DNA from: a virus
Direction: 5' to 3' (one strand)
Virus record (IMG/VR): IMGVR_UViG_3300012936_000006
Span: 1 to 64,000 of that record
DNA: 64,000 bases
The notes beneath the pieces were generated by a model. The model had not been told where the DNA came from, did no database searches, and saw nothing but the letters and a program-made list of their open reading frames with translations. Both the position numbers and the translations under genes were made by a program. Numbering within the stretch: the stretch's first letter is position 1; each line of letters starts with the position of its first letter. Of this stretch, positions 1 to 64,000 are shown piece by piece.

Positions 1-834
1 CTTGAGTCTACTCTTGCTGATCCTTTTGGTAACGGCGACAGCGACGGCGACGGTATGAACATTCCAGAGATCGACATTAAGGTCGATTCGACTGCGATTA
101 CCGCAACCACTCGCAAGATGAAGGCGAAGTGGAGCCCTGAGCTTGGTCAGGACTTGAATGCTTATCACAACCTTGATGCAGAGGTTGAGCTTACTCAGGT
201 TCTTTCAGAGCAGATTGCTCTTGAAATCGACCAAGAGATCTTAAAGGATCTTATCACTCAGGCAAAGGCTGATACTCGTTATTGGTCGAGAGTTCCCGGT
301 CGTTTCCTTAACGCATCTACGGGTGCAGCTTTAGGTGACGCTGGCGGCGACTTCACCGGTACTGTATCTGAGTGGTATGAGACACTTATTGAGACAATCA
401 ATGATGTTTCTGCTCAGATTCACCGTAAGACGCTCCGTGGCGGTGCTAACTTCTTGGTCTGTGGACCAGAGGTTGCAAACATCCTTGAGTTCACCAGTGG
501 CTTCCGAGCTTCGGTAACTCACGATGACGATAGAGGTTCTGTCGGTGCGGTAAGAGAGGGTTCAATCAATAAGAAGTTTGACCTTTATGTTGATCCTTAC
601 TTCCCACGTCAGATTATTCTTGTCGGTCGTAAGGGTAGTTCATTCTTGGAGAGCGGTTTTGTTTACGCACCATATGTGCCACTTCAGACCACTCCTACCA
701 TTTTTGGACCAGAGGACTTCACCCCACGTAAGGGTGTTATGACTCGCTACGGCAAGAAGATGGTAAGACCAGATATGTACGGTCTTGTCGTTTGTCGTGA
801 CCTTGTGGACTCAACAGTACCACCAGCCGGATAA
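1..834 (+). CDS. gp23: Major capsid protein, T4 gp23-like (5'-truncated by window edge)
   Basis: Frame is open from base 1. Motifs RKMKAKWSPELGQDLNAYHNLDAEVEL, EIDQEI, YAPYVPL and GVMTRYG are typical of gp23. Confidence 0.95.
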   Translation, partial: LESTLADPFGNGDSDGDGMNIPEIDIKVDSTAITATTRKMKAKWSPELGQDLNAYHNLDAEVELTQVLSEQIALEIDQEILKDLITQAKADTRYWSRVPGRFLNASTGAALGDAGGDFTGTVSEWYETLIETINDVSAQIHRKTLRGGANFLVCGPEVANILEFTSGFRASVTHDDDRGSVGAVREGSINKKFDLYVDPYFPRQIILVGRKGSSFLESGFVYAPYVPLQTTPTIFGPEDFTPRKGVMTRYGKKMVRPDMYGLVVCRDLVDSTVPPAG

Positions 835-871
835 TCCAAAAATAGTTGACTAGTTCAACATCTTATAAAGT

Positions 872-913
872 AGCCCCGCTTAGATTTCGATCTTTGTCGG
901 GGCTTTCTTTTAT
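872..913 (+). terminator. Intrinsic terminator after capsid gene
   Basis: AGCCCCG(872-878)/CGGGGCT(898-904) stem with inner AGAT-TTCG-ATCT hairpin, followed by a T-rich tract. Confidence 0.75.
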
Positions 914-919
914 TTGTTA

Positions 920-928
920 ACTATTTAT
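920..928 (+). promoter_or_regulatory. Putative late promoter motif ACTATTTAT
   Basis: Exact 9-mer recurs intergenically at 920, 3653, 7287, 8013, 9211, 38423 and 55494, each just upstream of a virion or virion-like gene. Confidence 0.7.
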
Positions 929-950
929 ATTTACAGGAGGGGTGCATACT

Positions 951-2291
951 ATGTCAAGACCCGATTTAAATCCAAAAAGCCAACAGAGCAAGATTGCTCT
1001 TCCCGAGACTGGCAACGCCGACAATGTAGATTCAGCAGATTACCCCCTTCCGTTGGGAGTGTATACGTCAGATTTTTGGGAAGACTATCAAATTAATTCT
1101 TTTAAAAGAGGTGCAGCAGATCAAGTTTCTTATGTTTATAAAAAGCTTGGCGGTGATGTGCTGGATTTAGAGATGACGGAGGCGCAAGTTTATGCAGCCT
1201 ATGAAGAATCAGTATTAGAATATTCTTATTTAATTAATATCCACCAAGGCAAAAATGTTTTGTCAAATATCCTCGGTGCCTCAACAGGCAGTTTCGATGA
1301 GGATGGAGAAATGCTTAATCCCGGCGAAGACGGACGAGCTTCTAGCGATGTTGCTCCCGGCACAAATGTTAACTTAGCTTATCCTCGATTTGATTTTGCA
1401 TACGCTCGACGTATGGCAGACGGTATCTCCGAAGAAGTAAATGTTGGCGGTGGTGTAAATGTATACTCTGCTTCTTTTGACATTGACGCAGGGACACAAG
1501 ATTACGATTTACAAAGTATTTTAAAAAACAGTAACGAGTTTGGCGACGATCCCGATCACCCAGATTATATTAGAGCGGTTGGAGACAATAAAGTTATTAT
1601 TAAAAAGATTTATTATAAAACACCGAATGCCAGTTGGTTTTATTATGGAGCAGGCGGCGCAAATGTTATTGGAAACTGGCAGACCTACGGAGGCTTTGCC
1701 AACGACTCGTATTATCACGTCGTTCCCGTGTGGGAAACAAAGTTAAAGATGATAGAGTACGAGAGTAAACTTTACAACAGAGTTTCGCATTATTCGTTCG
1801 AGATTAAAAATAATAAACTTAGACTGTTTCCGATCCCTAATAGAAATCACCCACCAAAGATGTGGATGGAGTTCTCTGTAGGTGCGGATAACTGGTCTCA
1901 AGAACCGCTAGCTGATGGCGAGGCAAAAAGAGACATTGGATTATTTGGTATTAATAATTTAAACACCCTACCCTTTTCAAATGTTCCTTTTGATAAAATT
2001 AATTCTATCGGCAAACAGTGGATTAGAAGATTTGCGCTTTCTCTATGTAAAGAGATGCTGGGACATGTTAGAAGTAAGTTTGGCTCTATTCCGATTCCCG
2101 GTAATGATGTTCAGCTAAACGGTGGTGATTTAATTTCTGCTGGCAAAGAAGAACAAGAAGCTTTGCGAACCGAACTAAAAGAAGTTTTAGATGAATTAAC
2201 ATATGGCAAGTTAATTGAAGGAGATGCTGATGCTCTCGAAAACTCGAATAGGGTGATGGCTCAAATCCCAATGCCCATATTCACAGGATGA
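951..2291 (+). CDS. Neck/head-completion protein, T4 gp13-like
   Basis: AGGAGG SD before ATG 951. N-terminal YKKLGGDVLDLEMTEAQV and C-terminal WIRRFALSLCKEMLG..RSKF..LNGGDL..GKEE match the gp13 pattern; follows the capsid gene. Confidence 0.85.
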   Translation: MSRPDLNPKSQQSKIALPETGNADNVDSADYPLPLGVYTSDFWEDYQINSFKRGAADQVSYVYKKLGGDVLDLEMTEAQVYAAYEESVLEYSYLINIHQGKNVLSNILGASTGSFDEDGEMLNPGEDGRASSDVAPGTNVNLAYPRFDFAYARRMADGISEEVNVGGGVNVYSASFDIDAGTQDYDLQSILKNSNEFGDDPDHPDYIRAVGDNKVIIKKIYYKTPNASWFYYGAGGANVIGNWQTYGGFANDSYYHVVPVWETKLKMIEYESKLYNRVSHYSFEIKNNKLRLFPIPNRNHPPKMWMEFSVGADNWSQEPLADGEAKRDIGLFGINNLNTLPFSNVPFDKINSIGKQWIRRFALSLCKEMLGHVRSKFGSIPIPGNDVQLNGGDLISAGKEEQEALRTELKEVLDELTYGKLIEGDADALENSNRVMAQIPMPIFTG

Positions 2292-2300
2292 GGAACTTAA

Positions 2301-2792
2301 ATGTCTGATGATAATAAATGGGAACAGCCAGACGCTCCACCACCACCACTTTTTACAGGCAAGAAAGAGAGGGATCTGGTTAAGCAGGTGAACGATGAGC
2401 TTATCGAGCGTGTCATCGGTCAGACAGTTTTATATTACGCTATTTCTCAAGATAAAACAAACTATCATCCTTTATATGGCGAGGCTATACAAAAAACATT
2501 TTTGCCACCGATCAGGGTTCACGCCTTGGTTGAATATCAGGGCTCCGAAACAACGAGCACCAACTTTGGGTTGGACAAGAACAGAACAATAGCGGTCAAT
2601 TTTCACAAAAGAAGGCTTACAGAGGATCAAGATCTTTATGTAAGAGTGGGCGATTTTGTACAGTACGGTCAAAACCTATATGAGATTGTAAAACTCAGCG
2701 AACCAAGAGAGATGTTTGGTCAGGTGAGTAATAAAGTAGAGATCGTGGCGACATGCACGCAGGCAAGAGAGGGGCTATTCGATGGCAAATAA
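2301..2792 (+). CDS. Neck protein, T4 gp14-like (head closure)
   Basis: Synteny gp13-gp14-gp15-gp18; LYGEA and GDFVQYGQNLYEI motifs. Confidence 0.65.
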   Translation: MSDDNKWEQPDAPPPPLFTGKKERDLVKQVNDELIERVIGQTVLYYAISQDKTNYHPLYGEAIQKTFLPPIRVHALVEYQGSETTSTNFGLDKNRTIAVNFHKRRLTEDQDLYVRVGDFVQYGQNLYEIVKLSEPREMFGQVSNKVEIVATCTQAREGLFDGK

Positions 2793-3627
2793 GACAGAAG
2801 AAAAATTTACGAGCTTAACAATAAATCCTTGTGGTCTACAGACAATGGATGAAGCTATTTATAAATTCGTCAACGAAGATCTTAATATTTTTTGTACAAC
2901 TAATAAGGGATGGAAAAAAGTTTCTTGTCTTTGGTCTACAGCCGAGCGAGCAAGACAATCAAAGGGCGCAAGAGAAGCAAGAGACTCATCGGGTCAGTTG
3001 ATTTTACCGATCATGACAATTGAAAGAATTTCTGTTGTGAAAGATCCTGCTCGAAAAGGACCGTATTTTGCTAATGTTCCACCCACAGACAAAAGAGGTG
3101 GTTCTATTGTGATTGCAAAAAGAATCAATCAAGACAAAACAAAAAATTTCCAAAATGCACACTCTCTTAGAAAAAGAGGGCAAGTTAATTTTAAATTAGA
3201 AAAAAAGAATGACAAAGTTGTTTACCAGTATACAACGATTCCTCAGCCTACCTATGTTAACATTACTTACAAGGTTTCGATACGCACAGAATATCAGCAG
3301 CAGATGAATGAAATAATTCAACCTTTTATGGGTGTTGGAAAAAATATTAATTACCATTCTGTCTCTCACGAAGGTCACAAATTTGAGCTTTTTATTGGCT
3401 CTGACTTCACCCAGAGCAATAACTTGTCCGACATGGGTGAAGAAGAAAGAAAATTTCAAACCGATGTTGAGATAAAACTTATGGGCATGCTGATTGGCGA
3501 TGGACCTAATCAAGAGACACCAAAAGTCGTTATCACAGAAAACGCTGTAGAGGTTAAAATTCCTAGAGAAAGAGTAATGACCGACGAAAAACCCGGAGAA
3601 TGGGATAAATCTAAATTTAGGGGATAA
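2782..3627 (+). CDS. Tail terminator/sheath stabiliser, T4 gp15-like
   Basis: LPIMTIER and PTYVNITYKVSIRTEYQQQMNEII motifs; lies directly upstream of the sheath gene. Confidence 0.7.
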   Translation: MANKTEEKFTSLTINPCGLQTMDEAIYKFVNEDLNIFCTTNKGWKKVSCLWSTAERARQSKGAREARDSSGQLILPIMTIERISVVKDPARKGPYFANVPPTDKRGGSIVIAKRINQDKTKNFQNAHSLRKRGQVNFKLEKKNDKVVYQYTTIPQPTYVNITYKVSIRTEYQQQMNEIIQPFMGVGKNINYHSVSHEGHKFELFIGSDFTQSNNLSDMGEEERKFQTDVEIKLMGMLIGDGPNQETPKVVITENAVEVKIPRERVMTDEKPGEWDKSKFRG

Positions 3628-3652
3628 TTTAGTTCCTTTGGGGTTTTATCAT

Positions 3653-3661
3653 ACTATTTAT
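3653..3661 (+). promoter_or_regulatory. Putative late promoter motif ACTATTTAT (sheath gene)
   Basis: Exact motif in the intergenic gap upstream of the sheath ATG. Confidence 0.7.
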
Positions 3662-3738
3662 TAGAGAAATGGGTTTCAGGGAATTGTTCTGTTTAGCTCA
3701 TTGATTCATTAATCGAGAAATTAAGGAGAGATTTAAAA

Positions 3739-6700
3739 ATGTCAGTAAAGAAATTTAGATTTGTTTCACCCGGTGTTTTTATCAATGAGATTGATAACTC
3801 CCAGCTTCCCGCAAGAGCGGCAGGCATTGGACCAGTAGTTATTGGTCGATCTGAAAGAGGACCGTCGATGAGACCAGTAACTATAACTTCATTCTCAGAG
3901 TTCGTGGAAATGTTTGGTAACCCAATTCCCGGTGGCGAAGGTGGAGATATTTGGAGAGATGGTAACAGAACGGCACCCACCTATGGTGCGTATGCTGCTC
4001 AGGCTTACCTTCGAAGCAGTTCGCCGCTTACCTTTATCAGACTCTTAGGACACGAGCACGAAGACGCAACCGCAGCCGGTGCTGCTGGTTGGGCGATGGC
4101 AGACGGCGCATATGGTCTGTTTGTCGGATCGATGGTTAACGCAGCCGATGATTCTGAGGGAGGTGTAGCAGAAGTTCCAGCCGTTCCCGCCACAGCTTCT
4201 ATTTTGAGTGACGATATTTTACTTACAGCAGACGTTGCTGGCACAGCAGTAAACGGAAGAACCGTTACAGCTAGTGTTGTAGAAGAAGACCTTGGAGCCG
4301 GTAACCCTGCGACAGCCACTGTTACTATCGATGGCGATAGCAATATTACAATTGTCGTAAGAAACAATACAGATGCTGCGTCCGCTCCACCTTCCCCTGC
4401 TGCTCTTACAAAGACAGAGTTGGTGGACGCTATCAATGCGGCTCCCGGCATGTTTGCCGAGGCTTCATTAGCTGGCGCAGCCGGTGAACTTGCGCCTGCC
4501 GCACCTGCCGTTGTTCCTTTTGGTGGCGGTGCAGACGTTGTACCAGCAGTCGATGCAGTTGCAGACGGACCAGATGAGAATTTTGATATGCACCTTGCAG
4601 CAGTTGTTTACTCTGTTGATGGTGGTCTTGGTCTTTCTGGCAAGAATCTTGCAGGTGCCGATGTAAGTCAAAGCCTTGGCGAGTTTGTAAAGTGTCAGGG
4701 TACCGATGGTGAAGTTAAGATTTCTGTTGACAATAGCGACGGCGACCTTGTTAACTATAGTGTCAACTTTAACACAGGCTCCAAGAAATATATCAGAAAA
4801 GTCCTTAATACGAATCCAACACTCACAAACGAGAGTCACACTCGTCCAGAAGGCGTCGAGATGCACTTTTTGGGTGAGACATTTGATTCGTTTATTGCTG
4901 CCCAAGGTGACGATCTTCCGGGTGCTGACGACGGTGTAGCTATGCTAGTGAAACTTAACGGTGCTAGCGGCAAGCTTGATAAGGGTGATCACGCTCAAGG
5001 TGCTCAAGGACCAAAGTCAGGGTGGATTATCAGCCAACATAAGGGTTCTTTTGGAGATCACGAAGTTAATGCAGCAACAGGTCACTACAGGTCTGGTGTT
5101 ACAAAGTTGTTTAGAATTGAAGGTCTAGATGATGGTGCATGGGCTAGTCAAAACCTGAAGGTTGAGATTTCAAACATTAAAGCTTCTGACGATGACTTTA
5201 ATGCCTACGGTTCTTTTACCGTTACTCTTAGAAAAGCTGGCGACAGTGATCAAGCTCCACAGTATGTTGAGAGATACACTTCTGTAAACTTAAACCCAGC
5301 ATCAACAGATTATATTGCAAGAAGAATTGGTGATATGCGATCTGAGTGGAGTTATTCAGAGGGTCGATACAGAATGCTGGGTCAGTATCCAAGCCTTTCA
5401 CGGTTCATTCGTGTTGTTATGAATGAAGATGTGGACGCTGGTGTTGCAGATCCTGACTTGGTGCCGTTTGGTTTCATGGGACCACCAGCCCCTAGAACAG
5501 TTCAGATTAGTGTCGTAAAGGGTGGAGGTATTTCAGCTTCTGCAATCGCAGGTGCTGGTGATGGTACCCTTGGACAACATGCAATTGATAGTGCTGCTGC
5601 TGATCTTGTACATCCCGGTACAAACAGCTTCACTGCAAACCTTATTTTCCCATCTCAGGCATGCCGACAGGACTCGGAGCAGGGTAGATTATCATCGGGC
5701 GACTTGGCATCTTTTGGTGCATCAGCGAACGATGAGGGTGCAATTAGAGCAGATAAGTCTTTTGGCGAGCTTCTACATCCATACGGTGCTGGAATTTCCA
5801 ACCATGACGGAGAGAGCTTGCAGGATGGCACGATGTTGACGAGATCAGCATTAAGGTGTGCAAGCACTTTTGATGTTACTTCAAACCTTGTTCAACTTGA
5901 TGCCGGTGTGACTCAGGCTGTTATCAACGGTGCTGCTGGTGTCATTGAGCATGACTCTGCTGGTGCAGTTGCCGTAGTTCCTTGCTTTACGCTTGATGAC
6001 TTGGTTATGAAGCCTGTAGCGTCGGGTGCCGGTGTAACAAAGCCAAGCAGACAGCACGTACAATGGAGACCGGGCGCACGCCGTGCAGGTGCTTCGATTT
6101 CAGTTCTCGGTGACACATTCACATTGGCAGACGGTGAGACAGACTGGACCAGCACAGACCCGAAGGATCTTAGAGATGCTGAGGCTTCTGCCGAGGCTTC
6201 AGGTGACTACAAGGATGTTCTTCAGCACGGGTTCGACTCTTTCTGCTTACCACTTGTCGGTGGTTGTGATGGTGTTGATATTACGCAAAAAGAACCATTC
6301 TCAGAAGCTGAATTGGCTGATGGGTCACCAGAAACAAGCTATGCTTATAACTCGGTAAAGCGTGCAATCGACACAATTCGAGACCCAGAGGTCGTCGAGT
6401 GTAACATTGCTGCCGTTCCGGGTGTTTGTAATGAGAGTTTGACAAATCACTTGCTGACAGTTTGTGAAGCAAGAGCAGACGCACTAGCGGTTATCGACAT
6501 TAAAGGCGACTATCAGCCTAGTACCGATAATACATCGCCAGAAAGATTGCGCCTACCTAACGTCCGTGATGCTGTTAGAAGCATGAAGGACAGAAGACTT
6601 AATTCTTCTTACGGTTGTGCTTACTTCCCATGGGTTCAGATTAGAGATCAAATCAGTGATGCTGTTCTTTGGGCTCCACCATCGGTTGTAGCACTAGGTA

Positions 6701-7251
6701 CAATGTCTAGTTCTCAGAAGAAGACTGAGGTTTGGTTTGCTCCTGCTGGTTTCAACAGAGGTGGACTAACCGAGGGTTCTGCGGGACTTCCAGTACCACA
6801 GGTTCGATATAGACTTACTTCGAAGGAGCGTGATTCTCTTTACGAAGCAAATATTAACCCGATTGCTACGTTCCCATCAGAGGGTATTGTAATTTTCGGT
6901 CAGAAGACTCTTCAGGTGACTCCATCTGCATTGGATAGAATTAATGTTCGACGCTTGATGATTTTCTTGAAGAAAGAAGTTTCTCGAATTGCTTCAACGA
7001 TTCTGTTTGATCCAAACGTAGAGACAACGTGGCAGAGATTTACTGCCCAAGTTGAGCCATTCTTGGCTTCTGTTAAATCAAGATTTGGTCTAACGGAGTT
7101 CCGAGTAATTCTTGACGAGACAACGACAACTCCTGACCTTGTAGACAGAAACATTCTTTATGCAAAGATTATGTTGAAGCCTGCGAGAGCAATCGAGTTT
7201 ATTGCACTTGATTTCGTAATCACACGTTCTGGTGCATCATTTGATGATTAA
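3739..7251 (+). CDS. gp18: Contractile tail sheath protein, gp18-like (1170 aa)
   Basis: N-terminal SPGVFINEID; C-terminal WFAPAGFNRG, INPIATF, FGQKTLQ..SALDRINVRRL, KPARAIEFI. Confidence 0.97.
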   Translation: MSVKKFRFVSPGVFINEIDNSQLPARAAGIGPVVIGRSERGPSMRPVTITSFSEFVEMFGNPIPGGEGGDIWRDGNRTAPTYGAYAAQAYLRSSSPLTFIRLLGHEHEDATAAGAAGWAMADGAYGLFVGSMVNAADDSEGGVAEVPAVPATASILSDDILLTADVAGTAVNGRTVTASVVEEDLGAGNPATATVTIDGDSNITIVVRNNTDAASAPPSPAALTKTELVDAINAAPGMFAEASLAGAAGELAPAAPAVVPFGGGADVVPAVDAVADGPDENFDMHLAAVVYSVDGGLGLSGKNLAGADVSQSLGEFVKCQGTDGEVKISVDNSDGDLVNYSVNFNTGSKKYIRKVLNTNPTLTNESHTRPEGVEMHFLGETFDSFIAAQGDDLPGADDGVAMLVKLNGASGKLDKGDHAQGAQGPKSGWIISQHKGSFGDHEVNAATGHYRSGVTKLFRIEGLDDGAWASQNLKVEISNIKASDDDFNAYGSFTVTLRKAGDSDQAPQYVERYTSVNLNPASTDYIARRIGDMRSEWSYSEGRYRMLGQYPSLSRFIRVVMNEDVDAGVADPDLVPFGFMGPPAPRTVQISVVKGGGISASAIAGAGDGTLGQHAIDSAAADLVHPGTNSFTANLIFPSQACRQDSEQGRLSSGDLASFGASANDEGAIRADKSFGELLHPYGAGISNHDGESLQDGTMLTRSALRCASTFDVTSNLVQLDAGVTQAVINGAAGVIEHDSAGAVAVVPCFTLDDLVMKPVASGAGVTKPSRQHVQWRPGARRAGASISVLGDTFTLADGETDWTSTDPKDLRDAEASAEASGDYKDVLQHGFDSFCLPLVGGCDGVDITQKEPFSEAELADGSPETSYAYNSVKRAIDTIRDPEVVECNIAAVPGVCNESLTNHLLTVCEARADALAVIDIKGDYQPSTDNTSPERLRLPNVRDAVRSMKDRRLNSSYGCAYFPWVQIRDQISDAVLWAPPSVVALGTMSSSQKKTEVWFAPAGFNRGGLTEGSAGLPVPQVRYRLTSKERDSLYEANINPIATFPSEGIVIFGQKTLQVTPSALDRINVRRLMIFLKKEVSRIASTILFDPNVETTWQRFTAQVEPFLASVKSRFGLTEFRVILDETTTTPDLVDRNILYAKIMLKPARAIEFIALDFVITRSGASFDD

Positions 7252-7261
7252 AAATAAATAT

Positions 7262-7295
7262 GTGGGGGGGATTTAGTTTCCCCCCCACTATTTAT
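7262..7295 (+). promoter_or_regulatory. G/C hairpin overlapping late motif (terminator or processing site plus promoter)
   Basis: GTGGGGGGGA(7262-7271)/TCCCCCCCAC(7279-7288); the 3' arm runs into ACTATTTAT at 7287-7295. Confidence 0.65.
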
Positions 7296-7349
7296 ATTAG
7301 TGAACGCTATTAAGCGACAACGAATTAACTTTTAAGAGAGGATATAAAA

Positions 7350-7955
7350 ATGGGTTTTTGGTCAGATTCACAGCAAGTAGATCCAAAGAGAGCATATCGA
7401 TGGGTATTAAGAGTAGGTACAATTCCAACCTACACATTAAAAAAGGTTACGAAGCCTTCGTTTACGGTTACCGAGACGGGACATAAGTATTTAAATCATA
7501 CTTACTACTATCCCGGTAGAGTCGAATGGCAGACAGTTTCTTTTACTATTGCAGACCCTGTAAACCCGGACATGGCTATCAGTGTAGCTAACATTATCAA
7601 GAATTCTGGTTATTCACCCGCTCAAGCAGACGGCGACCTAAAGACAATGAGTAAGAAGAAAGCCGTAGGCGCATTGGGTAATAAGATTGACATTGTTCAA
7701 CTTGACGCCGAAGGAGAAGCTATTGAAACTTGGACCCTCATTAATCCTTGGATTAAAGATGTTAAGTACGGTGAGCTAGACTATGAATCAGATGATATTA
7801 CAAACATTGAAGTAGAAGTTCGGTACGACTGGGCAAGCTGCAAAACTAGAAACAATCCTTATTCTGGAGCCGGTGGAACCAATCAGGTTTGGACTGACGG
7901 GTCTGCCGGTGACGAAGCCCGAGATGTAGCAGATCTTAATACATCGGATACATAA
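7350..7955 (+). CDS. gp19: Tail tube protein, gp19-like
   Basis: DPKRAYRW, YYPGRVEWQTVSFT, WTLINPWIKDVKYGELDY and VRYDWA motifs; follows the sheath gene. Confidence 0.92.
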   Translation: MGFWSDSQQVDPKRAYRWVLRVGTIPTYTLKKVTKPSFTVTETGHKYLNHTYYYPGRVEWQTVSFTIADPVNPDMAISVANIIKNSGYSPAQADGDLKTMSKKKAVGALGNKIDIVQLDAEGEAIETWTLINPWIKDVKYGELDYESDDITNIEVEVRYDWASCKTRNNPYSGAGGTNQVWTDGSAGDEARDVADLNTSDT

Positions 7956-7997
7956 TAATAAGTTTAACAAAAGTAACAATTTTTGCTAAAATTAAAG

Positions 7998-8040
7998 AAA
8001 ATCCCCGTTTATACTATTTATATGTAGACGGGGATTTTTT
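7998..8040 (+). terminator. Terminator hairpin with the late motif in its loop
   Basis: AAAATCCCCGTTTATA(7998-8013)/TGTAGACGGGGATTTT(8023-8038) plus T tract; ACTATTTAT at 8013-8021. Confidence 0.75.
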
Positions 8041-8063
8041 ATTCTTAACAATACGAGGTAGAT

Positions 8064-8963
8064 ATGAGTCAAAGAAAAAACGAAGACAGGATTGGTTCTC
8101 CAAACCTAGATTCAAATGTTCCACCCACTCCTGAGACAATGGGCTTGCCGCCCGTACCTGAGCATTTAGCACAAAATCAGACTACAAACTCTTTAACATT
8201 CGTTGCCCCGACCGAATTTGTAGAGCTTCCGTCTGGTGGAAGGTTTTATCAAGAGGGTCACCCACTTTATAAGCAAGAAGTTATTGAAGTGAGGCACATG
8301 ACGGCAAAAGAAGAAGATATTTTAACTTCTCAATCCCTGTTGAAAAAGGGAGTTGCTTTAGATAGATTTTTACAAAGCTTAATTGTAGACAAGCGCATTC
8401 GAACGGATGATCTTCTGGTGGGAGATAAAAACGCTGTCTTGATTAACGCAAGGGTAAACGGTTATGGAGAAGATTACAACACCAGTGTTACTTGTCCGAA
8501 CTGTGGAACCAAGTCCAGATTTAATTTCGACCTAGAAAACAAGACTGTACAGACAGGTCGAGAACATCTGGAAGAACTAGAGGGTGTTCAAGTCAACGAT
8601 ACGACTGTTAACATTATTCTTCCCACAACGGGTTGGAATTTTGAATGTCGTCCAATGACAGGGGCAGACGAAAAGGCTTTACAGAAGTCTGTAGAAACTC
8701 GTCGTAAAAGAAAGCTTTCAGAAGATATGCTGACCCAGCAAATCACAATGTTTACTGTATCAATTTCTGGCGTAACTGATCGTGTGCAAATTATTCAAGC
8801 TGTTAATAGTTTGCCAGCACGAGACTCCCGGCATCTACGTCAGACATACCAGAAGCTAATGCCAAACCTTGATTTAACTCAATCGTTTGACTGTAGCGAA
8901 TGTGGGCATGCTGGGGATATGGAGGTTCCGTTTACGACGGACTTTTTTTGGCCTAAGCAGTAA
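8064..8963 (+). CDS. Baseplate hub assembly/tail assembly chaperone (T4 gp26-like) with two CxxC pairs
   Basis: VELPSGG, MTAKEEDIL, GDKNAVL..ARVNGYG, CPNCG and CSECG motifs; ends FFWP. Confidence 0.8.
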   Translation: MSQRKNEDRIGSPNLDSNVPPTPETMGLPPVPEHLAQNQTTNSLTFVAPTEFVELPSGGRFYQEGHPLYKQEVIEVRHMTAKEEDILTSQSLLKKGVALDRFLQSLIVDKRIRTDDLLVGDKNAVLINARVNGYGEDYNTSVTCPNCGTKSRFNFDLENKTVQTGREHLEELEGVQVNDTTVNIILPTTGWNFECRPMTGADEKALQKSVETRRKRKLSEDMLTQQITMFTVSISGVTDRVQIIQAVNSLPARDSRHLRQTYQKLMPNLDLTQSFDCSECGHAGDMEVPFTTDFFWPKQ

Positions 8964-9141
8964 CTATATGGAAGGCGTCTATGAGCAATTCTTTTTCTTA
9001 AAATATTATGGTGGTTGGAGCTTTATCGAGGCTTATAATCTCCCCGTTGGTTTGCGTAAGTGGTTTGTAAAAAGATTATCTGACCAAATGGAAAAAGAAA
9101 AAGAAGCTATGGAAAAAGCTAACCGAAAAGGCAGGAGATAA
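8944..9141 (+). CDS. Second tail-assembly chaperone domain, probably reached by frameshift (own ATG at 8968 lacks a clear SD)
   Basis: EQFFFLKYYGGWSFIEAYNLPVGLRKWF resembles gpT/gp51-type chaperone C-domains; overlaps the upstream ORF at a T7 run. Confidence 0.65.
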   Translation, partial: FFGLSSNYMEGVYEQFFFLKYYGGWSFIEAYNLPVGLRKWFVKRLSDQMEKEKEAMEKANRKGRR

Positions 9142-9156
9142 TCTCCTTAAAAAATT

Positions 9157-9200
9157 AAAAAGGGGGGGTAGGCTGTTTTGTGTCTATTCTCCCTTTTTTA
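9157..9200 (+). terminator. Intrinsic terminator
   Basis: AAAAGGGGGGGTAGGC/GTCTATTCTCCCTTTT stem (several G-U pairs) followed by Ts. Confidence 0.7.
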
Positions 9201-9210
9201 TATTAACAAG

Positions 9211-9219
9211 ACTATTTAT
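9211..9219 (+). promoter_or_regulatory. Putative late promoter motif ACTATTTAT
   Basis: Exact motif immediately after the terminator, upstream of the 9251 ORF and tape measure gene. Confidence 0.7.
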
Positions 9220-9250
9220 ATTAGAATTAACTTTGTTTGGAGGATACCAG

Positions 9251-9589
9251 ATGAATCAGCATGACGGTGATTTACAACCAATTGAAATTGACCTTGACAT
9301 TATGAACAAGGGAGAACTCAACGAAAGTTGGCTTTCTATGTTCGGAGGGGCAATTTCTGCAATTATGTCTAGAATGTTCGGAGGTGCTGCAATCCCAGTT
9401 AAGATTCGTGGCAATAAAGATCAGGTCAGGGATTTTGCTAAGACAATCGGTAGAGAAAAAAAATATATTAGAAGTGCTGCAAAATATGGTTTAAACGATC
9501 CTAAGACATATAAGGATAAGTTTAATCTTCGACAGTCAATTAAAAAGTTTGAGAGATCTACGGGGCTTAAATGGCCATTTAAAAACTAA
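9251..9589 (+). CDS. Hypothetical late protein
   Basis: GGAGG SD before ATG 9251; contains an LNE potential prohead-protease site; no family recognised. Confidence 0.75.
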   Translation: MNQHDGDLQPIEIDLDIMNKGELNESWLSMFGGAISAIMSRMFGGAAIPVKIRGNKDQVRDFAKTIGREKKYIRSAAKYGLNDPKTYKDKFNLRQSIKKFERSTGLKWPFKN

Positions 9590-9608
9590 TATGTGAGGTG
9601 CGCTTTGA

Positions 9609-12600
9609 ATGTCAGATGAACAAACAACGAAATCGCTGCAAGAGCAAGCCCGTCTTCTGAAAGAACAAGAAGAGTCTCTCAAAAGAATAGCAGATCTTTA
9701 CAAAGAGCAGGGGTCACAAGCAGAGTCTGTTGCCGACGCCGTTGCTCATGCCGAGCGTGCAGAAAAAAATCAACTAAAGCATCTCACAACGAAAAGAGAC
9801 CTAGCTCAAAAGAACCTAGAGATAATCGAGGAACAAATTGGTGCAGGTGCTTTACAAGGTGACGAGGCTGCTCAGGCTATCGAAGCTGCAAACAAAAAAT
9901 TAGCTATTGAAGAAGATATTTTAAAAAATTTAGAAGATCAGATAGCAGCAGCTCAAAAACTTGCAGATGAATACCAGCGAGGCATAGATTCCGCTGAGAA
10001 CTCAGGGGCAAGAATTGCAAGCACATTGTTTGGTGTCGATGAGGGCTGGAAAAACACTTGGTGGGGAAATCTAGCTAGCGGAGATTTTTCTGCTAAAATT
10101 AGTGCGATGGGTAAAGGTTTTAAAACCGCCATGGCACCTGCAAATGTTCTTGGTGGGCTAATGATGAAGGTGCAAGAGTCCACGTTTGTCGCCGCCCTCG
10201 CATTTGATAACGCATCATCACAACTAGCAGCAGCAACGGGTCAAGGTACTCGCTACAACGACATGATCATGAGCGTGGCAGAGGAAACCAGATCCTTTGG
10301 TGTGGGTATTCAAGGAGCAGCAGCAGCAATTCAAGGCTTAAATGAGAGCATGTCTGGCTTTTCTCAGGTGTCCTCAGAAACACAAACAGCTTTAGTAAAA
10401 CAAGCCGCTACGCTTGAAAGACTCGGTGTGTCTGCTCAAACCACTGGTAAAATCACCGACCAGCTTACAAAGGGTATGGGTATGTCTGCCGAACAAGCGA
10501 TGCAGACAAATAATGAATTAGCAAGGGCTGCTATGGGCATTGGTGTTCCTGTTGGAAAGATGGCTCAGGAGTTTGAAAACGCTATGCCAGCACTTGCTCA
10601 CTACGGCAAAGAAGCACCAAAGATTTTCAAGAAAGTGATGGCTGCTGCCAAGGGGCTTGGTGTCGAGATGAACACCCTCTTGGGCTTTACCAGTCAGTTT
10701 GATACTTTTGAAGGTGCTGCAACCGCAGTAGGTAAATTAAATAATATTTTGGGTGGTGATCTTTTTAATTCTTATGAAATGATCAACGCTACAGAAGAAG
10801 AGCGAATTGAGTTGATGCTCAGGAACCTAGAGCTTTCTGGTAAGTCGTTTGACTCGATGGACAGATTCGAAAAGAAAGCCTTAGCAAACGCTGCCGGTAT
10901 CACAGATATGGCAGAGGCAAACAAACTTTTCAGCGGTGGTTTATCAGCTTATCAAAAAGCTCAGGCAGATGTTGAAGCTAATGCCGTATCTCAAAAAGAA
11001 TTAGAAAAAAGAACACAGGCTGCGGTATCGGTACAAGAAAAAATGAATCAGGTGTTCGAATCTTTTGCTATCTTAGTTCAGCCTATTGTCGAAGGATTAC
11101 ACAGTCTTTTTAATATTTTACTTAAAGTAAATGATATGACTGGTGGCATGCTGATGCCAATTCTTTTTGGTCTTGCGGGTGCATATTATGTTGTGGCGAA
11201 AGCAGCGGGTTTTAATGTAGCGGCAAAAAAAGCAGACATTGGTGCAACTTTAACCGAAACCGCTGTCACAAATGCAGATACTATTGCTAAGGGCGCACAT
11301 GCCGGTGCTACCGCAGCAGATACCGCCGCCACCGCTGGTGATACAATAGCAACCAACGCAAACAATGTTTCTAAAAACATGGGAATTGTAGCAACTTTGA
11401 GACAGGCAGCAGTAACAGCCATGTCAACTGCTAGAACAATCTTTAGCACCATCGCAGAAAAAGCCGCAGCAGCAGCAAGATTTCTTTTAGCTAAGGCTTC
11501 TGCTTTTGCTGCTGTCGCAATGGGTAAACAAGCCGTCGCTCAAAGTGCTGTGACCGCAACAGCGGCACCTGCGGGTGGAATGCTCGCTGCTTTAGCTGCT
11601 GGAATGGCTGCGCTTGGAACACCACCAGCACTGCTTGGTATTCTCGCAATGGCGGCACTTGCTGCTGGTATTGGACTCGTTGTAATCGGCATAGCTCTTG
11701 CAGTTAAGTCGATTGTAGGTATGGTTCAGACTTTTGCAGAAATGCCAGAACTTATTGTGCCTGCCACAATAGCTTTATTTGGATTCTTGGCTGGATTAAC
11801 TGCCGTCGTCTTGGGCGTCTCAGCACTTGCTCCTTTTGCCGCCGTCTTTATAGCAGCCGCTGCAAATATTAGTGCTGGTCTTATTGCGTTGAGCCCCGGA
11901 CTACTTATATTTTCTGTTGCTTTGGCAACCTTCGGAGCTGCACTAAAATTAATTGGTGGTAGAGAAATTGCTACAATGCTTGGTTTATCTTTGGCGATCT
12001 TCCCGTTTGCCATAGCCATGAATCTCGCTTCCGGGCTTATTGCTTCCGCTGCCATTGTGATGGCTCCGGGCATGATGATGCTTGGTGTCGGCTTTATGAT
12101 GCTTGGTGCAGGTCTAACAATCATGACACTTGCATTGCCAGCCATGGCATTATTAATTCCAATCTTGCCGATGTTTGCAGCAGCTTTATCAGCCTCGGCT
12201 GTACCTTTTGCTATTGGAGCAACATTGATTGGTGCAACTGCTGGATTGCTTGGTTTAGGGCTGGCACAGCTAGGATTAGGCTTACTTGTGGCTACGTTAG
12301 GAATCCCAGCGATGTTCTTACTAGCTTCTGCCCTACCTATTTTTGGAGCAGGATTAATTGCTGCCGCTCCTTCACTTGCACTGGGTGCAGCTTTGATTGC
12401 CCCTGTAGCCGGTGCTCTGGGTGCAGCATTTGCAATGCTGGGTGCTGGTGTCGCTTTAGCCACACTAGGAATACCGGGAATGTTTCTCTTAGCTGCCGCC
12501 TTGCCATTGTTTGCCTTGGGGCTTACTTATGCTGCACCAATGATGGTCGCAGCCGCTGTAGGTTTTGCACCCGCTGCTCTAATGCTGGGTCTCGGAATTG

Positions 12601-14489
12601 GCGCATTGGGTCTATCTCTTTTATTGTTCGATGAAGATACTTTAGAAATTATGACGGCAATGGTGATTGCCCTGCCGATCTTCGCTCTTGGCTTATTAGC
12701 GGGCTCAGCAATATTGGCGTTAGCTTCAATGGCTTTCTTGCTACCTGCCCTCGGTCTTGCTTTGGCATTGGGAGCTTTTGGTGTTGCTCTTAAACTTTTC
12801 GACGGTAAAACCCTAGAGATCATGACGGTGATGCCCTTGGCGTTGATACCTTTTTCAATTGGCTTATTGGCAGCGTCTTTTATTTTAAGCCTTGCCGCTG
12901 CTGCGTTTTTGACACCCGCTATTACTTTAGCCACCGCACTGGGTGCTTTTGGTCTTGCTCTGAAACTTTTTGGAGAAGAAGAAATTGCTGCAATGGGCTT
13001 CATAGCTTTAACTATTGTTCCGTTTGCTCTTGCGATGGGATTCGCAGGGAGGCTTCTTGCTTTTGCTGGTAAGTATACGGTCATCGGTGCAGCTTTTACA
13101 GCCGCAGCCCTTGCTATACTTGGACTAGGGGTAAGAGCGTTACCTAATAACTTTGCTGACATGCTTCTTGCAATCTCCATAGCACTTGTCCCGTTCGCTA
13201 CAGCACTTGCTTATGCTGCCCTACCGATGTTTATTGGTGGTATTCTGTTTGGAATAGGAGCACTCTCCATTTCACCGGGCTTGACCACTCTAGGTGATGC
13301 ATTCAGGACGCTACCAGAAAATATGGCGACCATGATGATGGGGCTGTCACAAGCGTTGGTGCCTTTTGCGACAGCAGTCAGAGAATCGGGTCTCAAAATG
13401 TTAATCGGAGGCGTACTCTTCGGTGCTGGTGCCTCGATACTTGCACCGGGTCTTATTACTCTTGGTGATGCATTTAAACAGCTTCCCGCAAACATGCCAG
13501 ATCTTATGGGTCAGTTGGCTCCAATATTGGTGCCTTTTGCGACAGCAGTAGCTGAGTCTGCTACTCCGATGTTCTTTGGCGCACCGCTCTTCGCTGTCGG
13601 TGCAATGATACTTTATCCGGGCTTGGTTGCTTTGGGTCGAGGATTCAAAGAGTTGACAGACAACATGCCAGATCTTATGGCTCAGTTGACAGAGGTGATG
13701 CCGCCGTTTGCAAGTGCATTGTTAGGCTCAGGGTTTGCTTTTATTCTTGGTGCAATGATGTGGTCAACTGGTGCATTAATTTTAGCACCGGGAATGTATG
13801 CACTATCTGGTTCGTTCATGGAGTTCGCTTTAGCACTCGTAATGATCGCTCCACATATAGAAATGATGACGCCATTAGCGCACGCTCTTCAAGAAATGGG
13901 CAAAGCTATGTTGTCTTTTGGGTTGGATATTGTTAGTTTTGGATTAATGTCGATTGGGTTATTCCCAGTGTTTAAGATTGGACTGGGTATGATGATTAGT
14001 ACCATTAAAGACTTATCAGCCGCACTAGAGACAGTTCCATTCGAGAAAACAAGAGCAATTGCAGATTTCCTTAACGGCTTGGTTTCGCTCACTGGATTAG
14101 AAAACATTGCAGACACAATGTTTACAGTCGCTCAGGGTGTGGGTGTAGTTTCTGATGCGCTGAGAGATTTGCCAGCAGAGCAGACGATTGCGATGAGTCA
14201 GCTTATGACTTCTGTTGCAGAGGCATCAGTTAAAGTCACGCCGGAAGGGGTTGAAAATGTTAAGAACTTGGTAGAGCAAGCATCAGTTTATGCTAGCGTG
14301 CAGGCTGAGTTTAAAGCACCATCAGTAGACGCTTTTGTTCAGGCGTTGAAACAGGTGAATTCGGACAATGCTTCTTCAGGTTCTGGTTCGGGATCTGGTA
14401 AAGATATTATCTTAGAGTTGAATGGTCGAGAGCTTGGAAAAGCTATTGATGTTCATTTAGAAGATAAACACAACCTCAGAACTAATTAA
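9609..14489 (+). CDS. Tape measure protein (1626 aa)
   Basis: Long Ala/Gly/Leu-rich helical ORF after the tube and chaperone genes; coiled-coil N-terminus; hydrophobic ~57-aa repeats; C-terminal IILELNGRELG. Confidence 0.9.
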   Translation: MSDEQTTKSLQEQARLLKEQEESLKRIADLYKEQGSQAESVADAVAHAERAEKNQLKHLTTKRDLAQKNLEIIEEQIGAGALQGDEAAQAIEAANKKLAIEEDILKNLEDQIAAAQKLADEYQRGIDSAENSGARIASTLFGVDEGWKNTWWGNLASGDFSAKISAMGKGFKTAMAPANVLGGLMMKVQESTFVAALAFDNASSQLAAATGQGTRYNDMIMSVAEETRSFGVGIQGAAAAIQGLNESMSGFSQVSSETQTALVKQAATLERLGVSAQTTGKITDQLTKGMGMSAEQAMQTNNELARAAMGIGVPVGKMAQEFENAMPALAHYGKEAPKIFKKVMAAAKGLGVEMNTLLGFTSQFDTFEGAATAVGKLNNILGGDLFNSYEMINATEEERIELMLRNLELSGKSFDSMDRFEKKALANAAGITDMAEANKLFSGGLSAYQKAQADVEANAVSQKELEKRTQAAVSVQEKMNQVFESFAILVQPIVEGLHSLFNILLKVNDMTGGMLMPILFGLAGAYYVVAKAAGFNVAAKKADIGATLTETAVTNADTIAKGAHAGATAADTAATAGDTIATNANNVSKNMGIVATLRQAAVTAMSTARTIFSTIAEKAAAAARFLLAKASAFAAVAMGKQAVAQSAVTATAAPAGGMLAALAAGMAALGTPPALLGILAMAALAAGIGLVVIGIALAVKSIVGMVQTFAEMPELIVPATIALFGFLAGLTAVVLGVSALAPFAAVFIAAAANISAGLIALSPGLLIFSVALATFGAALKLIGGREIATMLGLSLAIFPFAIAMNLASGLIASAAIVMAPGMMMLGVGFMMLGAGLTIMTLALPAMALLIPILPMFAAALSASAVPFAIGATLIGATAGLLGLGLAQLGLGLLVATLGIPAMFLLASALPIFGAGLIAAAPSLALGAALIAPVAGALGAAFAMLGAGVALATLGIPGMFLLAAALPLFALGLTYAAPMMVAAAVGFAPAALMLGLGIGALGLSLLLFDEDTLEIMTAMVIALPIFALGLLAGSAILALASMAFLLPALGLALALGAFGVALKLFDGKTLEIMTVMPLALIPFSIGLLAASFILSLAAAAFLTPAITLATALGAFGLALKLFGEEEIAAMGFIALTIVPFALAMGFAGRLLAFAGKYTVIGAAFTAAALAILGLGVRALPNNFADMLLAISIALVPFATALAYAALPMFIGGILFGIGALSISPGLTTLGDAFRTLPENMATMMMGLSQALVPFATAVRESGLKMLIGGVLFGAGASILAPGLITLGDAFKQLPANMPDLMGQLAPILVPFATAVAESATPMFFGAPLFAVGAMILYPGLVALGRGFKELTDNMPDLMAQLTEVMPPFASALLGSGFAFILGAMMWSTGALILAPGMYALSGSFMEFALALVMIAPHIEMMTPLAHALQEMGKAMLSFGLDIVSFGLMSIGLFPVFKIGLGMMISTIKDLSAALETVPFEKTRAIADFLNGLVSLTGLENIADTMFTVAQGVGVVSDALRDLPAEQTIAMSQLMTSVAEASVKVTPEGVENVKNLVEQASVYASVQAEFKAPSVDAFVQALKQVNSDNASSGSGSGSGKDIILELNGRELGKAIDVHLEDKHNLRTN

Positions 14490-14507
14490 AAAAGCGGAGG
14501 ATAAAAA

Positions 14508-15245
14508 ATGGCAATGCCACCCCTTACACCGGGATCATATTATGATGGACCCGAAGCACAAATTGGAAGAGGGCAGACAGTTGAGTTTATGTCTGTTCTT
14601 ACGGGAGAGATTATCTCATTCCCAGCTTTTATTACTGACTTTCAAGATAGTTACGAGTCTAATTGGAACACAGAAGATGTTTATGGTCGAATGGACCCTA
14701 TTCAAACATTCAAGGGAACTACTAGAACAATTTCTATTGCGTGGGATTGCGTAGCTGCCGACGGCGCAGAGGCTGAAGCGAACATGGATAAGTGTACGAA
14801 GTTGTTTAGAATGTTGTACCCGTCTTACGAGGGCTCTACGATGCGTGGCGCACCAATTTTAAAACTAAAGTTTGTTAATTTAGTTAATAATGCTTCAGCG
14901 GGTGCTCACACGGCTGGCGTCAAAGAGTCGGGATTGGTTGGCTCCGTTGCTGGGTTCACATATTCACCAGATTTAGACTCTGGTTTTTTCGAGGGAGATA
15001 AGGGATATGCTGTGTACCCACAAACTCTTAATCTAGAGTGTACTTTTACGGTAATGCACACTCACGATCTGGGAGAAAATGCAGCCGGTGGCACAAGGTT
15101 TCCAGAGAACTGGCCTTATAACAAGAAACAGCCGGGACCAAAACCCCCTGCATCTAAAAACACCAAGGCTAAGCCAGAAAAAAGCGCACCTGTCGGCTCT
15201 GATGGTCGTAAGGCAGAAGAAGCAATAAAGAAGCAAGGAGGGTAG
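14508..15245 (+). CDS. Baseplate/tube initiator protein (gp48/gp54-like)
   Basis: FPAFITDFQDSY.SNWN..DVYGRMDPIQTFKGTTRTISIAW, tube-fold-like; follows the tape measure gene. Confidence 0.75.
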   Translation: MAMPPLTPGSYYDGPEAQIGRGQTVEFMSVLTGEIISFPAFITDFQDSYESNWNTEDVYGRMDPIQTFKGTTRTISIAWDCVAADGAEAEANMDKCTKLFRMLYPSYEGSTMRGAPILKLKFVNLVNNASAGAHTAGVKESGLVGSVAGFTYSPDLDSGFFEGDKGYAVYPQTLNLECTFTVMHTHDLGENAAGGTRFPENWPYNKKQPGPKPPASKNTKAKPEKSAPVGSDGRKAEEAIKKQGG

Positions 15246-15251
15246 TTGGCA

Positions 15252-15584
15252 ATGGCACGAAAAGATCAAGCAACGGTTGTAAACAGGGATGAGTTATACG
15301 ATGAGGTTTTTCGCAAGAGAGGCGTGAAATTTATTAGACACTATCCAACGCCACAAATGAGAGAAATGTCTATCGATCTTACTTCTCAGGTAGAGCAAAT
15401 CTCTCATGTTTGGTCTGTTGGTGATCGATTCTTTAAGCTGGCATTCAAGCACTATGGAGACCCTTCGCTTTGGTGGATTATTGCCAGATTCAATTCTAAG
15501 CCCACAGAATCTCACTTAGAGATAGGAGACATTGTTCAAATACCAGTTCCTTTAACCGATGCTTTGAGAATCATGAGGGCGTAA
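15252..15584 (+). CDS. LysM-type baseplate wedge protein (gp53-like)
   Basis: GDRFFKLAFKHYGDPSLWWIIARFN....GDIVQIP motif. Confidence 0.85.
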   Translation: MARKDQATVVNRDELYDEVFRKRGVKFIRHYPTPQMREMSIDLTSQVEQISHVWSVGDRFFKLAFKHYGDPSLWWIIARFNSKPTESHLEIGDIVQIPVPLTDALRIMRA

Positions 15585-15585
15585 A

Positions 15586-18102
15586 ATGTCTAAGAAAGAA
15601 GTCAATGATGAACAGAAAGCTCATGAGCGTAGACTCAATGAGCAGTGTTTTATGCTAGCCAACCTCGATGTGTTTCAGGGGTGGGGAGAGCCAACGGGCT
15701 ACGGCACTATGCTAAAGCTCAAGGGCGGCGATCCAGTAAAGTTTATTACTAGATTGGTAGCTAGAAAAAACCTCCAAAACATCATGGATCTCAAACCGGT
15801 GGAGGTTTCAAAGCTTGTTCCTTACATAAAGATATTCAAAGTGTTCTATGAGACCGAAGATTCAAAAGGTGATGAGTACGAGATGATTTTTGAAAACTCA
15901 TTACAGAATTCTACAGTAGATGCGATGCTAACAAATCGAAAAGGTCGTGGCACTGGCGTGGGCATTAAAAGTTTTGAATTTAATTTGCTGGGTGGTAATC
16001 CGGTCGAAGCAGATAGGATGGTTGAGGCTAAGCTAGTATTATATTTTCAATCGATGGACGATCTTTTAAAAAGTGTAGAATCAAAACCATCCGTAGGATC
16101 GGGCAAATCAAAGAAAGTTAAATATATTGATTTGATTTATCAAAATAAACAATTTAATAAAGCTCCGTGTACAGGGGACAGCACTTATAATAATAAATAT
16201 TTTAGAATTAAAACAACAGTTGGGTGGTCAGCACCACCGGGGGCAGATGAAAGTACGAAAGCAGCCGCAAAAACTTTAGATCAGGCGTCTCAAACATTGT
16301 TTCTAACAATGACAAAACATGAGATTGCTTTTGATGAATATGGCACTGCAACTCTGACAATTGATTATATGGCAGCTCCTGAAGGTGTGATGGCAAACCC
16401 CAAAGCAGACATTTTATCTGATTTTGGAATGGCTCATGTTGGTGGCTTTCTTGGCTTGGGTGGTGACAATAAAACATTCTCAAGAGAGGCACTACAAAAG
16501 AAGCTTAATGCTGCTCGTCATTCAAAAAAGAATGCTTGCAAGGATGATAAAGAAGATCGTCAAGAAGACATTGATAAACTTGAAGACTTAATAGCAGAGG
16601 TTGATGCATCTAGATATGCAAAGTTTCTCGAAGGGCTAGAAGATTTAGGCGGGATTTATTTTATTGATGTTCCTCATGATCAGGTCGATGCCTACACAGA
16701 TAGTTCTTTTTTTGGTCTTATCGGTGGTAATGTAGCTTCTAGACAAGAGCAAATTAAGCAGAGAGTTAAAAAGATGCGTGAAGCTAGGGACTCAAATCCA
16801 TCGTGGGTAAAGGACGGAAAACGAGAGTCACCAAGAGGTCAGTTTGGCGACGTAGCAAAGGCAGCAAAAGAGCTAGCCAAAGATAGAAATGATAAGGATG
16901 CAAAAAAAGATGCTGTCAAGGAACTTTCAGAGGACACACAGACCAGTGAAGGTGGCACCGGGTTTTGGGGTTCTCTTGCAAATGCTCTACCCGGAGAAGA
17001 TAGCTACCCACCCCATAATCATGTTAGAATTAATTATATTTTTCTGGGAACAATTCTTCACTTGGCTTTTACTGCTGCTGCAAAAGGCACATCCTTGAAA
17101 GAGATTAGAAATATTGTAGGTCCGTTTGACTATAGAGATCCTATCTCTGGCAGCAGAAAAAACATTTGTCTGGCAGACGTTCCAATCGCACTCAACATGT
17201 TCAAGATGTGGTTTTTTGAAAACTGCGTGATCCCACAAAGACAGTCTTGGGTACTCAAGGATTTTTTACAAAACCTTATAGCCTCACTAGTCCAGCCAGC
17301 CATGGGCGAAGATTGCTTTGGTGCCTGCGCTACCGGATTTAAGTCTAGGTTGAACTCTAGAATTCTTGAATTACCACTAACAGATAACAAAGAATGTAGA
17401 ATTACTGGAACTAAAAGTGTCTCATCCTTCGGCGGCGGTGGTACGCAGTCAATGGAAGGTAAAAAGATAAAAGACTATCCATCTGGGGTCAACGCAACAG
17501 GATTAGAATCTGGGAGTTATTTATTTTTATATTCTTCGGGGGCATCGACTAATCTAGGACCACCAAAGTCTGGAACGAGAAAAGATCGTGATGCAAAAGA
17601 GGGAGTTTATCATTTCGTTATTGGTGCCGACAGAGGTTTGGTTAAAAAGATTAATTTCAGCAGAATGGATGCTCCGCACATTCAGGCGTCACGAATTGCT
17701 GGGCAAACTTCTGGTTATAGAAGAGAGGCTTATAACGCTGACGTTGATCTTGTAGGAAACTGCATGTTTGTTCCGGGCTCATTAGTTTTTATTGATCCCG
17801 GTGCGTTTACTTCAGGCGGGGATTCAGGAACTGAAGGATCGGCAGCAAACGTATTAGGTATCGGCGGGTATTATTTAGTCGTGAAAGCCGAAAACTTTAT
17901 AGAAGCTGGAAAATTTGAAACAAAACTAACCTGCAAACACCAGTCTTTTGGCACTGGGTTCAAAGCAAAGATTGATCAATATTGCCAACCAGAGAAGAGA
18001 GGCAAGGAATCATGCCCCGATGCATGCAAAGAAGAAGAAGAAGAAGCACCAACGGCACCAACGAAAAAGCCGGAAGGTGAAAAACCAGCAGGTGTTGTAT
18101 AA
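15586..18102 (+). CDS. Baseplate hub protein (gp27/gpD/VgrG-like)
   Basis: C-terminal ADVDLVGN..FVPGSLVFID..GGYYLVVKAENFI..GKFETKL typical of hub proteins; follows the LysM wedge gene. Confidence 0.7.
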   Translation: MSKKEVNDEQKAHERRLNEQCFMLANLDVFQGWGEPTGYGTMLKLKGGDPVKFITRLVARKNLQNIMDLKPVEVSKLVPYIKIFKVFYETEDSKGDEYEMIFENSLQNSTVDAMLTNRKGRGTGVGIKSFEFNLLGGNPVEADRMVEAKLVLYFQSMDDLLKSVESKPSVGSGKSKKVKYIDLIYQNKQFNKAPCTGDSTYNNKYFRIKTTVGWSAPPGADESTKAAAKTLDQASQTLFLTMTKHEIAFDEYGTATLTIDYMAAPEGVMANPKADILSDFGMAHVGGFLGLGGDNKTFSREALQKKLNAARHSKKNACKDDKEDRQEDIDKLEDLIAEVDASRYAKFLEGLEDLGGIYFIDVPHDQVDAYTDSSFFGLIGGNVASRQEQIKQRVKKMREARDSNPSWVKDGKRESPRGQFGDVAKAAKELAKDRNDKDAKKDAVKELSEDTQTSEGGTGFWGSLANALPGEDSYPPHNHVRINYIFLGTILHLAFTAAAKGTSLKEIRNIVGPFDYRDPISGSRKNICLADVPIALNMFKMWFFENCVIPQRQSWVLKDFLQNLIASLVQPAMGEDCFGACATGFKSRLNSRILELPLTDNKECRITGTKSVSSFGGGGTQSMEGKKIKDYPSGVNATGLESGSYLFLYSSGASTNLGPPKSGTRKDRDAKEGVYHFVIGADRGLVKKINFSRMDAPHIQASRIAGQTSGYRREAYNADVDLVGNCMFVPGSLVFIDPGAFTSGGDSGTEGSAANVLGIGGYYLVVKAENFIEAGKFETKLTCKHQSFGTGFKAKIDQYCQPEKRGKESCPDACKEEEEEAPTAPTKKPEGEKPAGVV

Positions 18103-19364
18103 TGAAAAATCAATTTCTTTTCGACAATGAAGACATTACATATCCAAAGGGCAGCAATAGATTGCGAGCTTATGGGTCTTTTTATTTTAGGGACATATAC
18201 GACTGCTACATCTTTAGAGATGCCAAGGCAGATTTGTGGTATAATAAAGAGTTTCAGTTTTTTGGCAGAGTTAACGATCAAAAGCAAGTCGTTGTGGTGT
18301 CCGAGGCGGATCTGAGGCAGCTTCCGAACACCAAAGAGACAATCTTAGTATTGCCGCCGGTTGCTGAAGCGTTTAGGCAGATGAGTGAGTATATAAACAG
18401 GGCTGTTTTTAGGGGTGATATAGAAAAAAAGGGATCTTTACTGGCAGAGCTAAAGGCTAAGCGGGGTTTTAAGAGTGCTCACAAGTCGTACAAAGATTAC
18501 AACTCAGCACTGTACGCAACATTTACAGGTGAGTTTATGAACTCGTCCAGAGATCGAAAGTTTCGAGATTTTGAATCTTTTATTGAAATATATCTTGACT
18601 TTTTTCTTAGAACTGGTAACTTTATTCCTTGGACTAGGGAGGGTTTTTTGTTATCAAAAAATTCATCACCGCTATACAGTGGAATGTGTATAGAGATTGA
18701 CAAGGCAGATCATTCAGATGATAAATTAAAAGCAAAGTATGTTAATGACAAGAATTTTAATTTTTTCAAAAAGGTGGCTAATCGATATGGTTTTATACTT
18801 GACAAAAATGCACCATGGAGACTGATACCTGACTTGAATTCTAGAGGCATGATAAGGGCTATGAAGAAAACAGGCACAAGCCCAGAAAAGTTTTATGATG
18901 ATTATTTCGTAAAGACTCATGAGTGGGAATTACAAAATTTTAAACATGTTCTGTGGGGATGGTATAATAGCTATGTTAGTGCAAACCCATATGTTCAAGT
19001 TATAGATCTTGACAGAGAATCGACAGAGCCAGAGTTAGAGAAAAGAGAAGCCTATACGGAAGAGCAGCTTTTTGCTCGATACTCTGATCACTACTTTATT
19101 AAGCTTTATATTTACATGAGGGCGATAGAGACAAACCAAGGATGGGAGCAGGGTACTTTTGATAGAGTCGTGCATCGAGCCCGAGAGATCTTGAGGTATC
19201 AGGGCTTGAAAAGAGCAATGCTCTATGTACACAAAAACATCGATCCCTGTAGCGAGAAGATGACCAGAGAACTTTTTGATCAAAAGTCCTTGACAAGAAA
19301 AGCATTGAATGCTATATTATTGGAAGGAAATAAAAAATACCAAAACCCTTTCAGTTATTACTAG
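18102..19364 (+). CDS. VanY/M15B D,D-carboxypeptidase-fold protein, apparently catalytically degenerate
   Basis: AEAFRQM..GFKS..SPLYSGMCIEI..ANRYGF..NAPWRL parallels A..F..M..SGYRS..SxHxxGxAxD..A.RYGF..EPWH, without the metal ligands. Confidence 0.55.
   Translation: MKNQFLFDNEDITYPKGSNRLRAYGSFYFRDIYDCYIFRDAKADLWYNKEFQFFGRVNDQKQVVVVSEADLRQLPNTKETILVLPPVAEAFRQMSEYINRAVFRGDIEKKGSLLAELKAKRGFKSAHKSYKDYNSALYATFTGEFMNSSRDRKFRDFESFIEIYLDFFLRTGNFIPWTREGFLLSKNSSPLYSGMCIEIDKADHSDDKLKAKYVNDKNFNFFKKVANRYGFILDKNAPWRLIPDLNSRGMIRAMKKTGTSPEKFYDDYFVKTHEWELQNFKHVLWGWYNSYVSANPYVQVIDLDRESTEPELEKREAYTEEQLFARYSDHYFIKLYIYMRAIETNQGWEQGTFDRVVHRAREILRYQGLKRAMLYVHKNIDPCSEKMTRELFDQKSLTRKALNAILLEGNKKYQNPFSYY
19290..19318 (+). 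promoter_or_regulatory. sigma70-type promoter for the replication module
   Basis: TTGACA-17 nt-TATATT, with an AGCATT/AATGCT inverted repeat in the spacer. Confidence 0.75.
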
Positions 19365-19371
19365 GCGATAA

Positions 19372-20571
19372 ATGATTTTTCAAACTTTAGATGACAAGAG
19401 ACATTGTGCGGGATATTATGCAGATGGAAAGCTTCACTATGATGCTGTGCCTTCGGCAGAAAATCTTACCGGGACTTGGGGATTTAACCCTCATATTCTT
19501 AGCGGCGTTCGATACGCTCAAGTGTATGCAAATGGCAAGAGTTTAGATCAGGTATGTCCAGATTCCGCAAAGAAAGATTGGCAGCAAGCATCAGCAAAGA
19601 TGAAGGCGTTTTTGCGATCTTTTCAGGAGAGCGGCGTGTCTCTCGCAGAGCATTGTTTCTACGACTTGGTGCCTGAGCGTCCACTGATGGATTATTGCGA
19701 GGTTAAAAATATAATTTGTCAGCATGTTTTTGACAACTACGAAAAGCCTAAGAATTATAATTTTTTATCTGAGGTGGGTAAGGTAATTTCGCAGATTGAA
19801 AGACGACCGTTGAACATAAATTTAGATAATGTTTCAAAAGATCTTTCTAAGCCCTCCGTTTTAAACTACTGGAAAAAAGTTAGAGGCACAGAACAGACGA
19901 TTAAGTATAACTTGTTTGGCACAAAAACTGGTCGCCTATCCACCTTCAAGAACAGCTTTCCGATTCACACTCTCGGACGAGAGGCAAGAAGAACTATCGA
20001 ACCTACAAACGATTTTCTCGTAGAGCTAGATTTTAATGCTGCCGAGCTTCGAACACTTCTCGCACTGTCAGAACAGCCCCAACCAGCCGGAGATATTCAC
20101 GAGTGGAACATTAAAAACATTTTTAAAGGACCACACACTAGAGAAGAAGCAAAGAAAAAGATTTTTGCTTGGCTATACAACCCGAAAAGAAAAAATGCGG
20201 CACTAGAGAGCATCTACAATCGTGAGGATGTGGCACAAAGGTACTTCAACGGGAGTCAAGTGAACACTGTTTTTCACAGGACGATTCCAGCAGACCACAA
20301 GCACGCATTAAACTATATTATTCAGAGCACAACCAGTGATTTGTTATTAGATCGCCTTGTAGCTGTCAGTAAAATGATCGAAGACAAAAAATCTTTTGTG
20401 GCTTTTTGTATTCATGACAATTTAGTTCTTGACATGAAGGCAGATGAGTGTTATATTGTACCTGAACTTGCAAACTTGTTCTCTAAAACCTTGCTGGGCG
20501 AGTATAAAGTGAACATGCGAGTTGGAAAGAATTTTGGAGAAATGAAGGAGATTGATTTATGGACGCAGTAA
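19372..20571 (+). CDS. Short divergent family-A DNA polymerase
   Basis: TKTGRLS, motif A LDFNAAELRTL, GDIH, motif B REEAKKKIFAWLY, ALNYIIQSTTSD, motif C IHDNL; no recognisable exonuclease domains. Confidence 0.85.
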   Translation: MIFQTLDDKRHCAGYYADGKLHYDAVPSAENLTGTWGFNPHILSGVRYAQVYANGKSLDQVCPDSAKKDWQQASAKMKAFLRSFQESGVSLAEHCFYDLVPERPLMDYCEVKNIICQHVFDNYEKPKNYNFLSEVGKVISQIERRPLNINLDNVSKDLSKPSVLNYWKKVRGTEQTIKYNLFGTKTGRLSTFKNSFPIHTLGREARRTIEPTNDFLVELDFNAAELRTLLALSEQPQPAGDIHEWNIKNIFKGPHTREEAKKKIFAWLYNPKRKNAALESIYNREDVAQRYFNGSQVNTVFHRTIPADHKHALNYIIQSTTSDLLLDRLVAVSKMIEDKKSFVAFCIHDNLVLDMKADECYIVPELANLFSKTLLGEYKVNMRVGKNFGEMKEIDLWTQ

Positions 20572-21434
20572 TAGGATTAGGCTCAGCAGGGTGCGCTATT
20601 GCCGATTGTTTTTCTCAGTATCCGCAGTACGAGATCTATAAGATTGATACGGAGATTGAAGCTGGAAAAAATAATTTTGCTATGCCTCATCAAATCTCAT
20701 CGGAGTTGTACGAGAGAGAATGCCCAGACATGACTAAGTTTTTTAAAAACTTTGACGAGAACACGAATGTTACCTTTGTTATGTCTGGTGGCGGGAAGAT
20801 TGCAGGTGCATCTTTAAGAGTTCTTGAGGCTATTAAAAACTGTAATATAAACATTCTCTATATCACGCCAGATATTTCTCTGATGGGTGGTCGAAAATAT
20901 ATTTTAAACAGGATCTCTTTTCATGTGTTGCAAGAATATGCTCGTTCGGGATTGTTTGAAAAAATATCCTTGATATATAATCCTGCAATAGAGAGCATTA
21001 TCGGTGATGTTCCGGTGAAGGGTTACTACGATAATCTTAATGAGGTGCTGGCTAGCACTGTTCACATGGTAAATGTGTTTTCAAATACAGAGCCGGTGTT
21101 CGACAACGTGGGTGAAACAGAAGAACATCATCGCATTTGTTCGTATGGAATTATTAATCCAGAAACTGGTGAAGAAAATTTACTTTTTCCTCTTGACAAC
21201 GTGAGAGAAAAGGTGTATTATATAGGCATATCAAAAAATGCATTGAGCGACGGCTCTTATTTCAAAGAGTTGAAGAGCAGCATGCGAAAGAAAGCGGAGG
21301 ATGAAGATGTAAAGATTTCATTTCAAATCAATGAAACGAAGTATGATGAAAATTATGCATATTATATTGCATACGCAGATGAAACACAAAGTGAAAAAAA
21401 CTTAAAAAACTTCTTGACAAAACCTAAAGATTAG
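20559..21434 (+). CDS. Tubulin/FtsZ-family protein (PhuZ/TubZ-like, divergent)
   Basis: N-terminal VIGLGSAGCAIAD, KIDT, signature-loop variant SGGGKIAG, ILYITPD. Confidence 0.75.
   Translation: MDAVIGLGSAGCAIADCFSQYPQYEIYKIDTEIEAGKNNFAMPHQISSELYERECPDMTKFFKNFDENTNVTFVMSGGGKIAGASLRVLEAIKNCNINILYITPDISLMGGRKYILNRISFHVLQEYARSGLFEKISLIYNPAIESIIGDVPVKGYYDNLNEVLASTVHMVNVFSNTEPVFDNVGETEEHHRICSYGIINPETGEENLLFPLDNVREKVYYIGISKNALSDGSYFKELKSSMRKKAEDEDVKISFQINETKYDENYAYYIAYADETQSEKNLKNFLTKPKD
21193..21221 (+). promoter_or_regulatory. sigma70-type promoter inside the tubulin-like CDS
   Basis: TTGACA-17 nt-TATTAT. Confidence 0.5.
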
Positions 21435-21442
21435 GTTATATT
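21414..21442 (+). promoter_or_regulatory. sigma70-type early promoter
   Basis: A-tract UP element, then TTGACA-17 nt-TATATT; AACCTAA/TTAGGTT inverted repeat in the spacer. Confidence 0.85.
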
Positions 21443-21470
21443 ATAGACTCAATAAAATGAAAGAAAGATT

Positions 21471-21773
21471 ATGTTTGAAGTAAATGGAAAAAAAAGAGAA
21501 GTCGGGGAATACTTTAGCGAGCGCAAGCACAAGCCAAAGAAAGATGTTCGAGGCAAAGTGGATCGTGCTCAATGGGAGGTGATAAAAGAGTTCGCTTTGT
21601 TTCAGGGCTGTCCACAAACTGCGGTTGAGGATGCTCTGGTGCAATTTGCGGCAGATCACGCTTACATCCATGCCAAGCGTGTAATGCAAACAGGAGAATT
21701 TAGGCACTGGAAAGAACTTAAAGAGCGAAAGCAATCAACCCGTCGCCCAAGCGACAACACAGAAAGTCAATAA
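21471..21773 (+). CDS. Hypothetical early protein
   Basis: ORF directly downstream of a strong promoter; basic; no family recognised. Confidence 0.65.
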   Translation: MFEVNGKKREVGEYFSERKHKPKKDVRGKVDRAQWEVIKEFALFQGCPQTAVEDALVQFAADHAYIHAKRVMQTGEFRHWKELKERKQSTRRPSDNTESQ

Positions 21774-21788
21774 ACAACAGGAGAAAAA

Positions 21789-22094
21789 ATGACTACTATT
21801 GATACTACAACCACAACTGTAACAGCACACAACGCTACCTTCACGAAGAAGAGTGGAGAAAGTCGGACGATGAACTTCGTCAAGATTAATCAGCTTCCAG
21901 AATCATTTGTAAATACTCAAATCTCTGGCACTGGCACTGCTCGAACCTTGGCTGAGGGACAGGAATTGGTTTGGGATCTTGACAATAACGGTTTCCGAAT
22001 TTTTAATTGGAATACTGTCGTTGGCGAAGTCACATCAAATGAAGTTTCTTTTGAAACTTCATTTAACAACACCACAAACACTGTGGTACAATAA
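21789..22094 (+). CDS. SH3/WYL_2-like small beta-barrel phage protein
   Basis: TFTKKSGESRTM...VWDLDNNGFRIF motif; AGGAG SD. Confidence 0.75.
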   Translation: MTTIDTTTTTVTAHNATFTKKSGESRTMNFVKINQLPESFVNTQISGTGTARTLAEGQELVWDLDNNGFRIFNWNTVVGEVTSNEVSFETSFNNTTNTVVQ

Positions 22095-22146
22095 CTAAAG
22101 AAGATGCTTGGGATATTTGCCAAGCATACTTTAGGGTAATTAACCC
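22095..22146 (+). promoter_or_regulatory. Structured leader upstream of the SSB gene
   Basis: CTAAAG/CTTTAG plus ATGCTTGG/CCAAGCAT hairpin, then GGGT/ACCC hairpin, then an A-rich RBS region. Confidence 0.55.
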
Positions 22147-22172
22147 AAAACTTAACTATAGGAGAAAAAAAC

Positions 22173-22937
22173 ATGGGTATTGATCTAAAAAAGATGCGAG
22201 ATAAGTTGAACCGACTTCAAAACGGTGGACGTGGAGGTAATCGAAAGAGTAACTTCTGGCGTCCGAGCGATGGGGAACAAACAATTCGTATTGTTCCTAC
22301 CGCAGACGGAGATCCCTTTAAGGAATATTGGTTTCATTATAACTTGGGGCAGAACGCTGGGTTTCTTTCACCAAAGAGGAACTTCGGGGAAGAAGATCCG
22401 TTGAATGATTTCGTTCGTTCCCTATATAACGAGGGTACGGAAGAGAGCATTAAGATGGCAAAGTCCCTGTCCGCACGCCAGCGATTTTTCGCACCAGTGA
22501 TTGTTCGTGGTGAAGAAAACCAAGGTGTCCGTGTCTGGGGTTTCGGTAAGACTGTTTATGAGCAGCTTTTGAACTTGGTGCTCAATCCAGAGTATGGAGA
22601 CATTACCGATCCACAGGAGGGTACTGACCTAACCCTTCAATACGGTAAGCCTGCTGGGGCAGCATTCCCAGTGACTCGCCTGACTCCACACCGCCGAGCT
22701 TCTGCAATCTGTCCAGACATTTCACCAGAGGAATGTGCAGAACTGCTGGAGACCGTACCAGACTTTGACTCTCTCTTCGAGCGAAAGTCGCCAGATCAGG
22801 TACAAACGATGCTTGACGAATATCTGGCTTCAGACAACGCCGAAGAGGTCTCTTCCGAGACCACAAAGTATGGTGGCGATACTTCAGCCACTTCTACTAA
22901 TTCTGTAGAGGCTGCGTTTAATGAACTTCTAAGTTAA
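22173..22937 (+). CDS. Single-stranded DNA-binding protein, T4 gp32-like
   Basis: FWRP..GEQTIRIVP, VRVWGFGKTVY, DITDPQEGTDL motifs; acidic tail ending AFNELLS. Confidence 0.85.
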   Translation: MGIDLKKMRDKLNRLQNGGRGGNRKSNFWRPSDGEQTIRIVPTADGDPFKEYWFHYNLGQNAGFLSPKRNFGEEDPLNDFVRSLYNEGTEESIKMAKSLSARQRFFAPVIVRGEENQGVRVWGFGKTVYEQLLNLVLNPEYGDITDPQEGTDLTLQYGKPAGAAFPVTRLTPHRRASAICPDISPEECAELLETVPDFDSLFERKSPDQVQTMLDEYLASDNAEEVSSETTKYGGDTSATSTNSVEAAFNELLS

Positions 22938-22954
22938 GTTCTTCCACCCACAGG

Positions 22955-22987
22955 GAGGCACAGGGTTATCAGGTGCCTCACTTTTTT
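22955..22987 (+). terminator. Terminator-like hairpin between ssb and recA
   Basis: GAGGCAC(22955-61)/GTGCCTC(22973-79), then ACTTTTTT. Confidence 0.65.
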
Positions 22988-23007
22988 ATATTTTATAAGG
23001 TGGTGTA

Positions 23008-24147
23008 ATGGCGAAAAATAATAAAAGCGCAGGCAAAATGTCTATTGCCGATATGCGTAGGATGATTAATAAGAAACATGGTCAAAATGTAGCTTACAGC
23101 CTTGCCGAAGAAAACCCAACAGACGTTACAGATTTCATTCCCACCGGATCAAGGTGGCTAGATTCTATTATCTGTAGGGGTAAATTGGGTGGTATTCCTG
23201 TAGGCAAGGTTAGTGAGATCGCTGGCTTGGAGGCAACAGGCAAGTCTTACATGGCAGCGCAGATTGCAGCGAACGCACAGAAGATGGGAATCGACGTTGT
23301 TTACTTTGATGCAGAATCAGCAATTTCTTCAGAGTTTCTGACAGCGGCTGGTTGCAACGCAGAAGATATTTTATATGTTCAGGCTAGCTCAGTGGAATTT
23401 GTGTTGGAGACAATTGAAGATATTCTTTCGCAAGCAGAAAACAGAGTTCTTTTTGTATGGGATAGTTTAGCACTCACACCCAGCGAGACAGATATTGCGG
23501 GTGACTTTAACCCACTTTCATCGATGGCGGTTAAGCCACGAATCTTATCAAAGGGAATGTCTAAACTGGTTCAGCCTATTGCTAATGCAGGGGCAACACT
23601 CCTAGTGTTAAATCAGTTGAAGACAAACATTACAAGCAATGTAGCTGAGGCAATGACAACTCCATACTTCACGCCGGGAGGCAAGGCAATGCACTATACT
23701 TATAGTTTACGTGTCTGGCTAACTGGTCGTAAGGCTAAGGCTTCGTTCATCATGGATGATCGTGGTTTTCGAATTGGCTCAGAGGTAAAGGTCAAGCTAG
23801 AGAAATCTCGTTTTGGCACTGCTGGTCGTCAGTGCGCCTTTAAGATTCTATGGGGTGGAGAAGTCGGAATCCAAGACGAAGAGAGTTGGTTCGAAGCGGT
23901 TAAAAGCTCAACGCACCTAACATCTGCTGGTTCATGGTACACTCTAACACATGAAGACGGAACAACTGAAAAGTTTCAGCCTGCTAAGTGGATGGATAAA
24001 ATGTCTTCAGAGAAATTTAGAAATAGGATTCTTCAACTTATGGACGAAGAGGTTGTTTTAAAATTTGATCAGCGTCAGGGCGATGCTTTGACATATTATG
24101 ATATTGATGGCGATGTAGAAAGTGAGCCCGAAGTTTCAGATAAATAA
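23008..24147 (+). CDS. recA: RecA/UvsX recombinase
   Basis: IPTGS, GGIPVGKVSEIAGLEATGKS (Walker A), YFDAE, VWDSL, LNQLK, TPGGKAM. Confidence 0.95.
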   Translation: MAKNNKSAGKMSIADMRRMINKKHGQNVAYSLAEENPTDVTDFIPTGSRWLDSIICRGKLGGIPVGKVSEIAGLEATGKSYMAAQIAANAQKMGIDVVYFDAESAISSEFLTAAGCNAEDILYVQASSVEFVLETIEDILSQAENRVLFVWDSLALTPSETDIAGDFNPLSSMAVKPRILSKGMSKLVQPIANAGATLLVLNQLKTNITSNVAEAMTTPYFTPGGKAMHYTYSLRVWLTGRKAKASFIMDDRGFRIGSEVKVKLEKSRFGTAGRQCAFKILWGGEVGIQDEESWFEAVKSSTHLTSAGSWYTLTHEDGTTEKFQPAKWMDKMSSEKFRNRILQLMDEEVVLKFDQRQGDALTYYDIDGDVESEPEVSDK

Positions 24148-24156
24148 ATTTTATGC

Positions 24157-24213
24157 TTGACAACTAGCCTTTAGTTGTGTATATTGTATATACATAGCTA
24201 AAGGCTTTATTTT
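24157..24213 (+). promoter_or_regulatory. sigma70 promoter whose -10 box lies in a long terminator-like hairpin
   Basis: TTGACA 24157, TATATT 24180 (17-nt spacer); stem AGCCTTTAGTTGTGTATA(24166-83)/TATACATAGCTAAAGGCT(24189-206), then Ts. Confidence 0.75.
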
Positions 24214-24237
24214 TAAACAAGACCGTGGAGATCGGAT

Positions 24238-25221
24238 ATGACGAGCAAGGGCGACAAAAAGAGAGTGTTGGTTATTGACGCACTGAATATGTATTTCAGG
24301 GCTTATATAGTTGATCCATCTTTGTCTACAAATGGACAGCCAATCGGAGGTATGAAAGGTTTTTTAAAAATCCTTCAGAAGCTATGCAGAGATACAGACC
24401 CAGATCAGGTTGTTATCTGTTGGGACGGGGCAGGCGGCTCATCTCGTAGAAAGAGTACGGTTAAGGAGTATAAGGCAGGTAGAAAACCTATTCGACTAAA
24501 CCGCAGCATTCGAAACTTATCGGAGAGCGAAGAGGTAGAAAATAAAATTTGGCAGCAAACACGATTGTTCGAGTATTTAAATTGCATGCCGATCATTCAA
24601 CTCATGATAGATAATGTGGAAGCAGATGATATTATCTCTGCCGTAGTCCAACACCACACTCTCAAAGACTGTCAAAAGGTAATCGTATCTAGTGACAAAG
24701 ATTTCTTTCAGTTGTGTGATGACACGACAATTCTTTTTAGACCGGTTCAGAAAGAGGTCTTAAATAAAATTAATATTATAGAAAAACACGGCATCCATCC
24801 TTTGAATTTTGCTCTTGCTCGGGCGATTGCTGGCGACAAGTCTGACAACTTGCCGGGAGTGCAAGGTGTAGGTCTGCCAACCGTGGCGAAAAGAATCCCT
24901 TTTCTATCTGATGAACGATCTGTGACAATTGATGAGGTCATAGAACACTGCAAGACAATGAGTGAAGAGACTGGACTGAAAGTTTTTTCAAATATAGTTG
25001 AACAAGAAGACATAGTTAGGTTAAACTATAAAATGATGCAGCTTTATATGCCCTCAATCCCGGTACAAGGAAATCAGAAGATAGACAGTGCTTTGACTAG
25101 CTTTGAATATCACCTCAATAAGACAGAAGTACACAAAATGATGGTGTTCGATGGTTTCGGTGAGTGGAATTGGAGCGATCTGTTTCAAAAGCTAAAGAGA
25201 ATTTCAGTAGAAAATAAATAG
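24238..25221 (+). CDS. 5'-3' exonuclease/flap endonuclease (T4 RNase H / PolI N-domain-like)
   Basis: VIDALNMYFR, CWDG, EYKAGR, EADDII, SSDKDFFQL, GDKSDNLPGVQGVG. Confidence 0.95.
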   Translation: MTSKGDKKRVLVIDALNMYFRAYIVDPSLSTNGQPIGGMKGFLKILQKLCRDTDPDQVVICWDGAGGSSRRKSTVKEYKAGRKPIRLNRSIRNLSESEEVENKIWQQTRLFEYLNCMPIIQLMIDNVEADDIISAVVQHHTLKDCQKVIVSSDKDFFQLCDDTTILFRPVQKEVLNKINIIEKHGIHPLNFALARAIAGDKSDNLPGVQGVGLPTVAKRIPFLSDERSVTIDEVIEHCKTMSEETGLKVFSNIVEQEDIVRLNYKMMQLYMPSIPVQGNQKIDSALTSFEYHLNKTEVHKMMVFDGFGEWNWSDLFQKLKRISVENK

Positions 25222-25231
25222 GAGATACAAC

Positions 25232-26638
25232 ATGACACCACCAGAAACTAGTTTTGCCAAATATGGCACAAGCTTTCAAGAAAATTTAGTTCATCTTATT
25301 TTTGAAGATCGAGCTTTCTCTGATCAGATTAGGGAAGTCTTGGACGTAGAATTTCTAGAAGTAAAATATCTTCGTCTGTTTCTGGACAGGATGTTTACAC
25401 ACAGGGACAAGTATGGGGTTCACCCTTCAAGAGATGCAATGACTACCATGCTCAGGACCGAGCTTGACGGAGAAAACGAAGTCGTTGTGAAGCAGACAAG
25501 GGAGTTCTACGCCAGAATTTTATCGGCAAAATCTAAAGTCAACGATGAGGAATATATTAAAAGTGTTTCTCTAGACTTTTGCAGAAAACAAAAATTAAAA
25601 GAAGCACTTCTTGAGTCAGCAGATCTTATTAATCGAGTTAGTGCAACGTCATACGATGAGGTCAGAAAAAAGATTGACTGTGCGCTCAAGCTGGGCAGTG
25701 AAAATAATTTTGGATATGATTACTTGGCAGACTTTGAAAAGCGGTTCGAGCTAAAGTGCAGAAACCCTATTTCTACTGGCTGGAAAAAGATTGACTCCAT
25801 CACTCAAGGTGGCTTGGGGATCGGAGAGCTAGGTGTTGTTATCGCTCCTACTGGCGTTGGTAAATCTATGGTACTTGTTCATTTGGGAGCGGAAGCTCTA
25901 AAGGCTGGTAAGACTGTAGTTCACTACACGCTAGAACTCGGAGATACAGTAGTCGCATCTAGATATGATAGCTGTATCACTGGCATCGGCTTGTCTGATC
26001 TTTTTACACACAAGGATGATATTTATGATCAAGTTAAAGATGTAACAGGTCGGCTAATCGTAAAAGAGTATCCTACAAAAACAGCCACAACAGCCACTTT
26101 GACTAACCACTTGGAAAAATTGATAGCCAGAGGAATTAAGCCTGATATGGTGTTGGTAGATTATGGTGATCTTCTTCGACCAATCGACAAAAGAAAAGAA
26201 AAAAGAAACGAGCTTGAGTCTATTTATGAAGAGATGCGAGCCATGGCACAGACTTACGAGTGTCCGGTCTGGACAGCATCTCAAACGAACAGGACAGGGT
26301 TAAATGCTGAGGTCATTACAATGGAATCTATTTCAGAGGCTTTTAATAAGTGCTTTGTGTCTGATTTCATCTGCACCATTTCCCGCACAATCGAAGACAA
26401 AAACACAAATGAGGGTCGAATGTTCGTAGCCAAGAACAGAAACGGACCAGATGGCATTGTGTTTCCTATTTTTATGGAGACTAGAAATGTTAATATCAAG
26501 GTGCTAGATCAATCTTCGGAGACACCTGCGTCGTTGGCGGCGAATGCCGCAAAAAGGCAAGCCGAAAGTTTAAAAGAAAAATATAAAAATTTCCGTACAG
26601 GGAGAAAGGATTTAAAAGGGGAGACAGATGTTCAATAG
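25232..26638 (+). CDS. dnaB: Replicative DNA helicase (DnaB/gp41 family)
   Basis: ISTGW..ID..TQGGL, APTGVGKS, YTLE, VDYGDLL, WTASQTNR, VAKNRNGP. Confidence 0.95.
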   Translation: MTPPETSFAKYGTSFQENLVHLIFEDRAFSDQIREVLDVEFLEVKYLRLFLDRMFTHRDKYGVHPSRDAMTTMLRTELDGENEVVVKQTREFYARILSAKSKVNDEEYIKSVSLDFCRKQKLKEALLESADLINRVSATSYDEVRKKIDCALKLGSENNFGYDYLADFEKRFELKCRNPISTGWKKIDSITQGGLGIGELGVVIAPTGVGKSMVLVHLGAEALKAGKTVVHYTLELGDTVVASRYDSCITGIGLSDLFTHKDDIYDQVKDVTGRLIVKEYPTKTATTATLTNHLEKLIARGIKPDMVLVDYGDLLRPIDKRKEKRNELESIYEEMRAMAQTYECPVWTASQTNRTGLNAEVITMESISEAFNKCFVSDFICTISRTIEDKNTNEGRMFVAKNRNGPDGIVFPIFMETRNVNIKVLDQSSETPASLAANAAKRQAESLKEKYKNFRTGRKDLKGETDVQ

Positions 26639-29045
26639 AGAAGAGGTTTATAATTCCACACTGGAATACTTTGGTGGAGATGAGTTAGCTACAAATGTCT
26701 GGATGACAAAGTATGCTTTGAAAGATAAAGAGGGGCAGTTTCAAGAAAAGACGCCTGCCGACATGCACAAGAGGCTTGCCTCTGAGTTTGCAAGGGTCGA
26801 GAAGTTTCATAATTCTGGTCACGAGTTGTCAGAGGAACAAATTTATAATTACCTGAAGGACTTTAAATATATTGTTCCGCAGGGTTCGCCAATGATGGGG
26901 ATCGGAAACAATTATGTAAACGTGTCACTTTCTAACTGTGTGGTAGTGGCATCACCAGAAGATAATATTTCTTCTATTATTGATTCAGGAAAAGAGTTAG
27001 CAAATTTATTTAAGAGGCGTTGTGGAGTGGGCTTAGATATTTCTAACCTGCGACCAGACGGGGCGAGTGTTAATAATTCTGCTGGAACTACGACAGGTGC
27101 GTGGTCCTTTGCAGATTTTTATTCTTATGTCTGTCGAATGATCGGGCAGAACGGTCGCCGGGGTGCTCTAATGATTACCATGGATGTTCGCCACCCAGAC
27201 ATTGAGCAGTTTGTCACCATGAAGCATGACTTGACGAAGGTCACAGGTGCAAATGTCTCTATCAAAATGAGCGATGATTTCATGGAAGCTGTTCGAGACA
27301 ATCGAACTTTCACTTTGCAATTCCCAATCGGCTCCGACGCTCCGACACACACGAAAGAAATTGATGCATCTGCCCTGTGGGATACAATCGTAGAGTCTGC
27401 GACTAAGACAGCCGAACCCGGATTGCTGATGTGGGGTAATATTGAAAAGACCCTACCGGCAGAATGTTATGCAGACGTTGGTTTTAAAACTATCTGCACC
27501 AACCCGTGTGCTGAGATTCCTTTATCGGCTTATGATAGTTGCCGCCTCATTTCTATCAATTTAAAAAACCTAGTTACTAATCCATTTACAGAATCTGCTG
27601 CTTTTGATTATAAAAAGTTTTCCGAAGTTGTAAAGGCTGGTATGAGACTGTCAGATGACTTGGTGACTCTTGAGTCTGAAAAGTTGGATGGCATCATTGA
27701 TGCATGTGACACAGAAGACGAAGTAGTTCTTTGGAAGAAATTAAAAACTGCTGCGCTTGATGGTCGTCGAACCGGACTAGGAACTCATGGGTTGGCAGAT
27801 GCGCTATCAAGGCTTACGTTAGCGTATGATTCTGACGAGGCGATCCAAACAGTCACCCAAATTTACAGCACTCTCAGGAATGAGGCATATAGAGAAAGTG
27901 TAATTCTGGCAAGGGAGCGTGGAGCCTTCCCAGTGTTCGACTCTAGCAAGGAAATGTCAAATGAATTTTTGAGAGAATTGCCTGACGATATTCGGATGAT
28001 GATGCACGAGTATGGGCGTAGAAATATCTCTATCCTAACAAACGCTCCGACGGGCTCTGTGTCTATTATGTCTCAGACTAGTTCAGGTCTAGAGCCTGTA
28101 TTCAGAAACTCTTATATTCGCCGCAGAAAACTAGAAACGGCTGAATACTCAGATACAGATTTTGTAGATGAGCTTGGGGATCACTGGAAAGAGTTCGAGG
28201 TATTTCATCATAATGTTCAGGAGTATTTTGATCTCAATGATGATGCTACCGAGCTACCCGCTTTCTTCACTGAGAGCGATCAAATTGATTGGCTGAAAAG
28301 AATCGAGATTCAGTCAGCTATTCAAAAGAATATTGATCACGCAATTAGTTCTACAATTAATTTGCCAAAAGAAACCCCCACGTCTGTAGTGTCTGAATTG
28401 TATTTAGAAGCTTGGAAGCAGGGCTTGAAGGGTGTTACTATTTATGTTGACGGTAGTCGCAGCGGTGTTCTTGTTACTAATGATGAGACCACAGAAGATT
28501 TCCCACAGCACAGCGCACCCAAGAGACCAGAGCTTTTAGACTGTGACATTCACCACACAACCATTCAAGGCGAGAAGTGGCTAGTTTTAGTTGGGCTGAT
28601 GGATGATAAACCCTACGAAGTTTTGGCTGGTCAGGCTAGTCTTATTGAGATTCCAAAGCGGTACACGAAGGGTAGTTTGACAAAAACTATTTTTAAGACA
28701 AAAAACAACAGATATGACTTGACTTTTGGATACAATGGTGATAGTATTACAGTGAAAGATGTGGTTAAGGCATTTGACAATCCGACAGATGCAGCGTTTA
28801 CCCGCATGATTTCACTAGGTTTGCGTCACGGTGCGGAGGTGAGGTTTATGGTTGAGCAATTGCAGAAAGATAAAGAAAGCGACATGTTTTCTTTTTCAAA
28901 ATGCATTGCAAGGATTTTAAAAAATTATATTAAGGATGGAGAGGTTCCTAGCGACAAGGTTTGTTCCGAGTGTGGATCAGAATCTCTTATATATCAGGAT
29001 GGCTGTGTGACTTGCAGTTCTTGTGGTTACGCAAAGTGTGGATAA
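26628..29045 (+). CDS. nrdJ: Class II (adenosylcobalamin-dependent) ribonucleotide reductase
   Basis: SLSNC, TNPCAEI, APTGSVS, AISSTINLP, KGVTIY; C-terminal domain ending in CSEC..CSSCGYAKCG zinc ribbon; no nrdB nearby. Confidence 0.92.
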   Translation: MFNREEVYNSTLEYFGGDELATNVWMTKYALKDKEGQFQEKTPADMHKRLASEFARVEKFHNSGHELSEEQIYNYLKDFKYIVPQGSPMMGIGNNYVNVSLSNCVVVASPEDNISSIIDSGKELANLFKRRCGVGLDISNLRPDGASVNNSAGTTTGAWSFADFYSYVCRMIGQNGRRGALMITMDVRHPDIEQFVTMKHDLTKVTGANVSIKMSDDFMEAVRDNRTFTLQFPIGSDAPTHTKEIDASALWDTIVESATKTAEPGLLMWGNIEKTLPAECYADVGFKTICTNPCAEIPLSAYDSCRLISINLKNLVTNPFTESAAFDYKKFSEVVKAGMRLSDDLVTLESEKLDGIIDACDTEDEVVLWKKLKTAALDGRRTGLGTHGLADALSRLTLAYDSDEAIQTVTQIYSTLRNEAYRESVILARERGAFPVFDSSKEMSNEFLRELPDDIRMMMHEYGRRNISILTNAPTGSVSIMSQTSSGLEPVFRNSYIRRRKLETAEYSDTDFVDELGDHWKEFEVFHHNVQEYFDLNDDATELPAFFTESDQIDWLKRIEIQSAIQKNIDHAISSTINLPKETPTSVVSELYLEAWKQGLKGVTIYVDGSRSGVLVTNDETTEDFPQHSAPKRPELLDCDIHHTTIQGEKWLVLVGLMDDKPYEVLAGQASLIEIPKRYTKGSLTKTIFKTKNNRYDLTFGYNGDSITVKDVVKAFDNPTDAAFTRMISLGLRHGAEVRFMVEQLQKDKESDMFSFSKCIARILKNYIKDGEVPSDKVCSECGSESLIYQDGCVTCSSCGYAKCG

Positions 29046-29059
29046 ATTTAAAAAAACTA

Positions 29060-29088
29060 TTGACAAGCACCAACTAAGGTGCTATAAT
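29060..29088 (+). promoter_or_regulatory. Perfect-consensus sigma70 promoter
   Basis: TTGACA-17 nt-TATAAT with upstream A-tract; AGCACC/GGTGCT inverted repeat in the spacer. Confidence 0.9.
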
Positions 29089-29116
29089 AATATCACAACC
29101 AAAAAGGAGAACTCTT

Positions 29117-29368
29117 ATGAGTGATAACAATAAGAAAACTACAGACGAGTACATCGAGTCTTATATTAAATCAGTTGCTGCGCTTGAAGAAGCACAGGAG
29201 CCTTTTAAGGAGCAGCGTCGTGATCTCCGTAAGGAGTATGAAGACAACGGTTGGTTGTCTAAGGATGAGCAACGTCTTGCTGTGAAGGCTTGGAGGCTTA
29301 TTAAGAACGAAGAAGACATGGAACAGCTTCTAGACTTCTATGAGAAAGTTGCATCGATTCGTCGATAA
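29117..29368 (+). CDS. Small dsDNA-binding protein (T4 DsbA/GapR-like)
   Basis: All-helical 83 aa: LEEAQEPFKEQRRDLRKEYEDNG...AVKAWRL; AAGGAG SD. Confidence 0.55.
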   Translation: MSDNNKKTTDEYIESYIKSVAALEEAQEPFKEQRRDLRKEYEDNGWLSKDEQRLAVKAWRLIKNEEDMEQLLDFYEKVASIRR

Positions 29369-29378
29369 GGAGTTGATT

Positions 29379-29663
29379 ATGTTTGTACCTTTGAATAGAC
29401 GAATACTGATCGAGCCAGTATCAGAAGAGAGAGAAGAGTCTTTCGTACTAGTGCCAGAGACTGCCAAGGTGCAACCCGCCCACTCACTTGTAAAGGTGGT
29501 GGGCGTTGCCTTTGACTGTGAAAAGTTTAATGGTGAGGTGGGTTCTACCCTCGTTGTCGATGCTTCAATGATTGAAGAGATTAATGTCGGTAAAAGAGTT
29601 TACAATGTCATCCTAGAAAACCATGTAATTGGTCTCGTTTATGAAGAGAAGACGGAGGAATAA
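29379..29663 (+). CDS. groES: Co-chaperonin GroES-like
   Basis: PLNRRILIEP, VVGVA, ILENHVIGLV motifs; about 94 aa; AAGGAG SD. Confidence 0.8.
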   Translation: MFVPLNRRILIEPVSEEREESFVLVPETAKVQPAHSLVKVVGVAFDCEKFNGEVGSTLVVDASMIEEINVGKRVYNVILENHVIGLVYEEKTEE

Positions 29664-29669
29664 TGTTTA

Positions 29670-30206
29670 ATGAATTTATCGGAATTAATTTGTGCGGCGG
29701 TAATGTCGCTTGGAATCCCAAACTCTGATTTTGCTTGCGAGAAGATGGATCTAGTTGTACAGGAGTCTGAAAAAAACAACGTAGAGCCAGAAGTCATGGT
29801 TGCCCTGATTCAAACAGAGAGTAACTGGACACCAAGAGCGGTTAGTCATGCCTATGCATGTGGTCTGACTCAAGTCATTCCAAAGTATACTGGCAGTCGA
29901 GCTTCTGGTGGTGTCAAATATACTTGCAGCCAGTTAAAGGTTGCTGACACATCCATCATCGCAGGCACTAAAATTTTTAGTTATTGGTTGCACAATTATG
30001 GCAAATGTAAGACTGGCGAGTGTCGTATAAAGCATTACAGAATCGGTCTCTGTGGTTACAATGCGGGATACAGATGTAAGGGTGATAACCCAAACAGAAG
30101 TGGAAGGCATTATGCCAGCAAGGTTTTAAAGAGAGCCGATAGAATAAAAAAAAGAATGAGAAAGATAAAAGCTGATGCCGAGCGGAAGAGTATTGATGAA
30201 CGATGA
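29670..30206 (+). CDS. Lytic transglycosylase (SLT domain)
   Basis: ALIQTESNW (catalytic Glu), ACGLTQV, GYNAG. Confidence 0.9.
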   Translation: MNLSELICAAVMSLGIPNSDFACEKMDLVVQESEKNNVEPEVMVALIQTESNWTPRAVSHAYACGLTQVIPKYTGSRASGGVKYTCSQLKVADTSIIAGTKIFSYWLHNYGKCKTGECRIKHYRIGLCGYNAGYRCKGDNPNRSGRHYASKVLKRADRIKKRMRKIKADAERKSIDER

Positions 30207-30903
30207 AGGTCAGTTATTTGCTGACGAGATCGTGGTGGGTTGCAACATTGCATCTCTAAGGTTTGCCGAGGAAAATAACATTCCAGTTATTTACACGGGT
30301 CAGGATTTCCCAAACTTTTTTGAAGAAGATTCGATTGAAGATTTTACAGAGCTTTGTTTTAATCTTTCGCTTACCGGTCTCCTTCCCTTTGGGGATATGG
30401 CTGACTCGATGAGGGTTGATGTGGACTTGCAAGTTTTATCAGTCTTTTGCGGAGCAAAGAGATATAATGTTTTTTATGAAAAGATTTTTATATTTTCTGA
30501 CAAGAACATTGAGGGTTTGCCCGAACCAAAAAAGAAGAACAAGCAGTACAAGGTTTTAGATTGGTTGGATTTGACCAGTTCGACAGAGCACAACGAAGCT
30601 ATCTACACCGACTCCGAGTTTGTTAAGAATATTTATTTCTACCCAAGCTTGAGAACTTCTCGAAAAGGTTTTGCTGATGCGGTCGCTGTCTCATTTTTAT
30701 CAGAAGAGCAGTTGAATGATCCCAACCTATGTGATTCTTATGCTCGTTTAAAGTCGATTAGTTTAATGTCTAGTGCTGGTATTCTTGGCACAAAGATGGG
30801 TAGCGGTAGGCACAGACCGCTGAAGGTAAGCCACTCTCACAGGGAGGTGATCGCTGTGGGTAAAAACGAGTACGAAGAACTTCCAAACATAGAGTTCAGA
30901 TGA
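30175..30903 (+). CDS. Hypothetical protein with degenerate Rossmann-like N-terminus (probable start 30196)
   Basis: DEIVVGCNIASLRFA beta-alpha unit lacking the full GxGxxG. Confidence 0.6.
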   Translation: MPSGRVLMNDEGQLFADEIVVGCNIASLRFAEENNIPVIYTGQDFPNFFEEDSIEDFTELCFNLSLTGLLPFGDMADSMRVDVDLQVLSVFCGAKRYNVFYEKIFIFSDKNIEGLPEPKKKNKQYKVLDWLDLTSSTEHNEAIYTDSEFVKNIYFYPSLRTSRKGFADAVAVSFLSEEQLNDPNLCDSYARLKSISLMSSAGILGTKMGSGRHRPLKVSHSHREVIAVGKNEYEELPNIEFR

Positions 30904-31805
30904 TTGAAGCCGTTAACAAGGGACCAAACCTGTTTCATCTAGCCGGGATAATACCAGTCGCTGGTCAGCAATTGGAATTTAATTTCCCTTGGCACCCGAG
31001 TTTGAATCCAATAAATAAAGATTATCTAGCATTACAGAGGGCAGCTTACGAGTGTGCTATGGCTGGGTGTGAAACGATTTGGGTTGTCTGCCACATGGAA
31101 ACACAACCCTTGGTTAGAAATGTTTTGGGAGAGTGGGTTACAGACCCCGTATCCATTGGTCGAGGCTTTTATCAGTCTGATAACGTGCGAAGAGTGCCAA
31201 TCTACTATGTCCCAGTCCACCCGAAGGATCGCCAAAAGCGTGACAGCTTGGGTTGGTCTGTTTTATATGGAGCACTTTCAGCTTATTGGGTAAGTAGAAA
31301 GATGAGCAAGTGGTTGACCCCGGACATGTATTATGCGTGTTTTCCTTACGGGGTGTATCCTGTAGAGGTTTTAAAACAGGAGCGAAAAAAAATTTCCAGC
31401 AGAAAAAAATTTTTATTAAATTATAAAGGTCAGACCATCAAAGACGGGTTGCCCATAGGATTTACGTTTGATGGTGAGGATTTTAAAAATTGTCGCAGAT
31501 TTGTTAGGCAAGAAAGCACATCTCTTTTTAATTCGGAGGGCAACCGATTGTCGATGAAAGAAAGATACAGTGCTAGAAACTTTTCCCTTGACAAAGTTTT
31601 TGAATGTGTTAATATAGAGGACGCAAATAAAGTTGAGGTGCCTTGGTATCATGACATTTCGACTTGGCAAGGTTATGCGGAGTGCATTGCTTCAGATAAA
31701 AAACTAGTAAAACCGAAGGAGTTAAAATATAATGAGTGGAACACAATTCGATCTGATTGGAATAGATCCGAAGGCGAAGGGTCGGACGACGGAAACGAAG
31801 ATTGA
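30900..31805 (+). CDS. Sugar-phosphate nucleotidyltransferase-fold protein (degenerate)
   Basis: AGIIPVAG..PSLNPI..AGCETIWVV..WYHDIST follows the NTP_transferase layout; the GxGTR motif is replaced. Confidence 0.65.
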   Translation: MIEAVNKGPNLFHLAGIIPVAGQQLEFNFPWHPSLNPINKDYLALQRAAYECAMAGCETIWVVCHMETQPLVRNVLGEWVTDPVSIGRGFYQSDNVRRVPIYYVPVHPKDRQKRDSLGWSVLYGALSAYWVSRKMSKWLTPDMYYACFPYGVYPVEVLKQERKKISSRKKFLLNYKGQTIKDGLPIGFTFDGEDFKNCRRFVRQESTSLFNSEGNRLSMKERYSARNFSLDKVFECVNIEDANKVEVPWYHDISTWQGYAECIASDKKLVKPKELKYNEWNTIRSDWNRSEGEGSDDGNED

Positions 31806-32040
31806 GCATTATTATAATCAAGTACCTTATCATCACAAGGAGCATGTAAGCTTTCCCTATAGATATGATAATTTATCAGTAGATCAAAAGTTTTTTGTTG
31901 ACAGTTTGTTTGAAACCTGTTATATTAGTTTTGATGAAGATGAGATACAGACAGTTGAAGAAGAGGTAACCAGCCTCACAGAGTATGTAGACGAAATCAA
32001 AACATCAGTTAACAATTTACTAAACGTACTATCCAAATAG
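31732..32040 (+). CDS. Hypothetical protein
   Basis: ORF filling the gap before dnaE; overlaps the upstream gene and contains the dnaE promoter. Confidence 0.45.
   Translation: MSGTQFDLIGIDPKAKGRTTETKIEHYYNQVPYHHKEHVSFPYRYDNLSVDQKFFVDSLFETCYISFDEDEIQTVEEEVTSLTEYVDEIKTSVNNLLNVLSK
31898..31926 (+). promoter_or_regulatory. sigma70-type promoter for dnaE
   Basis: TTGACA-17 nt-TATATT. Confidence 0.7.
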
Positions 32041-32048
32041 GAGAACAC

Positions 32049-35000
32049 ATGACAGACCGACAGACACCGAGCATTCCATTCGTAGGATTGCATGCACACT
32101 CAGTGGCAGGATCACCCTTTGATGGTCTCGGGTATCCACCAGAACACATGGAGTTTGCTTATCAGAATGGCATGAACGCCTTGGCACTTACCGATCACGG
32201 CAATGCTAACGGTTTGTCTTATCAGGTTCTGCACGCTAAGAAGATGCTTGCCGACGGTAAAGACTTCAAGCCTATCTTTGGCGTTGAGGCTTACTTCGTA
32301 CCTTCGATTTCAGAGTGGAAAGAAGAATATGACAAGCAGATGGCACAGAAGAAAGGTCGAGGCTCCAAGAAGAAAGGCGAGAGCCAAGGTACTGTATTTG
32401 AGACAGAAGAGCGAAAGAGCAGCGACATTCTTCGTCGTCGCCGTCACTTGATCTTGCTTGCCCAAAACCAGCAGGGCTTGAATAATATTTTTAATCTTAT
32501 CTCCAAGTCGTTCAAGCCAGAAAACTTTTATCGTTTTCCGAGGGTAGACTATGCTATGTTACGTGAGCACTCCGAAGGCGTGATCGCTGCTTCGGCTTGC
32601 CTCGGTGGAGTTTACGCAGGAGACATGTGGGAGAACAAGGATGATGGTCCTGATGCGGTTCTTAGTGCCATGCGTAAAACCACAGACAATATGTTGTCTA
32701 TCTTTGGCGACAGGTGGTACCCAGAACTACAGTGGAACAACATTCCAGAACAGCACGAGTTAAACAAGTATATTATTCAGGTTGCAGAGGAAAAAGGCTT
32801 GGAGCTTATCTCCACGGCAGACAGCCATTACCCCAACCCGGATGCGTGGAAGTCGAGGCTTCTATATAAGAAGCTAGGCTGGCTTGGCAAGGGTGGCGAG
32901 ATTGACACTGAGTTGCCAGTTGATGTTGATGAAGTTGGCTACGAGCTTTACCCAAAGAATGGCGATCAGATGTGGGAGTCCTACAAGGCTTACTCACAGG
33001 GTCACGACTACAACGATGATCTTGTGATGAGTTCGATTACCAACACACACCACATCGCTTTCGATAGGATTGAGAACTTCTTGCCGGACAACACGGTGCG
33101 CTTGCCATCGTTTGTGGTACCAGCAGGGATGACAGACACTGAGGCATTGAAGCGGTTCTGTGCAGATAGTTTGCGCTCCCTTGTCAATCGAGATTCACAG
33201 GCGTGGTCCGAAGAGAAGAGTCTTAGGTATATTGATCGCCTAAAGTATGAGCTTGAGGTTATTTCAGAGCGTGGCTTTTGTAAATACTTTTTGACAATGA
33301 AAGCTATCTCTGATATGGCGCAAGAGCGACAACTGGTAGGTCCGGGTCGTGGTTCAGCCGCTGGTTCTCTGGTGTCTTATGTGCTAGGGATCACTCAGGT
33401 TGACCCAATCAAGTACGGACTTCAGTTTGAAAGGTTCCTTACCAAGTCGGGCAAGGGTTACCCAGATATTGACTATGACGTTGCATCGCCAATGGAGCTT
33501 AAAGAAGAGTTGGTTGAACAGTGGGGTGAGAGCACTGTTGTTCCCATCTCTAATTGGAATACGTTGAAGCTACGTTCTCTAATCAAGGACATTTCAAAGT
33601 TTTATAATATTCCTTTTACTGAGGTCAACTCTGTGACCAGCAAGATGATTCACGAGGCAACACCCCTAGCTAAAAAGAAGCATGGTATCACGGCAGGAGT
33701 GTATGATCCGACTTGGGAAGAGGTACTTGAATACAGCAGAAGTTTGAAAACATTTTTGTCCAACTATCCGCAGGTCGAGCCTCACGTCAAGCGTCTGGTT
33801 GGGCAGGTACGATCTTGCTCTAGACATGCCGGAGGTGTTGTGGTTGCCGAAGATCTAGACAAACATATGCCACTAATCTATAGTGGGGGTGTTCGTCAGA
33901 CTCCGTGGTCCGAGGGGCAGAATGTTCGTCACCTTGAACCCATGGGTTTTATTAAGTTTGATATTCTAGGTCTTGCATCTCTGAGGATGATGGAGGGTGC
34001 AATCTCTCATATTCTCAAGCGGCATCATGGAGTCGAAGATCCAACTTTTAAAGACGTTCGTGATTATTATAATGAGCACCTGCACCCTGACGTAATTAAT
34101 TTTAGTGACGCCGACGTATACAAAAATATTTTTTGTGATGGTCGGTGGGCTGGAATCTTTCAGTTTACTGAGAGCGGTGCTCAGAATTTTTGTAAGAGAG
34201 CGCAGCCTGACAACATTATTGACTTAGCAGCTATCACGTCCATCTTTCGTCCGGGTCCGTTGTCTGCCAAGGTGGACAGAAACTATGTGTCGTCTAAGAG
34301 GAATCCTGATGCGGTCGATTACCCATGTCAGGAATTCAAGGACGTTACAGAAGAGACCTATGGCTTTCTAATCTTTCAAGAACAGATCGCATCTTTGGCA
34401 CACAAGCTTGGCAAAGACTTGTCACTCGATGAGGGTAACCTACTTCGAAAGCTGTTGACTAAGAAAGGTACAGGAAAGGGTCACGAGGTCAAGGATGGAA
34501 TCTATAAAAAGTTTTTGACAGGCTGTGTAGAGAAAGGGCTAGAAGAGTCACAAGCGGTTCGGCTTTGGGAGACTTTCGAATACTTCTCTGGTTATGGTTT
34601 TAACAAGTCTCATGCGGTGTCGTACTCGATCCTGTCTTATCAGTGTGCTTGGCTCCTGAACTATTACCCAGCAGAATGGATGGCTGCTTTCTTGGATAAG
34701 GAGCCTGAAAGTCGAAAAGAAAAGGCACTGAACATTGCGAAATCTATGGGCTTCAGGATTAAGCCACTGGATGTAAATACATCTGGTTCTGTGTGGGAGA
34801 TTTCTGAAGATGGTCAAGACTTGGTTCAGCCGCTGACTTCTATCAAGGGCTTGGGTGACTCTGCGATGCAGCAGATCATGCAGCACCGCCCTTTTAATAC
34901 TGTCGAAGACTTTCTTTTCAACGAAGAGATTGTCTACTCCAAGCTAAATAAAAAAGCCTTGGATGTTCTTGCTCGCAGTCAAGCTTTGAACTGCTTAGTT

Positions 35001-35489
35001 GATGATAGGTTCACGGGGCTGAAGCATTTTTGGTCGTCAGTAGCCGTCGATAGACCTAAGAGTAAGAAGAAGTTGCTTGAAAATATCGAGGCATACTCAC
35101 CAGAAGGAGACTTTACAGATCAGGAGAAGATTGAATATCTTGTTCGCCTGACAGGTTCTTTTCCCATGAGTTTGGTTCTGAGCGACGATGTGATGGCTAG
35201 CCTTGAGAGGTATTGTGTCCCTCCGCTTGGTGAGTTTGATCCTGAGATTGGGGTAGCTTGGTTTATCCCCAGAGAGGTCATTTCTAAAAAGACTAAGAAC
35301 GGCAAGACATATTGGATTGTTAACACGATTGACATTAGTGGAGGTTCTAATAAAATTAAATGTTGGGGTGTTAATCCCGATAAAGATCTTCTGCACATTA
35401 ACAGACCATATATGGCAAAATTAGACTATGACGAGCAGTGGGGATTTAGTGCGAGAGGGATTAAGCACAGTTTTAAGCTACTCGCATAA
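32049..35489 (+). CDS. dnaE: DNA polymerase III alpha subunit (family C)
   Basis: PHP domain (LHAHS, TDHG, SACLGG, DSHY), GRGSAAGS, PDIDYD, HAGGVV, KFDILGL, RPGP, YGFNKSHA. Confidence 0.97.
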   Translation: MTDRQTPSIPFVGLHAHSVAGSPFDGLGYPPEHMEFAYQNGMNALALTDHGNANGLSYQVLHAKKMLADGKDFKPIFGVEAYFVPSISEWKEEYDKQMAQKKGRGSKKKGESQGTVFETEERKSSDILRRRRHLILLAQNQQGLNNIFNLISKSFKPENFYRFPRVDYAMLREHSEGVIAASACLGGVYAGDMWENKDDGPDAVLSAMRKTTDNMLSIFGDRWYPELQWNNIPEQHELNKYIIQVAEEKGLELISTADSHYPNPDAWKSRLLYKKLGWLGKGGEIDTELPVDVDEVGYELYPKNGDQMWESYKAYSQGHDYNDDLVMSSITNTHHIAFDRIENFLPDNTVRLPSFVVPAGMTDTEALKRFCADSLRSLVNRDSQAWSEEKSLRYIDRLKYELEVISERGFCKYFLTMKAISDMAQERQLVGPGRGSAAGSLVSYVLGITQVDPIKYGLQFERFLTKSGKGYPDIDYDVASPMELKEELVEQWGESTVVPISNWNTLKLRSLIKDISKFYNIPFTEVNSVTSKMIHEATPLAKKKHGITAGVYDPTWEEVLEYSRSLKTFLSNYPQVEPHVKRLVGQVRSCSRHAGGVVVAEDLDKHMPLIYSGGVRQTPWSEGQNVRHLEPMGFIKFDILGLASLRMMEGAISHILKRHHGVEDPTFKDVRDYYNEHLHPDVINFSDADVYKNIFCDGRWAGIFQFTESGAQNFCKRAQPDNIIDLAAITSIFRPGPLSAKVDRNYVSSKRNPDAVDYPCQEFKDVTEETYGFLIFQEQIASLAHKLGKDLSLDEGNLLRKLLTKKGTGKGHEVKDGIYKKFLTGCVEKGLEESQAVRLWETFEYFSGYGFNKSHAVSYSILSYQCAWLLNYYPAEWMAAFLDKEPESRKEKALNIAKSMGFRIKPLDVNTSGSVWEISEDGQDLVQPLTSIKGLGDSAMQQIMQHRPFNTVEDFLFNEEIVYSKLNKKALDVLARSQALNCLVDDRFTGLKHFWSSVAVDRPKSKKKLLENIEAYSPEGDFTDQEKIEYLVRLTGSFPMSLVLSDDVMASLERYCVPPLGEFDPEIGVAWFIPREVISKKTKNGKTYWIVNTIDISGGSNKIKCWGVNPDKDLLHINRPYMAKLDYDEQWGFSARGIKHSFKLLA

Positions 35490-35536
35490 TTGCAATTTGT
35501 AAAATTTTTTTGCCGGTAAATTTTTGAGATTTTAGC

Positions 35537-35565
35537 TTTACATACAAAATAGTTTATTGTATACT
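35537..35565 (+). promoter_or_regulatory. sigma70-type promoter for the dut operon
   Basis: TTTACA-17 nt-TATACT. Confidence 0.6.
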
Positions 35566-35583
35566 AATAAAAAGGAGAAACTT

Positions 35584-36042
35584 ATGATTATTGAATATTA
35601 CAGAACTCACCAGCACGTTGTGCCGCCTACACGATCTAATCCGTCGGATGCAGGACTTGATGTTTACTATTGCCCAGCCTCTCCAGAGCCATTGGCAATT
35701 AAGCCGGGGCAAAACGCTAAGCTGCCAACTGGCTTGAAGTTTGGCATTCCACACGGATATATGATTCAAGTGATGAACCGTTCATCGGTGGCGTCCAAGA
35801 GAAACCTTGTAGTCGGGGCTCATTGTGTTGATAGTGGTTATGACGGTGAGGTGTTTATCGACATGCATAACATCGGGACCGAAGAACAGTTTATCGAACC
35901 AATGGATAAGATTGCACAGTTGGTGCTAGTGCCGGTTGTCAGCTTTAGAGCCCTAGAAACCTCAGACCCGGATCTGTACGGCTGGGAAGCAATTACGATA
36001 AGTGAACGGGGGCAAGGCGGTTTCGGATCGACGGGGGTATAG
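35584..36042 (+). CDS. dut: Trimeric dUTPase
   Basis: DAGLDV, RSSVA, VDSGYDGE, IAQLV, RGQGGFGSTG. Confidence 0.97.
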   Translation: MIIEYYRTHQHVVPPTRSNPSDAGLDVYYCPASPEPLAIKPGQNAKLPTGLKFGIPHGYMIQVMNRSSVASKRNLVVGAHCVDSGYDGEVFIDMHNIGTEEQFIEPMDKIAQLVLVPVVSFRALETSDPDLYGWEAITISERGQGGFGSTGV

Positions 36043-36043
36043 T

Positions 36044-36310
36044 GTGGGCGGTATAAAAAGAAAGCTAGAGCGACTAAAAGAAAAAAATGCCGAAAAAGAG
36101 ATGAAGCAGAAATTGTCGATGTTTGATCGACTACCTGAAGAGTGCTTGAGTTGTGAAAAGGTGTTTGACAAAAAAGATCGTTCGATGGTAGAATCTTGGC
36201 GAGTCGTTGTAAGAGAGAAAGAAAAGAAAGTAAATCTTTATTGCCCAGAATGTTGGGATTTTGCTCAAAAAATAGTTTTGGAGGCACTTGGAAATGAAAA
36301 AGAAGAGTAG
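36044..36310 (+). CDS. Zinc-ribbon hypothetical protein
   Basis: CLSC...YCPECW; GTG start inferred just after the dut stop. Confidence 0.7.
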   Translation: MGGIKRKLERLKEKNAEKEMKQKLSMFDRLPEECLSCEKVFDKKDRSMVESWRVVVREKEKKVNLYCPECWDFAQKIVLEALGNEKEE

Positions 36311-36815
36311 TATGGATGTTCACTTTAGCTCAAAAACAAACGAGTGGGACACCCCGCAGGCGTTTTATGATATTTTGGACAGAATGTTTAATTTTACACT
36401 AGATCCGTGTGCCACAGAGCAATCTAAGAAGTGTGAAAAATATTTCACAGTTCAAGATGACGGATTAAGTAAAAGTTGGGCAAATGAGACTGTCTTCATG
36501 AACCCCCCATACGGAAGGCAAATATCAAAGTGGATCAAGAAAGCATACGATGAGAGTGTGAACAATTCTGCAACTGTTGTTTGTTTAATTCCATCTAGGA
36601 CTGACACAAAATACTGGCATGATTATGTTATGAAATCTAGCGAGCTTTACTTTATTAAAGGGCGTTTGAAGTTTGGAAATTCCCAGTCAAAGCCTAACTC
36701 GGCACCATTCCCCTCAGCGGTGGTGGTGTTTAAGCCCCGCCATGGTGAAGTCATGGGTGGTGGCAACCCAACCGTTTATGGTATGACAAATGGGGGTGTA
36801 AAATGCCAGAACTAA
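36288..36815 (+). CDS. Phage DNA N6-adenine methyltransferase
   Basis: EWDTPQ, LDPCA, DGL..SW, FMNPPYG, LIPSRTDT.YWHD, GRLKF. Confidence 0.93.
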   Translation: MEMKKKSSMDVHFSSKTNEWDTPQAFYDILDRMFNFTLDPCATEQSKKCEKYFTVQDDGLSKSWANETVFMNPPYGRQISKWIKKAYDESVNNSATVVCLIPSRTDTKYWHDYVMKSSELYFIKGRLKFGNSQSKPNSAPFPSAVVVFKPRHGEVMGGGNPTVYGMTNGGVKCQN

Positions 36816-37813
36816 AAGAAACTTTGACATATCAAGATGTTTTGCTGGTTCCTCAGTATAGTGATATTCGTAGTCGCAGCGAGGTAGACATTTCTAACAG
36901 CTTGAGCGAGAATATAAAGCTCGATGCTCCAATTATTGCTAGTCCGATGGATACAGTGTCTGAAGACGGTATGGCTAATGCTATGTCTAATGCCGGTGGT
37001 ATGGCTATTGTCCATCGATACAACACTATCGAAGAACAATCTTGGATTGTTAGCAATTCAGATGGTTTAGTTGGCGCAGCCGTTGGCATGACTGGTGATT
37101 ATAAAAATAGAACGGCGTCAGCTATCACAGCAGGCGCAAAAGTTATTTGTATTGATGTTGCACACGGTCATCATATAGCTATGAAGGATGCTTTGCGGTG
37201 GATAAAAGATAATTTTAAAAATGTCCATATTATTGCTGGCAATATCGCCACTTTAGATGGTTTTAATGCATTGTCAGACTGGGGGGCAGATTCAGTTCGC
37301 TGCAACATTGGAGGTGGCAGTATTTGCACCACCCGTATCCAGACTGGTCATGGAGTGCCGGGACTGCACACTATTTTTGAGTGCTCCAATTCAGTAAACG
37401 CAGGCACTGTAAATATTATTGCAGACGGTGGAATTAAAAACTCTGGCGATATTGTGAAGGCTGTTGCGGCAGGAGCAGACTTTGTAATGCTTGGATCGCT
37501 TTTAGCAGGTACGGCAGAATCTCCGGGTCGAGTCTTTGAAAAGGATGGAATAAAATATAAAGCCTATAGGGGCATGGCTAGCCGAGAAGCGCAATCTGAT
37601 TGGCGTGGTCATTGTGGTACCCCTGAAGGTGTTGCGAGCATGGTGCCATATCGAGGCGAGGTTTCATCTATTATGAAGCAGTTGTGTGGAGGTATTCGAA
37701 GCGGCTTTTCTTATTCAGGTGCAAGAACTATTGCAGAGTTACAATCACGAGCGATATTCACACGTCAGACGGGTGCGGGACAAGTAGAGTCATCGGCACA
37801 TATTGGAGTTTGA
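36803..37813 (+). CDS. IMPDH/GMP reductase family enzyme without CBS domains (likely GMP reductase)
   Basis: [32 protein letters not shown] (catalytic Cys), IADGGI, YRGMAS, EGV. Confidence 0.9.
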
Positions 37814-37815
37814 TT

Positions 37816-38142
37816 GTGTCGGAGTATGGAGAGGAAAATAAAAAAATTATATTTTCTGACACTGGGAAAACACATGCTGAATTTAAAATAAAACTTCAAT
37901 ATGATGGAATTTCTCAGGGAGATTTTTTTAGACAGGTTGTTTCGGCATACTTAGACGAAGATACTGATTTTATGAACTTTATGCATTCATTAAAGGATCG
38001 GCTAGAGTCTCAGTCTAAACGGCAGAGAGATATTGTGAAGAAAGAAAGAAAATTAGCTAAAAAGACTGAAAAAGATTTTACGCTTACAGATAGTGAGGTC
38101 GAAAGTATTTTTGACCTATTAGAAAGAGAGACAGGAATATGA
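37816..38142 (+). CDS. Hypothetical, possibly ribbon-helix-helix DNA-binding protein
   Basis: GTG start after the upstream stop; strand KKIIFSD followed by two helices (HAEFKIKL..ISQGDFFRQVVSAYL). Confidence 0.55.
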   Translation: MSEYGEENKKIIFSDTGKTHAEFKIKLQYDGISQGDFFRQVVSAYLDEDTDFMNFMHSLKDRLESQSKRQRDIVKKERKLAKKTEKDFTLTDSEVESIFDLLERETGI

Positions 38143-38390
38143 GAGAATGTAGTAAGACATGCATGAAGCTTGACGTATCATGCCCAGTTCAAGATTGTAG
38201 AATGTGGATTGATTACGAGCAAGATCTTAATTGTACTTTGATTGCTATTGATAATAATGAAGAGAAGCCTATGACGCTTCGAGAGGTTGCTCCAAGGATT
38301 GGTGTAAGCTTTCCGAGAGTTAAGCAGATTGAGGATGAAATTTTCAAAAAGCTCAAAAAGAAGCTTCCAGACTACAAAAACAATTTTTAG
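38139..38390 (+). CDS. Stand-alone sigma70 region-4 HTH protein with Cys-rich N-terminus
   Basis: MTLREVAPRIGVSFPRVKQIED..KKLK; five Cys in the first 32 aa. Confidence 0.85.
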   Translation: MRECSKTCMKLDVSCPVQDCRMWIDYEQDLNCTLIAIDNNEEKPMTLREVAPRIGVSFPRVKQIEDEIFKKLKKKLPDYKNNF

Positions 38391-38422
38391 TCAAAGCAAC
38401 ACGGACTTTTTGCTTATTAACG

Positions 38423-38431
38423 ACTATTTAT
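38423..38431 (+). promoter_or_regulatory. Putative late promoter motif ACTATTTAT
   Basis: Exact motif upstream of the acidic core-like gene. Confidence 0.7.
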
Positions 38432-38492
38432 ACATTGAAAGGCACTTCTGAAACTTGTGCTTTTATAAACTAACTTTAGGAGAGAGTAGAAA

Positions 38493-39113
38493 ATGAAAAA
38501 AAATGAAAAGGGAACTATCCTTAACGAGACAACTATCCGAAGATTTATGAAGCTGGCAAATATTGCGCCTCTTGCAGAAAATTACTTGGGGCAGTTTACT
38601 GAAGAAGACGAAGAGCCAGAAATGGAGGCGGGAGTCGAGTCCGAGATGGGTGGTGAACCCGATGCAGCCATGGGAGACATGGGAGACATGGGAGACATGG
38701 ACGCTGCACCCGCCGAAGGTGGAGCATCAGGCGTCTCACAAGAGGCAGTTGAAGAAATCGTACAAGCTATCGCCTCAGCAGTAGAAGAGGTTACCGGCAC
38801 ATCTGTTAGTGCTGAGCCAGCAGCCGATGCCGAAGCACCGGTAGATATGGGTGGCGAACCTGAAATGGACATGGGCGGTGATGAGCCTGATCCCGCTACC
38901 AGATATGAAGCTAAGCAATCTGATGACGAAGAAGAAGTCGAAGAGGGTAAAATGGCTTACAAGCGTGAAAAAGACGAAGAAGTCGAAGAGGGCAAGAAAG
39001 CTTACAAGCGTGAAGAAGACGAAGAAGACGACGAAGATAAGATGAAGAGCGAGCAGCTTATTAATCGTATCGCTAAAAAGGTTGTCGAACGACTTCAAAG
39101 AGAACTGAAGTAA
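38493..39113 (+). CDS. Acidic low-complexity protein, candidate prohead core/scaffold-type internal protein
   Basis: Late motif upstream; several LxE/VEE sites; helical termini flanking a disordered acidic middle. Confidence 0.6.
   Translation: MKKNEKGTILNETTIRRFMKLANIAPLAENYLGQFTEEDEEPEMEAGVESEMGGEPDAAMGDMGDMGDMDAAPAEGGASGVSQEAVEEIVQAIASAVEEVTGTSVSAEPAADAEAPVDMGGEPEMDMGGDEPDPATRYEAKQSDDEEEVEEGKMAYKREKDEEVEEGKKAYKREEDEEDDEDKMKSEQLINRIAKKVVERLQRELK
38670..38700 (+). repeat. (ATGGGAGAC)x3 in-frame tandem repeat
   Basis: Read directly; encodes MGD MGD MGD M. Confidence 0.9.
38931..39020 (+). repeat. 45-nt in-frame tandem duplication
   Basis: GAAGAAGTCGAAGAGGG..GCTTACAAGCGTGAA.AAGAC twice (EEVEEGK.AYKRE.D). 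Confidence 0.9.
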
Positions 39114-39135
39114 TTGCTTTACTCTCTCTGAGTAT

Positions 39136-39182
39136 AGGGGCATCGTTTCGATTTTCTATACGGGACGGTGCCTTATTTTTTG
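39136..39182 (+). terminator. Intrinsic terminator
   Basis: GGGCATCGTTTCG/CGGGACGGTGCCT stem followed by a T tract. Confidence 0.7.
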
Positions 39183-39195
39183 AAAGGCGGCAATT

Positions 39196-39687
39196 TTGGA
39201 AATATTTTTAGGATTTATTTTTGGCTACGTGGTCGGCAACATCTATTCCAGACTAGTTACCATGAAGCGAGAGAGGATGGCAGTAACCATGGCTCAAATT
39301 CAGGCTTTAAGGTTGTTTTCGCAAAGCGTGCTCCACTATGGGCATCTAAGACAGTGGCATGATAATGTCGCAATTGGTCTCGATGACATTAAGACAAGCG
39401 CACTTGAAAAAGCTGCTGAATCAGAATCATTATCCCTAAAAGAACTAGATGAACTGTCCCAGTTTTGGAACAGCAGCTATGAACAGGATCTAAAGTCGCT
39501 TTGGAACAACTTTGAGTACGATATGCGGGGGTTTAAAGAAACCTCAGTTTCGTTGATTCGAGAGTCGTTCACGGGTTATGGCGACCCACCTTATGAAACT
39601 TGGCAGCAGGCTATGCATTGGCTGGCAATGTTTGAGATGAAACTAAAACAGCAACAGAAATTGGAGGATGTAAAAGATGCAGAATGA
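39196..39687 (+). CDS. Hypothetical membrane-anchored protein
   Basis: N-terminal hydrophobic segment IFLGFIFGYVVG. Confidence 0.7.
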   Translation: MEIFLGFIFGYVVGNIYSRLVTMKRERMAVTMAQIQALRLFSQSVLHYGHLRQWHDNVAIGLDDIKTSALEKAAESESLSLKELDELSQFWNSSYEQDLKSLWNNFEYDMRGFKETSVSLIRESFTGYGDPPYETWQQAMHWLAMFEMKLKQQQKLEDVKDAE

Positions 39688-41038
39688 TGTTTTAATGCTT
39701 GAAGAGTTGAGAAAACTCGTCAGAAGTGAAATGGAGGCTGCGGAAAGACTGCGCCCTAGTTTCTTGCTAGAGAGCCCCGAGGCACTCGACGAAATCGGTG
39801 CAAAGAAAAATAAATATGCCATGAAAGCGGTGTTTCTTTTCGGTCCAGCAGGTGCAGGTAAGGGTTTTATTTCAAATGACTTTTTGGGGATTCCGACTCA
39901 AGAAAAGGGGGTCAAGAACGGTTTTTATACTTACAACCCAGACAACTTCATCGAAGATATTTTCCCAGCGTTTGGAATTCCACTGAAATTTGCTAATGCG
40001 GCAGAGGGTGATGATGCCTCTCTAGAAGATTTTCAGCAAAAGGTTCGTGAGCAAATTCAACAGTGGGCAAAGAACGAAGGTGTAATGAAGCTGATGGGAG
40101 CACAGCCGATTCTTTTTGACACTACTGGTGAAAAAGTAAAAAAGATGGTCGGGAGAATTAAAAAACTTACCAAGATGGGATACAAAGTAGGGGTTGCCCA
40201 GATCTATGTACCTAGAGAGATTTCAGTCTCTAGAGATCAAGGTCGAGAAAGGACAGTCGGCGCAAGTCGCACAGCAGACATTAACGACAAATATCGTGAT
40301 CAGGTGGTAAAAGCCAGAGGGTACTTTGAGTCACTGGGTGGTCTTGATGGTGTAGAAATTTTTGGCTCAGGTGTTTATCCCAACTTGTTTGAACTAGATC
40401 CAGAGTCAGGAACCGTTGGTCAGCCTCTCCCCGGCGTTACACAGGACATGTTAGATTCACTTGATATAGATCAGCAAAAGGCTCAGGCACTTTTGGATGA
40501 AATGAAAACTGATGCCGAGGCGTTTCTTAATTCACCCAGAACAAAAACAGGCGAGATGCTATATCAGGCACAGCGAAGAATGATTAAGCTGACAGGTAGC
40601 AAGGGCGGTCGTCACTTTGGTAGCCACAGTTTGGCAGATTTGGAAATGATTTATGCAGAAGCTTTTCAAGAAGAGTTCCCAGAAGCAGCTAGTGATCCAC
40701 TAATTAATCAGGCAGCTAAATATTTAGCATCTCTTGGTGGCGTGGAGAATGCGGCATCAACTAGTGGTGCTCTCCCCGGCGACAAGCCCGAGCTTGATGG
40801 CACCCTGCGCTCACAAGATTCTAAACATATGATTGATACAGACAAGACAAACCCTATCAAGGTTGGTCAAGAGTTTCCTAAGAATGTAAAAAAGGGCGAA
40901 TTTGGTCCCAATCCCCGTCAGGGACGAAACCCTGATAGCAAGGGTCGTGCCAAGGTCAGGGTCAGAGAGAGCTTCGAGGACAGCATCCGAGAGATTGTTA
41001 GAGAATCTGTCTTGAGAATAAAAAAGAATAATCTGTGA
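39677..41038 (+). CDS. Zeta-toxin/AAA_33-like P-loop kinase with helical leader and tail
   Basis: KAVFLFGPAGAGKG, NPD, ILFDTTG, GYKVGVAQIYVP..SVSRDQGRER. Confidence 0.8.
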   Translation: MQNDVLMLEELRKLVRSEMEAAERLRPSFLLESPEALDEIGAKKNKYAMKAVFLFGPAGAGKGFISNDFLGIPTQEKGVKNGFYTYNPDNFIEDIFPAFGIPLKFANAAEGDDASLEDFQQKVREQIQQWAKNEGVMKLMGAQPILFDTTGEKVKKMVGRIKKLTKMGYKVGVAQIYVPREISVSRDQGRERTVGASRTADINDKYRDQVVKARGYFESLGGLDGVEIFGSGVYPNLFELDPESGTVGQPLPGVTQDMLDSLDIDQQKAQALLDEMKTDAEAFLNSPRTKTGEMLYQAQRRMIKLTGSKGGRHFGSHSLADLEMIYAEAFQEEFPEAASDPLINQAAKYLASLGGVENAASTSGALPGDKPELDGTLRSQDSKHMIDTDKTNPIKVGQEFPKNVKKGEFGPNPRQGRNPDSKGRAKVRVRESFEDSIREIVRESVLRIKKNNL

Positions 41039-41409
41039 GCTTCGCCATGAACGAAGATACTGAATACATCATTAAAAGGGTGTTCGATAGCCTCGTAGAG
41101 AGATTCTTAGAACAAGAAGAGAATGTCGTTATTGTAGATCGCTTGTTTATGGCGAAGTCTATCGTGCGAGATGTTGTCGAAAAGAAATTTAGTGGCGAGT
41201 ATACTTCAGAAGCAGCCGCAAGAATATTAAAAATAGTTGAAAAATATTTAAGTGGAGATATTGATTTAATTCGTGAAGATGGCGAGATTAAAGTCAAATT
41301 GAACACTAATTATGATGAGGAGAGGCAAAAAGCCTTAGACTCGTTAAGGAAAGCTTACAGTAAAATGCTTGGGGAAATGATGCCACCGAGCGATAAAAAC
41401 AATGAATGA
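41035..41409 (+). CDS. Hypothetical protein
   Basis: Coupled ORF in operon; no family recognised. Confidence 0.7.
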   Translation: MSFAMNEDTEYIIKRVFDSLVERFLEQEENVVIVDRLFMAKSIVRDVVEKKFSGEYTSEAAARILKIVEKYLSGDIDLIREDGEIKVKLNTNYDEERQKALDSLRKAYSKMLGEMMPPSDKNNE

Positions 41410-41418
41410 GGTGTAAAA

Positions 41419-42156
41419 TTGGTTTTTGTAATTAATAGCGGCGATGAAGAGAAGAGTGAGTTGATTCCCGAGACTGGGGAAGAAAAGGAACCTGAAGGGG
41501 AAGAGCTGCCGCTCTCCGAAGAAGAGCTTGATAAGGTTCCACAAGTAATAGTGCTGTCGCCGCCATCATCGAGTGGTAGTGACGAAGACAAACCAAAAGT
41601 TAGAGCAATTGGGTTGATTGGCAATGTTGACGAAGATAGAGCTTCGGAGGTCATTTATGGCATGATGATCATGAAAAAGACCGCACAGAAGAAAGTTTTA
41701 GTTGACGAAGAAGATCCGTCTAAAGGTACCGAACTCACCTGCCAGCCTTTTGAACTGATTATTTCGACCTTTGGTGGCAGTGCGTTTGAAATGCTTGGCA
41801 TCTACGACATGATGAAGCAGGTTCGAGAAGACTGTGATATTAAAACATTGGGTATCGGCAAGGTGATGAGTGCCGGAGTTTTGCTTCTAGCTGCCGGAAC
41901 AAAAGGTCAACGCAGAATCGGTGCAAACTGTCGAGTAATGATTCATAGTGTTATCGGTGGTTCTCATGGTGCAATTCACGATCTTGAAAATGAAATGGAA
42001 GAAATTAAGTGGATGCAGGAAAGGTACATTAAGATTTTAGCGCAAGAAACTAAAATGACCGAAAGATATATCAAGGGTCTTTTGAAGAAAAAGATTAATG
42101 TTTATCTTGATGCAGAAAAGGCGGTCGAGTTAGGTATTGCTGATATTATTGTTTAA
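41419..42156 (+). CDS. clpP: ClpP-family serine protease subunit with acidic N-terminal extension
   Basis: ISTFGGS, GKVMSAG (Ser), VMIHS (His), YLDAEKAVELGIADII. Confidence 0.9.
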   Translation: MVFVINSGDEEKSELIPETGEEKEPEGEELPLSEEELDKVPQVIVLSPPSSSGSDEDKPKVRAIGLIGNVDEDRASEVIYGMMIMKKTAQKKVLVDEEDPSKGTELTCQPFELIISTFGGSAFEMLGIYDMMKQVREDCDIKTLGIGKVMSAGVLLLAAGTKGQRRIGANCRVMIHSVIGGSHGAIHDLENEMEEIKWMQERYIKILAQETKMTERYIKGLLKKKINVYLDAEKAVELGIADIIV

Positions 42157-42171
42157 GTTTGGAGAGAGAAG

Positions 42172-43080
42172 ATGAGTGTAGTCGATAAATATTTTTACAA
42201 CCAAGCAAGCGCACAGAAGCTGGGCTGGGAGCCGTCTTGGTTTGGAGCAGAGAATTTTGAAGACGATTTAATTAAAAAGATCAGAGCATTCCAGAGAAAG
42301 TTGGGAGTTACTCCTGACGGTCTTTGCGGTCCAGCAACATTTAGAAGAATTTTTACTGAAAGACAGTCAAACACTTCTTTAATTATTCCGAAGGTACAGT
42401 CAAAAACTAATAATTATATTATTTGCAACAGCAAGAAGATTCCAATCAACTGGGATAAAGTTGTTCTTTGGGATGAGCCCGGTGGTTTGATTTGTGAAGA
42501 TGATACATATTCATCCTATGCGGGGAAGCCAGAGCGAAAGGTTACAATGTTTGTTAATCACTGGGATGTTTGTTTATCATCCGAGTCTTGCGCTCGTGTA
42601 ATTAAAAATCGTGGCATCAGCGTTCACTTTATGGTTGACAACGACGGCACAATCTATCAGGCTATGGATACACAACATGCGGCTTGGCAAGCTGGAAATA
42701 GAACTGTCAACCATACGTCAGTTGGTGTTGAGATTGCCAACGCTTACTACCAGAAGTATCAGAACTGGTACAAGAAAAATGGTTTTGGTCCACGACCATT
42801 GTGGAAAGACGTGGAGGTTCACGGCAGAAAACTTAAACCGTTTCTCGGATTTTATGATGTTCAGATGGAAGCAACAGCGGCAATCTGGAAAGCCATTCAT
42901 GATGCATACGGTATGCCGCTCGAATGCCCCAGAGGTTCCGATGGTAAGATGCTTACAACAGTAGATCCAAAAGTCCCATCGGGCGACTTCGAGGGTGTTG
43001 TACACCACTTTCATGTAACCAAAAGAAAGATAGATGCAGGTGGGTTTCCTATTGATGAATACTTGGAGAAGATAAAGTGA
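42172..43080 (+). CDS. N-acetylmuramoyl-L-alanine amidase (Amidase_2) with peptidoglycan-binding domain; endolysin candidate
   Basis: IRAFQRKLGVTPDGLCGPAT; VNHW, SVHFMVD.DGTIYQ, AWQAG, SVGVEI, VHHFH..KID. Confidence 0.9.
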   Translation: MSVVDKYFYNQASAQKLGWEPSWFGAENFEDDLIKKIRAFQRKLGVTPDGLCGPATFRRIFTERQSNTSLIIPKVQSKTNNYIICNSKKIPINWDKVVLWDEPGGLICEDDTYSSYAGKPERKVTMFVNHWDVCLSSESCARVIKNRGISVHFMVDNDGTIYQAMDTQHAAWQAGNRTVNHTSVGVEIANAYYQKYQNWYKKNGFGPRPLWKDVEVHGRKLKPFLGFYDVQMEATAAIWKAIHDAYGMPLECPRGSDGKMLTTVDPKVPSGDFEGVVHHFHVTKRKIDAGGFPIDEYLEKIK

Positions 43081-44846
43081 GTTTAGAGGAACAAGTGGCA
43101 AAACACTTCGAACAAAGACTTGAGTGGTCTGAGCTGAAAAGCATGATCGCTGAAGCTCTCCAAGAGGAAAAAGAGAAAGTAATCGCAGAGGGGAGCAAGC
43201 CCGGTGGAGTTGATCTTGAGCAAGCGGTCGTTGATGCGATCAATGGAAAACAGCCAAAGCACTTTCTTCAATTCGTGAGCAACCTTAAATATTCAAAACA
43301 TCAGTTTACAAGCGCAGACAAGTTAGATGTTGGCACACCTTCCGAAGACTGGCTTTCGTGGGGCGGTAGAGACAACACCTCAAAAGCCGATATTGTAATC
43401 GACGGCAACGGTGTCTCAATGAAGATGGGCGCATCGGCTATGCTATTTGGTTTTGGTCCCGGTGATGCCGGGGCGTGCATGGCTGCTGCTCTTAGTTCGC
43501 TACCCAATGAGCAGTTCACCCAGAGTGGCGAAGTAAAGCAACTTCTGTCGGCATTGCGCTCAATGGGCTCTGCTATCGGTAGAGCACCTCTGTCAACATT
43601 GAAGAAAGCACGAGAGCTTTCTAGAACTGATGACCAATTCAGTTCAGCAGGAACAGCCGATGACGCCTTAACACAGGCGGCGGGTAATGTTGGCTATGAT
43701 TACAGTCCTGAAGCTAGGGCTGAATTATCTAAACAGGTTCAAAAGGCAAAAGATGCAGATAAGAAAGCTCTCGATAAGATCAGAGGATACATCAAAAAAG
43801 GTGTTTTTTCTGTCGATGGAGAAACGGGGGAGCAGGCAGCAAACAACTACAAACTCGGTGATGAGCTTGAGGCAACCGGGGAACTTACAAAAGATCAGGA
43901 AAAATTTCAAAAATATAAAGTAAAGCACGATTCGATCAAGTCACAAGGCAAAGAAAATATGAGCAAAATTCAGACAATTGAGCAACTAATTGAACATGCA
44001 GAAGAGATCGAAAAATTAGAGCAAGCGGTACAAAATATTGAAGAATTGTCGATGAAGGTGATGAGTGTTCAGACCAACCCAGAACTACGACTTGCTTACT
44101 TTACTGAGGCTTTGACCGGTCGTAGAAAGTTTGGTGAAGGCTCGAAAAATGTCGCTACTCACGCATTTATTACACAAGAAGATTCTTATTTTTCAAACAT
44201 CGTACAGGGCGAAGGCAGCAATATTGACAACTTTTTTGTTTATCAGCCCCTCGATGATGCTAATATTAAAAAGATTATGAACGCTGCAAATTTTCGTGGA
44301 AAGTTTCGTTCAGATGGAATTAAGAAAAAGGTCAGAGGATCGAATAAGAGGACAGGCTTTAACCTATTCAGATCTAGTATCATTGCGGAGATTAAATCTT
44401 CTACAGAGGGTGGCAAGAAATACCTAGATCAGTTTCGAGGAATGATGAAAGAGGCGTTATCCGAAGGGATTATTACTCACGATCAGCACGACAACCTTAT
44501 CACTGAAGGTTTTTTTGGCGATATGGCATCATCTGCGATTGACGGTATCAAAAATATAGCCAGTTCTGCCGCAGAAAAAGGCGGTGAAGTATTGTCCAAG
44601 TGGACTAAGAAAATTAAAGAAGCCTTTTCGGGCATGGTTGACTGGTTTCAGGAAATGTATAAGCGGGTTTCAGATGCTGTCAAAAAAATGTTGCTTGGTT
44701 TTAAAGAGGCGATTAGCGGAGGTATGGAATCTTTCGTCGAGTTCATGGGGCTAACAACCCCAGAGTTGCTAGAAGAGTTTGATCCGGGCGGTGATGCCAA
44801 CGGTGATGAGCGTTCAGGCGCATTTTTAACTTTATTTTCTTCTTAA
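43077..44846 (+). CDS. Hypothetical protein with PD-(D/E)xK-like nuclease motif and xxE-delimited segments
   Basis: GVDLEQAV...TSKADIVIDGNGVSMKMG; leader ELKSMIAEAL; C-terminal LITEGFFGD amphipathic module. Confidence 0.55.
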   Translation: MSLEEQVAKHFEQRLEWSELKSMIAEALQEEKEKVIAEGSKPGGVDLEQAVVDAINGKQPKHFLQFVSNLKYSKHQFTSADKLDVGTPSEDWLSWGGRDNTSKADIVIDGNGVSMKMGASAMLFGFGPGDAGACMAAALSSLPNEQFTQSGEVKQLLSALRSMGSAIGRAPLSTLKKARELSRTDDQFSSAGTADDALTQAAGNVGYDYSPEARAELSKQVQKAKDADKKALDKIRGYIKKGVFSVDGETGEQAANNYKLGDELEATGELTKDQEKFQKYKVKHDSIKSQGKENMSKIQTIEQLIEHAEEIEKLEQAVQNIEELSMKVMSVQTNPELRLAYFTEALTGRRKFGEGSKNVATHAFITQEDSYFSNIVQGEGSNIDNFFVYQPLDDANIKKIMNAANFRGKFRSDGIKKKVRGSNKRTGFNLFRSSIIAEIKSSTEGGKKYLDQFRGMMKEALSEGIITHDQHDNLITEGFFGDMASSAIDGIKNIASSAAEKGGEVLSKWTKKIKEAFSGMVDWFQEMYKRVSDAVKKMLLGFKEAISGGMESFVEFMGLTTPELLEEFDPGGDANGDERSGAFLTLFSS

Positions 44847-44871
44847 CAAAATATATAAACAAAGCTATAAT
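44843..44871 (+). promoter_or_regulatory. sigma70-type promoter for groEL
   Basis: TTAACA-17 nt-TATAAT. Confidence 0.65.
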
Positions 44872-44896
44872 AATAAATAACCATATTGGAGGTAAC

Positions 44897-46471
44897 GTGA
44901 GCAAGGTTTATAATAGTCACTCATCACTGAATGAGAAAATCCTAACAGGTGTTAACACACTAGCCGACAACGTAGCGGCAACCCTTGGACCCAAGGGCAG
45001 AAACGTAATTTTAAAAACTAAAGACGGCAATCCGGTCATTACCAAGGACGGTGTGACAGTTGCAAAGTTTGTAGAGCTATCTGATCCTTTTGAAAATCTT
45101 GGAGCGCAGGTAATTAAGCAGGCTTCTCAGGTCACTAATACCAATGCTGGCGACGGCACTACCACTGCGACCGTATTGGCAAGGGAGATCGTTACACAGG
45201 CACAAAAATATATTGCTGCTGGCTCATCCCCGGTAGAGATTAAGAGAGGTATGGATGAGGCAACAGAGGTTGTCATCGATACACTAGCTGAAATGGCAAC
45301 ACCCATTAGGAGCGAGGCAGAGGTGGCTAATGTGGCTACCATTTCAGCTAATGGCGACGAGAAGATTGGAAAGTTAATTGCAATGGCTATCGATCAGGCA
45401 GGAAAAGATGGAGGGATCTCCATCGAGTCTGGTAAGTCCATGCACACTACTCTAGATTTGGTAGAGGGTTTTCGATTTGACTCTGGATACATTTCATCCT
45501 CCTTTGTGACAGACCAGCGACTAGCAAAGATGAGATACAGCGATCCTTATATCTTGGTTGCTGACACAAATATTTCTGCCGTAGAGCAGTTGCTGCCCAC
45601 ACTAGAGCAGGTAGCCAGAGAGGGCAAACCACTGGTTATCGTAGCTGAGAACGTGGAGGGACAGGCACTAGCGGCACTAATCATGAACACTGTCCGTGGA
45701 AACATGAAGGTTGCAGCGGTCAAGGCTCCGATGTATGGAGAAGAGCGAAGAAATATTCTCCGTGACTTGGCACTCAGCACAGGCGCAACTTTCGTATCAA
45801 GAGAGACCGGCTTAGCACTTGAAGATGTGAAGCTAGAACACTTGGGTATTGCAAAAACTATTGAAAGCACACGAGGCTCCACAGTTGTTATTGATGGTGC
45901 TGGCACTGCGAGCGAGGTTGATGAGAAGATTGAACTTCTAAAGGCAGAAGTCCAGACAATTAAAGATCTTCATGAGGCAGAGAAGATTCAAGAAAGAATT
46001 ACGAGGCTCGCAAGTGGTGTCGCCATCATTCGAGTAGGCGGTACAACTGAGGTAGAGATGATCGAAACAAAGCACAGAATTGAAGATGCCTTATCCGCAG
46101 TTAAGTCTGCACAGGAGCAAGGCGTTGTAGCTGGTGGAGGTGTCGCACTACTGAGGGCATCTGTCGCACTTGCAGACTGCCAGTGTTCAAATCCTGATAG
46201 GCAAGCTGGAATTGAAATTATTAAACAGGCTCTTTGTGGTCCGATCAAACAGATGTGTTTGAACTCAGGAGAATCACCAGATCTTGTTATCGCTAGCGTC
46301 TGCGAGGCTGATACTGATGTGGGTTTTAATTTTGCAACAGGTCAGTTAGAGAATCTAATAAGCTCGGGAGTAATCGATCCAGCTAAGGTTACAAAAAATG
46401 CATTGCAAAATGCTGTTTCTGCTGCTGGAACTCTGTTGACGACAAATCATGCAATTGTGGAAGTGGATTAA
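44897..46471 (+). CDS. groEL: Chaperonin GroEL
   Basis: TLGPKGRNV, ITKDGVTVA, AGDGTTTATVLA, GFRFDSGYIS, GVVAGGGVALL, VIDPAKV; no GGM tail. Confidence 0.97.
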   Translation: MSKVYNSHSSLNEKILTGVNTLADNVAATLGPKGRNVILKTKDGNPVITKDGVTVAKFVELSDPFENLGAQVIKQASQVTNTNAGDGTTTATVLAREIVTQAQKYIAAGSSPVEIKRGMDEATEVVIDTLAEMATPIRSEAEVANVATISANGDEKIGKLIAMAIDQAGKDGGISIESGKSMHTTLDLVEGFRFDSGYISSSFVTDQRLAKMRYSDPYILVADTNISAVEQLLPTLEQVAREGKPLVIVAENVEGQALAALIMNTVRGNMKVAAVKAPMYGEERRNILRDLALSTGATFVSRETGLALEDVKLEHLGIAKTIESTRGSTVVIDGAGTASEVDEKIELLKAEVQTIKDLHEAEKIQERITRLASGVAIIRVGGTTEVEMIETKHRIEDALSAVKSAQEQGVVAGGGVALLRASVALADCQCSNPDRQAGIEIIKQALCGPIKQMCLNSGESPDLVIASVCEADTDVGFNFATGQLENLISSGVIDPAKVTKNALQNAVSAAGTLLTTNHAIVEVD

Positions 46472-46514
46472 GCATCTCAGCAACTACTTATAAGTGACTC
46501 GGGAGGGCTTCATC

Positions 46515-46913
46515 ATGTCTGAACAACTAGAAAAAGCATTAGAAAATATAATTTCTCAGATGGAAACGATTGAGAAAAAGTTTGATGAGAAACATAAACT
46601 GGTGGCAGAGCATCCATCACAAAATGGTGGATGGAAGCGACTAGAGAATGCGCTACAAAGAATCGAAGCGCAAGTTACGGCTATCGATATTTCTCTCAAC
46701 GATCCAAACACAGGTGCTATCGCAAAATTAAATGATCAGATTGCATGGAGAGGTCGAGTTGACCCAATCTTAGATGCCAACAGAAAGCAAGATGAAAGAA
46801 TTTTAAAACTAGAAATGCAGCTTGCTCTGTATAATAAGTTGACATGGGCTCTTGGTCTTGGTACAATAGGCTTGATAGTAAAATCCCTAATGGGTTTGAT
46901 CATCACGCCATAA
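46515..46913 (+). CDS. Coiled-coil protein with a single C-terminal TM helix (holin-like candidate)
   Basis: Late-like ACTACTTAT at 46483; GGAGG SD; C-terminal LTWALGLGTIGLIVKSLMGLII. Confidence 0.65.
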   Translation: MSEQLEKALENIISQMETIEKKFDEKHKLVAEHPSQNGGWKRLENALQRIEAQVTAIDISLNDPNTGAIAKLNDQIAWRGRVDPILDANRKQDERILKLEMQLALYNKLTWALGLGTIGLIVKSLMGLIITP

Positions 46914-46942
46914 AAAAAATCAAAAAAACTTTAAAGAAATGC

Positions 46943-46971
46943 TTGACATTACCATCACTCTTTGCTATATT
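46943..46971 (+). promoter_or_regulatory. sigma70-type early promoter
   Basis: A-tract, then TTGACA-17 nt-TATATT. Confidence 0.85.
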
Positions 46972-46999
46972 GTATATGTGATTGAGAGAGAGGATATTT

Positions 47000-47140
47000 C
47001 GCCCGTGGGGGCTGTAGACCAGAGCGAACAGTTGGTAAGTCTTACGAGCAATAAAGCTGTTCCGTGGTTGCGTAAGCGTGAGTGTGATACTCAGGGCAGG
47101 CTACAGCCAGTTGAGGGAAGTTGGGAACCCTTGGCATTTA
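47000..47140 (+). ncRNA. Candidate structured RNA between two promoters
   Basis: GGCTGTAG/CTACAGCC closing stem, GAACAG/CTGTTC, TGAGT/ACTCA, and pseudoknot-capable CTTACG/CGTAAG. Confidence 0.5.
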
Positions 47141-47165
47141 TTTTAAAACTTTTTAAAGAAATACC

Positions 47166-47194
47166 TTGACAAACTGTTGCGACAGTGCTATATT
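47166..47194 (+). promoter_or_regulatory. sigma70-type early promoter
   Basis: TTGACA-17 nt-TATATT; upstream sequence nearly duplicates that of the 46943 promoter; ACTGT/ACAGT inverted repeat in the spacer. Confidence 0.85.
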
Positions 47195-47224
47195 ATATAT
47201 GTACTGATGATGAGAGGTTACTAA

Positions 47225-48010
47225 ATGGGTTTGCGTCAACGTCTTGAAAATCTGGTTTCCAACCCCTTGGTGGTTGATTCACCTGATTATAACTTTGCCA
47301 AAAGTTTGCTTGAACACTACAACAGGAAAGGTAGCCTAACAACAGGTCGCCGCCCTTGGCTAGATCGTCTGGAAGAAAAATACAACCCAGAGACTTATGT
47401 AAACCCGCTCGCTGGCAACCCGACTGCTGAAAAACTCACAGCATTGCTTGGTCGTGTCGATGTTTCTGAGCGTGATAAGAACTTTCTTACCTCTCTTAAA
47501 AGCAACTTGGCTCGATACGGTTCGCTCACAGAGCGTCAACTGAATGCCCTTGAACGCATAGCTGAGCGTTATTCTGATGAGGGTCAGGCTCGTATTGCTG
47601 AGTGGGCTGAGACTTACCGCAGTCGTCGTGATGAGGCTGTCATTGCTGCCAACTATTACTTGAGCAATCCACCTTACTACGGTGAATTGGCTTTGAAGAT
47701 TACTAGCGATCCTGACTTTGTTCCCACTGAGCGTCAGTTCAATGCCATTACTCAGAACAAGTATGCTCAAAAGGTTATTGCTGCTACCTTGTCTGAGCCG
47801 CTATACCCAGAGGGTATGTTGATTGAGGGGCGTGCTTCGGGTAGGCTCATGATTCGTGGCAAGAAAGCTTTCGTCATGAAAGTAAATCATGGTCATGTTG
47901 TCAACGCTGCAAAAGGCACTAAGCGTTACTTGGTGCTTCCAATCGGTGCGCCTACTCCGATTGTGGTTGAAGAGCGTGAAATCAAGAAAGTTAAGAAGTT
48001 AAAAAAGTAG
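47225..48010 (+). CDS. Early hypothetical protein with internal helical repeats
   Basis: F..SL.....R.GSLT motif twice, plus a third partial copy PTERQFNAI; has its own promoter and terminator. Confidence 0.85.
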   Translation: MGLRQRLENLVSNPLVVDSPDYNFAKSLLEHYNRKGSLTTGRRPWLDRLEEKYNPETYVNPLAGNPTAEKLTALLGRVDVSERDKNFLTSLKSNLARYGSLTERQLNALERIAERYSDEGQARIAEWAETYRSRRDEAVIAANYYLSNPPYYGELALKITSDPDFVPTERQFNAITQNKYAQKVIAATLSEPLYPEGMLIEGRASGRLMIRGKKAFVMKVNHGHVVNAAKGTKRYLVLPIGAPTPIVVEEREIKKVKKLKK

Positions 48011-48019
48011 GTTTTTAAA

Positions 48020-48050
48020 ATGCGGAGGGCTTGCGCTCTCTGCATATTTG
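48020..48050 (+). terminator. Terminator-like hairpin
   Basis: ATGCGGAGGGC/GCTCTCTGCAT stem. Confidence 0.6.
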
Positions 48051-48067
48051 TATATGGAGTAATAATA

Positions 48068-48448
48068 ATGGATAGGGTAAAAGTTAGTTATGCGGTGGAT
48101 CTAGATGATGTACCGAGGGTAGCCGATCAGATATACGAAGAGGCGATTGGCGATCTTCAAAAAGTATTATCTATGATGCAGGGGGTTATATTTTCAGAGC
48201 AGTCGATTCCTGTTTTGTCAGAAAAAGTAAGACAGATCAGAACCAGTCTTGCTCGAATTGATCAGAGGATCGATGATTGTTATGCAATCACCGCAGGCTA
48301 TCATAGTTCTATCATCGAGCCTGAAGGCACAGTTGCATCTACTGTACAAGGACTACCAGAAGAGCAGCACGAGCAAGTTATGAACCTGTCAGGCAAGATT
48401 GCAGCATTGCAAAGAGCAATGGCAGGTAGTGAAGATGACGGGCAATAA
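48068..48448 (+). CDS. Hypothetical coiled-coil protein
   Basis: GGAG SD before ATG 48068; MDRVKVSYAVDLDDVP start. Confidence 0.75.
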   Translation: MDRVKVSYAVDLDDVPRVADQIYEEAIGDLQKVLSMMQGVIFSEQSIPVLSEKVRQIRTSLARIDQRIDDCYAITAGYHSSIIEPEGTVASTVQGLPEEQHEQVMNLSGKIAALQRAMAGSEDDGQ

Positions 48449-48650
48449 GGGAGACTTAGTTTATATCCCTGCTAGTGCCACTCTGATAAAGAGACGGTCG
48501 AGTGATGCAGCGGTAGTAGCCTATGCTCATCCTGACAAGCCAATAAACGTCCTTTGCATTGGCGAGACGGATGGGTACAAGAAAATTATTTATAAGTCAG
48601 AAGTCTGGCTGGTAAGTAAAGAGCATGTTTATTTAGCAAAAAGGAGTTAA
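48435..48650 (+). CDS. Small SH3-like hypothetical protein
   Basis: KGDLVYIP..WLVSKEHVY beta-rich pattern. Confidence 0.65.
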   Translation: MTGNKGDLVYIPASATLIKRRSSDAAVVAYAHPDKPINVLCIGETDGYKKIIYKSEVWLVSKEHVYLAKRS

Positions 48651-48651
48651 T

Positions 48652-48963
48652 ATGTTTGTTACGTTGACAGAGGTTGTAGAAAATACTACAACTACAAATA
48701 TCACTAGTGGTTCAAACACTAGGTTTACATTGCGAGAAGTTACAATTAATCCAGAATATGTTGTCTGCGTTCGAGAAGACTCTGGAATGAAGCAGATGTT
48801 AACGGAGGGTATGTTGCCGCCGCAACTGAATGGTGGGCTGCGGTTTACTCGTGTTTATCTTGATCGTGGTCAGTCGGGGATTGATATTGTGGTGGTGGGA
48901 AACCCGCAGGCAATCGAAGAAAAGCTTTTGCCGAATAAAGCCAAGGGTGTTTTGAATGGCTAG
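48652..48963 (+). CDS. FlbD-like small beta protein
   Basis: FVTLTE..VTINPEYVVCVRE..TRVYL..IVVVG.PQAIEEKL. Confidence 0.55.
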   Translation: MFVTLTEVVENTTTTNITSGSNTRFTLREVTINPEYVVCVREDSGMKQMLTEGMLPPQLNGGLRFTRVYLDRGQSGIDIVVVGNPQAIEEKLLPNKAKGVLNG

Positions 48964-49204
48964 TCAGATAAAGATCATAACTGTACCCGGTTGCCCTTGG
49001 TGTAAAAAGGCGATTGATCTTGCTCTGGAAATAAGAGAGCAGGGGTACGACCTAGAGGTTGTTAAAATGTCTTGGGGTCAAGAACTACGTGAGGTCCAAT
49101 CAAAACACGAGGGGTGGAAGACTGTGCCGATGGTCTATGTTGACGAATCTTTTATTGGCGGCTTCACTGATTTTAAGGAGTATGTAGATGCTAGACAAAA
49201 ATAA
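48956..49204 (+). CDS. Glutaredoxin
   Basis: CPWC active site, TVPMVYV, FIGGFTDF. Confidence 0.95.
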   Translation: MASQIKIITVPGCPWCKKAIDLALEIREQGYDLEVVKMSWGQELREVQSKHEGWKTVPMVYVDESFIGGFTDFKEYVDARQK

Positions 49205-49700
49205 GTTAAAGAAGCTTAAAGAGCGAGCAGCAAAACTTCACGCCACCACAGAGGAACCAACAGGTATCCCATGTCAGTTCTTAAAGCAGCATCAGTATGC
49301 AGATTTTGTTACGATGGAAGATGCCCCTGAAAGATGTGGAAGTTATCACGGTTCTGTCTGGCATGAGGTTGAAGGCTTCGGCGTCAAGAAATGGGTTGTC
49401 GGTGGTCATGTAGTGATCGACTACGATAAATATCGACAGCAGGGCATGGCAGACGAAGAAATTCTTCGTGGCTGTGTTGAATATTTAAATTGTCCTCCGA
49501 AGAGAAAAAAGTATGCTAAGCGTACACCGAAGCCACTATACGGGACTCTTGATGATATGCCGATTCGACATAAGTTTATGGAGAAGAACGGGCAAAAATG
49601 CATTATGATGATACTGGTAACAGATCAGAGAAAGAATAAAAATTTTCACGGCGAGGGACAGTTCATTGGCAAAAAATTCCGAAGAAAACGACTGGATTGA
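49188..49700 (+). CDS. Hypothetical basic protein
   Basis: AAGGAG SD; no family recognised. Confidence 0.75.
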   Translation: MLDKNKLKKLKERAAKLHATTEEPTGIPCQFLKQHQYADFVTMEDAPERCGSYHGSVWHEVEGFGVKKWVVGGHVVIDYDKYRQQGMADEEILRGCVEYLNCPPKRKKYAKRTPKPLYGTLDDMPIRHKFMEKNGQKCIMMILVTDQRKNKNFHGEGQFIGKKFRRKRLD

Positions 49701-50139
49701 AGCTCAGATTGACTTGATCGTAGAGTATCTAGACACCTTAGATGTTGTAGTTGAGTTTGGTGGTCACATCAATGCCTATTTCTTTGAAGATGGGCTAATA
49801 ACCATAACCAAAAAACAATCACTCAGGTCTAGATTGTATAGCTTGCTGCACGAAGCGGGTCATGTACGACTCAGAAAGCGTGAGCCGCTGCGATTTGTAG
49901 GAGACTTAAACGTCGGAGTTAAAAACCGTCAAGAGCGTATTGATATACTTCATGAAGAGTTTTTAGCGTGGGATGAGGGTTATCAAGTTTCAGAAGAGTT
50001 GAATTTGAACATTAGTCGATCAAACTGGAAGAGGTTCTCACAAAAGAATTTATATGACTATATCGCATGGGCATATAGTCCAAAGCTGTTTAGGGAAAGA
50101 AATGAACGAAGAGTTAAAACTACCAATAAAAGCTCTTGA
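49666..50139 (+). CDS. HExxH zinc-metallopeptidase-like protein (ImmA/IrrE-like)
   Basis: LYSLLHEAGH...EEFLAWDEG. Confidence 0.75.
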   Translation: MAKNSEENDWIEAQIDLIVEYLDTLDVVVEFGGHINAYFFEDGLITITKKQSLRSRLYSLLHEAGHVRLRKREPLRFVGDLNVGVKNRQERIDILHEEFLAWDEGYQVSEELNLNISRSNWKRFSQKNLYDYIAWAYSPKLFRERNERRVKTTNKSS

Positions 50140-50437
50140 CGTGGTGCTTCACGAGTCGAAGATAAATTTATCTATATTGTCGATGCATCTCGAACACCTG
50201 ATTGGTAAGTATTCATCTGAGAGTTGGGATCATACGGCTATACCTTTAATTTGTAACCTATACGCATGCTACACAAGTATGGTAAAATATATTGAAGTTG
50301 ATGGTCAATATAAAATTGAAGGCGATTACGTTATTATTGATGCGATTGAGTTGGATGTTTTATCTACCCTTCTAACCGAATCTAGAAAAATGTCAAAAGA
50401 CATTGAAGAGCATGGTTTGTCGATGAGGATTCATTAA
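50102..50437 (+). CDS. Hypothetical protein
   Basis: ORF in operon; ATG 50102 preferred over the upstream start. Confidence 0.65.
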   Translation: MNEELKLPIKALDVVLHESKINLSILSMHLEHLIGKYSSESWDHTAIPLICNLYACYTSMVKYIEVDGQYKIEGDYVIIDAIELDVLSTLLTESRKMSKDIEEHGLSMRIH

Positions 50438-51358
50438 GTGCAGAAGTCAGTATACGATAGGTTTAAAGATTATGAAAAAGATCACTGTTGGCAGTATGAT
50501 GTTAGGGTGCAAAACCTAGAAGAAGATCTAATTAATGCTAATCTTACAAAAGAGTTTGCTGACGGTCTCCGTATTTCTGATTTTGAGTTTGAGTATGTTG
50601 AGAAGACCGATAAAATTAAATGTGAAGAGATTAAATTATTTATTGAAAGGCATGAATGGCTGGGTAAGCTTCCAAAGATGCCCACTCATCGCTTTACAGC
50701 GAGGTTAAAAACAAATGGAATATTGGCAGGTGTGGTGGTTATGTCAACCCCGAATGCATTTTCGCACATTCTGGGAAAAGAAAACCGAGACAAAGAAAAA
50801 TTAGTAGCTAGAGGTGCCAGCATTAGTTGGTCGCCAAAGAACTTAGGCTCATGGCTTGTTTCTAGTTCAGTCAAGTGGATGGTGAGCAACACAGATTTTA
50901 GAGTGTTTACGGCTTATTCAGATCCCGAGGCAAAAGAGTTAGGTACAATATATCAAGCTATGAACTGGTATTATCTTGGTCAGACTAGTGGCACACAAAA
51001 ACAATACTTTGACCCGAATAGACCATCGGCTGGCTGGTTCAGTGATCGAGAGTTTAGAAAGAGATCAAAGTATAGAACCTATGCTAGAAACATCGGACTG
51101 TCTGATGAGCAGTGGAAGTCTATGATGAAAAAATATTCTCCAAATTGGGAGATCATACCTACGCATATAAAACAAGCAATAAAAAAAGAAGAATCTAAAT
51201 ATCGAGACTCCTGTTTGTCACGCCCAGTTCCAAGGAAACATAAATACTGTTATATTCTTGGCAGAGACAAGAGAGAAACAAGAGAGTTGCAAAAATTATT
51301 TACAGAATTAAATCCCCGCAAGGTCAATCTGCCTTACCCAAAAAAACGGGGAAAATAG
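50438..51358 (+). CDS. Mom-like (GNAT-fold) DNA adenine modification protein
   Basis: FIERHEWLG, KNLGSWLVS, AYSDPEAKELGTIYQAMNWYYLG, KHKYCYIL follow the Mu Mom family pattern. Confidence 0.8.
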   Translation: MQKSVYDRFKDYEKDHCWQYDVRVQNLEEDLINANLTKEFADGLRISDFEFEYVEKTDKIKCEEIKLFIERHEWLGKLPKMPTHRFTARLKTNGILAGVVVMSTPNAFSHILGKENRDKEKLVARGASISWSPKNLGSWLVSSSVKWMVSNTDFRVFTAYSDPEAKELGTIYQAMNWYYLGQTSGTQKQYFDPNRPSAGWFSDREFRKRSKYRTYARNIGLSDEQWKSMMKKYSPNWEIIPTHIKQAIKKEESKYRDSCLSRPVPRKHKYCYILGRDKRETRELQKLFTELNPRKVNLPYPKKRGK

Positions 51359-51367
51359 AAAAATTTC

Positions 51368-51395
51368 TTGACAAATTTCTAATATAGTGTATACT
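51368..51395 (+). promoter_or_regulatory. sigma70-type promoter
   Basis: TTGACA-16 nt-TATACT. Confidence 0.65.
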
Positions 51396-51429
51396 TATGT
51401 CTTCACAAATTTGATTATGGAGGTGAAAA

Positions 51430-51606
51430 ATGAAAGTTTTATTTGGTGCTTTGATGTTGGCTTTCCTTGCAACTGGTGCTGCTTCTTTTAACAGTGAAGA
51501 GGCGAAGCCGAAAGTAGAGGAACCTGTGTTGGTTGAGTATATCGACTTCCAGCCGATGATTATTATTGCAGAGCCAAGAAAAACCTTAACAAATTTTAAT
51601 TTTTAG
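51430..51606 (+). CDS. Small secreted/signal-peptide protein (58 aa, not in ORF track)
   Basis: GGAGGTG SD; MKVLFGALMLAFLATGAASFNSEEAKPKVEEPVLVEYIDFQPMIIIAEPRKTLTNFNF. Confidence 0.75.
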   Translation: MKVLFGALMLAFLATGAASFNSEEAKPKVEEPVLVEYIDFQPMIIIAEPRKTLTNFNF

Positions 51607-51666
51607 GGTATATTTATATTGATGGGGGTAAAAACCCACGCTCTTTGAAAAAAATATAAAAAACAC

Positions 51667-51696
51667 TTGACAAATTTCTGTAAGTGATTATATTAT
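51667..51696 (+). promoter_or_regulatory. sigma70-type promoter for hsp20
   Basis: A-tract, TTGACA, then TATATT/TATTAT. Confidence 0.75.
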
Positions 51697-51701
51697 AATT
51701 A

Positions 51702-51781
51702 TTGAAGCATAAGCTTCAAGTGTTGCCGAAAAGGAACACAAATTAGTTACAGCATTATTGCTTAAATAGGAGGATACTAAA
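51702..51781 (+). promoter_or_regulatory. ROSE-like RNA thermometer in the hsp20 5' UTR
   Basis: Hairpins TTGAAGC/GCTTCAA and GTGTT..GAAA..AACAC, then TTGCT(51758-62) opposite SD AGGAGG(51768-73). Confidence 0.6.
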
Positions 51782-52219
51782 ATGAGTAACTTACAACTTT
51801 ATAGACCATCATTGAGTTCGTCGCTTTTAGGGCGTTCTATTTTTGATGAGATTTTCAACGGGGAATTGTTTGACTTTCCAGCAGTTGCGAGAAAGACAAC
51901 GCAAGGTTATCCCGTGGCAGACATTTTCAACACAGAGGCAGGAACAGTCTTAGAATTTGCTTTGGCTGGTTTCTCAAGGGATGAACTTTCCATCGACGTT
52001 CAGCCTGACAAGTCCAGCCTTACTGTGCGAGCAGAAACTTCTAGTGAGGATAATTCAGAAAGCCGACGTATTGCACGCCGTAGTTTTCAGAAGACCTATG
52101 TCAATTATGATAACAATCTTGATCTCAGTAGTGTGAGTGCCGAGTTTGTTAATGGGCTTCTTACGATTACAATCCCACGGAAAGAAGAACTCTGTCCGGT
52201 ATCGGTTGAGATTAAATAA
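51782..52219 (+). CDS. Small heat-shock protein (Hsp20/IbpA family)
   Basis: YPVADI, LEFALAGFSRDELSI, IARRSF, AEFVNGLLTITIP. Confidence 0.95.
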   Translation: MSNLQLYRPSLSSSLLGRSIFDEIFNGELFDFPAVARKTTQGYPVADIFNTEAGTVLEFALAGFSRDELSIDVQPDKSSLTVRAETSSEDNSESRRIARRSFQKTYVNYDNNLDLSSVSAEFVNGLLTITIPRKEELCPVSVEIK

Positions 52220-52253
52220 CGAAGAACAAAACTCCCGTACCTTTTGCACAGTC

Positions 52254-52290
52254 GGGGCTCCCGCAATGGGAGCCCCATTTTTTTATTTTT
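52254..52290 (+). terminator. Intrinsic terminator after hsp20
   Basis: GGGGCTCCC/GGGAGCCCC stem followed by a long T tract. Confidence 0.9.
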
Positions 52291-52330
52291 TGTATTTTTT
52301 CTACTATATAATATTACTAGGAGACATAAC

Positions 52331-53506
52331 ATGGCTGAGGTTAAAAGACTACACGACGAGAAGAAAGTAAAGATGTTTCGTCATCAAATTGTTTCTTTCT
52401 TGGGTGATGTAGGACCGGGCTCAAAAGATTCTCTTACGGTAGAAGGAATGCCTAACCCAATGATAGGGTGTCTTTGCAAGAGAGTTGTCGGTGTTTTTAA
52501 AATGGCATACAATCTATTTAAACACAAAGCTCTGTGGCAAAGTGAGAAAGTATTCAAACCAGTCATTGAGGCTGAAATAGTCCATGAAGATGGTAGACCG
52601 AAGAAGTTTCATGAGCTTGGGCGAGATCTGGATGGCAACATCGTGTGTAGCGTCTGTGTTTCGGTTACGGATCTAGGAAACACTAGATCGATGGCTTTCG
52701 TTAATGAAGTTGCAGTAGAAGAGAGACACCACTTTATCGAAGCCCCACACCGCAAGATCCTAAACAGGGATGCAGAAGTCTCGGCAGAGTTGCCCATGAG
52801 GGCATCAGCTTGTATACCGATTGCGTTCAGCCCAGCGTATTATCCAGAACATGACCCTACCTGCTTGCAAACACCGTTGTCAGATGGAGGTGCTGTATCT
52901 AATCTCTCTGCCCAACTATTGAGAGCAAAATATGACGAAGGAGAGGCACCCGTTAGGTTTGTTATAAGCTGTAATGAGTTTGAGTACAAAAGAGACGCAG
53001 CTTATAATCATGGGGCTGCTCCTACCACACCCACTTCTAGCTGGTTTGAATTTTTAAATGCAGTGTTTGCCGTCATCATTGAGGATGGAATGGCTGACGA
53101 TGTTGATATATTTTTAAAAGCCAAGGGCGACATGGAGCATATTTTTGTGACAAAGGTCGGAGAGATAACAAAATATCCAACCCTAGACTCACCTTTCCTG
53201 AAGGAAACACCATCTCAGATTAACTTTTTTGCTCTAGATAGGCACACGTCAACACAAATGTTCGAATTTGGGCGGCATCTTGCGACCCACAAACTAATTA
53301 ATAAGATAAAACCATCAGAGGTTAAGCGTGCCAAAAAGAATGGTGTAACTCTAGCTTTATCAGGTGGAGGTGCATTGTACCCCGTGTTGTTTGGGGTGGT
53401 TTTTGCCATGTGGGAACACTTTGAGGTTAAAGCAATCGCAGGTACCTCCGCAGGTGCCATTACTGCCAGTTATATGGCTGAGAAGATTGCAAGACAAGAA
53501 GACTAG
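52331..53506 (+). CDS. Patatin-like phospholipase, circularly permuted
   Basis: MRASACIP and SDGG precede LALSGGG and GTSAG; start 52331 after AGGAG. Confidence 0.85.
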   Translation: MAEVKRLHDEKKVKMFRHQIVSFLGDVGPGSKDSLTVEGMPNPMIGCLCKRVVGVFKMAYNLFKHKALWQSEKVFKPVIEAEIVHEDGRPKKFHELGRDLDGNIVCSVCVSVTDLGNTRSMAFVNEVAVEERHHFIEAPHRKILNRDAEVSAELPMRASACIPIAFSPAYYPEHDPTCLQTPLSDGGAVSNLSAQLLRAKYDEGEAPVRFVISCNEFEYKRDAAYNHGAAPTTPTSSWFEFLNAVFAVIIEDGMADDVDIFLKAKGDMEHIFVTKVGEITKYPTLDSPFLKETPSQINFFALDRHTSTQMFEFGRHLATHKLINKIKPSEVKRAKKNGVTLALSGGGALYPVLFGVVFAMWEHFEVKAIAGTSAGAITASYMAEKIARQED

Positions 53507-53518
53507 GGGAGATATACT

Positions 53519-53863
53519 ATGTCTGACGAACACAATAGCGAAAATGAGCGTGATGCTCTACAAACAGAAGAGTCTAACGAAGAATTATTACCAAAACCAC
53601 CACCAAAGCTTGCAGCCCGAGGGATCAGAGCTTTCACTGTCTGTAGGCAAAGTGATGAAACTGGCGTATCTGGTGAAGGAGTAGTTATTGAAGGTGTTGT
53701 TCTTGCAACGGGTCAGTGTATTGTACATTGGCTTTATCCACCACCAAGGGGCGGCATTGCGATCTTCGATAGCATGGGTGATTTTGTGAAAGTACACATC
53801 CAGCCTCACCCAACTAACAAAACAATTATTACTTATCAAGATGGTGAGCAAATTAATTATTAA
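53519..53863 (+). CDS. Hypothetical phage protein
   Basis: DETGVSGEGVVIEGV..GQCIVHW motif; GGAG SD. Confidence 0.8.
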   Translation: MSDEHNSENERDALQTEESNEELLPKPPPKLAARGIRAFTVCRQSDETGVSGEGVVIEGVVLATGQCIVHWLYPPPRGGIAIFDSMGDFVKVHIQPHPTNKTIITYQDGEQINY

Positions 53864-53870
53864 AAAAAGC

Positions 53871-53899
53871 TTGACAAACGAGTCAATATTAGTTATATT
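53871..53899 (+). promoter_or_regulatory. sigma70-type promoter
   Basis: A-tract, then TTGACA-17 nt-TATATT. Confidence 0.85.
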
Positions 53900-53921
53900 A
53901 TTAACGTACTGAGGGAGTGGA

Positions 53922-54584
53922 ATGAAAGAAGAACTAGAAACGTGGAGAAAGTTTTTGAAAGAAAACGAGGGCGCAACGGGAATGCAAAAATATAAGTTGT
54001 TCTGTGATATGGACGGCGTGCTAGTAGACTTCGAAAAGGGAGTCCTTGGCTATATGAACCAACGCATGGAGGCTTTAGCCGGTGGTGGCGAGCCTGTGAG
54101 CAGAGAAGAATTGAAAGACGCTGCTTTGGCTGTAGAAGCCATGGGCGGTTGGTTCGAGGTCAAGCCAGAGCACATCAAGCGACCCAGCGAAGGCGGTGTT
54201 GCTGAGGTTCGAGACCTGATGTACACGATGGTCGAAAACAACTATGAGGTGTGGGCAAACTTGCCTTGGATTCCGGGTGGCAAAGAGCTTTGGAATCACA
54301 TCAAGCAATACAACCCTGAGATCTTGACGGCTCCGATGGGACCAGAGAGTGAGCGGGGGAAAGAAACGTGGTGTGCTCGTGAGTTAGGTTCGGATATTCC
54401 TGTTAACATCACGGACAATAAGACTCCGTGGGGTCAGGGAGATGGCAAGCGACAAGGTTTGTTAATCGACGACCGTGAGAAGTACCGTGCTCAGTTTAAA
54501 AAGGGCGGCGGTGAAGTAGTGCCTCATACGCCGGGTGATGCCGGTCCTTCGATTGAGCGATTAAAAACGCTCGGCTTTCAATAG
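53922..54584 (+). CDS. HAD-family 5'(3')-nucleotidase with shared leader peptide
   Basis: Leader MKEELETWRKFLKE; CDMDGVLVDF, ILTAP, GKETW, LIDDR. Confidence 0.9.
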   Translation: MKEELETWRKFLKENEGATGMQKYKLFCDMDGVLVDFEKGVLGYMNQRMEALAGGGEPVSREELKDAALAVEAMGGWFEVKPEHIKRPSEGGVAEVRDLMYTMVENNYEVWANLPWIPGGKELWNHIKQYNPEILTAPMGPESERGKETWCARELGSDIPVNITDNKTPWGQGDGKRQGLLIDDREKYRAQFKKGGGEVVPHTPGDAGPSIERLKTLGFQ

Positions 54585-54616
54585 TCGCCTCTACTTATTA
54601 TAAGGAGGGTTGAATA

Positions 54617-54685
54617 ATGAGTGAATCAAACAAGTGTAAGTGTTGTCCGTGTTGCAAGTGCGATTGCGAAAATTGCTGCGAATAA
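54617..54685 (+). CDS. 22-aa Cys-rich metallothionein-like micropeptide (not in ORF track)
   Basis: TAAGGAGG SD at 54601; MSESNKCKCCPCCKCDCENCCE; late-like CTACTTAT at 54591. Confidence 0.7.
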   Translation: MSESNKCKCCPCCKCDCENCCE

Positions 54686-54744
54686 ATTACTAAAAAGTTT
54701 CGTTTTCGCTCATTATGCCCTAATTATATTATAAAGAGGGTTGA

Positions 54745-55161
54745 TTGGTGAAATTAGAAAATAATTTTAGTTTGTCGGAATTTAGATGTAGAGATGGTTC
54801 AGATGTTCCAGAAGAACTGATGGACAACGTGCGTCTTTTGGCTGAAAACCTACAGGTCTTGAGAGACTATATTGGAAGACCCGTTAAAATAATTTCCGGG
54901 TATAGATCGCCAGATTATAATAAAAAGATCGGCGGTGCAAAGCGCAGTCAGCACATGCTTGCAAAAGCGGCTGATATTAAGATTGAAGGCATGGAGCCTT
55001 GGATGGTTCATAAGATAATCGAGCATCTTATCTATGAAGGGCATATGATGAAAGGAGGTCTCGGGATATACGAGACATTTGTACATTATGATGTGCGAGG
55101 TAGAAACGCCAGATGGAAAGGCAAAGGTGTGAAGGATGATAGACCAGCGACAAAATATTAG
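54745..55161 (+). CDS. Peptidase M15A (YcbK/DUF882-like Zn D-Ala-D-Ala peptidase)
   Basis: NFSLSEFRC, ISGYRS..YN, SQHMLAKAADI, FVHYDVRG. Confidence 0.92.
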   Translation: MVKLENNFSLSEFRCRDGSDVPEELMDNVRLLAENLQVLRDYIGRPVKIISGYRSPDYNKKIGGAKRSQHMLAKAADIKIEGMEPWMVHKIIEHLIYEGHMMKGGLGIYETFVHYDVRGRNARWKGKGVKDDRPATKY

Positions 55162-55163
55162 TT

Positions 55164-55481
55164 ATGATAGACTTGACAGACTCAGCAGCAAATAAAATAA
55201 AAGAAGTATTAAAAGATACTGAAAATACCGGAGTTCGTGCCGCCATTCAAGGCGGCGGGTGCTCCGGTTTTACTTATAAACTAACAATGGAAAAAGAGCC
55301 AGATCCTGATGACAAGGTTATCGAGATTAAGGGTGTGAAGTTGTTCGTAGATAAGAAGAGCTACTTATTCCTCATCGGAACCACTATAGATTTCGTCACC
55401 GAGATGATGCAAATGGGTTTTAAATTTATTAATCCGAATGCTAAAAGAACTTGCGGTTGTGGCGAAAGTTTTGGGATTTAA
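55164..55481 (+). CDS. iscA: A-type Fe-S cluster carrier (HesB/IscA)
   Basis: GGGCSGFTY and NPNAKRTCGCGESF. Confidence 0.95.
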   Translation: MIDLTDSAANKIKEVLKDTENTGVRAAIQGGGCSGFTYKLTMEKEPDPDDKVIEIKGVKLFVDKKSYLFLIGTTIDFVTEMMQMGFKFINPNAKRTCGCGESFGI

Positions 55482-55493
55482 ACGCTTAAACAG

Positions 55494-55502
55494 ACTATTT
55501 AT
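55494..55502 (+). promoter_or_regulatory. Putative late promoter heading the leader-peptide gene array
   Basis: Exact ACTATTTAT. Confidence 0.7.
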
Positions 55503-55529
55503 TAAAGATGCCGAAGAGAGGATATTTTT

Positions 55530-55775
55530 ATGCAGAATTTGTTTGAAAATTGGAGAAAGTTTCTCGAAGAAATTGAAGCAGAAGAACTGCAAGAAAAGTC
55601 TAAATCAAAGAATCAGCAAAAATTTATGGGCATGGTCAAGAAGTGTCAAGAAACTGGCGATTGTGCCTCAGATGAGGTAGAGAAAACAGCCGACAGTATG
55701 GAGAAATCTGATGTAGACGACTTTGCCAAAACAAAACACAAAGGATTACCAGATAAAGTAGAGGATAAAAAATGA
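55530..55775 (+). CDS. Small leader-tagged protein (DUF3008-like)
   Basis: Leader MQNLFENWRKFLEE; KSKNQQKFMG..FAKTKHKGLPDKV. Confidence 0.8.
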   Translation: MQNLFENWRKFLEEIEAEELQEKSKSKNQQKFMGMVKKCQETGDCASDEVEKTADSMEKSDVDDFAKTKHKGLPDKVEDKK

Positions 55776-57637
55776 AACTATTAATGGAAAACTGGCGAAA
55801 CTTTCTCGCAGAAGAAGAAAAGAATTGTGGTTGTGGTCAAGATCCTTGCATCACTTACGGAGTACAGAACGAAGCCAAAGAAGATGAAGGATATGAGCCC
55901 CACATGATGTACAATCCTAAAACTGGCGAAAAGAAAAAAGCCAAGACTAAAGAAGAGCATGAATCACTGGGTGCATCAGGTTGGCAGCACGTCAACCCTG
56001 ATGAGATCCGCAAAGCTTTAGAGGATGAGGGCGGTGCTGCTGACACCGATGCTATCGTAGACAGAACAGATGCAAGTGGCAAAGAAGTAAAAAAAGCTAT
56101 GAAAGACATGCCTGACGTTGCTCAACATGATAAAGGTGACTACATTCTTGGCGATAAAGATAAGATAAAAATTGAAGAAGATTGCTGGGATGGTTACGAG
56201 AGAGTTCCGGGCTCTAAAGAGGGAGAGCCGGGATCTTGTCGAAAGAAAACAAATGAAGGTGCTGGTCACGCCGAATCCATTCTTCAAGCACAAAACCAAG
56301 GCGTTGCTTTTATTCGTGGTCAAGACGATAAAGCAGCAGGTAAGGAAAAGGATCCTAACTATTCTGAAGAAAGTGGACGTAATCCTTTAGAAGTTCTTTT
56401 TTATAATGCTGGTTATGACAAAGGGATGGATGAAAATTTTTCGTCGAAGACTGAAGCCTCTTTTGGTGATAAAAGCGCAACAACATTTACGACCCAGCAG
56501 ATGAATGACGAAGAAGAAACTGCTGCCGAAATAGAAAGTGCTATTGTCTCGCTTGCAAAAGAAAAAGGTATGAGTGCTGAAGAGCTAAAAGCAGCGATTC
56601 TGGGAAATATAAAAAATAAGAAAGGCATTTCCGTTGAGCAAGCAGCAATTGATGAAGCAGAAATCTGCAAAGCAGGAAAAGATTGGGTCGATGGCAAGGA
56701 GATCGGAGGACAAGTTGTTAAACGAGGCGAAGACGGCAAGTTTAATAATTGGTCTGCTCGTGCAGCACAGATTGCTTCCAACTATTGCAAAAATCCTAAC
56801 TACGGTAGAGGGAAGAAGAAAAAGAAGAACGAATCGATGAGTGAGGGCGATCTTGGCGATTGGGAAAAAGAAAACTGGACACACTCAGACGGCACACCCT
56901 GCGGCGGTGGCGACAAGGACGGTTCACAGAGCCGATGCAAGCCAGCTTCCAAGTGGAAAGGCATGAGCAAGGGTGAGAAAGCAGCCGACAATGCAAAGAA
57001 AAAAGCTGGCACAGATGCAGGCAAGCAATATGTTTCAGCTACCAAGAAAGGAAAGGTTACTAAAGCTCACACAAAAGAAGCCCAAGTTGCCGATATTTTA
57101 GCAAGAGTGTTTGAGGGGTGTGGTGAACCTGCTCCTGTAAATTATGATCACGGTCCAGAGGCATCAATGCATAGAAGCTCCCTTCACACAATTAAGGGCG
57201 AAGTCGAACAGCTTCTATATATGATTGGTGAACAAGATGATTTACCTGAATGGCTAGAAGCAAAGATTACGAAAGCAAAAGCATATTTGTCTGCTGCAAA
57301 AGATTACTTGTCAGGTGAACAGGCTGAGATGGCAGGCGCACTTGAAGAGCAGCTTGCAGATGCGATTGTGGTAGAGTATCTTGAAGAAGATAATATGGAC
57401 GAAGGCGGCAGATGCACAAAGGCAACTGAGAAAACTACCTCTACTCGCAAGGGCAAGAAGTACATGAAGTGTATCAAGAATCCAGACGGTGAAGGTTATA
57501 TTAGAAAACACTGGGGTCAGAAAGGTGCTAGAGCAGCACCAAAGGGATCTAAAAGAAACAAGAGCTTTAACAAGCGACATAAGTGCTCAACCGCAAAAGC
57601 GGGTACAGCAAGAAAATTAGCATGTGATGATTGGTAG
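55772..57637 (+). CDS. Leader-tagged multi-module protein (candidate polyprotein)
   Basis: Leader MKLLMENWRNFLAE; short Cys/Lys-rich modules separated by xxE sites. Confidence 0.85.
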   Translation: MKLLMENWRNFLAEEEKNCGCGQDPCITYGVQNEAKEDEGYEPHMMYNPKTGEKKKAKTKEEHESLGASGWQHVNPDEIRKALEDEGGAADTDAIVDRTDASGKEVKKAMKDMPDVAQHDKGDYILGDKDKIKIEEDCWDGYERVPGSKEGEPGSCRKKTNEGAGHAESILQAQNQGVAFIRGQDDKAAGKEKDPNYSEESGRNPLEVLFYNAGYDKGMDENFSSKTEASFGDKSATTFTTQQMNDEEETAAEIESAIVSLAKEKGMSAEELKAAILGNIKNKKGISVEQAAIDEAEICKAGKDWVDGKEIGGQVVKRGEDGKFNNWSARAAQIASNYCKNPNYGRGKKKKKNESMSEGDLGDWEKENWTHSDGTPCGGGDKDGSQSRCKPASKWKGMSKGEKAADNAKKKAGTDAGKQYVSATKKGKVTKAHTKEAQVADILARVFEGCGEPAPVNYDHGPEASMHRSSLHTIKGEVEQLLYMIGEQDDLPEWLEAKITKAKAYLSAAKDYLSGEQAEMAGALEEQLADAIVVEYLEEDNMDEGGRCTKATEKTTSTRKGKKYMKCIKNPDGEGYIRKHWGQKGARAAPKGSKRNKSFNKRHKCSTAKAGTARKLACDDW

Positions 57638-57649
57638 GAGGAGCCAAAA

Positions 57650-57811
57650 ATGAAAAGTTTATTAACATTATTAACAATTATTATGCTTGCGCTTGCAGGC
57701 TGCGGAGATGATTGCACATCTGCACCAGACACTGGTGTTGATGCGGGTGGCACTGATGCAGCTATCGATGCAGGCGGTGATGCAGGCGACGTTGGCGGCG
57801 ATAGTCAATGA
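57650..57811 (+). CDS. 53-aa lipoprotein with DAG repeats (not in ORF track)
   Basis: AGGAGG SD; MKSLLTLLTIIMLALAG-C lipobox; GDD..DTGVDAGGTDAAIDAGGDAG; stop overlaps the next ATG. Confidence 0.85.
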   Translation: MKSLLTLLTIIMLALAGCGDDCTSAPDTGVDAGGTDAAIDAGGDAGDVGGDSQ

Positions 57812-58179
57812 TCAACTGGCTGAGATCACGCAGACCGTGGATGATTGAGAATTCAAAGATTCCAGTCTTTTTGTCTCACTTTGCGCCAATTAATATTTGG
57901 GCAATATCGTTTGGTCCGTTTGTTTGGTGTCGTGGCGTTATGTCGGAGACAACCAAGAGACACGAAATTATCCACTATCACCAGCAACTAGAACTAGCTT
58001 TCATAGGCCAATGGACCTTATACCTCATTTTTTACCTACGTGGTCTGATTAGAGGCGGTGCTGGTTCTGGCGAAGAAGCTTATAGGGCTAATGCATTCGA
58101 AGTGGAGGCATACACGCATGAGGCAGAAATTGATTACTTAGAGAAGAGACCACTTTATAATTGGAGAAATTACTTATGA
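57808..58179 (+). CDS. HExxH zincin-like small protein
   Basis: RHEIIHYHQ...AYRANAFEVEAY. Confidence 0.8.
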   Translation: MINWLRSRRPWMIENSKIPVFLSHFAPINIWAISFGPFVWCRGVMSETTKRHEIIHYHQQLELAFIGQWTLYLIFYLRGLIRGGAGSGEEAYRANAFEVEAYTHEAEIDYLEKRPLYNWRNYL

Positions 58180-58421
58180 GATTAAAATCTAGAGCACGAC
58201 AGATTATCATTGAAGAGATCTTGAGGGAGAATGACGAAAGGGCAGCATCGGGTGCCGAGTCATTAGGTAGTTCATTGGGTGGACGCCCAGATGTAGCTAT
58301 GGCTATCGAAGCAGTTCTTAAAGAAAAGGGTCTTCCAAAATCCGCAGCAGCATTGATGAAGGCGTATAAGTCTGCACAAGCTGAAATGGATATGGAATAT
58401 TCTTTACATTACCCGGAATAG
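58176..58421 (+). CDS. Hypothetical protein with RQIIIEEILRE-type leader
   Basis: ATGA-coupled start at 58176. Confidence 0.7.
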   Translation: MRLKSRARQIIIEEILRENDERAASGAESLGSSLGGRPDVAMAIEAVLKEKGLPKSAAALMKAYKSAQAEMDMEYSLHYPE

Positions 58422-58429
58422 GTGATATA

Positions 58430-58624
58430 TTGTTTGAAGGTGCAAAAAAACATTTGGAAGAGAGAGGTGAGACATACTTTGAGCATATGCAAGCAGCGGC
58501 AAGTTTAGCTTTGATGTTAGCTGTTGTTAGTTTGAAGTGTGTTGTTCACTCGGTGTTTCCAAATTATTATAAAACTTGTGTATCAGATAAATTATCAGAT
58601 ATTCAAAAAATGGTAAAGAGGTAA
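58430..58624 (+). CDS. Small hypothetical protein (DUF6356-like)
   Basis: HLEERGETYFEHM...VHSVFP motif. Confidence 0.7.
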   Translation: MFEGAKKHLEERGETYFEHMQAAASLALMLAVVSLKCVVHSVFPNYYKTCVSDKLSDIQKMVKR

Positions 58625-58629
58625 TTTCG

Positions 58630-59445
58630 ATGAAACAATTAATGGAAAGCTGGCGAAACTTTATGAAAGAGCAGAGCCAGATCGAAGAAACTGGTGCCGG
58701 TGGTTATCAATACGAAGAGTATGTCATTAATGCACTGAAGACGGCAGGAGCCGTTGGTAATATTACCTCCGGTGCGGGGGCTTCAGCAGCAGCGGCTGAC
58801 GCTGACATTAGAGTAAATGGCAAGGTTTATAATATTGAAGTAAAGATGGACGGCAAAGCCCAGATGGGCGGCACATCTCTCAGGTACTTTCCGCAGGGTG
58901 TGCCATCTGATGACCCTTCAGCACCCGAGGGTAAACTACAGAAGTTTGTCATTGTCTCAAACTCTGTTGAGCCTGACACTGTTACAATGATGGAAGAGGC
59001 TCTGACACCCCTAGAGCAAGATTTAAATAACTTCTTAGAGGCGATTGGTGCAACTAAGATGCCTGCAACGGTCGAGAAAGATCTTTGGGCGGCAGCGGTA
59101 GCAGAGGGTTTGCTTAGACCACTCAACGTAAAACTAAAAAGAACAACCAAGTTTATTATTAACCACTACGCTAAAAAAGGTGTAGACTATATACAGATCG
59201 GCGGGGCAGGGCTATTTTATTTAGCGAACAATCCAGCAAACTTGCCGGTTCCTCAGCTTGACGGAGAGATCAATATTGAGCTTAGACCCGGAAGAAGTGG
59301 GAGTAAGAAAAGAAAAGACGGCACTGTGGTTGTCGGCGGCTTGATTCGTGTACAGGGTCGATTGCAGTTTAGGGGTCAGTCACCTTACACACTTGACGAT
59401 CCTCAAAGCATTGCAGAGATGCTAAAAGAGGCAAACTCGGCATGA
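58630..59445 (+). CDS. Leader-tagged PD-(D/E)xK endonuclease-like protein
   Basis: Leader MKQLMESWRNFMKE; GYQYEEYV...ADADIRVNGKVYNIEVKM. Confidence 0.75.
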   Translation: MKQLMESWRNFMKEQSQIEETGAGGYQYEEYVINALKTAGAVGNITSGAGASAAAADADIRVNGKVYNIEVKMDGKAQMGGTSLRYFPQGVPSDDPSAPEGKLQKFVIVSNSVEPDTVTMMEEALTPLEQDLNNFLEAIGATKMPATVEKDLWAAAVAEGLLRPLNVKLKRTTKFIINHYAKKGVDYIQIGGAGLFYLANNPANLPVPQLDGEINIELRPGRSGSKKRKDGTVVVGGLIRVQGRLQFRGQSPYTLDDPQSIAEMLKEANSA

Positions 59446-59711
59446 AACAGTTAATGGAAAATTGGCGACGATATAAGCGCATGTCCGAGGTATCTTATGA
59501 TGGAAACATTGGGTTCGAAGAGACTGTAAGGTTTTATCAATCTGCACCCAAAGAAAAAATAGCTGAGTTTGAGGCTATGCTGGACAGTGGAGATGAAAAG
59601 AGTGCTATGGGTATTATCCTTGATTTTCTTGGCACTTCACTGCAAGGTGACCAATTCCCGCAGATGAAAGCTGTTGCTGAAGCCATAGAAGTGGAGAGGG
59701 ACCAAGAATGA
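59442..59711 (+). CDS. Leader-tagged small hypothetical protein
   Basis: Leader MKQLMENWRRYKRMSE; ATGA overlap with the upstream gene. Confidence 0.8.
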   Translation: MKQLMENWRRYKRMSEVSYDGNIGFEETVRFYQSAPKEKIAEFEAMLDSGDEKSAMGIILDFLGTSLQGDQFPQMKAVAEAIEVERDQE

Positions 59712-60391
59712 AACAATTAATGGAAAATTGGCGCAAGTTTCTAAACGAGGGAATAGACTCCCGCATTCAGAAACAGATTGATATGGTGATTCAGCTTCCC
59801 GACGTAGGCATTACCATCTCTCGGGGTGGTTTCGGCAGGAGTATTAGATATGTTCTCATCGAAGACGCTGAAACTCAGCAATACTCCGAACTAACTTATA
59901 ATGATGCACTCGGTGACAAGAAAGATTATCCTCACGGAGAAGTTGATATTATGAAAACGTCTGAAGATTCCGAAGGACCATGTTTGGATGGCTGGACCGT
60001 CACGGCTGCTGAAGCTAGAAAGGGGTGGGGTCCACTTCTTTATGAGGTGGCGATTGAATATGCTTCACAGAATGGTGGAGGTCTCACGCCAGACAGGTTC
60101 TCAGTATCACGACACGCAATGGCTGTGTGGGACAAGTATGCCACCCGAGATGGTGTTGATGCTCAGCAGATGGACACCAATCATGACCCCAGCGCAATGG
60201 GCGCAAGGGTGAATACAACAGTTCCGCAGTTGACGCCCGATGACAAGTCAGATGACTGTGATCAGTCGAGAGCTATTTCTAAAGACGGAGAAAACTGGCA
60301 CAAGAACTCAACGACGAAAATGTATAAGAAAGACAATCCAGAAGTAATGCAGGCACTTAAATCTGCGGGGAGGCTAATTATAGCGGTATGA
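59708..60391 (+). CDS. Leader-tagged GNAT acetyltransferase-like protein
   Basis: Leader MKQLMENWRKFLNE; ARKGWGPLLYEVAIE (acetyl-CoA motif A), SRHAMAVWDKY. Confidence 0.75.
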   Translation: MKQLMENWRKFLNEGIDSRIQKQIDMVIQLPDVGITISRGGFGRSIRYVLIEDAETQQYSELTYNDALGDKKDYPHGEVDIMKTSEDSEGPCLDGWTVTAAEARKGWGPLLYEVAIEYASQNGGGLTPDRFSVSRHAMAVWDKYATRDGVDAQQMDTNHDPSAMGARVNTTVPQLTPDDKSDDCDQSRAISKDGENWHKNSTTKMYKKDNPEVMQALKSAGRLIIAV

Positions 60392-60951
60392 AAGAATTAA
60401 TGGAAAATTGGCGAGGCTACATTAATGAGCAAGAAAGAATTGCTTTAGAAGAGGGCGTCTTTCAAGATGCCATGACTTGGTTGAAGGACAAGGGACGGCA
60501 AGCTCAGGAGAAAGCAAAAAAGTTTCTTGAAAGTTTAAGAGAAGAGCTTGCTGAGACTAAAGTTGGTATTATGCTCTTGCAGAAGATTGCCGCAGGAAAA
60601 GAACTAAGTGATGACGAATCTCAATTCTTAAAAGATCAGGCAAAAGATATAGCTAGTGGCACTGCGCTGCTTGGGCTCTTTGCTCTGCCCGGTGGTGGTA
60701 TCGCATCGGCAGCGTTGCTAAAGATGGCTCGAAAGTTTGGGGTTGAGCTTATGCCAAGTTCTTTTCTTGACGAGCCAGAGCTAGCAGAACGTGACTGGCA
60801 AAAAGAATCTGAAAAGCTAAAAGATCATCCGAACAAGAAAGCTAGGATTTTAGACACAGGTGCCAATAAGGAAACTGGCGGCGGCACTGGGCATCGGAAG
60901 CTCGATAAACGCCGAGGTAAAAGCGCACCACCCGGAGCAGGCGGGGTATAA
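60388..60951 (+). CDS. Leader-tagged LETM1-like membrane domain protein
   Basis: Leader MKELMENWRGYINE; KDQAKDI..LFALPGGGI..LMPSSF. Confidence 0.65.
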   Translation: MKELMENWRGYINEQERIALEEGVFQDAMTWLKDKGRQAQEKAKKFLESLREELAETKVGIMLLQKIAAGKELSDDESQFLKDQAKDIASGTALLGLFALPGGGIASAALLKMARKFGVELMPSSFLDEPELAERDWQKESEKLKDHPNKKARILDTGANKETGGGTGHRKLDKRRGKSAPPGAGGV

Positions 60952-60968
60952 AATTATAAATAAACAGC

Positions 60969-60997
60969 TTAACAATCGAAAGAAACCTACTTATAAT
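60969..60997 (+). promoter_or_regulatory. Overlapping sigma70-like promoter and late-like motif
   Basis: TTAACA-17 nt-TATAAT, with CTACTTAT at 60987-60994. Confidence 0.55.
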
Positions 60998-61015
60998 ATA
61001 GGGGGGTCTGTATAA

Positions 61016-61234
61016 ATGGCGATTGACAAGCTTTACTTTCACGGCTCGTGTCTTGCATGCAGAGGAACTAGTAAAACTTGGTATAATCGTCCTTGTCCGT
61101 ATTGTTATCGAGGCACAGCTTATCACGAGGCATCGGACAAGCTAGTCCAGAAATATGTTCTTGAAGAAATGGATGAAAACGCCCAAAAAGAACTATTTAA
61201 TGAGATGAAAGAGAAATACGAAAAGGAAAGTTAA
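61016..61234 (+). CDS. Small zinc-finger protein (DnaJ-type CxxCxG repeats)
   Basis: CLACRGT...CPYCYRGT. Confidence 0.75.
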   Translation: MAIDKLYFHGSCLACRGTSKTWYNRPCPYCYRGTAYHEASDKLVQKYVLEEMDENAQKELFNEMKEKYEKES

Positions 61235-61417
61235 ATGTGTTTAATTTGTGTTGAATATAACTTGAAGAGACTAACAATCAATGAAGCCTACAGAAACTTA
61301 CAAGAGATGAAAGAGATTCTCCCAGAAGAACACGTAGAAGAAATTGAAAAGATGTTAGAACACGACACTCTTCAGGAGATTCATGAGCTTGAAGGAGATG
61401 ATAATAATGAGCTTTAA
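61235..61417 (+). CDS. Small hypothetical protein (MCLIC start)
   Basis: Abutting ORF with AAGGA SD. Confidence 0.7.
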   Translation: MCLICVEYNLKRLTINEAYRNLQEMKEILPEEHVEEIEKMLEHDTLQEIHELEGDDNNEL

Positions 61418-62033
61418 AGATTTGTGGAAAAACTACATTCGAACCGGTGAATCGCAAGCTAGCATTCAGCCTACATCTTGGAAAAGTTTTTTGATCGAAG
61501 AGTTAGAGACAGTTCACAGCCCAGAAGAACAGCAACAGCCAGCGGCACTACAGCCGTCAGAAATTCCAGCGGAACTGTTTCATGCAACTCGACCACCGTT
61601 GCTGTCTGCGATAGCCGAACAAGGCTTGCGTGATTATTCTGATTTTTCCCGGCATGGAGCTGGTCAGATAGGCGTCTCGTTTGCTACCGAATTGACACCG
61701 CTTGAGGATGGCAGCTTTGGTAATCTAGTGCTTGTATTTGACGGAAAAGAGCTAGCTGCATCAAACCAATATATTTTTAAAAATCATCAAGATCCCACCA
61801 TTGATACTAAAGAAGCAGAAGTTCGTGTTACCATGTCAGACTCAGCCGGTGATTCTGGCTCAGGTATTGATTCAAAGGTTGATGCGCTCGGAACATCTAT
61901 CCCTTTTCACTTTTGCAAGAAAATGATTTTTCTCTATCCCGTGCCAAAGTTCGAATTAAAGTGGTTAAAAGAAAACTACCCATCGGTAGAAATTCAGGTA
62001 TTAAAACAAGAAAAAGAAGAAAATAAAGAATAA
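61407..62033 (+). CDS. ADP-ribosyltransferase-fold protein (Tpt1/DarT-like) with degenerate leader
   Basis: LFHAT..L.AI.EQGL, GVSFAT, KEAEVRV, IP; N-terminal DLWKNYI and SWKSFLIEE. Confidence 0.65.
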   Translation: MSFKDLWKNYIRTGESQASIQPTSWKSFLIEELETVHSPEEQQQPAALQPSEIPAELFHATRPPLLSAIAEQGLRDYSDFSRHGAGQIGVSFATELTPLEDGSFGNLVLVFDGKELAASNQYIFKNHQDPTIDTKEAEVRVTMSDSAGDSGSGIDSKVDALGTSIPFHFCKKMIFLYPVPKFELKWLKENYPSVEIQVLKQEKEENKE

Positions 62034-62101
62034 ACACTTTCTGACCACTACCTAATATAGAGGGGTAATTTTTACCCCGGAAATTCGGGTGGACTTATGG
62101 G

Positions 62102-64000
62102 GTGAAGAAACTAGGAATGATGCTCCTAGCGAGCACGGCTTTTATATTATCTTGTTCGTGTCAAGACAGAATTAAGCTAATACAGGCTTGTTCGCACCAC
62201 TCCGAAAAAAACTCACCTTGCGTTGGTTCCGAAGAATCCTTTTCACTTTTAAACCCAGAAAATAAAAACACTGGTGAATGCTCTATTGGCAGAATTACGT
62301 GCAGGCAACACGAGTACACCATGGAAGAGTATTGTGGTGACGATGAGGGCTGTAAAGCAGAGTGGGAAACAACCAGAACTGATGATATATGTGTTGGTCA
62401 TGTTGGTCCAAAGGGTGAATTATGCGATGGTCTCGACAATGACTGCGATGGCGAGATTGATGAAAATTATGATGTGGACGGCGATGGCTTCAAAAGTGCG
62501 GCGGCATTGAAACCAGACGGTCAGCTTTGCGGCTATGACTGTGATGACTTTAACCCAGCAGTCCACCCAAGTTCAACTGAGATTTGCGATGGAATCGACA
62601 ATGATTGTGACTGTAGGGTGCTAGATTCTTCGTTGCAAGATTCTAATGGAGATGGCGTTTTTTGTGGCTGTGGACCTGCTGGGTGTGATGATGGCGTTGA
62701 TGAAGGCTTGGTTGGAAACACAATTGGCATATGCTATCCCGAAGGTGTTACCGAGCAAGAATGGAGCACCCTCTCTGTTGAGAATAGCCCATGTTCTATT
62801 GGAAAGCTTCGGTGTGAGTCTGGCGAGATTTTATGTGTTGGAGCGCAAGGACCAAAAGAAGAGGTATGCGACGGTGTAGATAATAATTGCAATGGTGCAG
62901 CCGATGAGAACGAATTAGTTGTCGGTGCTGGCGATGCTTGCGGGTCTGATGTTGGGGTATGCCAAGAGGGTCATTTAATTTGCGACCCAGTGACAAAAGA
63001 TATGATTTGTGTTGGTCAGGTCACAGGACAAAGCCCCGATTTCTGCGACGGTCTCGATAATGATTGTGACGGACAATCTGATGAAGATGCTGGCTCTGTG
63101 CTCTGTTCTAATGGATGCCCACAAACGGGGTATCAATATTGTGTTGAGGGGGAATATAGCACTTGTGATGCACCGCTTCCCGAATCTGAGGATGACGATC
63201 CCTGCAACGGAGAGGACGACGATTGTGACGGTCAGGTAGATGAGGGTCAAGAGTGTCAGTGTGATGCCGATGAAGTCGGTCCATTTGCTCCTGACTGCAC
63301 AGTAGATGAAATGGTTGCTTCTGGCTTGTCTTGCGGAAAAGGAAAGAAAGATTGTATTTGTGAAAATGGAGACTGTCAGTATGGAGAGTGCTATTTGACT
63401 TGCGACCCATGGGTAGACGGAGCACCGAATCCAAATGTCTTTTGGGGTCCATGCGACCCGGAAACTTGTGACGATTGGGATCACAATTGCTGGGCTGGAC
63501 CAGCAGATGTAGAACCGCAACCTTGTCCATGTGATCCAACACACCCTGATCCATCTATTGCTCTCTTATCACTTGAGGGCAACGGCTGTGAAGCGGGAGA
63601 GTGTACAGCAGGCAGTCGCTCTTGCGTGCTAGATCCCCAAACAAACACTCATGGCTGGCACCCTGCCGACTGTGATGCGATAGGTCCAGTTGAAGAAGTT
63701 TGTGACGAGCTAGATAATGACTGTGATACATTAGTTGATGAAGAGTTGAACAGTTTTGAGAGAGTCGATATGGTTTTTGCTATCGACATAACGGGTTCAA
63801 TGGATTCTGTTATTGAAGATGTTCACAACGCCATCAACGCTTATGCTCAGGACTTTCAGCAAACAGAGCACCAGTTTGCGTTAATCTTATTCCCGGCTCC
63901 TTATTGTGATCCAAACAACCCGACAACTAATCCGGGCTGTGATTGGGCATCGGCTGGCTCGCCTGCTACTATGTGTGGCGATGGAAGTAATGAAGGGGAT
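62102..64000 (+). CDS. Cys/Asp-rich lipoprotein with CDGxDNDCDG (MopE-related) repeats and a vWA domain; 3'-truncated, absent from ORF track
   Basis: GTG start, signal MKKLGMMLLASTAFILS-C; about 7 repeats such as ELCDGLDNDCDGEIDE; in-frame DMVFAIDITGSM MIDAS motif near 63770; no stop seen before the window end. Confidence 0.85.
   Translation, partial: MKKLGMMLLASTAFILSCSCQDRIKLIQACSHHSEKNSPCVGSEESFSLLNPENKNTGECSIGRITCRQHEYTMEEYCGDDEGCKAEWETTRTDDICVGHVGPKGELCDGLDNDCDGEIDENYDVDGDGFKSAAALKPDGQLCGYDCDDFNPAVHPSSTEICDGIDNDCDCRVLDSSLQDSNGDGVFCGCGPAGCDDGVDEGLVGNTIGICYPEGVTEQEWSTLSVENSPCSIGKLRCESGEILCVGAQGPKEEVCDGVDNNCNGAADENELVVGAGDACGSDVGVCQEGHLICDPVTKDMICVGQVTGQSPDFCDGLDNDCDGQSDEDAGSVLCSNGCPQTGYQYCVEGEYSTCDAPLPESEDDDPCNGEDDDCDGQVDEGQECQCDADEVGPFAPDCTVDEMVASGLSCGKGKKDCICENGDCQYGECYLTCDPWVDGAPNPNVFWGPCDPETCDDWDHNCWAGPADVEPQPCPCDPTHPDPSIALLSLEGNGCEAGECTAGSRSCVLDPQTNTHGWHPADCDAIGPVEEVCDELDNDCDTLVDEELNSFERVDMVFAIDITGSMDSVIEDVHNAINAYAQDFQQTEHQFALILFPAPYCDPNNPTTNPGCDWASAGSPATMCGDGSNEGD

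Follow-up and report, generated by a model that had tools for sequence, protein, structure and literature searches.

Locus organization

The window analysed here is a stretch of 64,000 nucleotides (positions 1 to 64,000) from IMG/VR virus record IMGVR_UViG_3300012936_000006, a contig of 76.8 kb. The contig is collinear with the 138–188 kb region of a complete relative, G003, and begins inside the gene for gp23, the encoded portion of which is 79% identical to the G003 capsid protein. Since the contig starts within gp23, the head module is expected just upstream of it. Between positions 53922 and 60951, seven ORFs open with the consensus leader M-K-x-L-M-E-N-W-R-x-[FY]-[LIM]-x-E, and the ORF at 61383 carries two degenerate copies, both as described in the original prediction (Table 1). 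The reported chaining of these genes by ATGA overlaps was likewise found at four junctions (55772, 59442, 59708, and 60388). The prediction had also proposed scanning with a leader HMM; across the six frames of the contig, high scores were obtained solely at tagged ORFs, including two past the window, which brings the contig to about ten tagged genes in total.

Table 1. Features of the tagged locus (window positions unless marked as contig positions)
Feature	Position	Strand	Leader or motif	Assignment and support
gp23 (T4-type major capsid protein), 3′ part	1..834	+		PF07068 Gp23, E 1.1e-62
Sigma-70-like promoter	53871..53899	+	TTGACA-17-TATATT	5′ of tagged gene 1; 11/12 match
Tagged gene 1	53922..54584	+	MKEELETWRKFLKE	HAD-type 5′(3′)-deoxyribonucleotidase-like domain; PHROG_2643, E 2.3e-16
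Putative late-type promoter element (8-mer)	55495..55502	+	CTATTTAT	35 nt 5′ of the main block of tagged genes
Tagged gene 2	55530..55775	+	MQNLFENWRKFLEE	DUF3008-like small domain; PHROG_30268, E 1.3e-19; Pfam DUF3008, E 9.8e-5 (under gathering cut-off)
Tagged gene 3	55772..57637	+	MKLLMENWRNFLAE	607-aa Lys-/Cys-rich multi-part protein
Untagged small HExxH membrane protein	57808..58179	+		PHROG_15610 "protease", E 1.5e-17
Tagged gene 4	58630..59445	+	MKQLMESWRNFMKE	PD-(D/E)xK nuclease, HhaI-like fold
Tagged gene 5	59442..59711	+	MKQLMENWRRYKRMSE	73 aa after the leader
Tagged gene 6	59708..60391	+	MKQLMENWRKFLNE	Possible GNAT-like domain
Tagged gene 7	60388..60951	+	MKELMENWRGYINE	173 aa after the leader
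Degenerate-leader gene	61383..62033	+	FKDLWKNYIRTGE (DLWKNYIRTGE); TSWKSFLIEE (SWKSFLIEE)	ADP-ribosyltransferase-like lead
Tagged ORF past the window	contig 70332		MKKLFEEFRSFVAE	Leader HMM
Tagged ORF past the window	contig 70589		MKELLTEWRKFLKE; second internal copy QDLMEGWRQRLNE	Leader HMM

The contig has 13 CTTGACAA-type sites, among them the promoter upstream of tagged gene 1. The main block of tagged genes had been said to start at a late motif, and the 8-mer CTATTTAT is indeed present there; it also lies 21–85 nt 5′ of the genes for the adaptor-like protein, tail sheath, tail tube, and baseplate hub. The plus strand has 12 copies and the minus strand one (shuffle mean 1.6), and in the form CTA[TC]TTAT the motif also heads tagged arrays in three relatives (G002, G004, and G005). 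The genes downstream of this motif suggest that it acts as a late promoter.

Cargo domains of the tagged proteins

The predicted PD-(D/E)xK nuclease encoded by tagged gene 4 is well supported by its AF2 model (pLDDT 90.7), which matches HhaI endonuclease over 180 residues (VIA Z 10.1; Foldseek probability 0.95), followed by Hjc, I-Ssp6803I, MspI, and HinP1I. Residues D57, D59, E70, and K72 are invariant. The HAD nucleotidase assignment of tagged gene 1 also held, with a visible DMDGV motif in addition to the PHROG match, and tagged homologues of this protein occur in L045, G001, and G002. Other calls were less firm. Tagged gene 6, a member of the commonest tagged family (alignment A1), was modeled with a pLDDT of 67; its top 50 VIA matches are nearly all GNAT-fold or related acyl/aminoacyl-transferases, but at Z scores of 4.0–5.3 they only weakly suggest a GNAT-like domain. 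The LETM1-like (LETM1_RBD) call for tagged gene 7 and the ART-fold call for the degenerate-leader gene are weak leads; for the latter, Atlas pointed to DarT/PARP (0.90) and Arr (0.87), and the Pfam and PHROG searches returned no family. Its homologue in the complete relative G005 bears a canonical leader, MKLIIENWRKFLTE. Pfam searches yielded no family for tagged gene 3, which has tagged homologues in L029 and G005, and Pfam and PHROG searches assigned none to the 73-aa cargo of tagged gene 5. In the AF2 models, the leader forms a helix of low confidence that stands apart from the domain. Cargo types across the tagged proteins also include a zeta-toxin-like kinase and a nucleotidyltransferase.

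A constant peptide on variable cargo

To describe the leader across genomes, we use the broader 14-residue N-terminal consensus M-K-x-[LI]-M-E-N-W-R-x-[FY]-[LIVM]-x-E. A strict form, MENWRxFLxE, turned up in 77 viral stretches of IMG/VR, where we estimate that chance would give about one, and in nearly all of them it lies 2–10 residues past the start codon. In 596 Gb of prokaryote genomes, by comparison, there were eight matches. Seven of these were readable: six lay internally or in spurious ORFs, and one, on a 1.5-kb contig, was N-terminal. The tag is thus found in phage rather than non-phage proteins. Eighty tagged proteins fell into 36 cargo clusters, representing at least 30 unrelated cargo families, as anticipated for cargo shuffled behind a constant tag. 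The nuclease family is mostly untagged: the leader is present on about 8–12 of 120 homologues, and the remainder, such as PSSM2_192 of P-SSM2, begin directly at the domain itself. In the GNAT-like family, nearly all of 120 homologues among the matches listed carry the leader.

Flavobacterium phage immuto and Microcystis phage Mel-JY01, the closest isolates, have T4-type heads and lack the tag, which is therefore not general to gp21 phages. Its carriers probably form a clade of marine T4-like myoviruses that are as yet uncultured.

The leader end matches the T4 capsid-targeting pattern

When leaders were collected solely by an N-proximal [ED]xW[RK], so as not to bias the outcome, each of the approximately 40 true leaders had [FY] at W+3, [LIVM] at W+4, and E at W+6. 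The leader thus ends in [LIVM]-x-E, as predicted for a gp21-type site; such proteases cut C-terminal to Glu (PMC5694885, PMC9026906). The capsid protein propeptides of the relatives also contain several [LI]-x-E sites, the last being LRE at about residue 60. Aligned from the Glu, leader positions W8-x-x-F11-L12-x-E14 coincide with Y4-x-x-F7-I8-x-E10 of T4 IPIII, the last seven residues reading W-R-x-F-L-x-E and Y-Q-E-F-I-A-E, respectively. In the T4 capsid-targeting sequence (CTS), residues 4 and 7 govern targeting, while residues 8 and 10 govern processing (PMC9026906). The tag had been put forward as distinct; we find it better regarded as an N-terminally extended version of the T4 CTS pattern, [YW]-x-x-F-[IL]-x-E. 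A conserved CTS on diverse internal proteins is already known in T4-even phages (PMC3012670, PMC9026906), so the principle itself is not new.

Association with T4-type heads

The proposed T4-type head context is borne out beyond the gp23 gene at the contig edge. Gp23 was found in all five complete tag-bearing genomes tested, each of which has 4–10 tagged genes, mostly arrayed, and the gp21-type prohead protease (Peptidase_S77) is encoded in six of six complete tag-bearing genomes. Being a fragment, the contig does not include the protease gene; synteny indicates that the gene would be present in the full genome. No more than about 1.5 kb separates the protease gene from a tagged gene in 22 of the 77 stretches, and in G003 and G001 tagged genes directly follow the protease gene on the 3′ side. 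The GNAT-like tagged family is located between the portal and prohead protease genes in 32 stretches.

Proposed function and alternative explanations

We propose that the leader is probably a T4-like capsid-targeting propeptide that can be removed after head loading. It would form an amphipathic helix that binds a prohead core component while the head assembles, and a protein fused behind it would be enclosed as the gp23 shell closes. A gp21-type prohead protease could then cut after the invariant Glu14, freeing the mature cargo within the head. [quoted passage not shown] That tagged gene 1 sits behind an early-type promoter and not the late-type motif counts against packaging, and a nuclease could be stored beside the phage DNA only under a further assumption, such as DNA modification or missing cofactors.

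The early-type promoter would suit tagged proteins that act unpackaged in the infected cell, with the leader serving as a docking helix for a shared non-capsid partner such as GroEL, the HExxH membrane protein, or a host factor. GroEL is encoded in the window and in all five complete tag-bearing genomes examined for it, so co-occurrence alone cannot tell the protease from other clade-wide genes, and homologues of the HExxH protein adjoin tagged genes at 15 loci. The latter, however, is present in only two of five complete relatives, against six of six for the protease, and head-module families (portal, protease, TerL, and their neighbours) are those most frequently found with tagged genes. A chaperone tag would explain neither the invariant [LIVM]-x-E end nor the agreement with the residues that matter functionally in the T4 CTS, and a requirement for a specific N-terminal tag is not known for GroEL substrates. 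We consider such docking unlikely.

Quite unlikely, in our view, is a regulatory propeptide or degradation signal that keeps the enzymes inactive or short-lived until a phage or host protease removes it, with no sorting to the head. The potential toxicity of the nuclease, zeta-toxin-like kinase, and nucleotidase to the phage's own processes would be consistent with this, as would the modeled separation of the leader helix from the domain; yet an identical 14-mer is not expected to inhibit more than 30 unrelated folds specifically, the tag is constitutive on a GNAT-like protein encoded within the head module, and confinement to phages with gp21/gp23 heads fits sorting better. It is very improbable that the peptide is functionless and marks a DNA-level cassette boundary for recombination shuffling or a translation-initiation element, a reading already disfavoured. 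The tagged genes do form tandem cassettes with ATGA overlaps, and the GNAT-like protein of relative L048 has the basic C-terminal tail that here ends tagged gene 7, as though a cassette beginning with a leader had been inserted. Nevertheless, 121 distinct leader contexts together use every one of the six Arg codons at R9 and of the six Leu codons at L12, and the conserved Asn is split between AAT (56) and AAC (50), while the amino acids are fixed. Selection therefore acts on the peptide, as first proposed from its synonymous variation, and the ribosome-binding regions upstream of the leaders differ from one another.

Comparison with known systems

The proposed capsid-targeting propeptide has parallels in three systems. 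In encapsulins, a short terminal peptide suffices to load unrelated enzymes into a shell of the HK97-type fold. No encapsulin is present here, and encapsulin peptides are usually C-terminal, remain uncleaved, and belong to a nanocompartment of the cell, not to a virion.

The giant phages phiKZ, 201phi2-1, and SPN3US have inner-body or ejection proteins with long N-terminal propeptides (PMC5694885, PMC10052503). A gp21-related protease processes their head proteins, cutting C-terminal to Glu; the propeptides presumably direct proteins into the prohead, and paralogues with common N-termini occur (SPN3US gp53 and gp54). In contrast to the tag described here, these propeptides mostly exceed 100 residues, with no single common tag on unrelated folds, and are cleaved at A-x-E or S-x-E instead of [LIVM]-x-E.

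[quoted passage not shown] It is carried by IPI, IPII, IPIII, and Alt and is removed by the prohead protease gp21 (PMC9026906, PMC3012670, PMC5694885). Packaging and cleavage have been demonstrated experimentally in T4 and are predicted for the present tag. The latter is 14 residues long, with an additional turn at its N-terminus (MKxLMEN) and a Trp-Arg that does not vary, and sequence homology to the CTS is undetectable beyond the pattern. There are 4–10 tagged genes per relative genome counted; many cargos resemble enzymes (nuclease, GNAT-like, nucleotidase, zeta-like kinase, nucleotidyltransferase) and not small basic proteins, and one tagged family is a fixed head-module gene. Both systems nevertheless place a short N-terminal propeptide (10–19 residues in T4) on otherwise unrelated proteins and end it in hydrophobic-x-Glu within aromatic-x-x-F-[IL]-x-E (YQEFIAE in T4, WRKFLNE here). 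They further share a gp23 capsid, found in this phage, a gp21-type protease, found in its relatives, and clustered genes for diverse, fast-changing cargo.

The leader on the contig

Seven ORFs in the window (53922-60951), where every gene lies on the + strand, begin with the 14-residue peptide M-K-x-[LI]-M-E-N-W-R-x-[FY]-[LIVM]-x-E, as the original prediction described. We refer to this peptide as the leader or MENWR tag, to the protein part behind it as the cargo, and to the ORFs by their start coordinate in the window. Four of the seven overlap the preceding gene by ATGA. ORF 61383, previously placed at 61407, indeed has two degenerate copies of the leader; because its homologue in a complete relative carries a canonical leader, we count it as an eighth, decayed member. 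A profile built from six leaders and run on all six reading frames of the whole record (the contig) gave high scores for the seven ORFs only, plus two leaders past the window, bringing the contig total to nine canonical leaders and one degenerate. One ORF past the window (contig 70589-71554; L118:6589-7554) contains two leaders, the internal one, QDLMEGWRQRLNE, lying exactly at the start of its PHROG_30877 domain match. Either two tagged genes have fused here or the protein is meant for two cuts. The ORF matches only PHROG_30877 (unknown function) and, weakly, a 'methyltransferase' family, so that a T3-type SAM lyase reading was not confirmed.

Genome type and head module

The contig of 76,766 bp, 42% complete by CheckV, encodes a contractile tail sheath, a tail tube and a baseplate hub, together with a UvsX-like recombinase, a DnaB-like helicase, ribonucleotide reductase, a family-B DNA polymerase, GroEL and an M15 endolysin. 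Its partial gp23 shares 79% identity with the capsid protein of G003, a complete, tag-bearing relative of 191 kb. The contig is collinear with G003 at 138-188 kb, with an amino-acid identity of 44-62% for most genes compared. Directly upstream of this collinear stretch, the gene order in G003 is TerL, portal, prohead protease, scaffold-like protein and capsid protein, with the protease about 12 kb upstream of gp23. Given this order and the collinearity, the head module of the contig should sit just off its 5' end; a search for the Peptidase_S77 protease gave no match on the contig, a fragment that begins inside gp23.

Among cultured phages, Flavobacterium phage immuto and Microcystis phage Mel-JY01 come closest by portal (42% identity); a loose leader pattern matched them at chance level only. 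No cultured carrier was found among 50,697 phage records by tblastn with two tagged proteins as queries. The phage GroEL (window 44897-46471) is also conserved in all five complete relatives examined (G001-G005). A large lipoprotein-like ORF occupies window 62102-64000 and continues past the window, and in it a vWA-like segment comes after many Cys-rich CDG.DNDCDG repeats.

Coordinates of capsid gene, leaders beyond the window, second N-terminal motif and putative promoter sites
Feature	Location	Sequence or match
3' part of T4-type major capsid gene (gp23)	window 1-834	Pfam Gp23 PF07068, E 1.1e-62 at window 46-780
Strand-specific motif upstream of structural genes	window 921, 3654, 7288, 8014, 9212, 38424, 55495; contig 64479, 65661	CTATTTAT(A)
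Sigma-70-like sites before other genes (13, near-identical)	for example 21413, 24156, 47165, 51666, 53870	CTTGACAA-N17-TATATTAT
Leader beyond window	contig 70332	MKKLFEEFRSFVAE
Leader beyond window	contig 70589	MKELLTEWRKFLKE; second, internal copy QDLMEGWRQRLNE near residue 120
MKL[NT]KE motif carriers in relatives	L016:3524-4536, L027:842-1369, L033:3680-3901; G003 120773 and 121590 (L092:773-1946)	

Spread of the tag across viruses

The pattern MENWRxFLxE, back-translated to DNA, matched 77 viral stretches in IMG/VR, where about one chance occurrence is expected by our own arithmetic on a guessed collection size. In nearly all 77, the motif begins 2-10 codons past the start codon (MKLI-, MKLL-, MNQKLI- or MSYS..KL-). 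Bacterial and archaeal genomes totalling 596 Gb contained eight matches to this pattern; among the seven that were readable, six were internal or in spurious short frames and one was N-terminal, on a 1.5-kb contig. The tag is virus-specific in these collections. Across 121 distinct leader contexts, all six codons occur at the conserved Arg and at Leu, and the Asn codons are split 56:50. Because synonymous codons are all used at conserved positions, the conserved object is the peptide rather than the DNA, in line with the original prediction. We found no paper describing the MENWR tag.

Tagged genes and T4-type head genes

A Peptidase_S77 (gp21-type) prohead protease is encoded in all six complete tag-bearing genomes, and the Gp23 capsid protein in all five complete tag-bearing genomes tested. 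Each of these five genomes carries 4-10 tagged genes on its coding strand, for the most part as tandem arrays resembling that of the window. The protease gene lies no more than about 1.5 kb from a tagged gene in 22 of the 77 stretches. When all ORFs of these stretches were clustered to rank the neighbours of tagged genes, the commonest families were the portal, two conserved proteins 3' of the portal, a small membrane protein, the protease and TerL. In the conserved arrangement, the portal is followed by two or three small proteins, then a tagged GNAT-like protein, the small membrane protein and the protease, and some genomes have more tagged genes directly 3' of the protease. In T4, the genes of the prohead core occupy the same position (gp67, gp68, then gp21, gp22).

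In relatives, a second N-terminal motif, MKL[NT]KE.LKQIIKEEL.., terminating in I-x-E-E, is common to several different small proteins encoded between portal and protease. This motif may define a second class of leader, for targeting or processing of core proteins, and the contig, a fragment without a head module, does not have it. In G003, two paralogous tagged proteins (122564-124455; L092:2564-4455) lie directly 3' of the prohead protease and start with MSYSSDKKHKL[MI]FE[SN]WR... No Pfam family was found for either, and both contain a DGHHRW motif, which we take to be ParB/sulfiredoxin-like. We considered this pair as the gp22 scaffold and dropped the idea in view of the DGHHRW motif and of a separate scaffold-like ORF directly upstream of the capsid gene. 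A further small protein, with an HExxH motif and hydrophobic segments (window 57808-58179; PHROG_15610 'protease', without a Pfam family), adjoins tagged genes in arrays and in head modules.

The predicted protease-site ending

We used an N-proximal [ED]-x-W-[RK] alone as an unbiased leader criterion. In each of about 40 genuine leaders, W+3 is [FY], W+4 is [LIVM] and W+6 is Glu, a combination not found in about eleven chance matches to [ED]-x-W-[RK]. In T4, the cleavage consensus of the prohead protease gp21 is (L/I)-x-E, and processing was blocked when Asp replaced the final residue. T4 gp21 and its relatives cleave on the C-terminal side of a Glu that ends a short motif (PMC5694885, PMC9026906). 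In the capsid proteins of the relatives, the N-terminal propeptide is T4-like and includes several [LI]-x-E sites, ending with LRE at about residue 60, just ahead of the conserved mature N-terminus.

The capsid targeting sequence (CTS) of T4 internal proteins, MKTYQEFIAE, shares with the tag its M-K start and the pattern [YW]-x-x-F-[IL]-x-E, a pattern likeness between peptides too short for homology statistics. Aligned from the Glu, leader W8-R-K-F11-L12-N-E14 matches Y4-Q-E-F7-I8-A-E10 of T4 IPIII. Amber-suppression work in T4 assigned residues 4 and 7 mainly to targeting, and 8 and 10 to processing (PMC9026906), and the tag positions in this pattern coincide with the T4 residues shown to be important by mutagenesis. 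Owing to this coincidence, the tag looks like a T4 CTS lengthened at its N-terminus by one helical turn. The original prediction called the Trp-containing tag distinct; it is better seen as such an extended CTS than as an unrelated device. The comparison also suggests that the conserved CTS core is aromatic-x-x-F-[IL]-x-E.

Cargo proteins

The cargo of 53922 matches PHROG_2643 (E 2.3e-16), and its CDMDGVLVDF at residues 28-37 corresponds to the DxDxV/T nucleophile motif; a Pfam Hydrolase match was below its cut-off. It is predicted to be a HAD-type 5'(3')-deoxyribonucleotidase-like protein. The model of 58630 (pLDDT 90.7) has HhaI endonuclease as its best structural match over the whole chain (Z 10.1, rmsd 4.4, 180 aligned; Foldseek probability 0.95), followed by Hjc resolvases (Z 7.5-7.6), with the restriction enzymes MspI and HinP1I also listed. 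Residues D57, D59, E70 and K72 (ADAD...IEVK), invariant in 44 sequences, constitute a D...(D/E)-x-K motif, and 58630 is a predicted PD-(D/E)xK nuclease.

The model of 59708 is of only moderate quality (pLDDT 67). In a VIA wide search, nearly all of the top 50 matches were GNAT-fold or related acyl/aminoacyl-transferases, but with Z of only 4.0-5.3, and Foldseek found no significant match for the model in the PDB. The stretch KGWGPLLYEVAIEYA, with invariant G108, L110, L111, Y112 and A115, resembles the acetyl-CoA-binding motif A (R/Q-x-x-G-x-G/A) in a non-canonical form. The fold of 59708 is probably GNAT-like.

The cargo of 55530 resembles DUF3008. Language models gave only weak leads to LETM1_RBD for 60388 and to DarT/PARP/Arr ADP-ribosyltransferases for 61383. 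The cargo assignments made initially are supported for the HAD nucleotidase and the PD-(D/E)xK nuclease and weakly supported for GNAT; the LETM1-like and ART-fold calls are weak leads. Among 20 further tagged cargos of relatives, Pfam named two, a Zeta_toxin/AAA kinase and a cytidylyltransferase-like protein; PHROGs added little for the relatives' tagged cargos.

Modularity of the tag

The tag is modular: with the leader removed, 80 tagged proteins fell into 36 BLAST clusters. The family of the 58630 cargo is large, and most of its proteins start at the domain itself, including PSSM2_192 of cyanophage P-SSM2; only the closest 8-12 among the 120 homologues listed carry the tag. In the 59708 family, the tag or near variants of it (MKKLMTEWREFLKE, MKQLMENWRRYVSLNE) are present in essentially every full-length member among the homologues listed. 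In a 73%-identical relative (L048:1473-2336), the homologue of 59708 is a single 287-aa ORF whose basic C-terminal tail matches that of 60388, on the contig a tagged gene of its own (compared with window 59708-60951). The comparison suggests insertion of a leader-headed cassette into an ancestral gene.

Forms of about 335 aa in the 58630 nuclease family (P0057, P0058, P0104, P0112, P0114 and P0120) have another N-terminal extension, with a recurring MK..SLKE...EMF..E, and some sit on contigs of 160-340 kb. This extension may be the tag that a different clade places on this cargo.

Expression signals

The 8-mer CTATTTAT occurs in 12 copies on the + strand and one on the - strand, with a shuffle mean of 1.6. 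It is located 21-85 nt upstream of the genes for the adaptor-like, sheath, tube and baseplate-hub proteins. It also stands 35 nt before 55530, which opens the main tagged block. Directly before the tagged arrays of three complete relatives (G002, G004 and G005) lies CTA[TC]TTAT. Because of the genes it precedes, we read CTATTTAT as a putative late-type promoter element. The main block does start at this motif, as previously stated, but that the motif is late is what we infer, and 53922 instead lies behind a near-consensus sigma-70-type promoter. At least 53922 may for this reason also be made early.

Interpretation of the tag

The best-supported reading, and one that we consider fairly probable, is that the tag is a capsid-targeting leader removed by the prohead protease. 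Under this reading, whose steps we infer, the leader would be bound and cleaved, and the cargo would be packaged, ejected and act as an effector. An element acting at the DNA level is all but excluded by the codon data from the 121 leader contexts. A dedicated partner or modifying enzyme might recognize the leader instead, as in RiPP-like or radical-SAM tag systems, and the small HExxH membrane protein adjoins tagged genes in 15 loci. However, this protein is the sole recurrent small enzyme-like neighbour and occurs in two of the five complete genomes, which led us to reject it as an obligate leader peptidase. No enzyme gene is consistently beside tagged genes, whose top neighbours in the 77 stretches are head-module genes, and the data do not fit such a system.

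We also considered the phage GroEL as the partner of the tag. It co-occurs with the tag in five of five genomes, so co-occurrence cannot separate it from the protease, but GroEL explains neither the protease-site ending nor the head-module synteny. A regulatory propeptide, a much less probable reading, fits poorly with one 14-mer ahead of more than 30 folds.

Extending the capsid-targeting reading, the MENWR tag could mark a clade-wide set of pre-made proteins, 4-10 or more per genome, that travel inside the capsid and are delivered together with the DNA. It would then be, next to the T4 CTS, a second and orthogonal packaging tag. We put this forward tentatively, as a possibility that we would not yet bet on. 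The cargo would then comprise a restriction-like nuclease, an acyltransferase-like protein that is a fixture of the head module, nucleotidases, a zeta-toxin-like kinase and ART-like proteins, and new cargo would be recruited merely by insertion of a leader-headed cassette. If true, the injected proteome of uncultured ocean phages would become readable from metagenomes.

Comparison with known systems

If the tag acts like the T4 CTS, head-carried proteins delivered at infection could be listed by sequence for widespread uncultured marine T4-like phages, a group out of reach of virion proteomics. Judging by the listed cargo, enzymes would act ahead of any phage gene expression, which has a bearing on how phages in the ocean take over hosts and counter their defences. 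Several features of the T4 CTS system are found here at the sequence level: an N-terminal peptide of 10-20 aa on unrelated proteins, a hydrophobic-x-Glu ending and a gp23 head. Since the principle of one conserved CTS ahead of diverse internal proteins is already established in T-even phages, we regard the MENWR tag as an extension of a known system.
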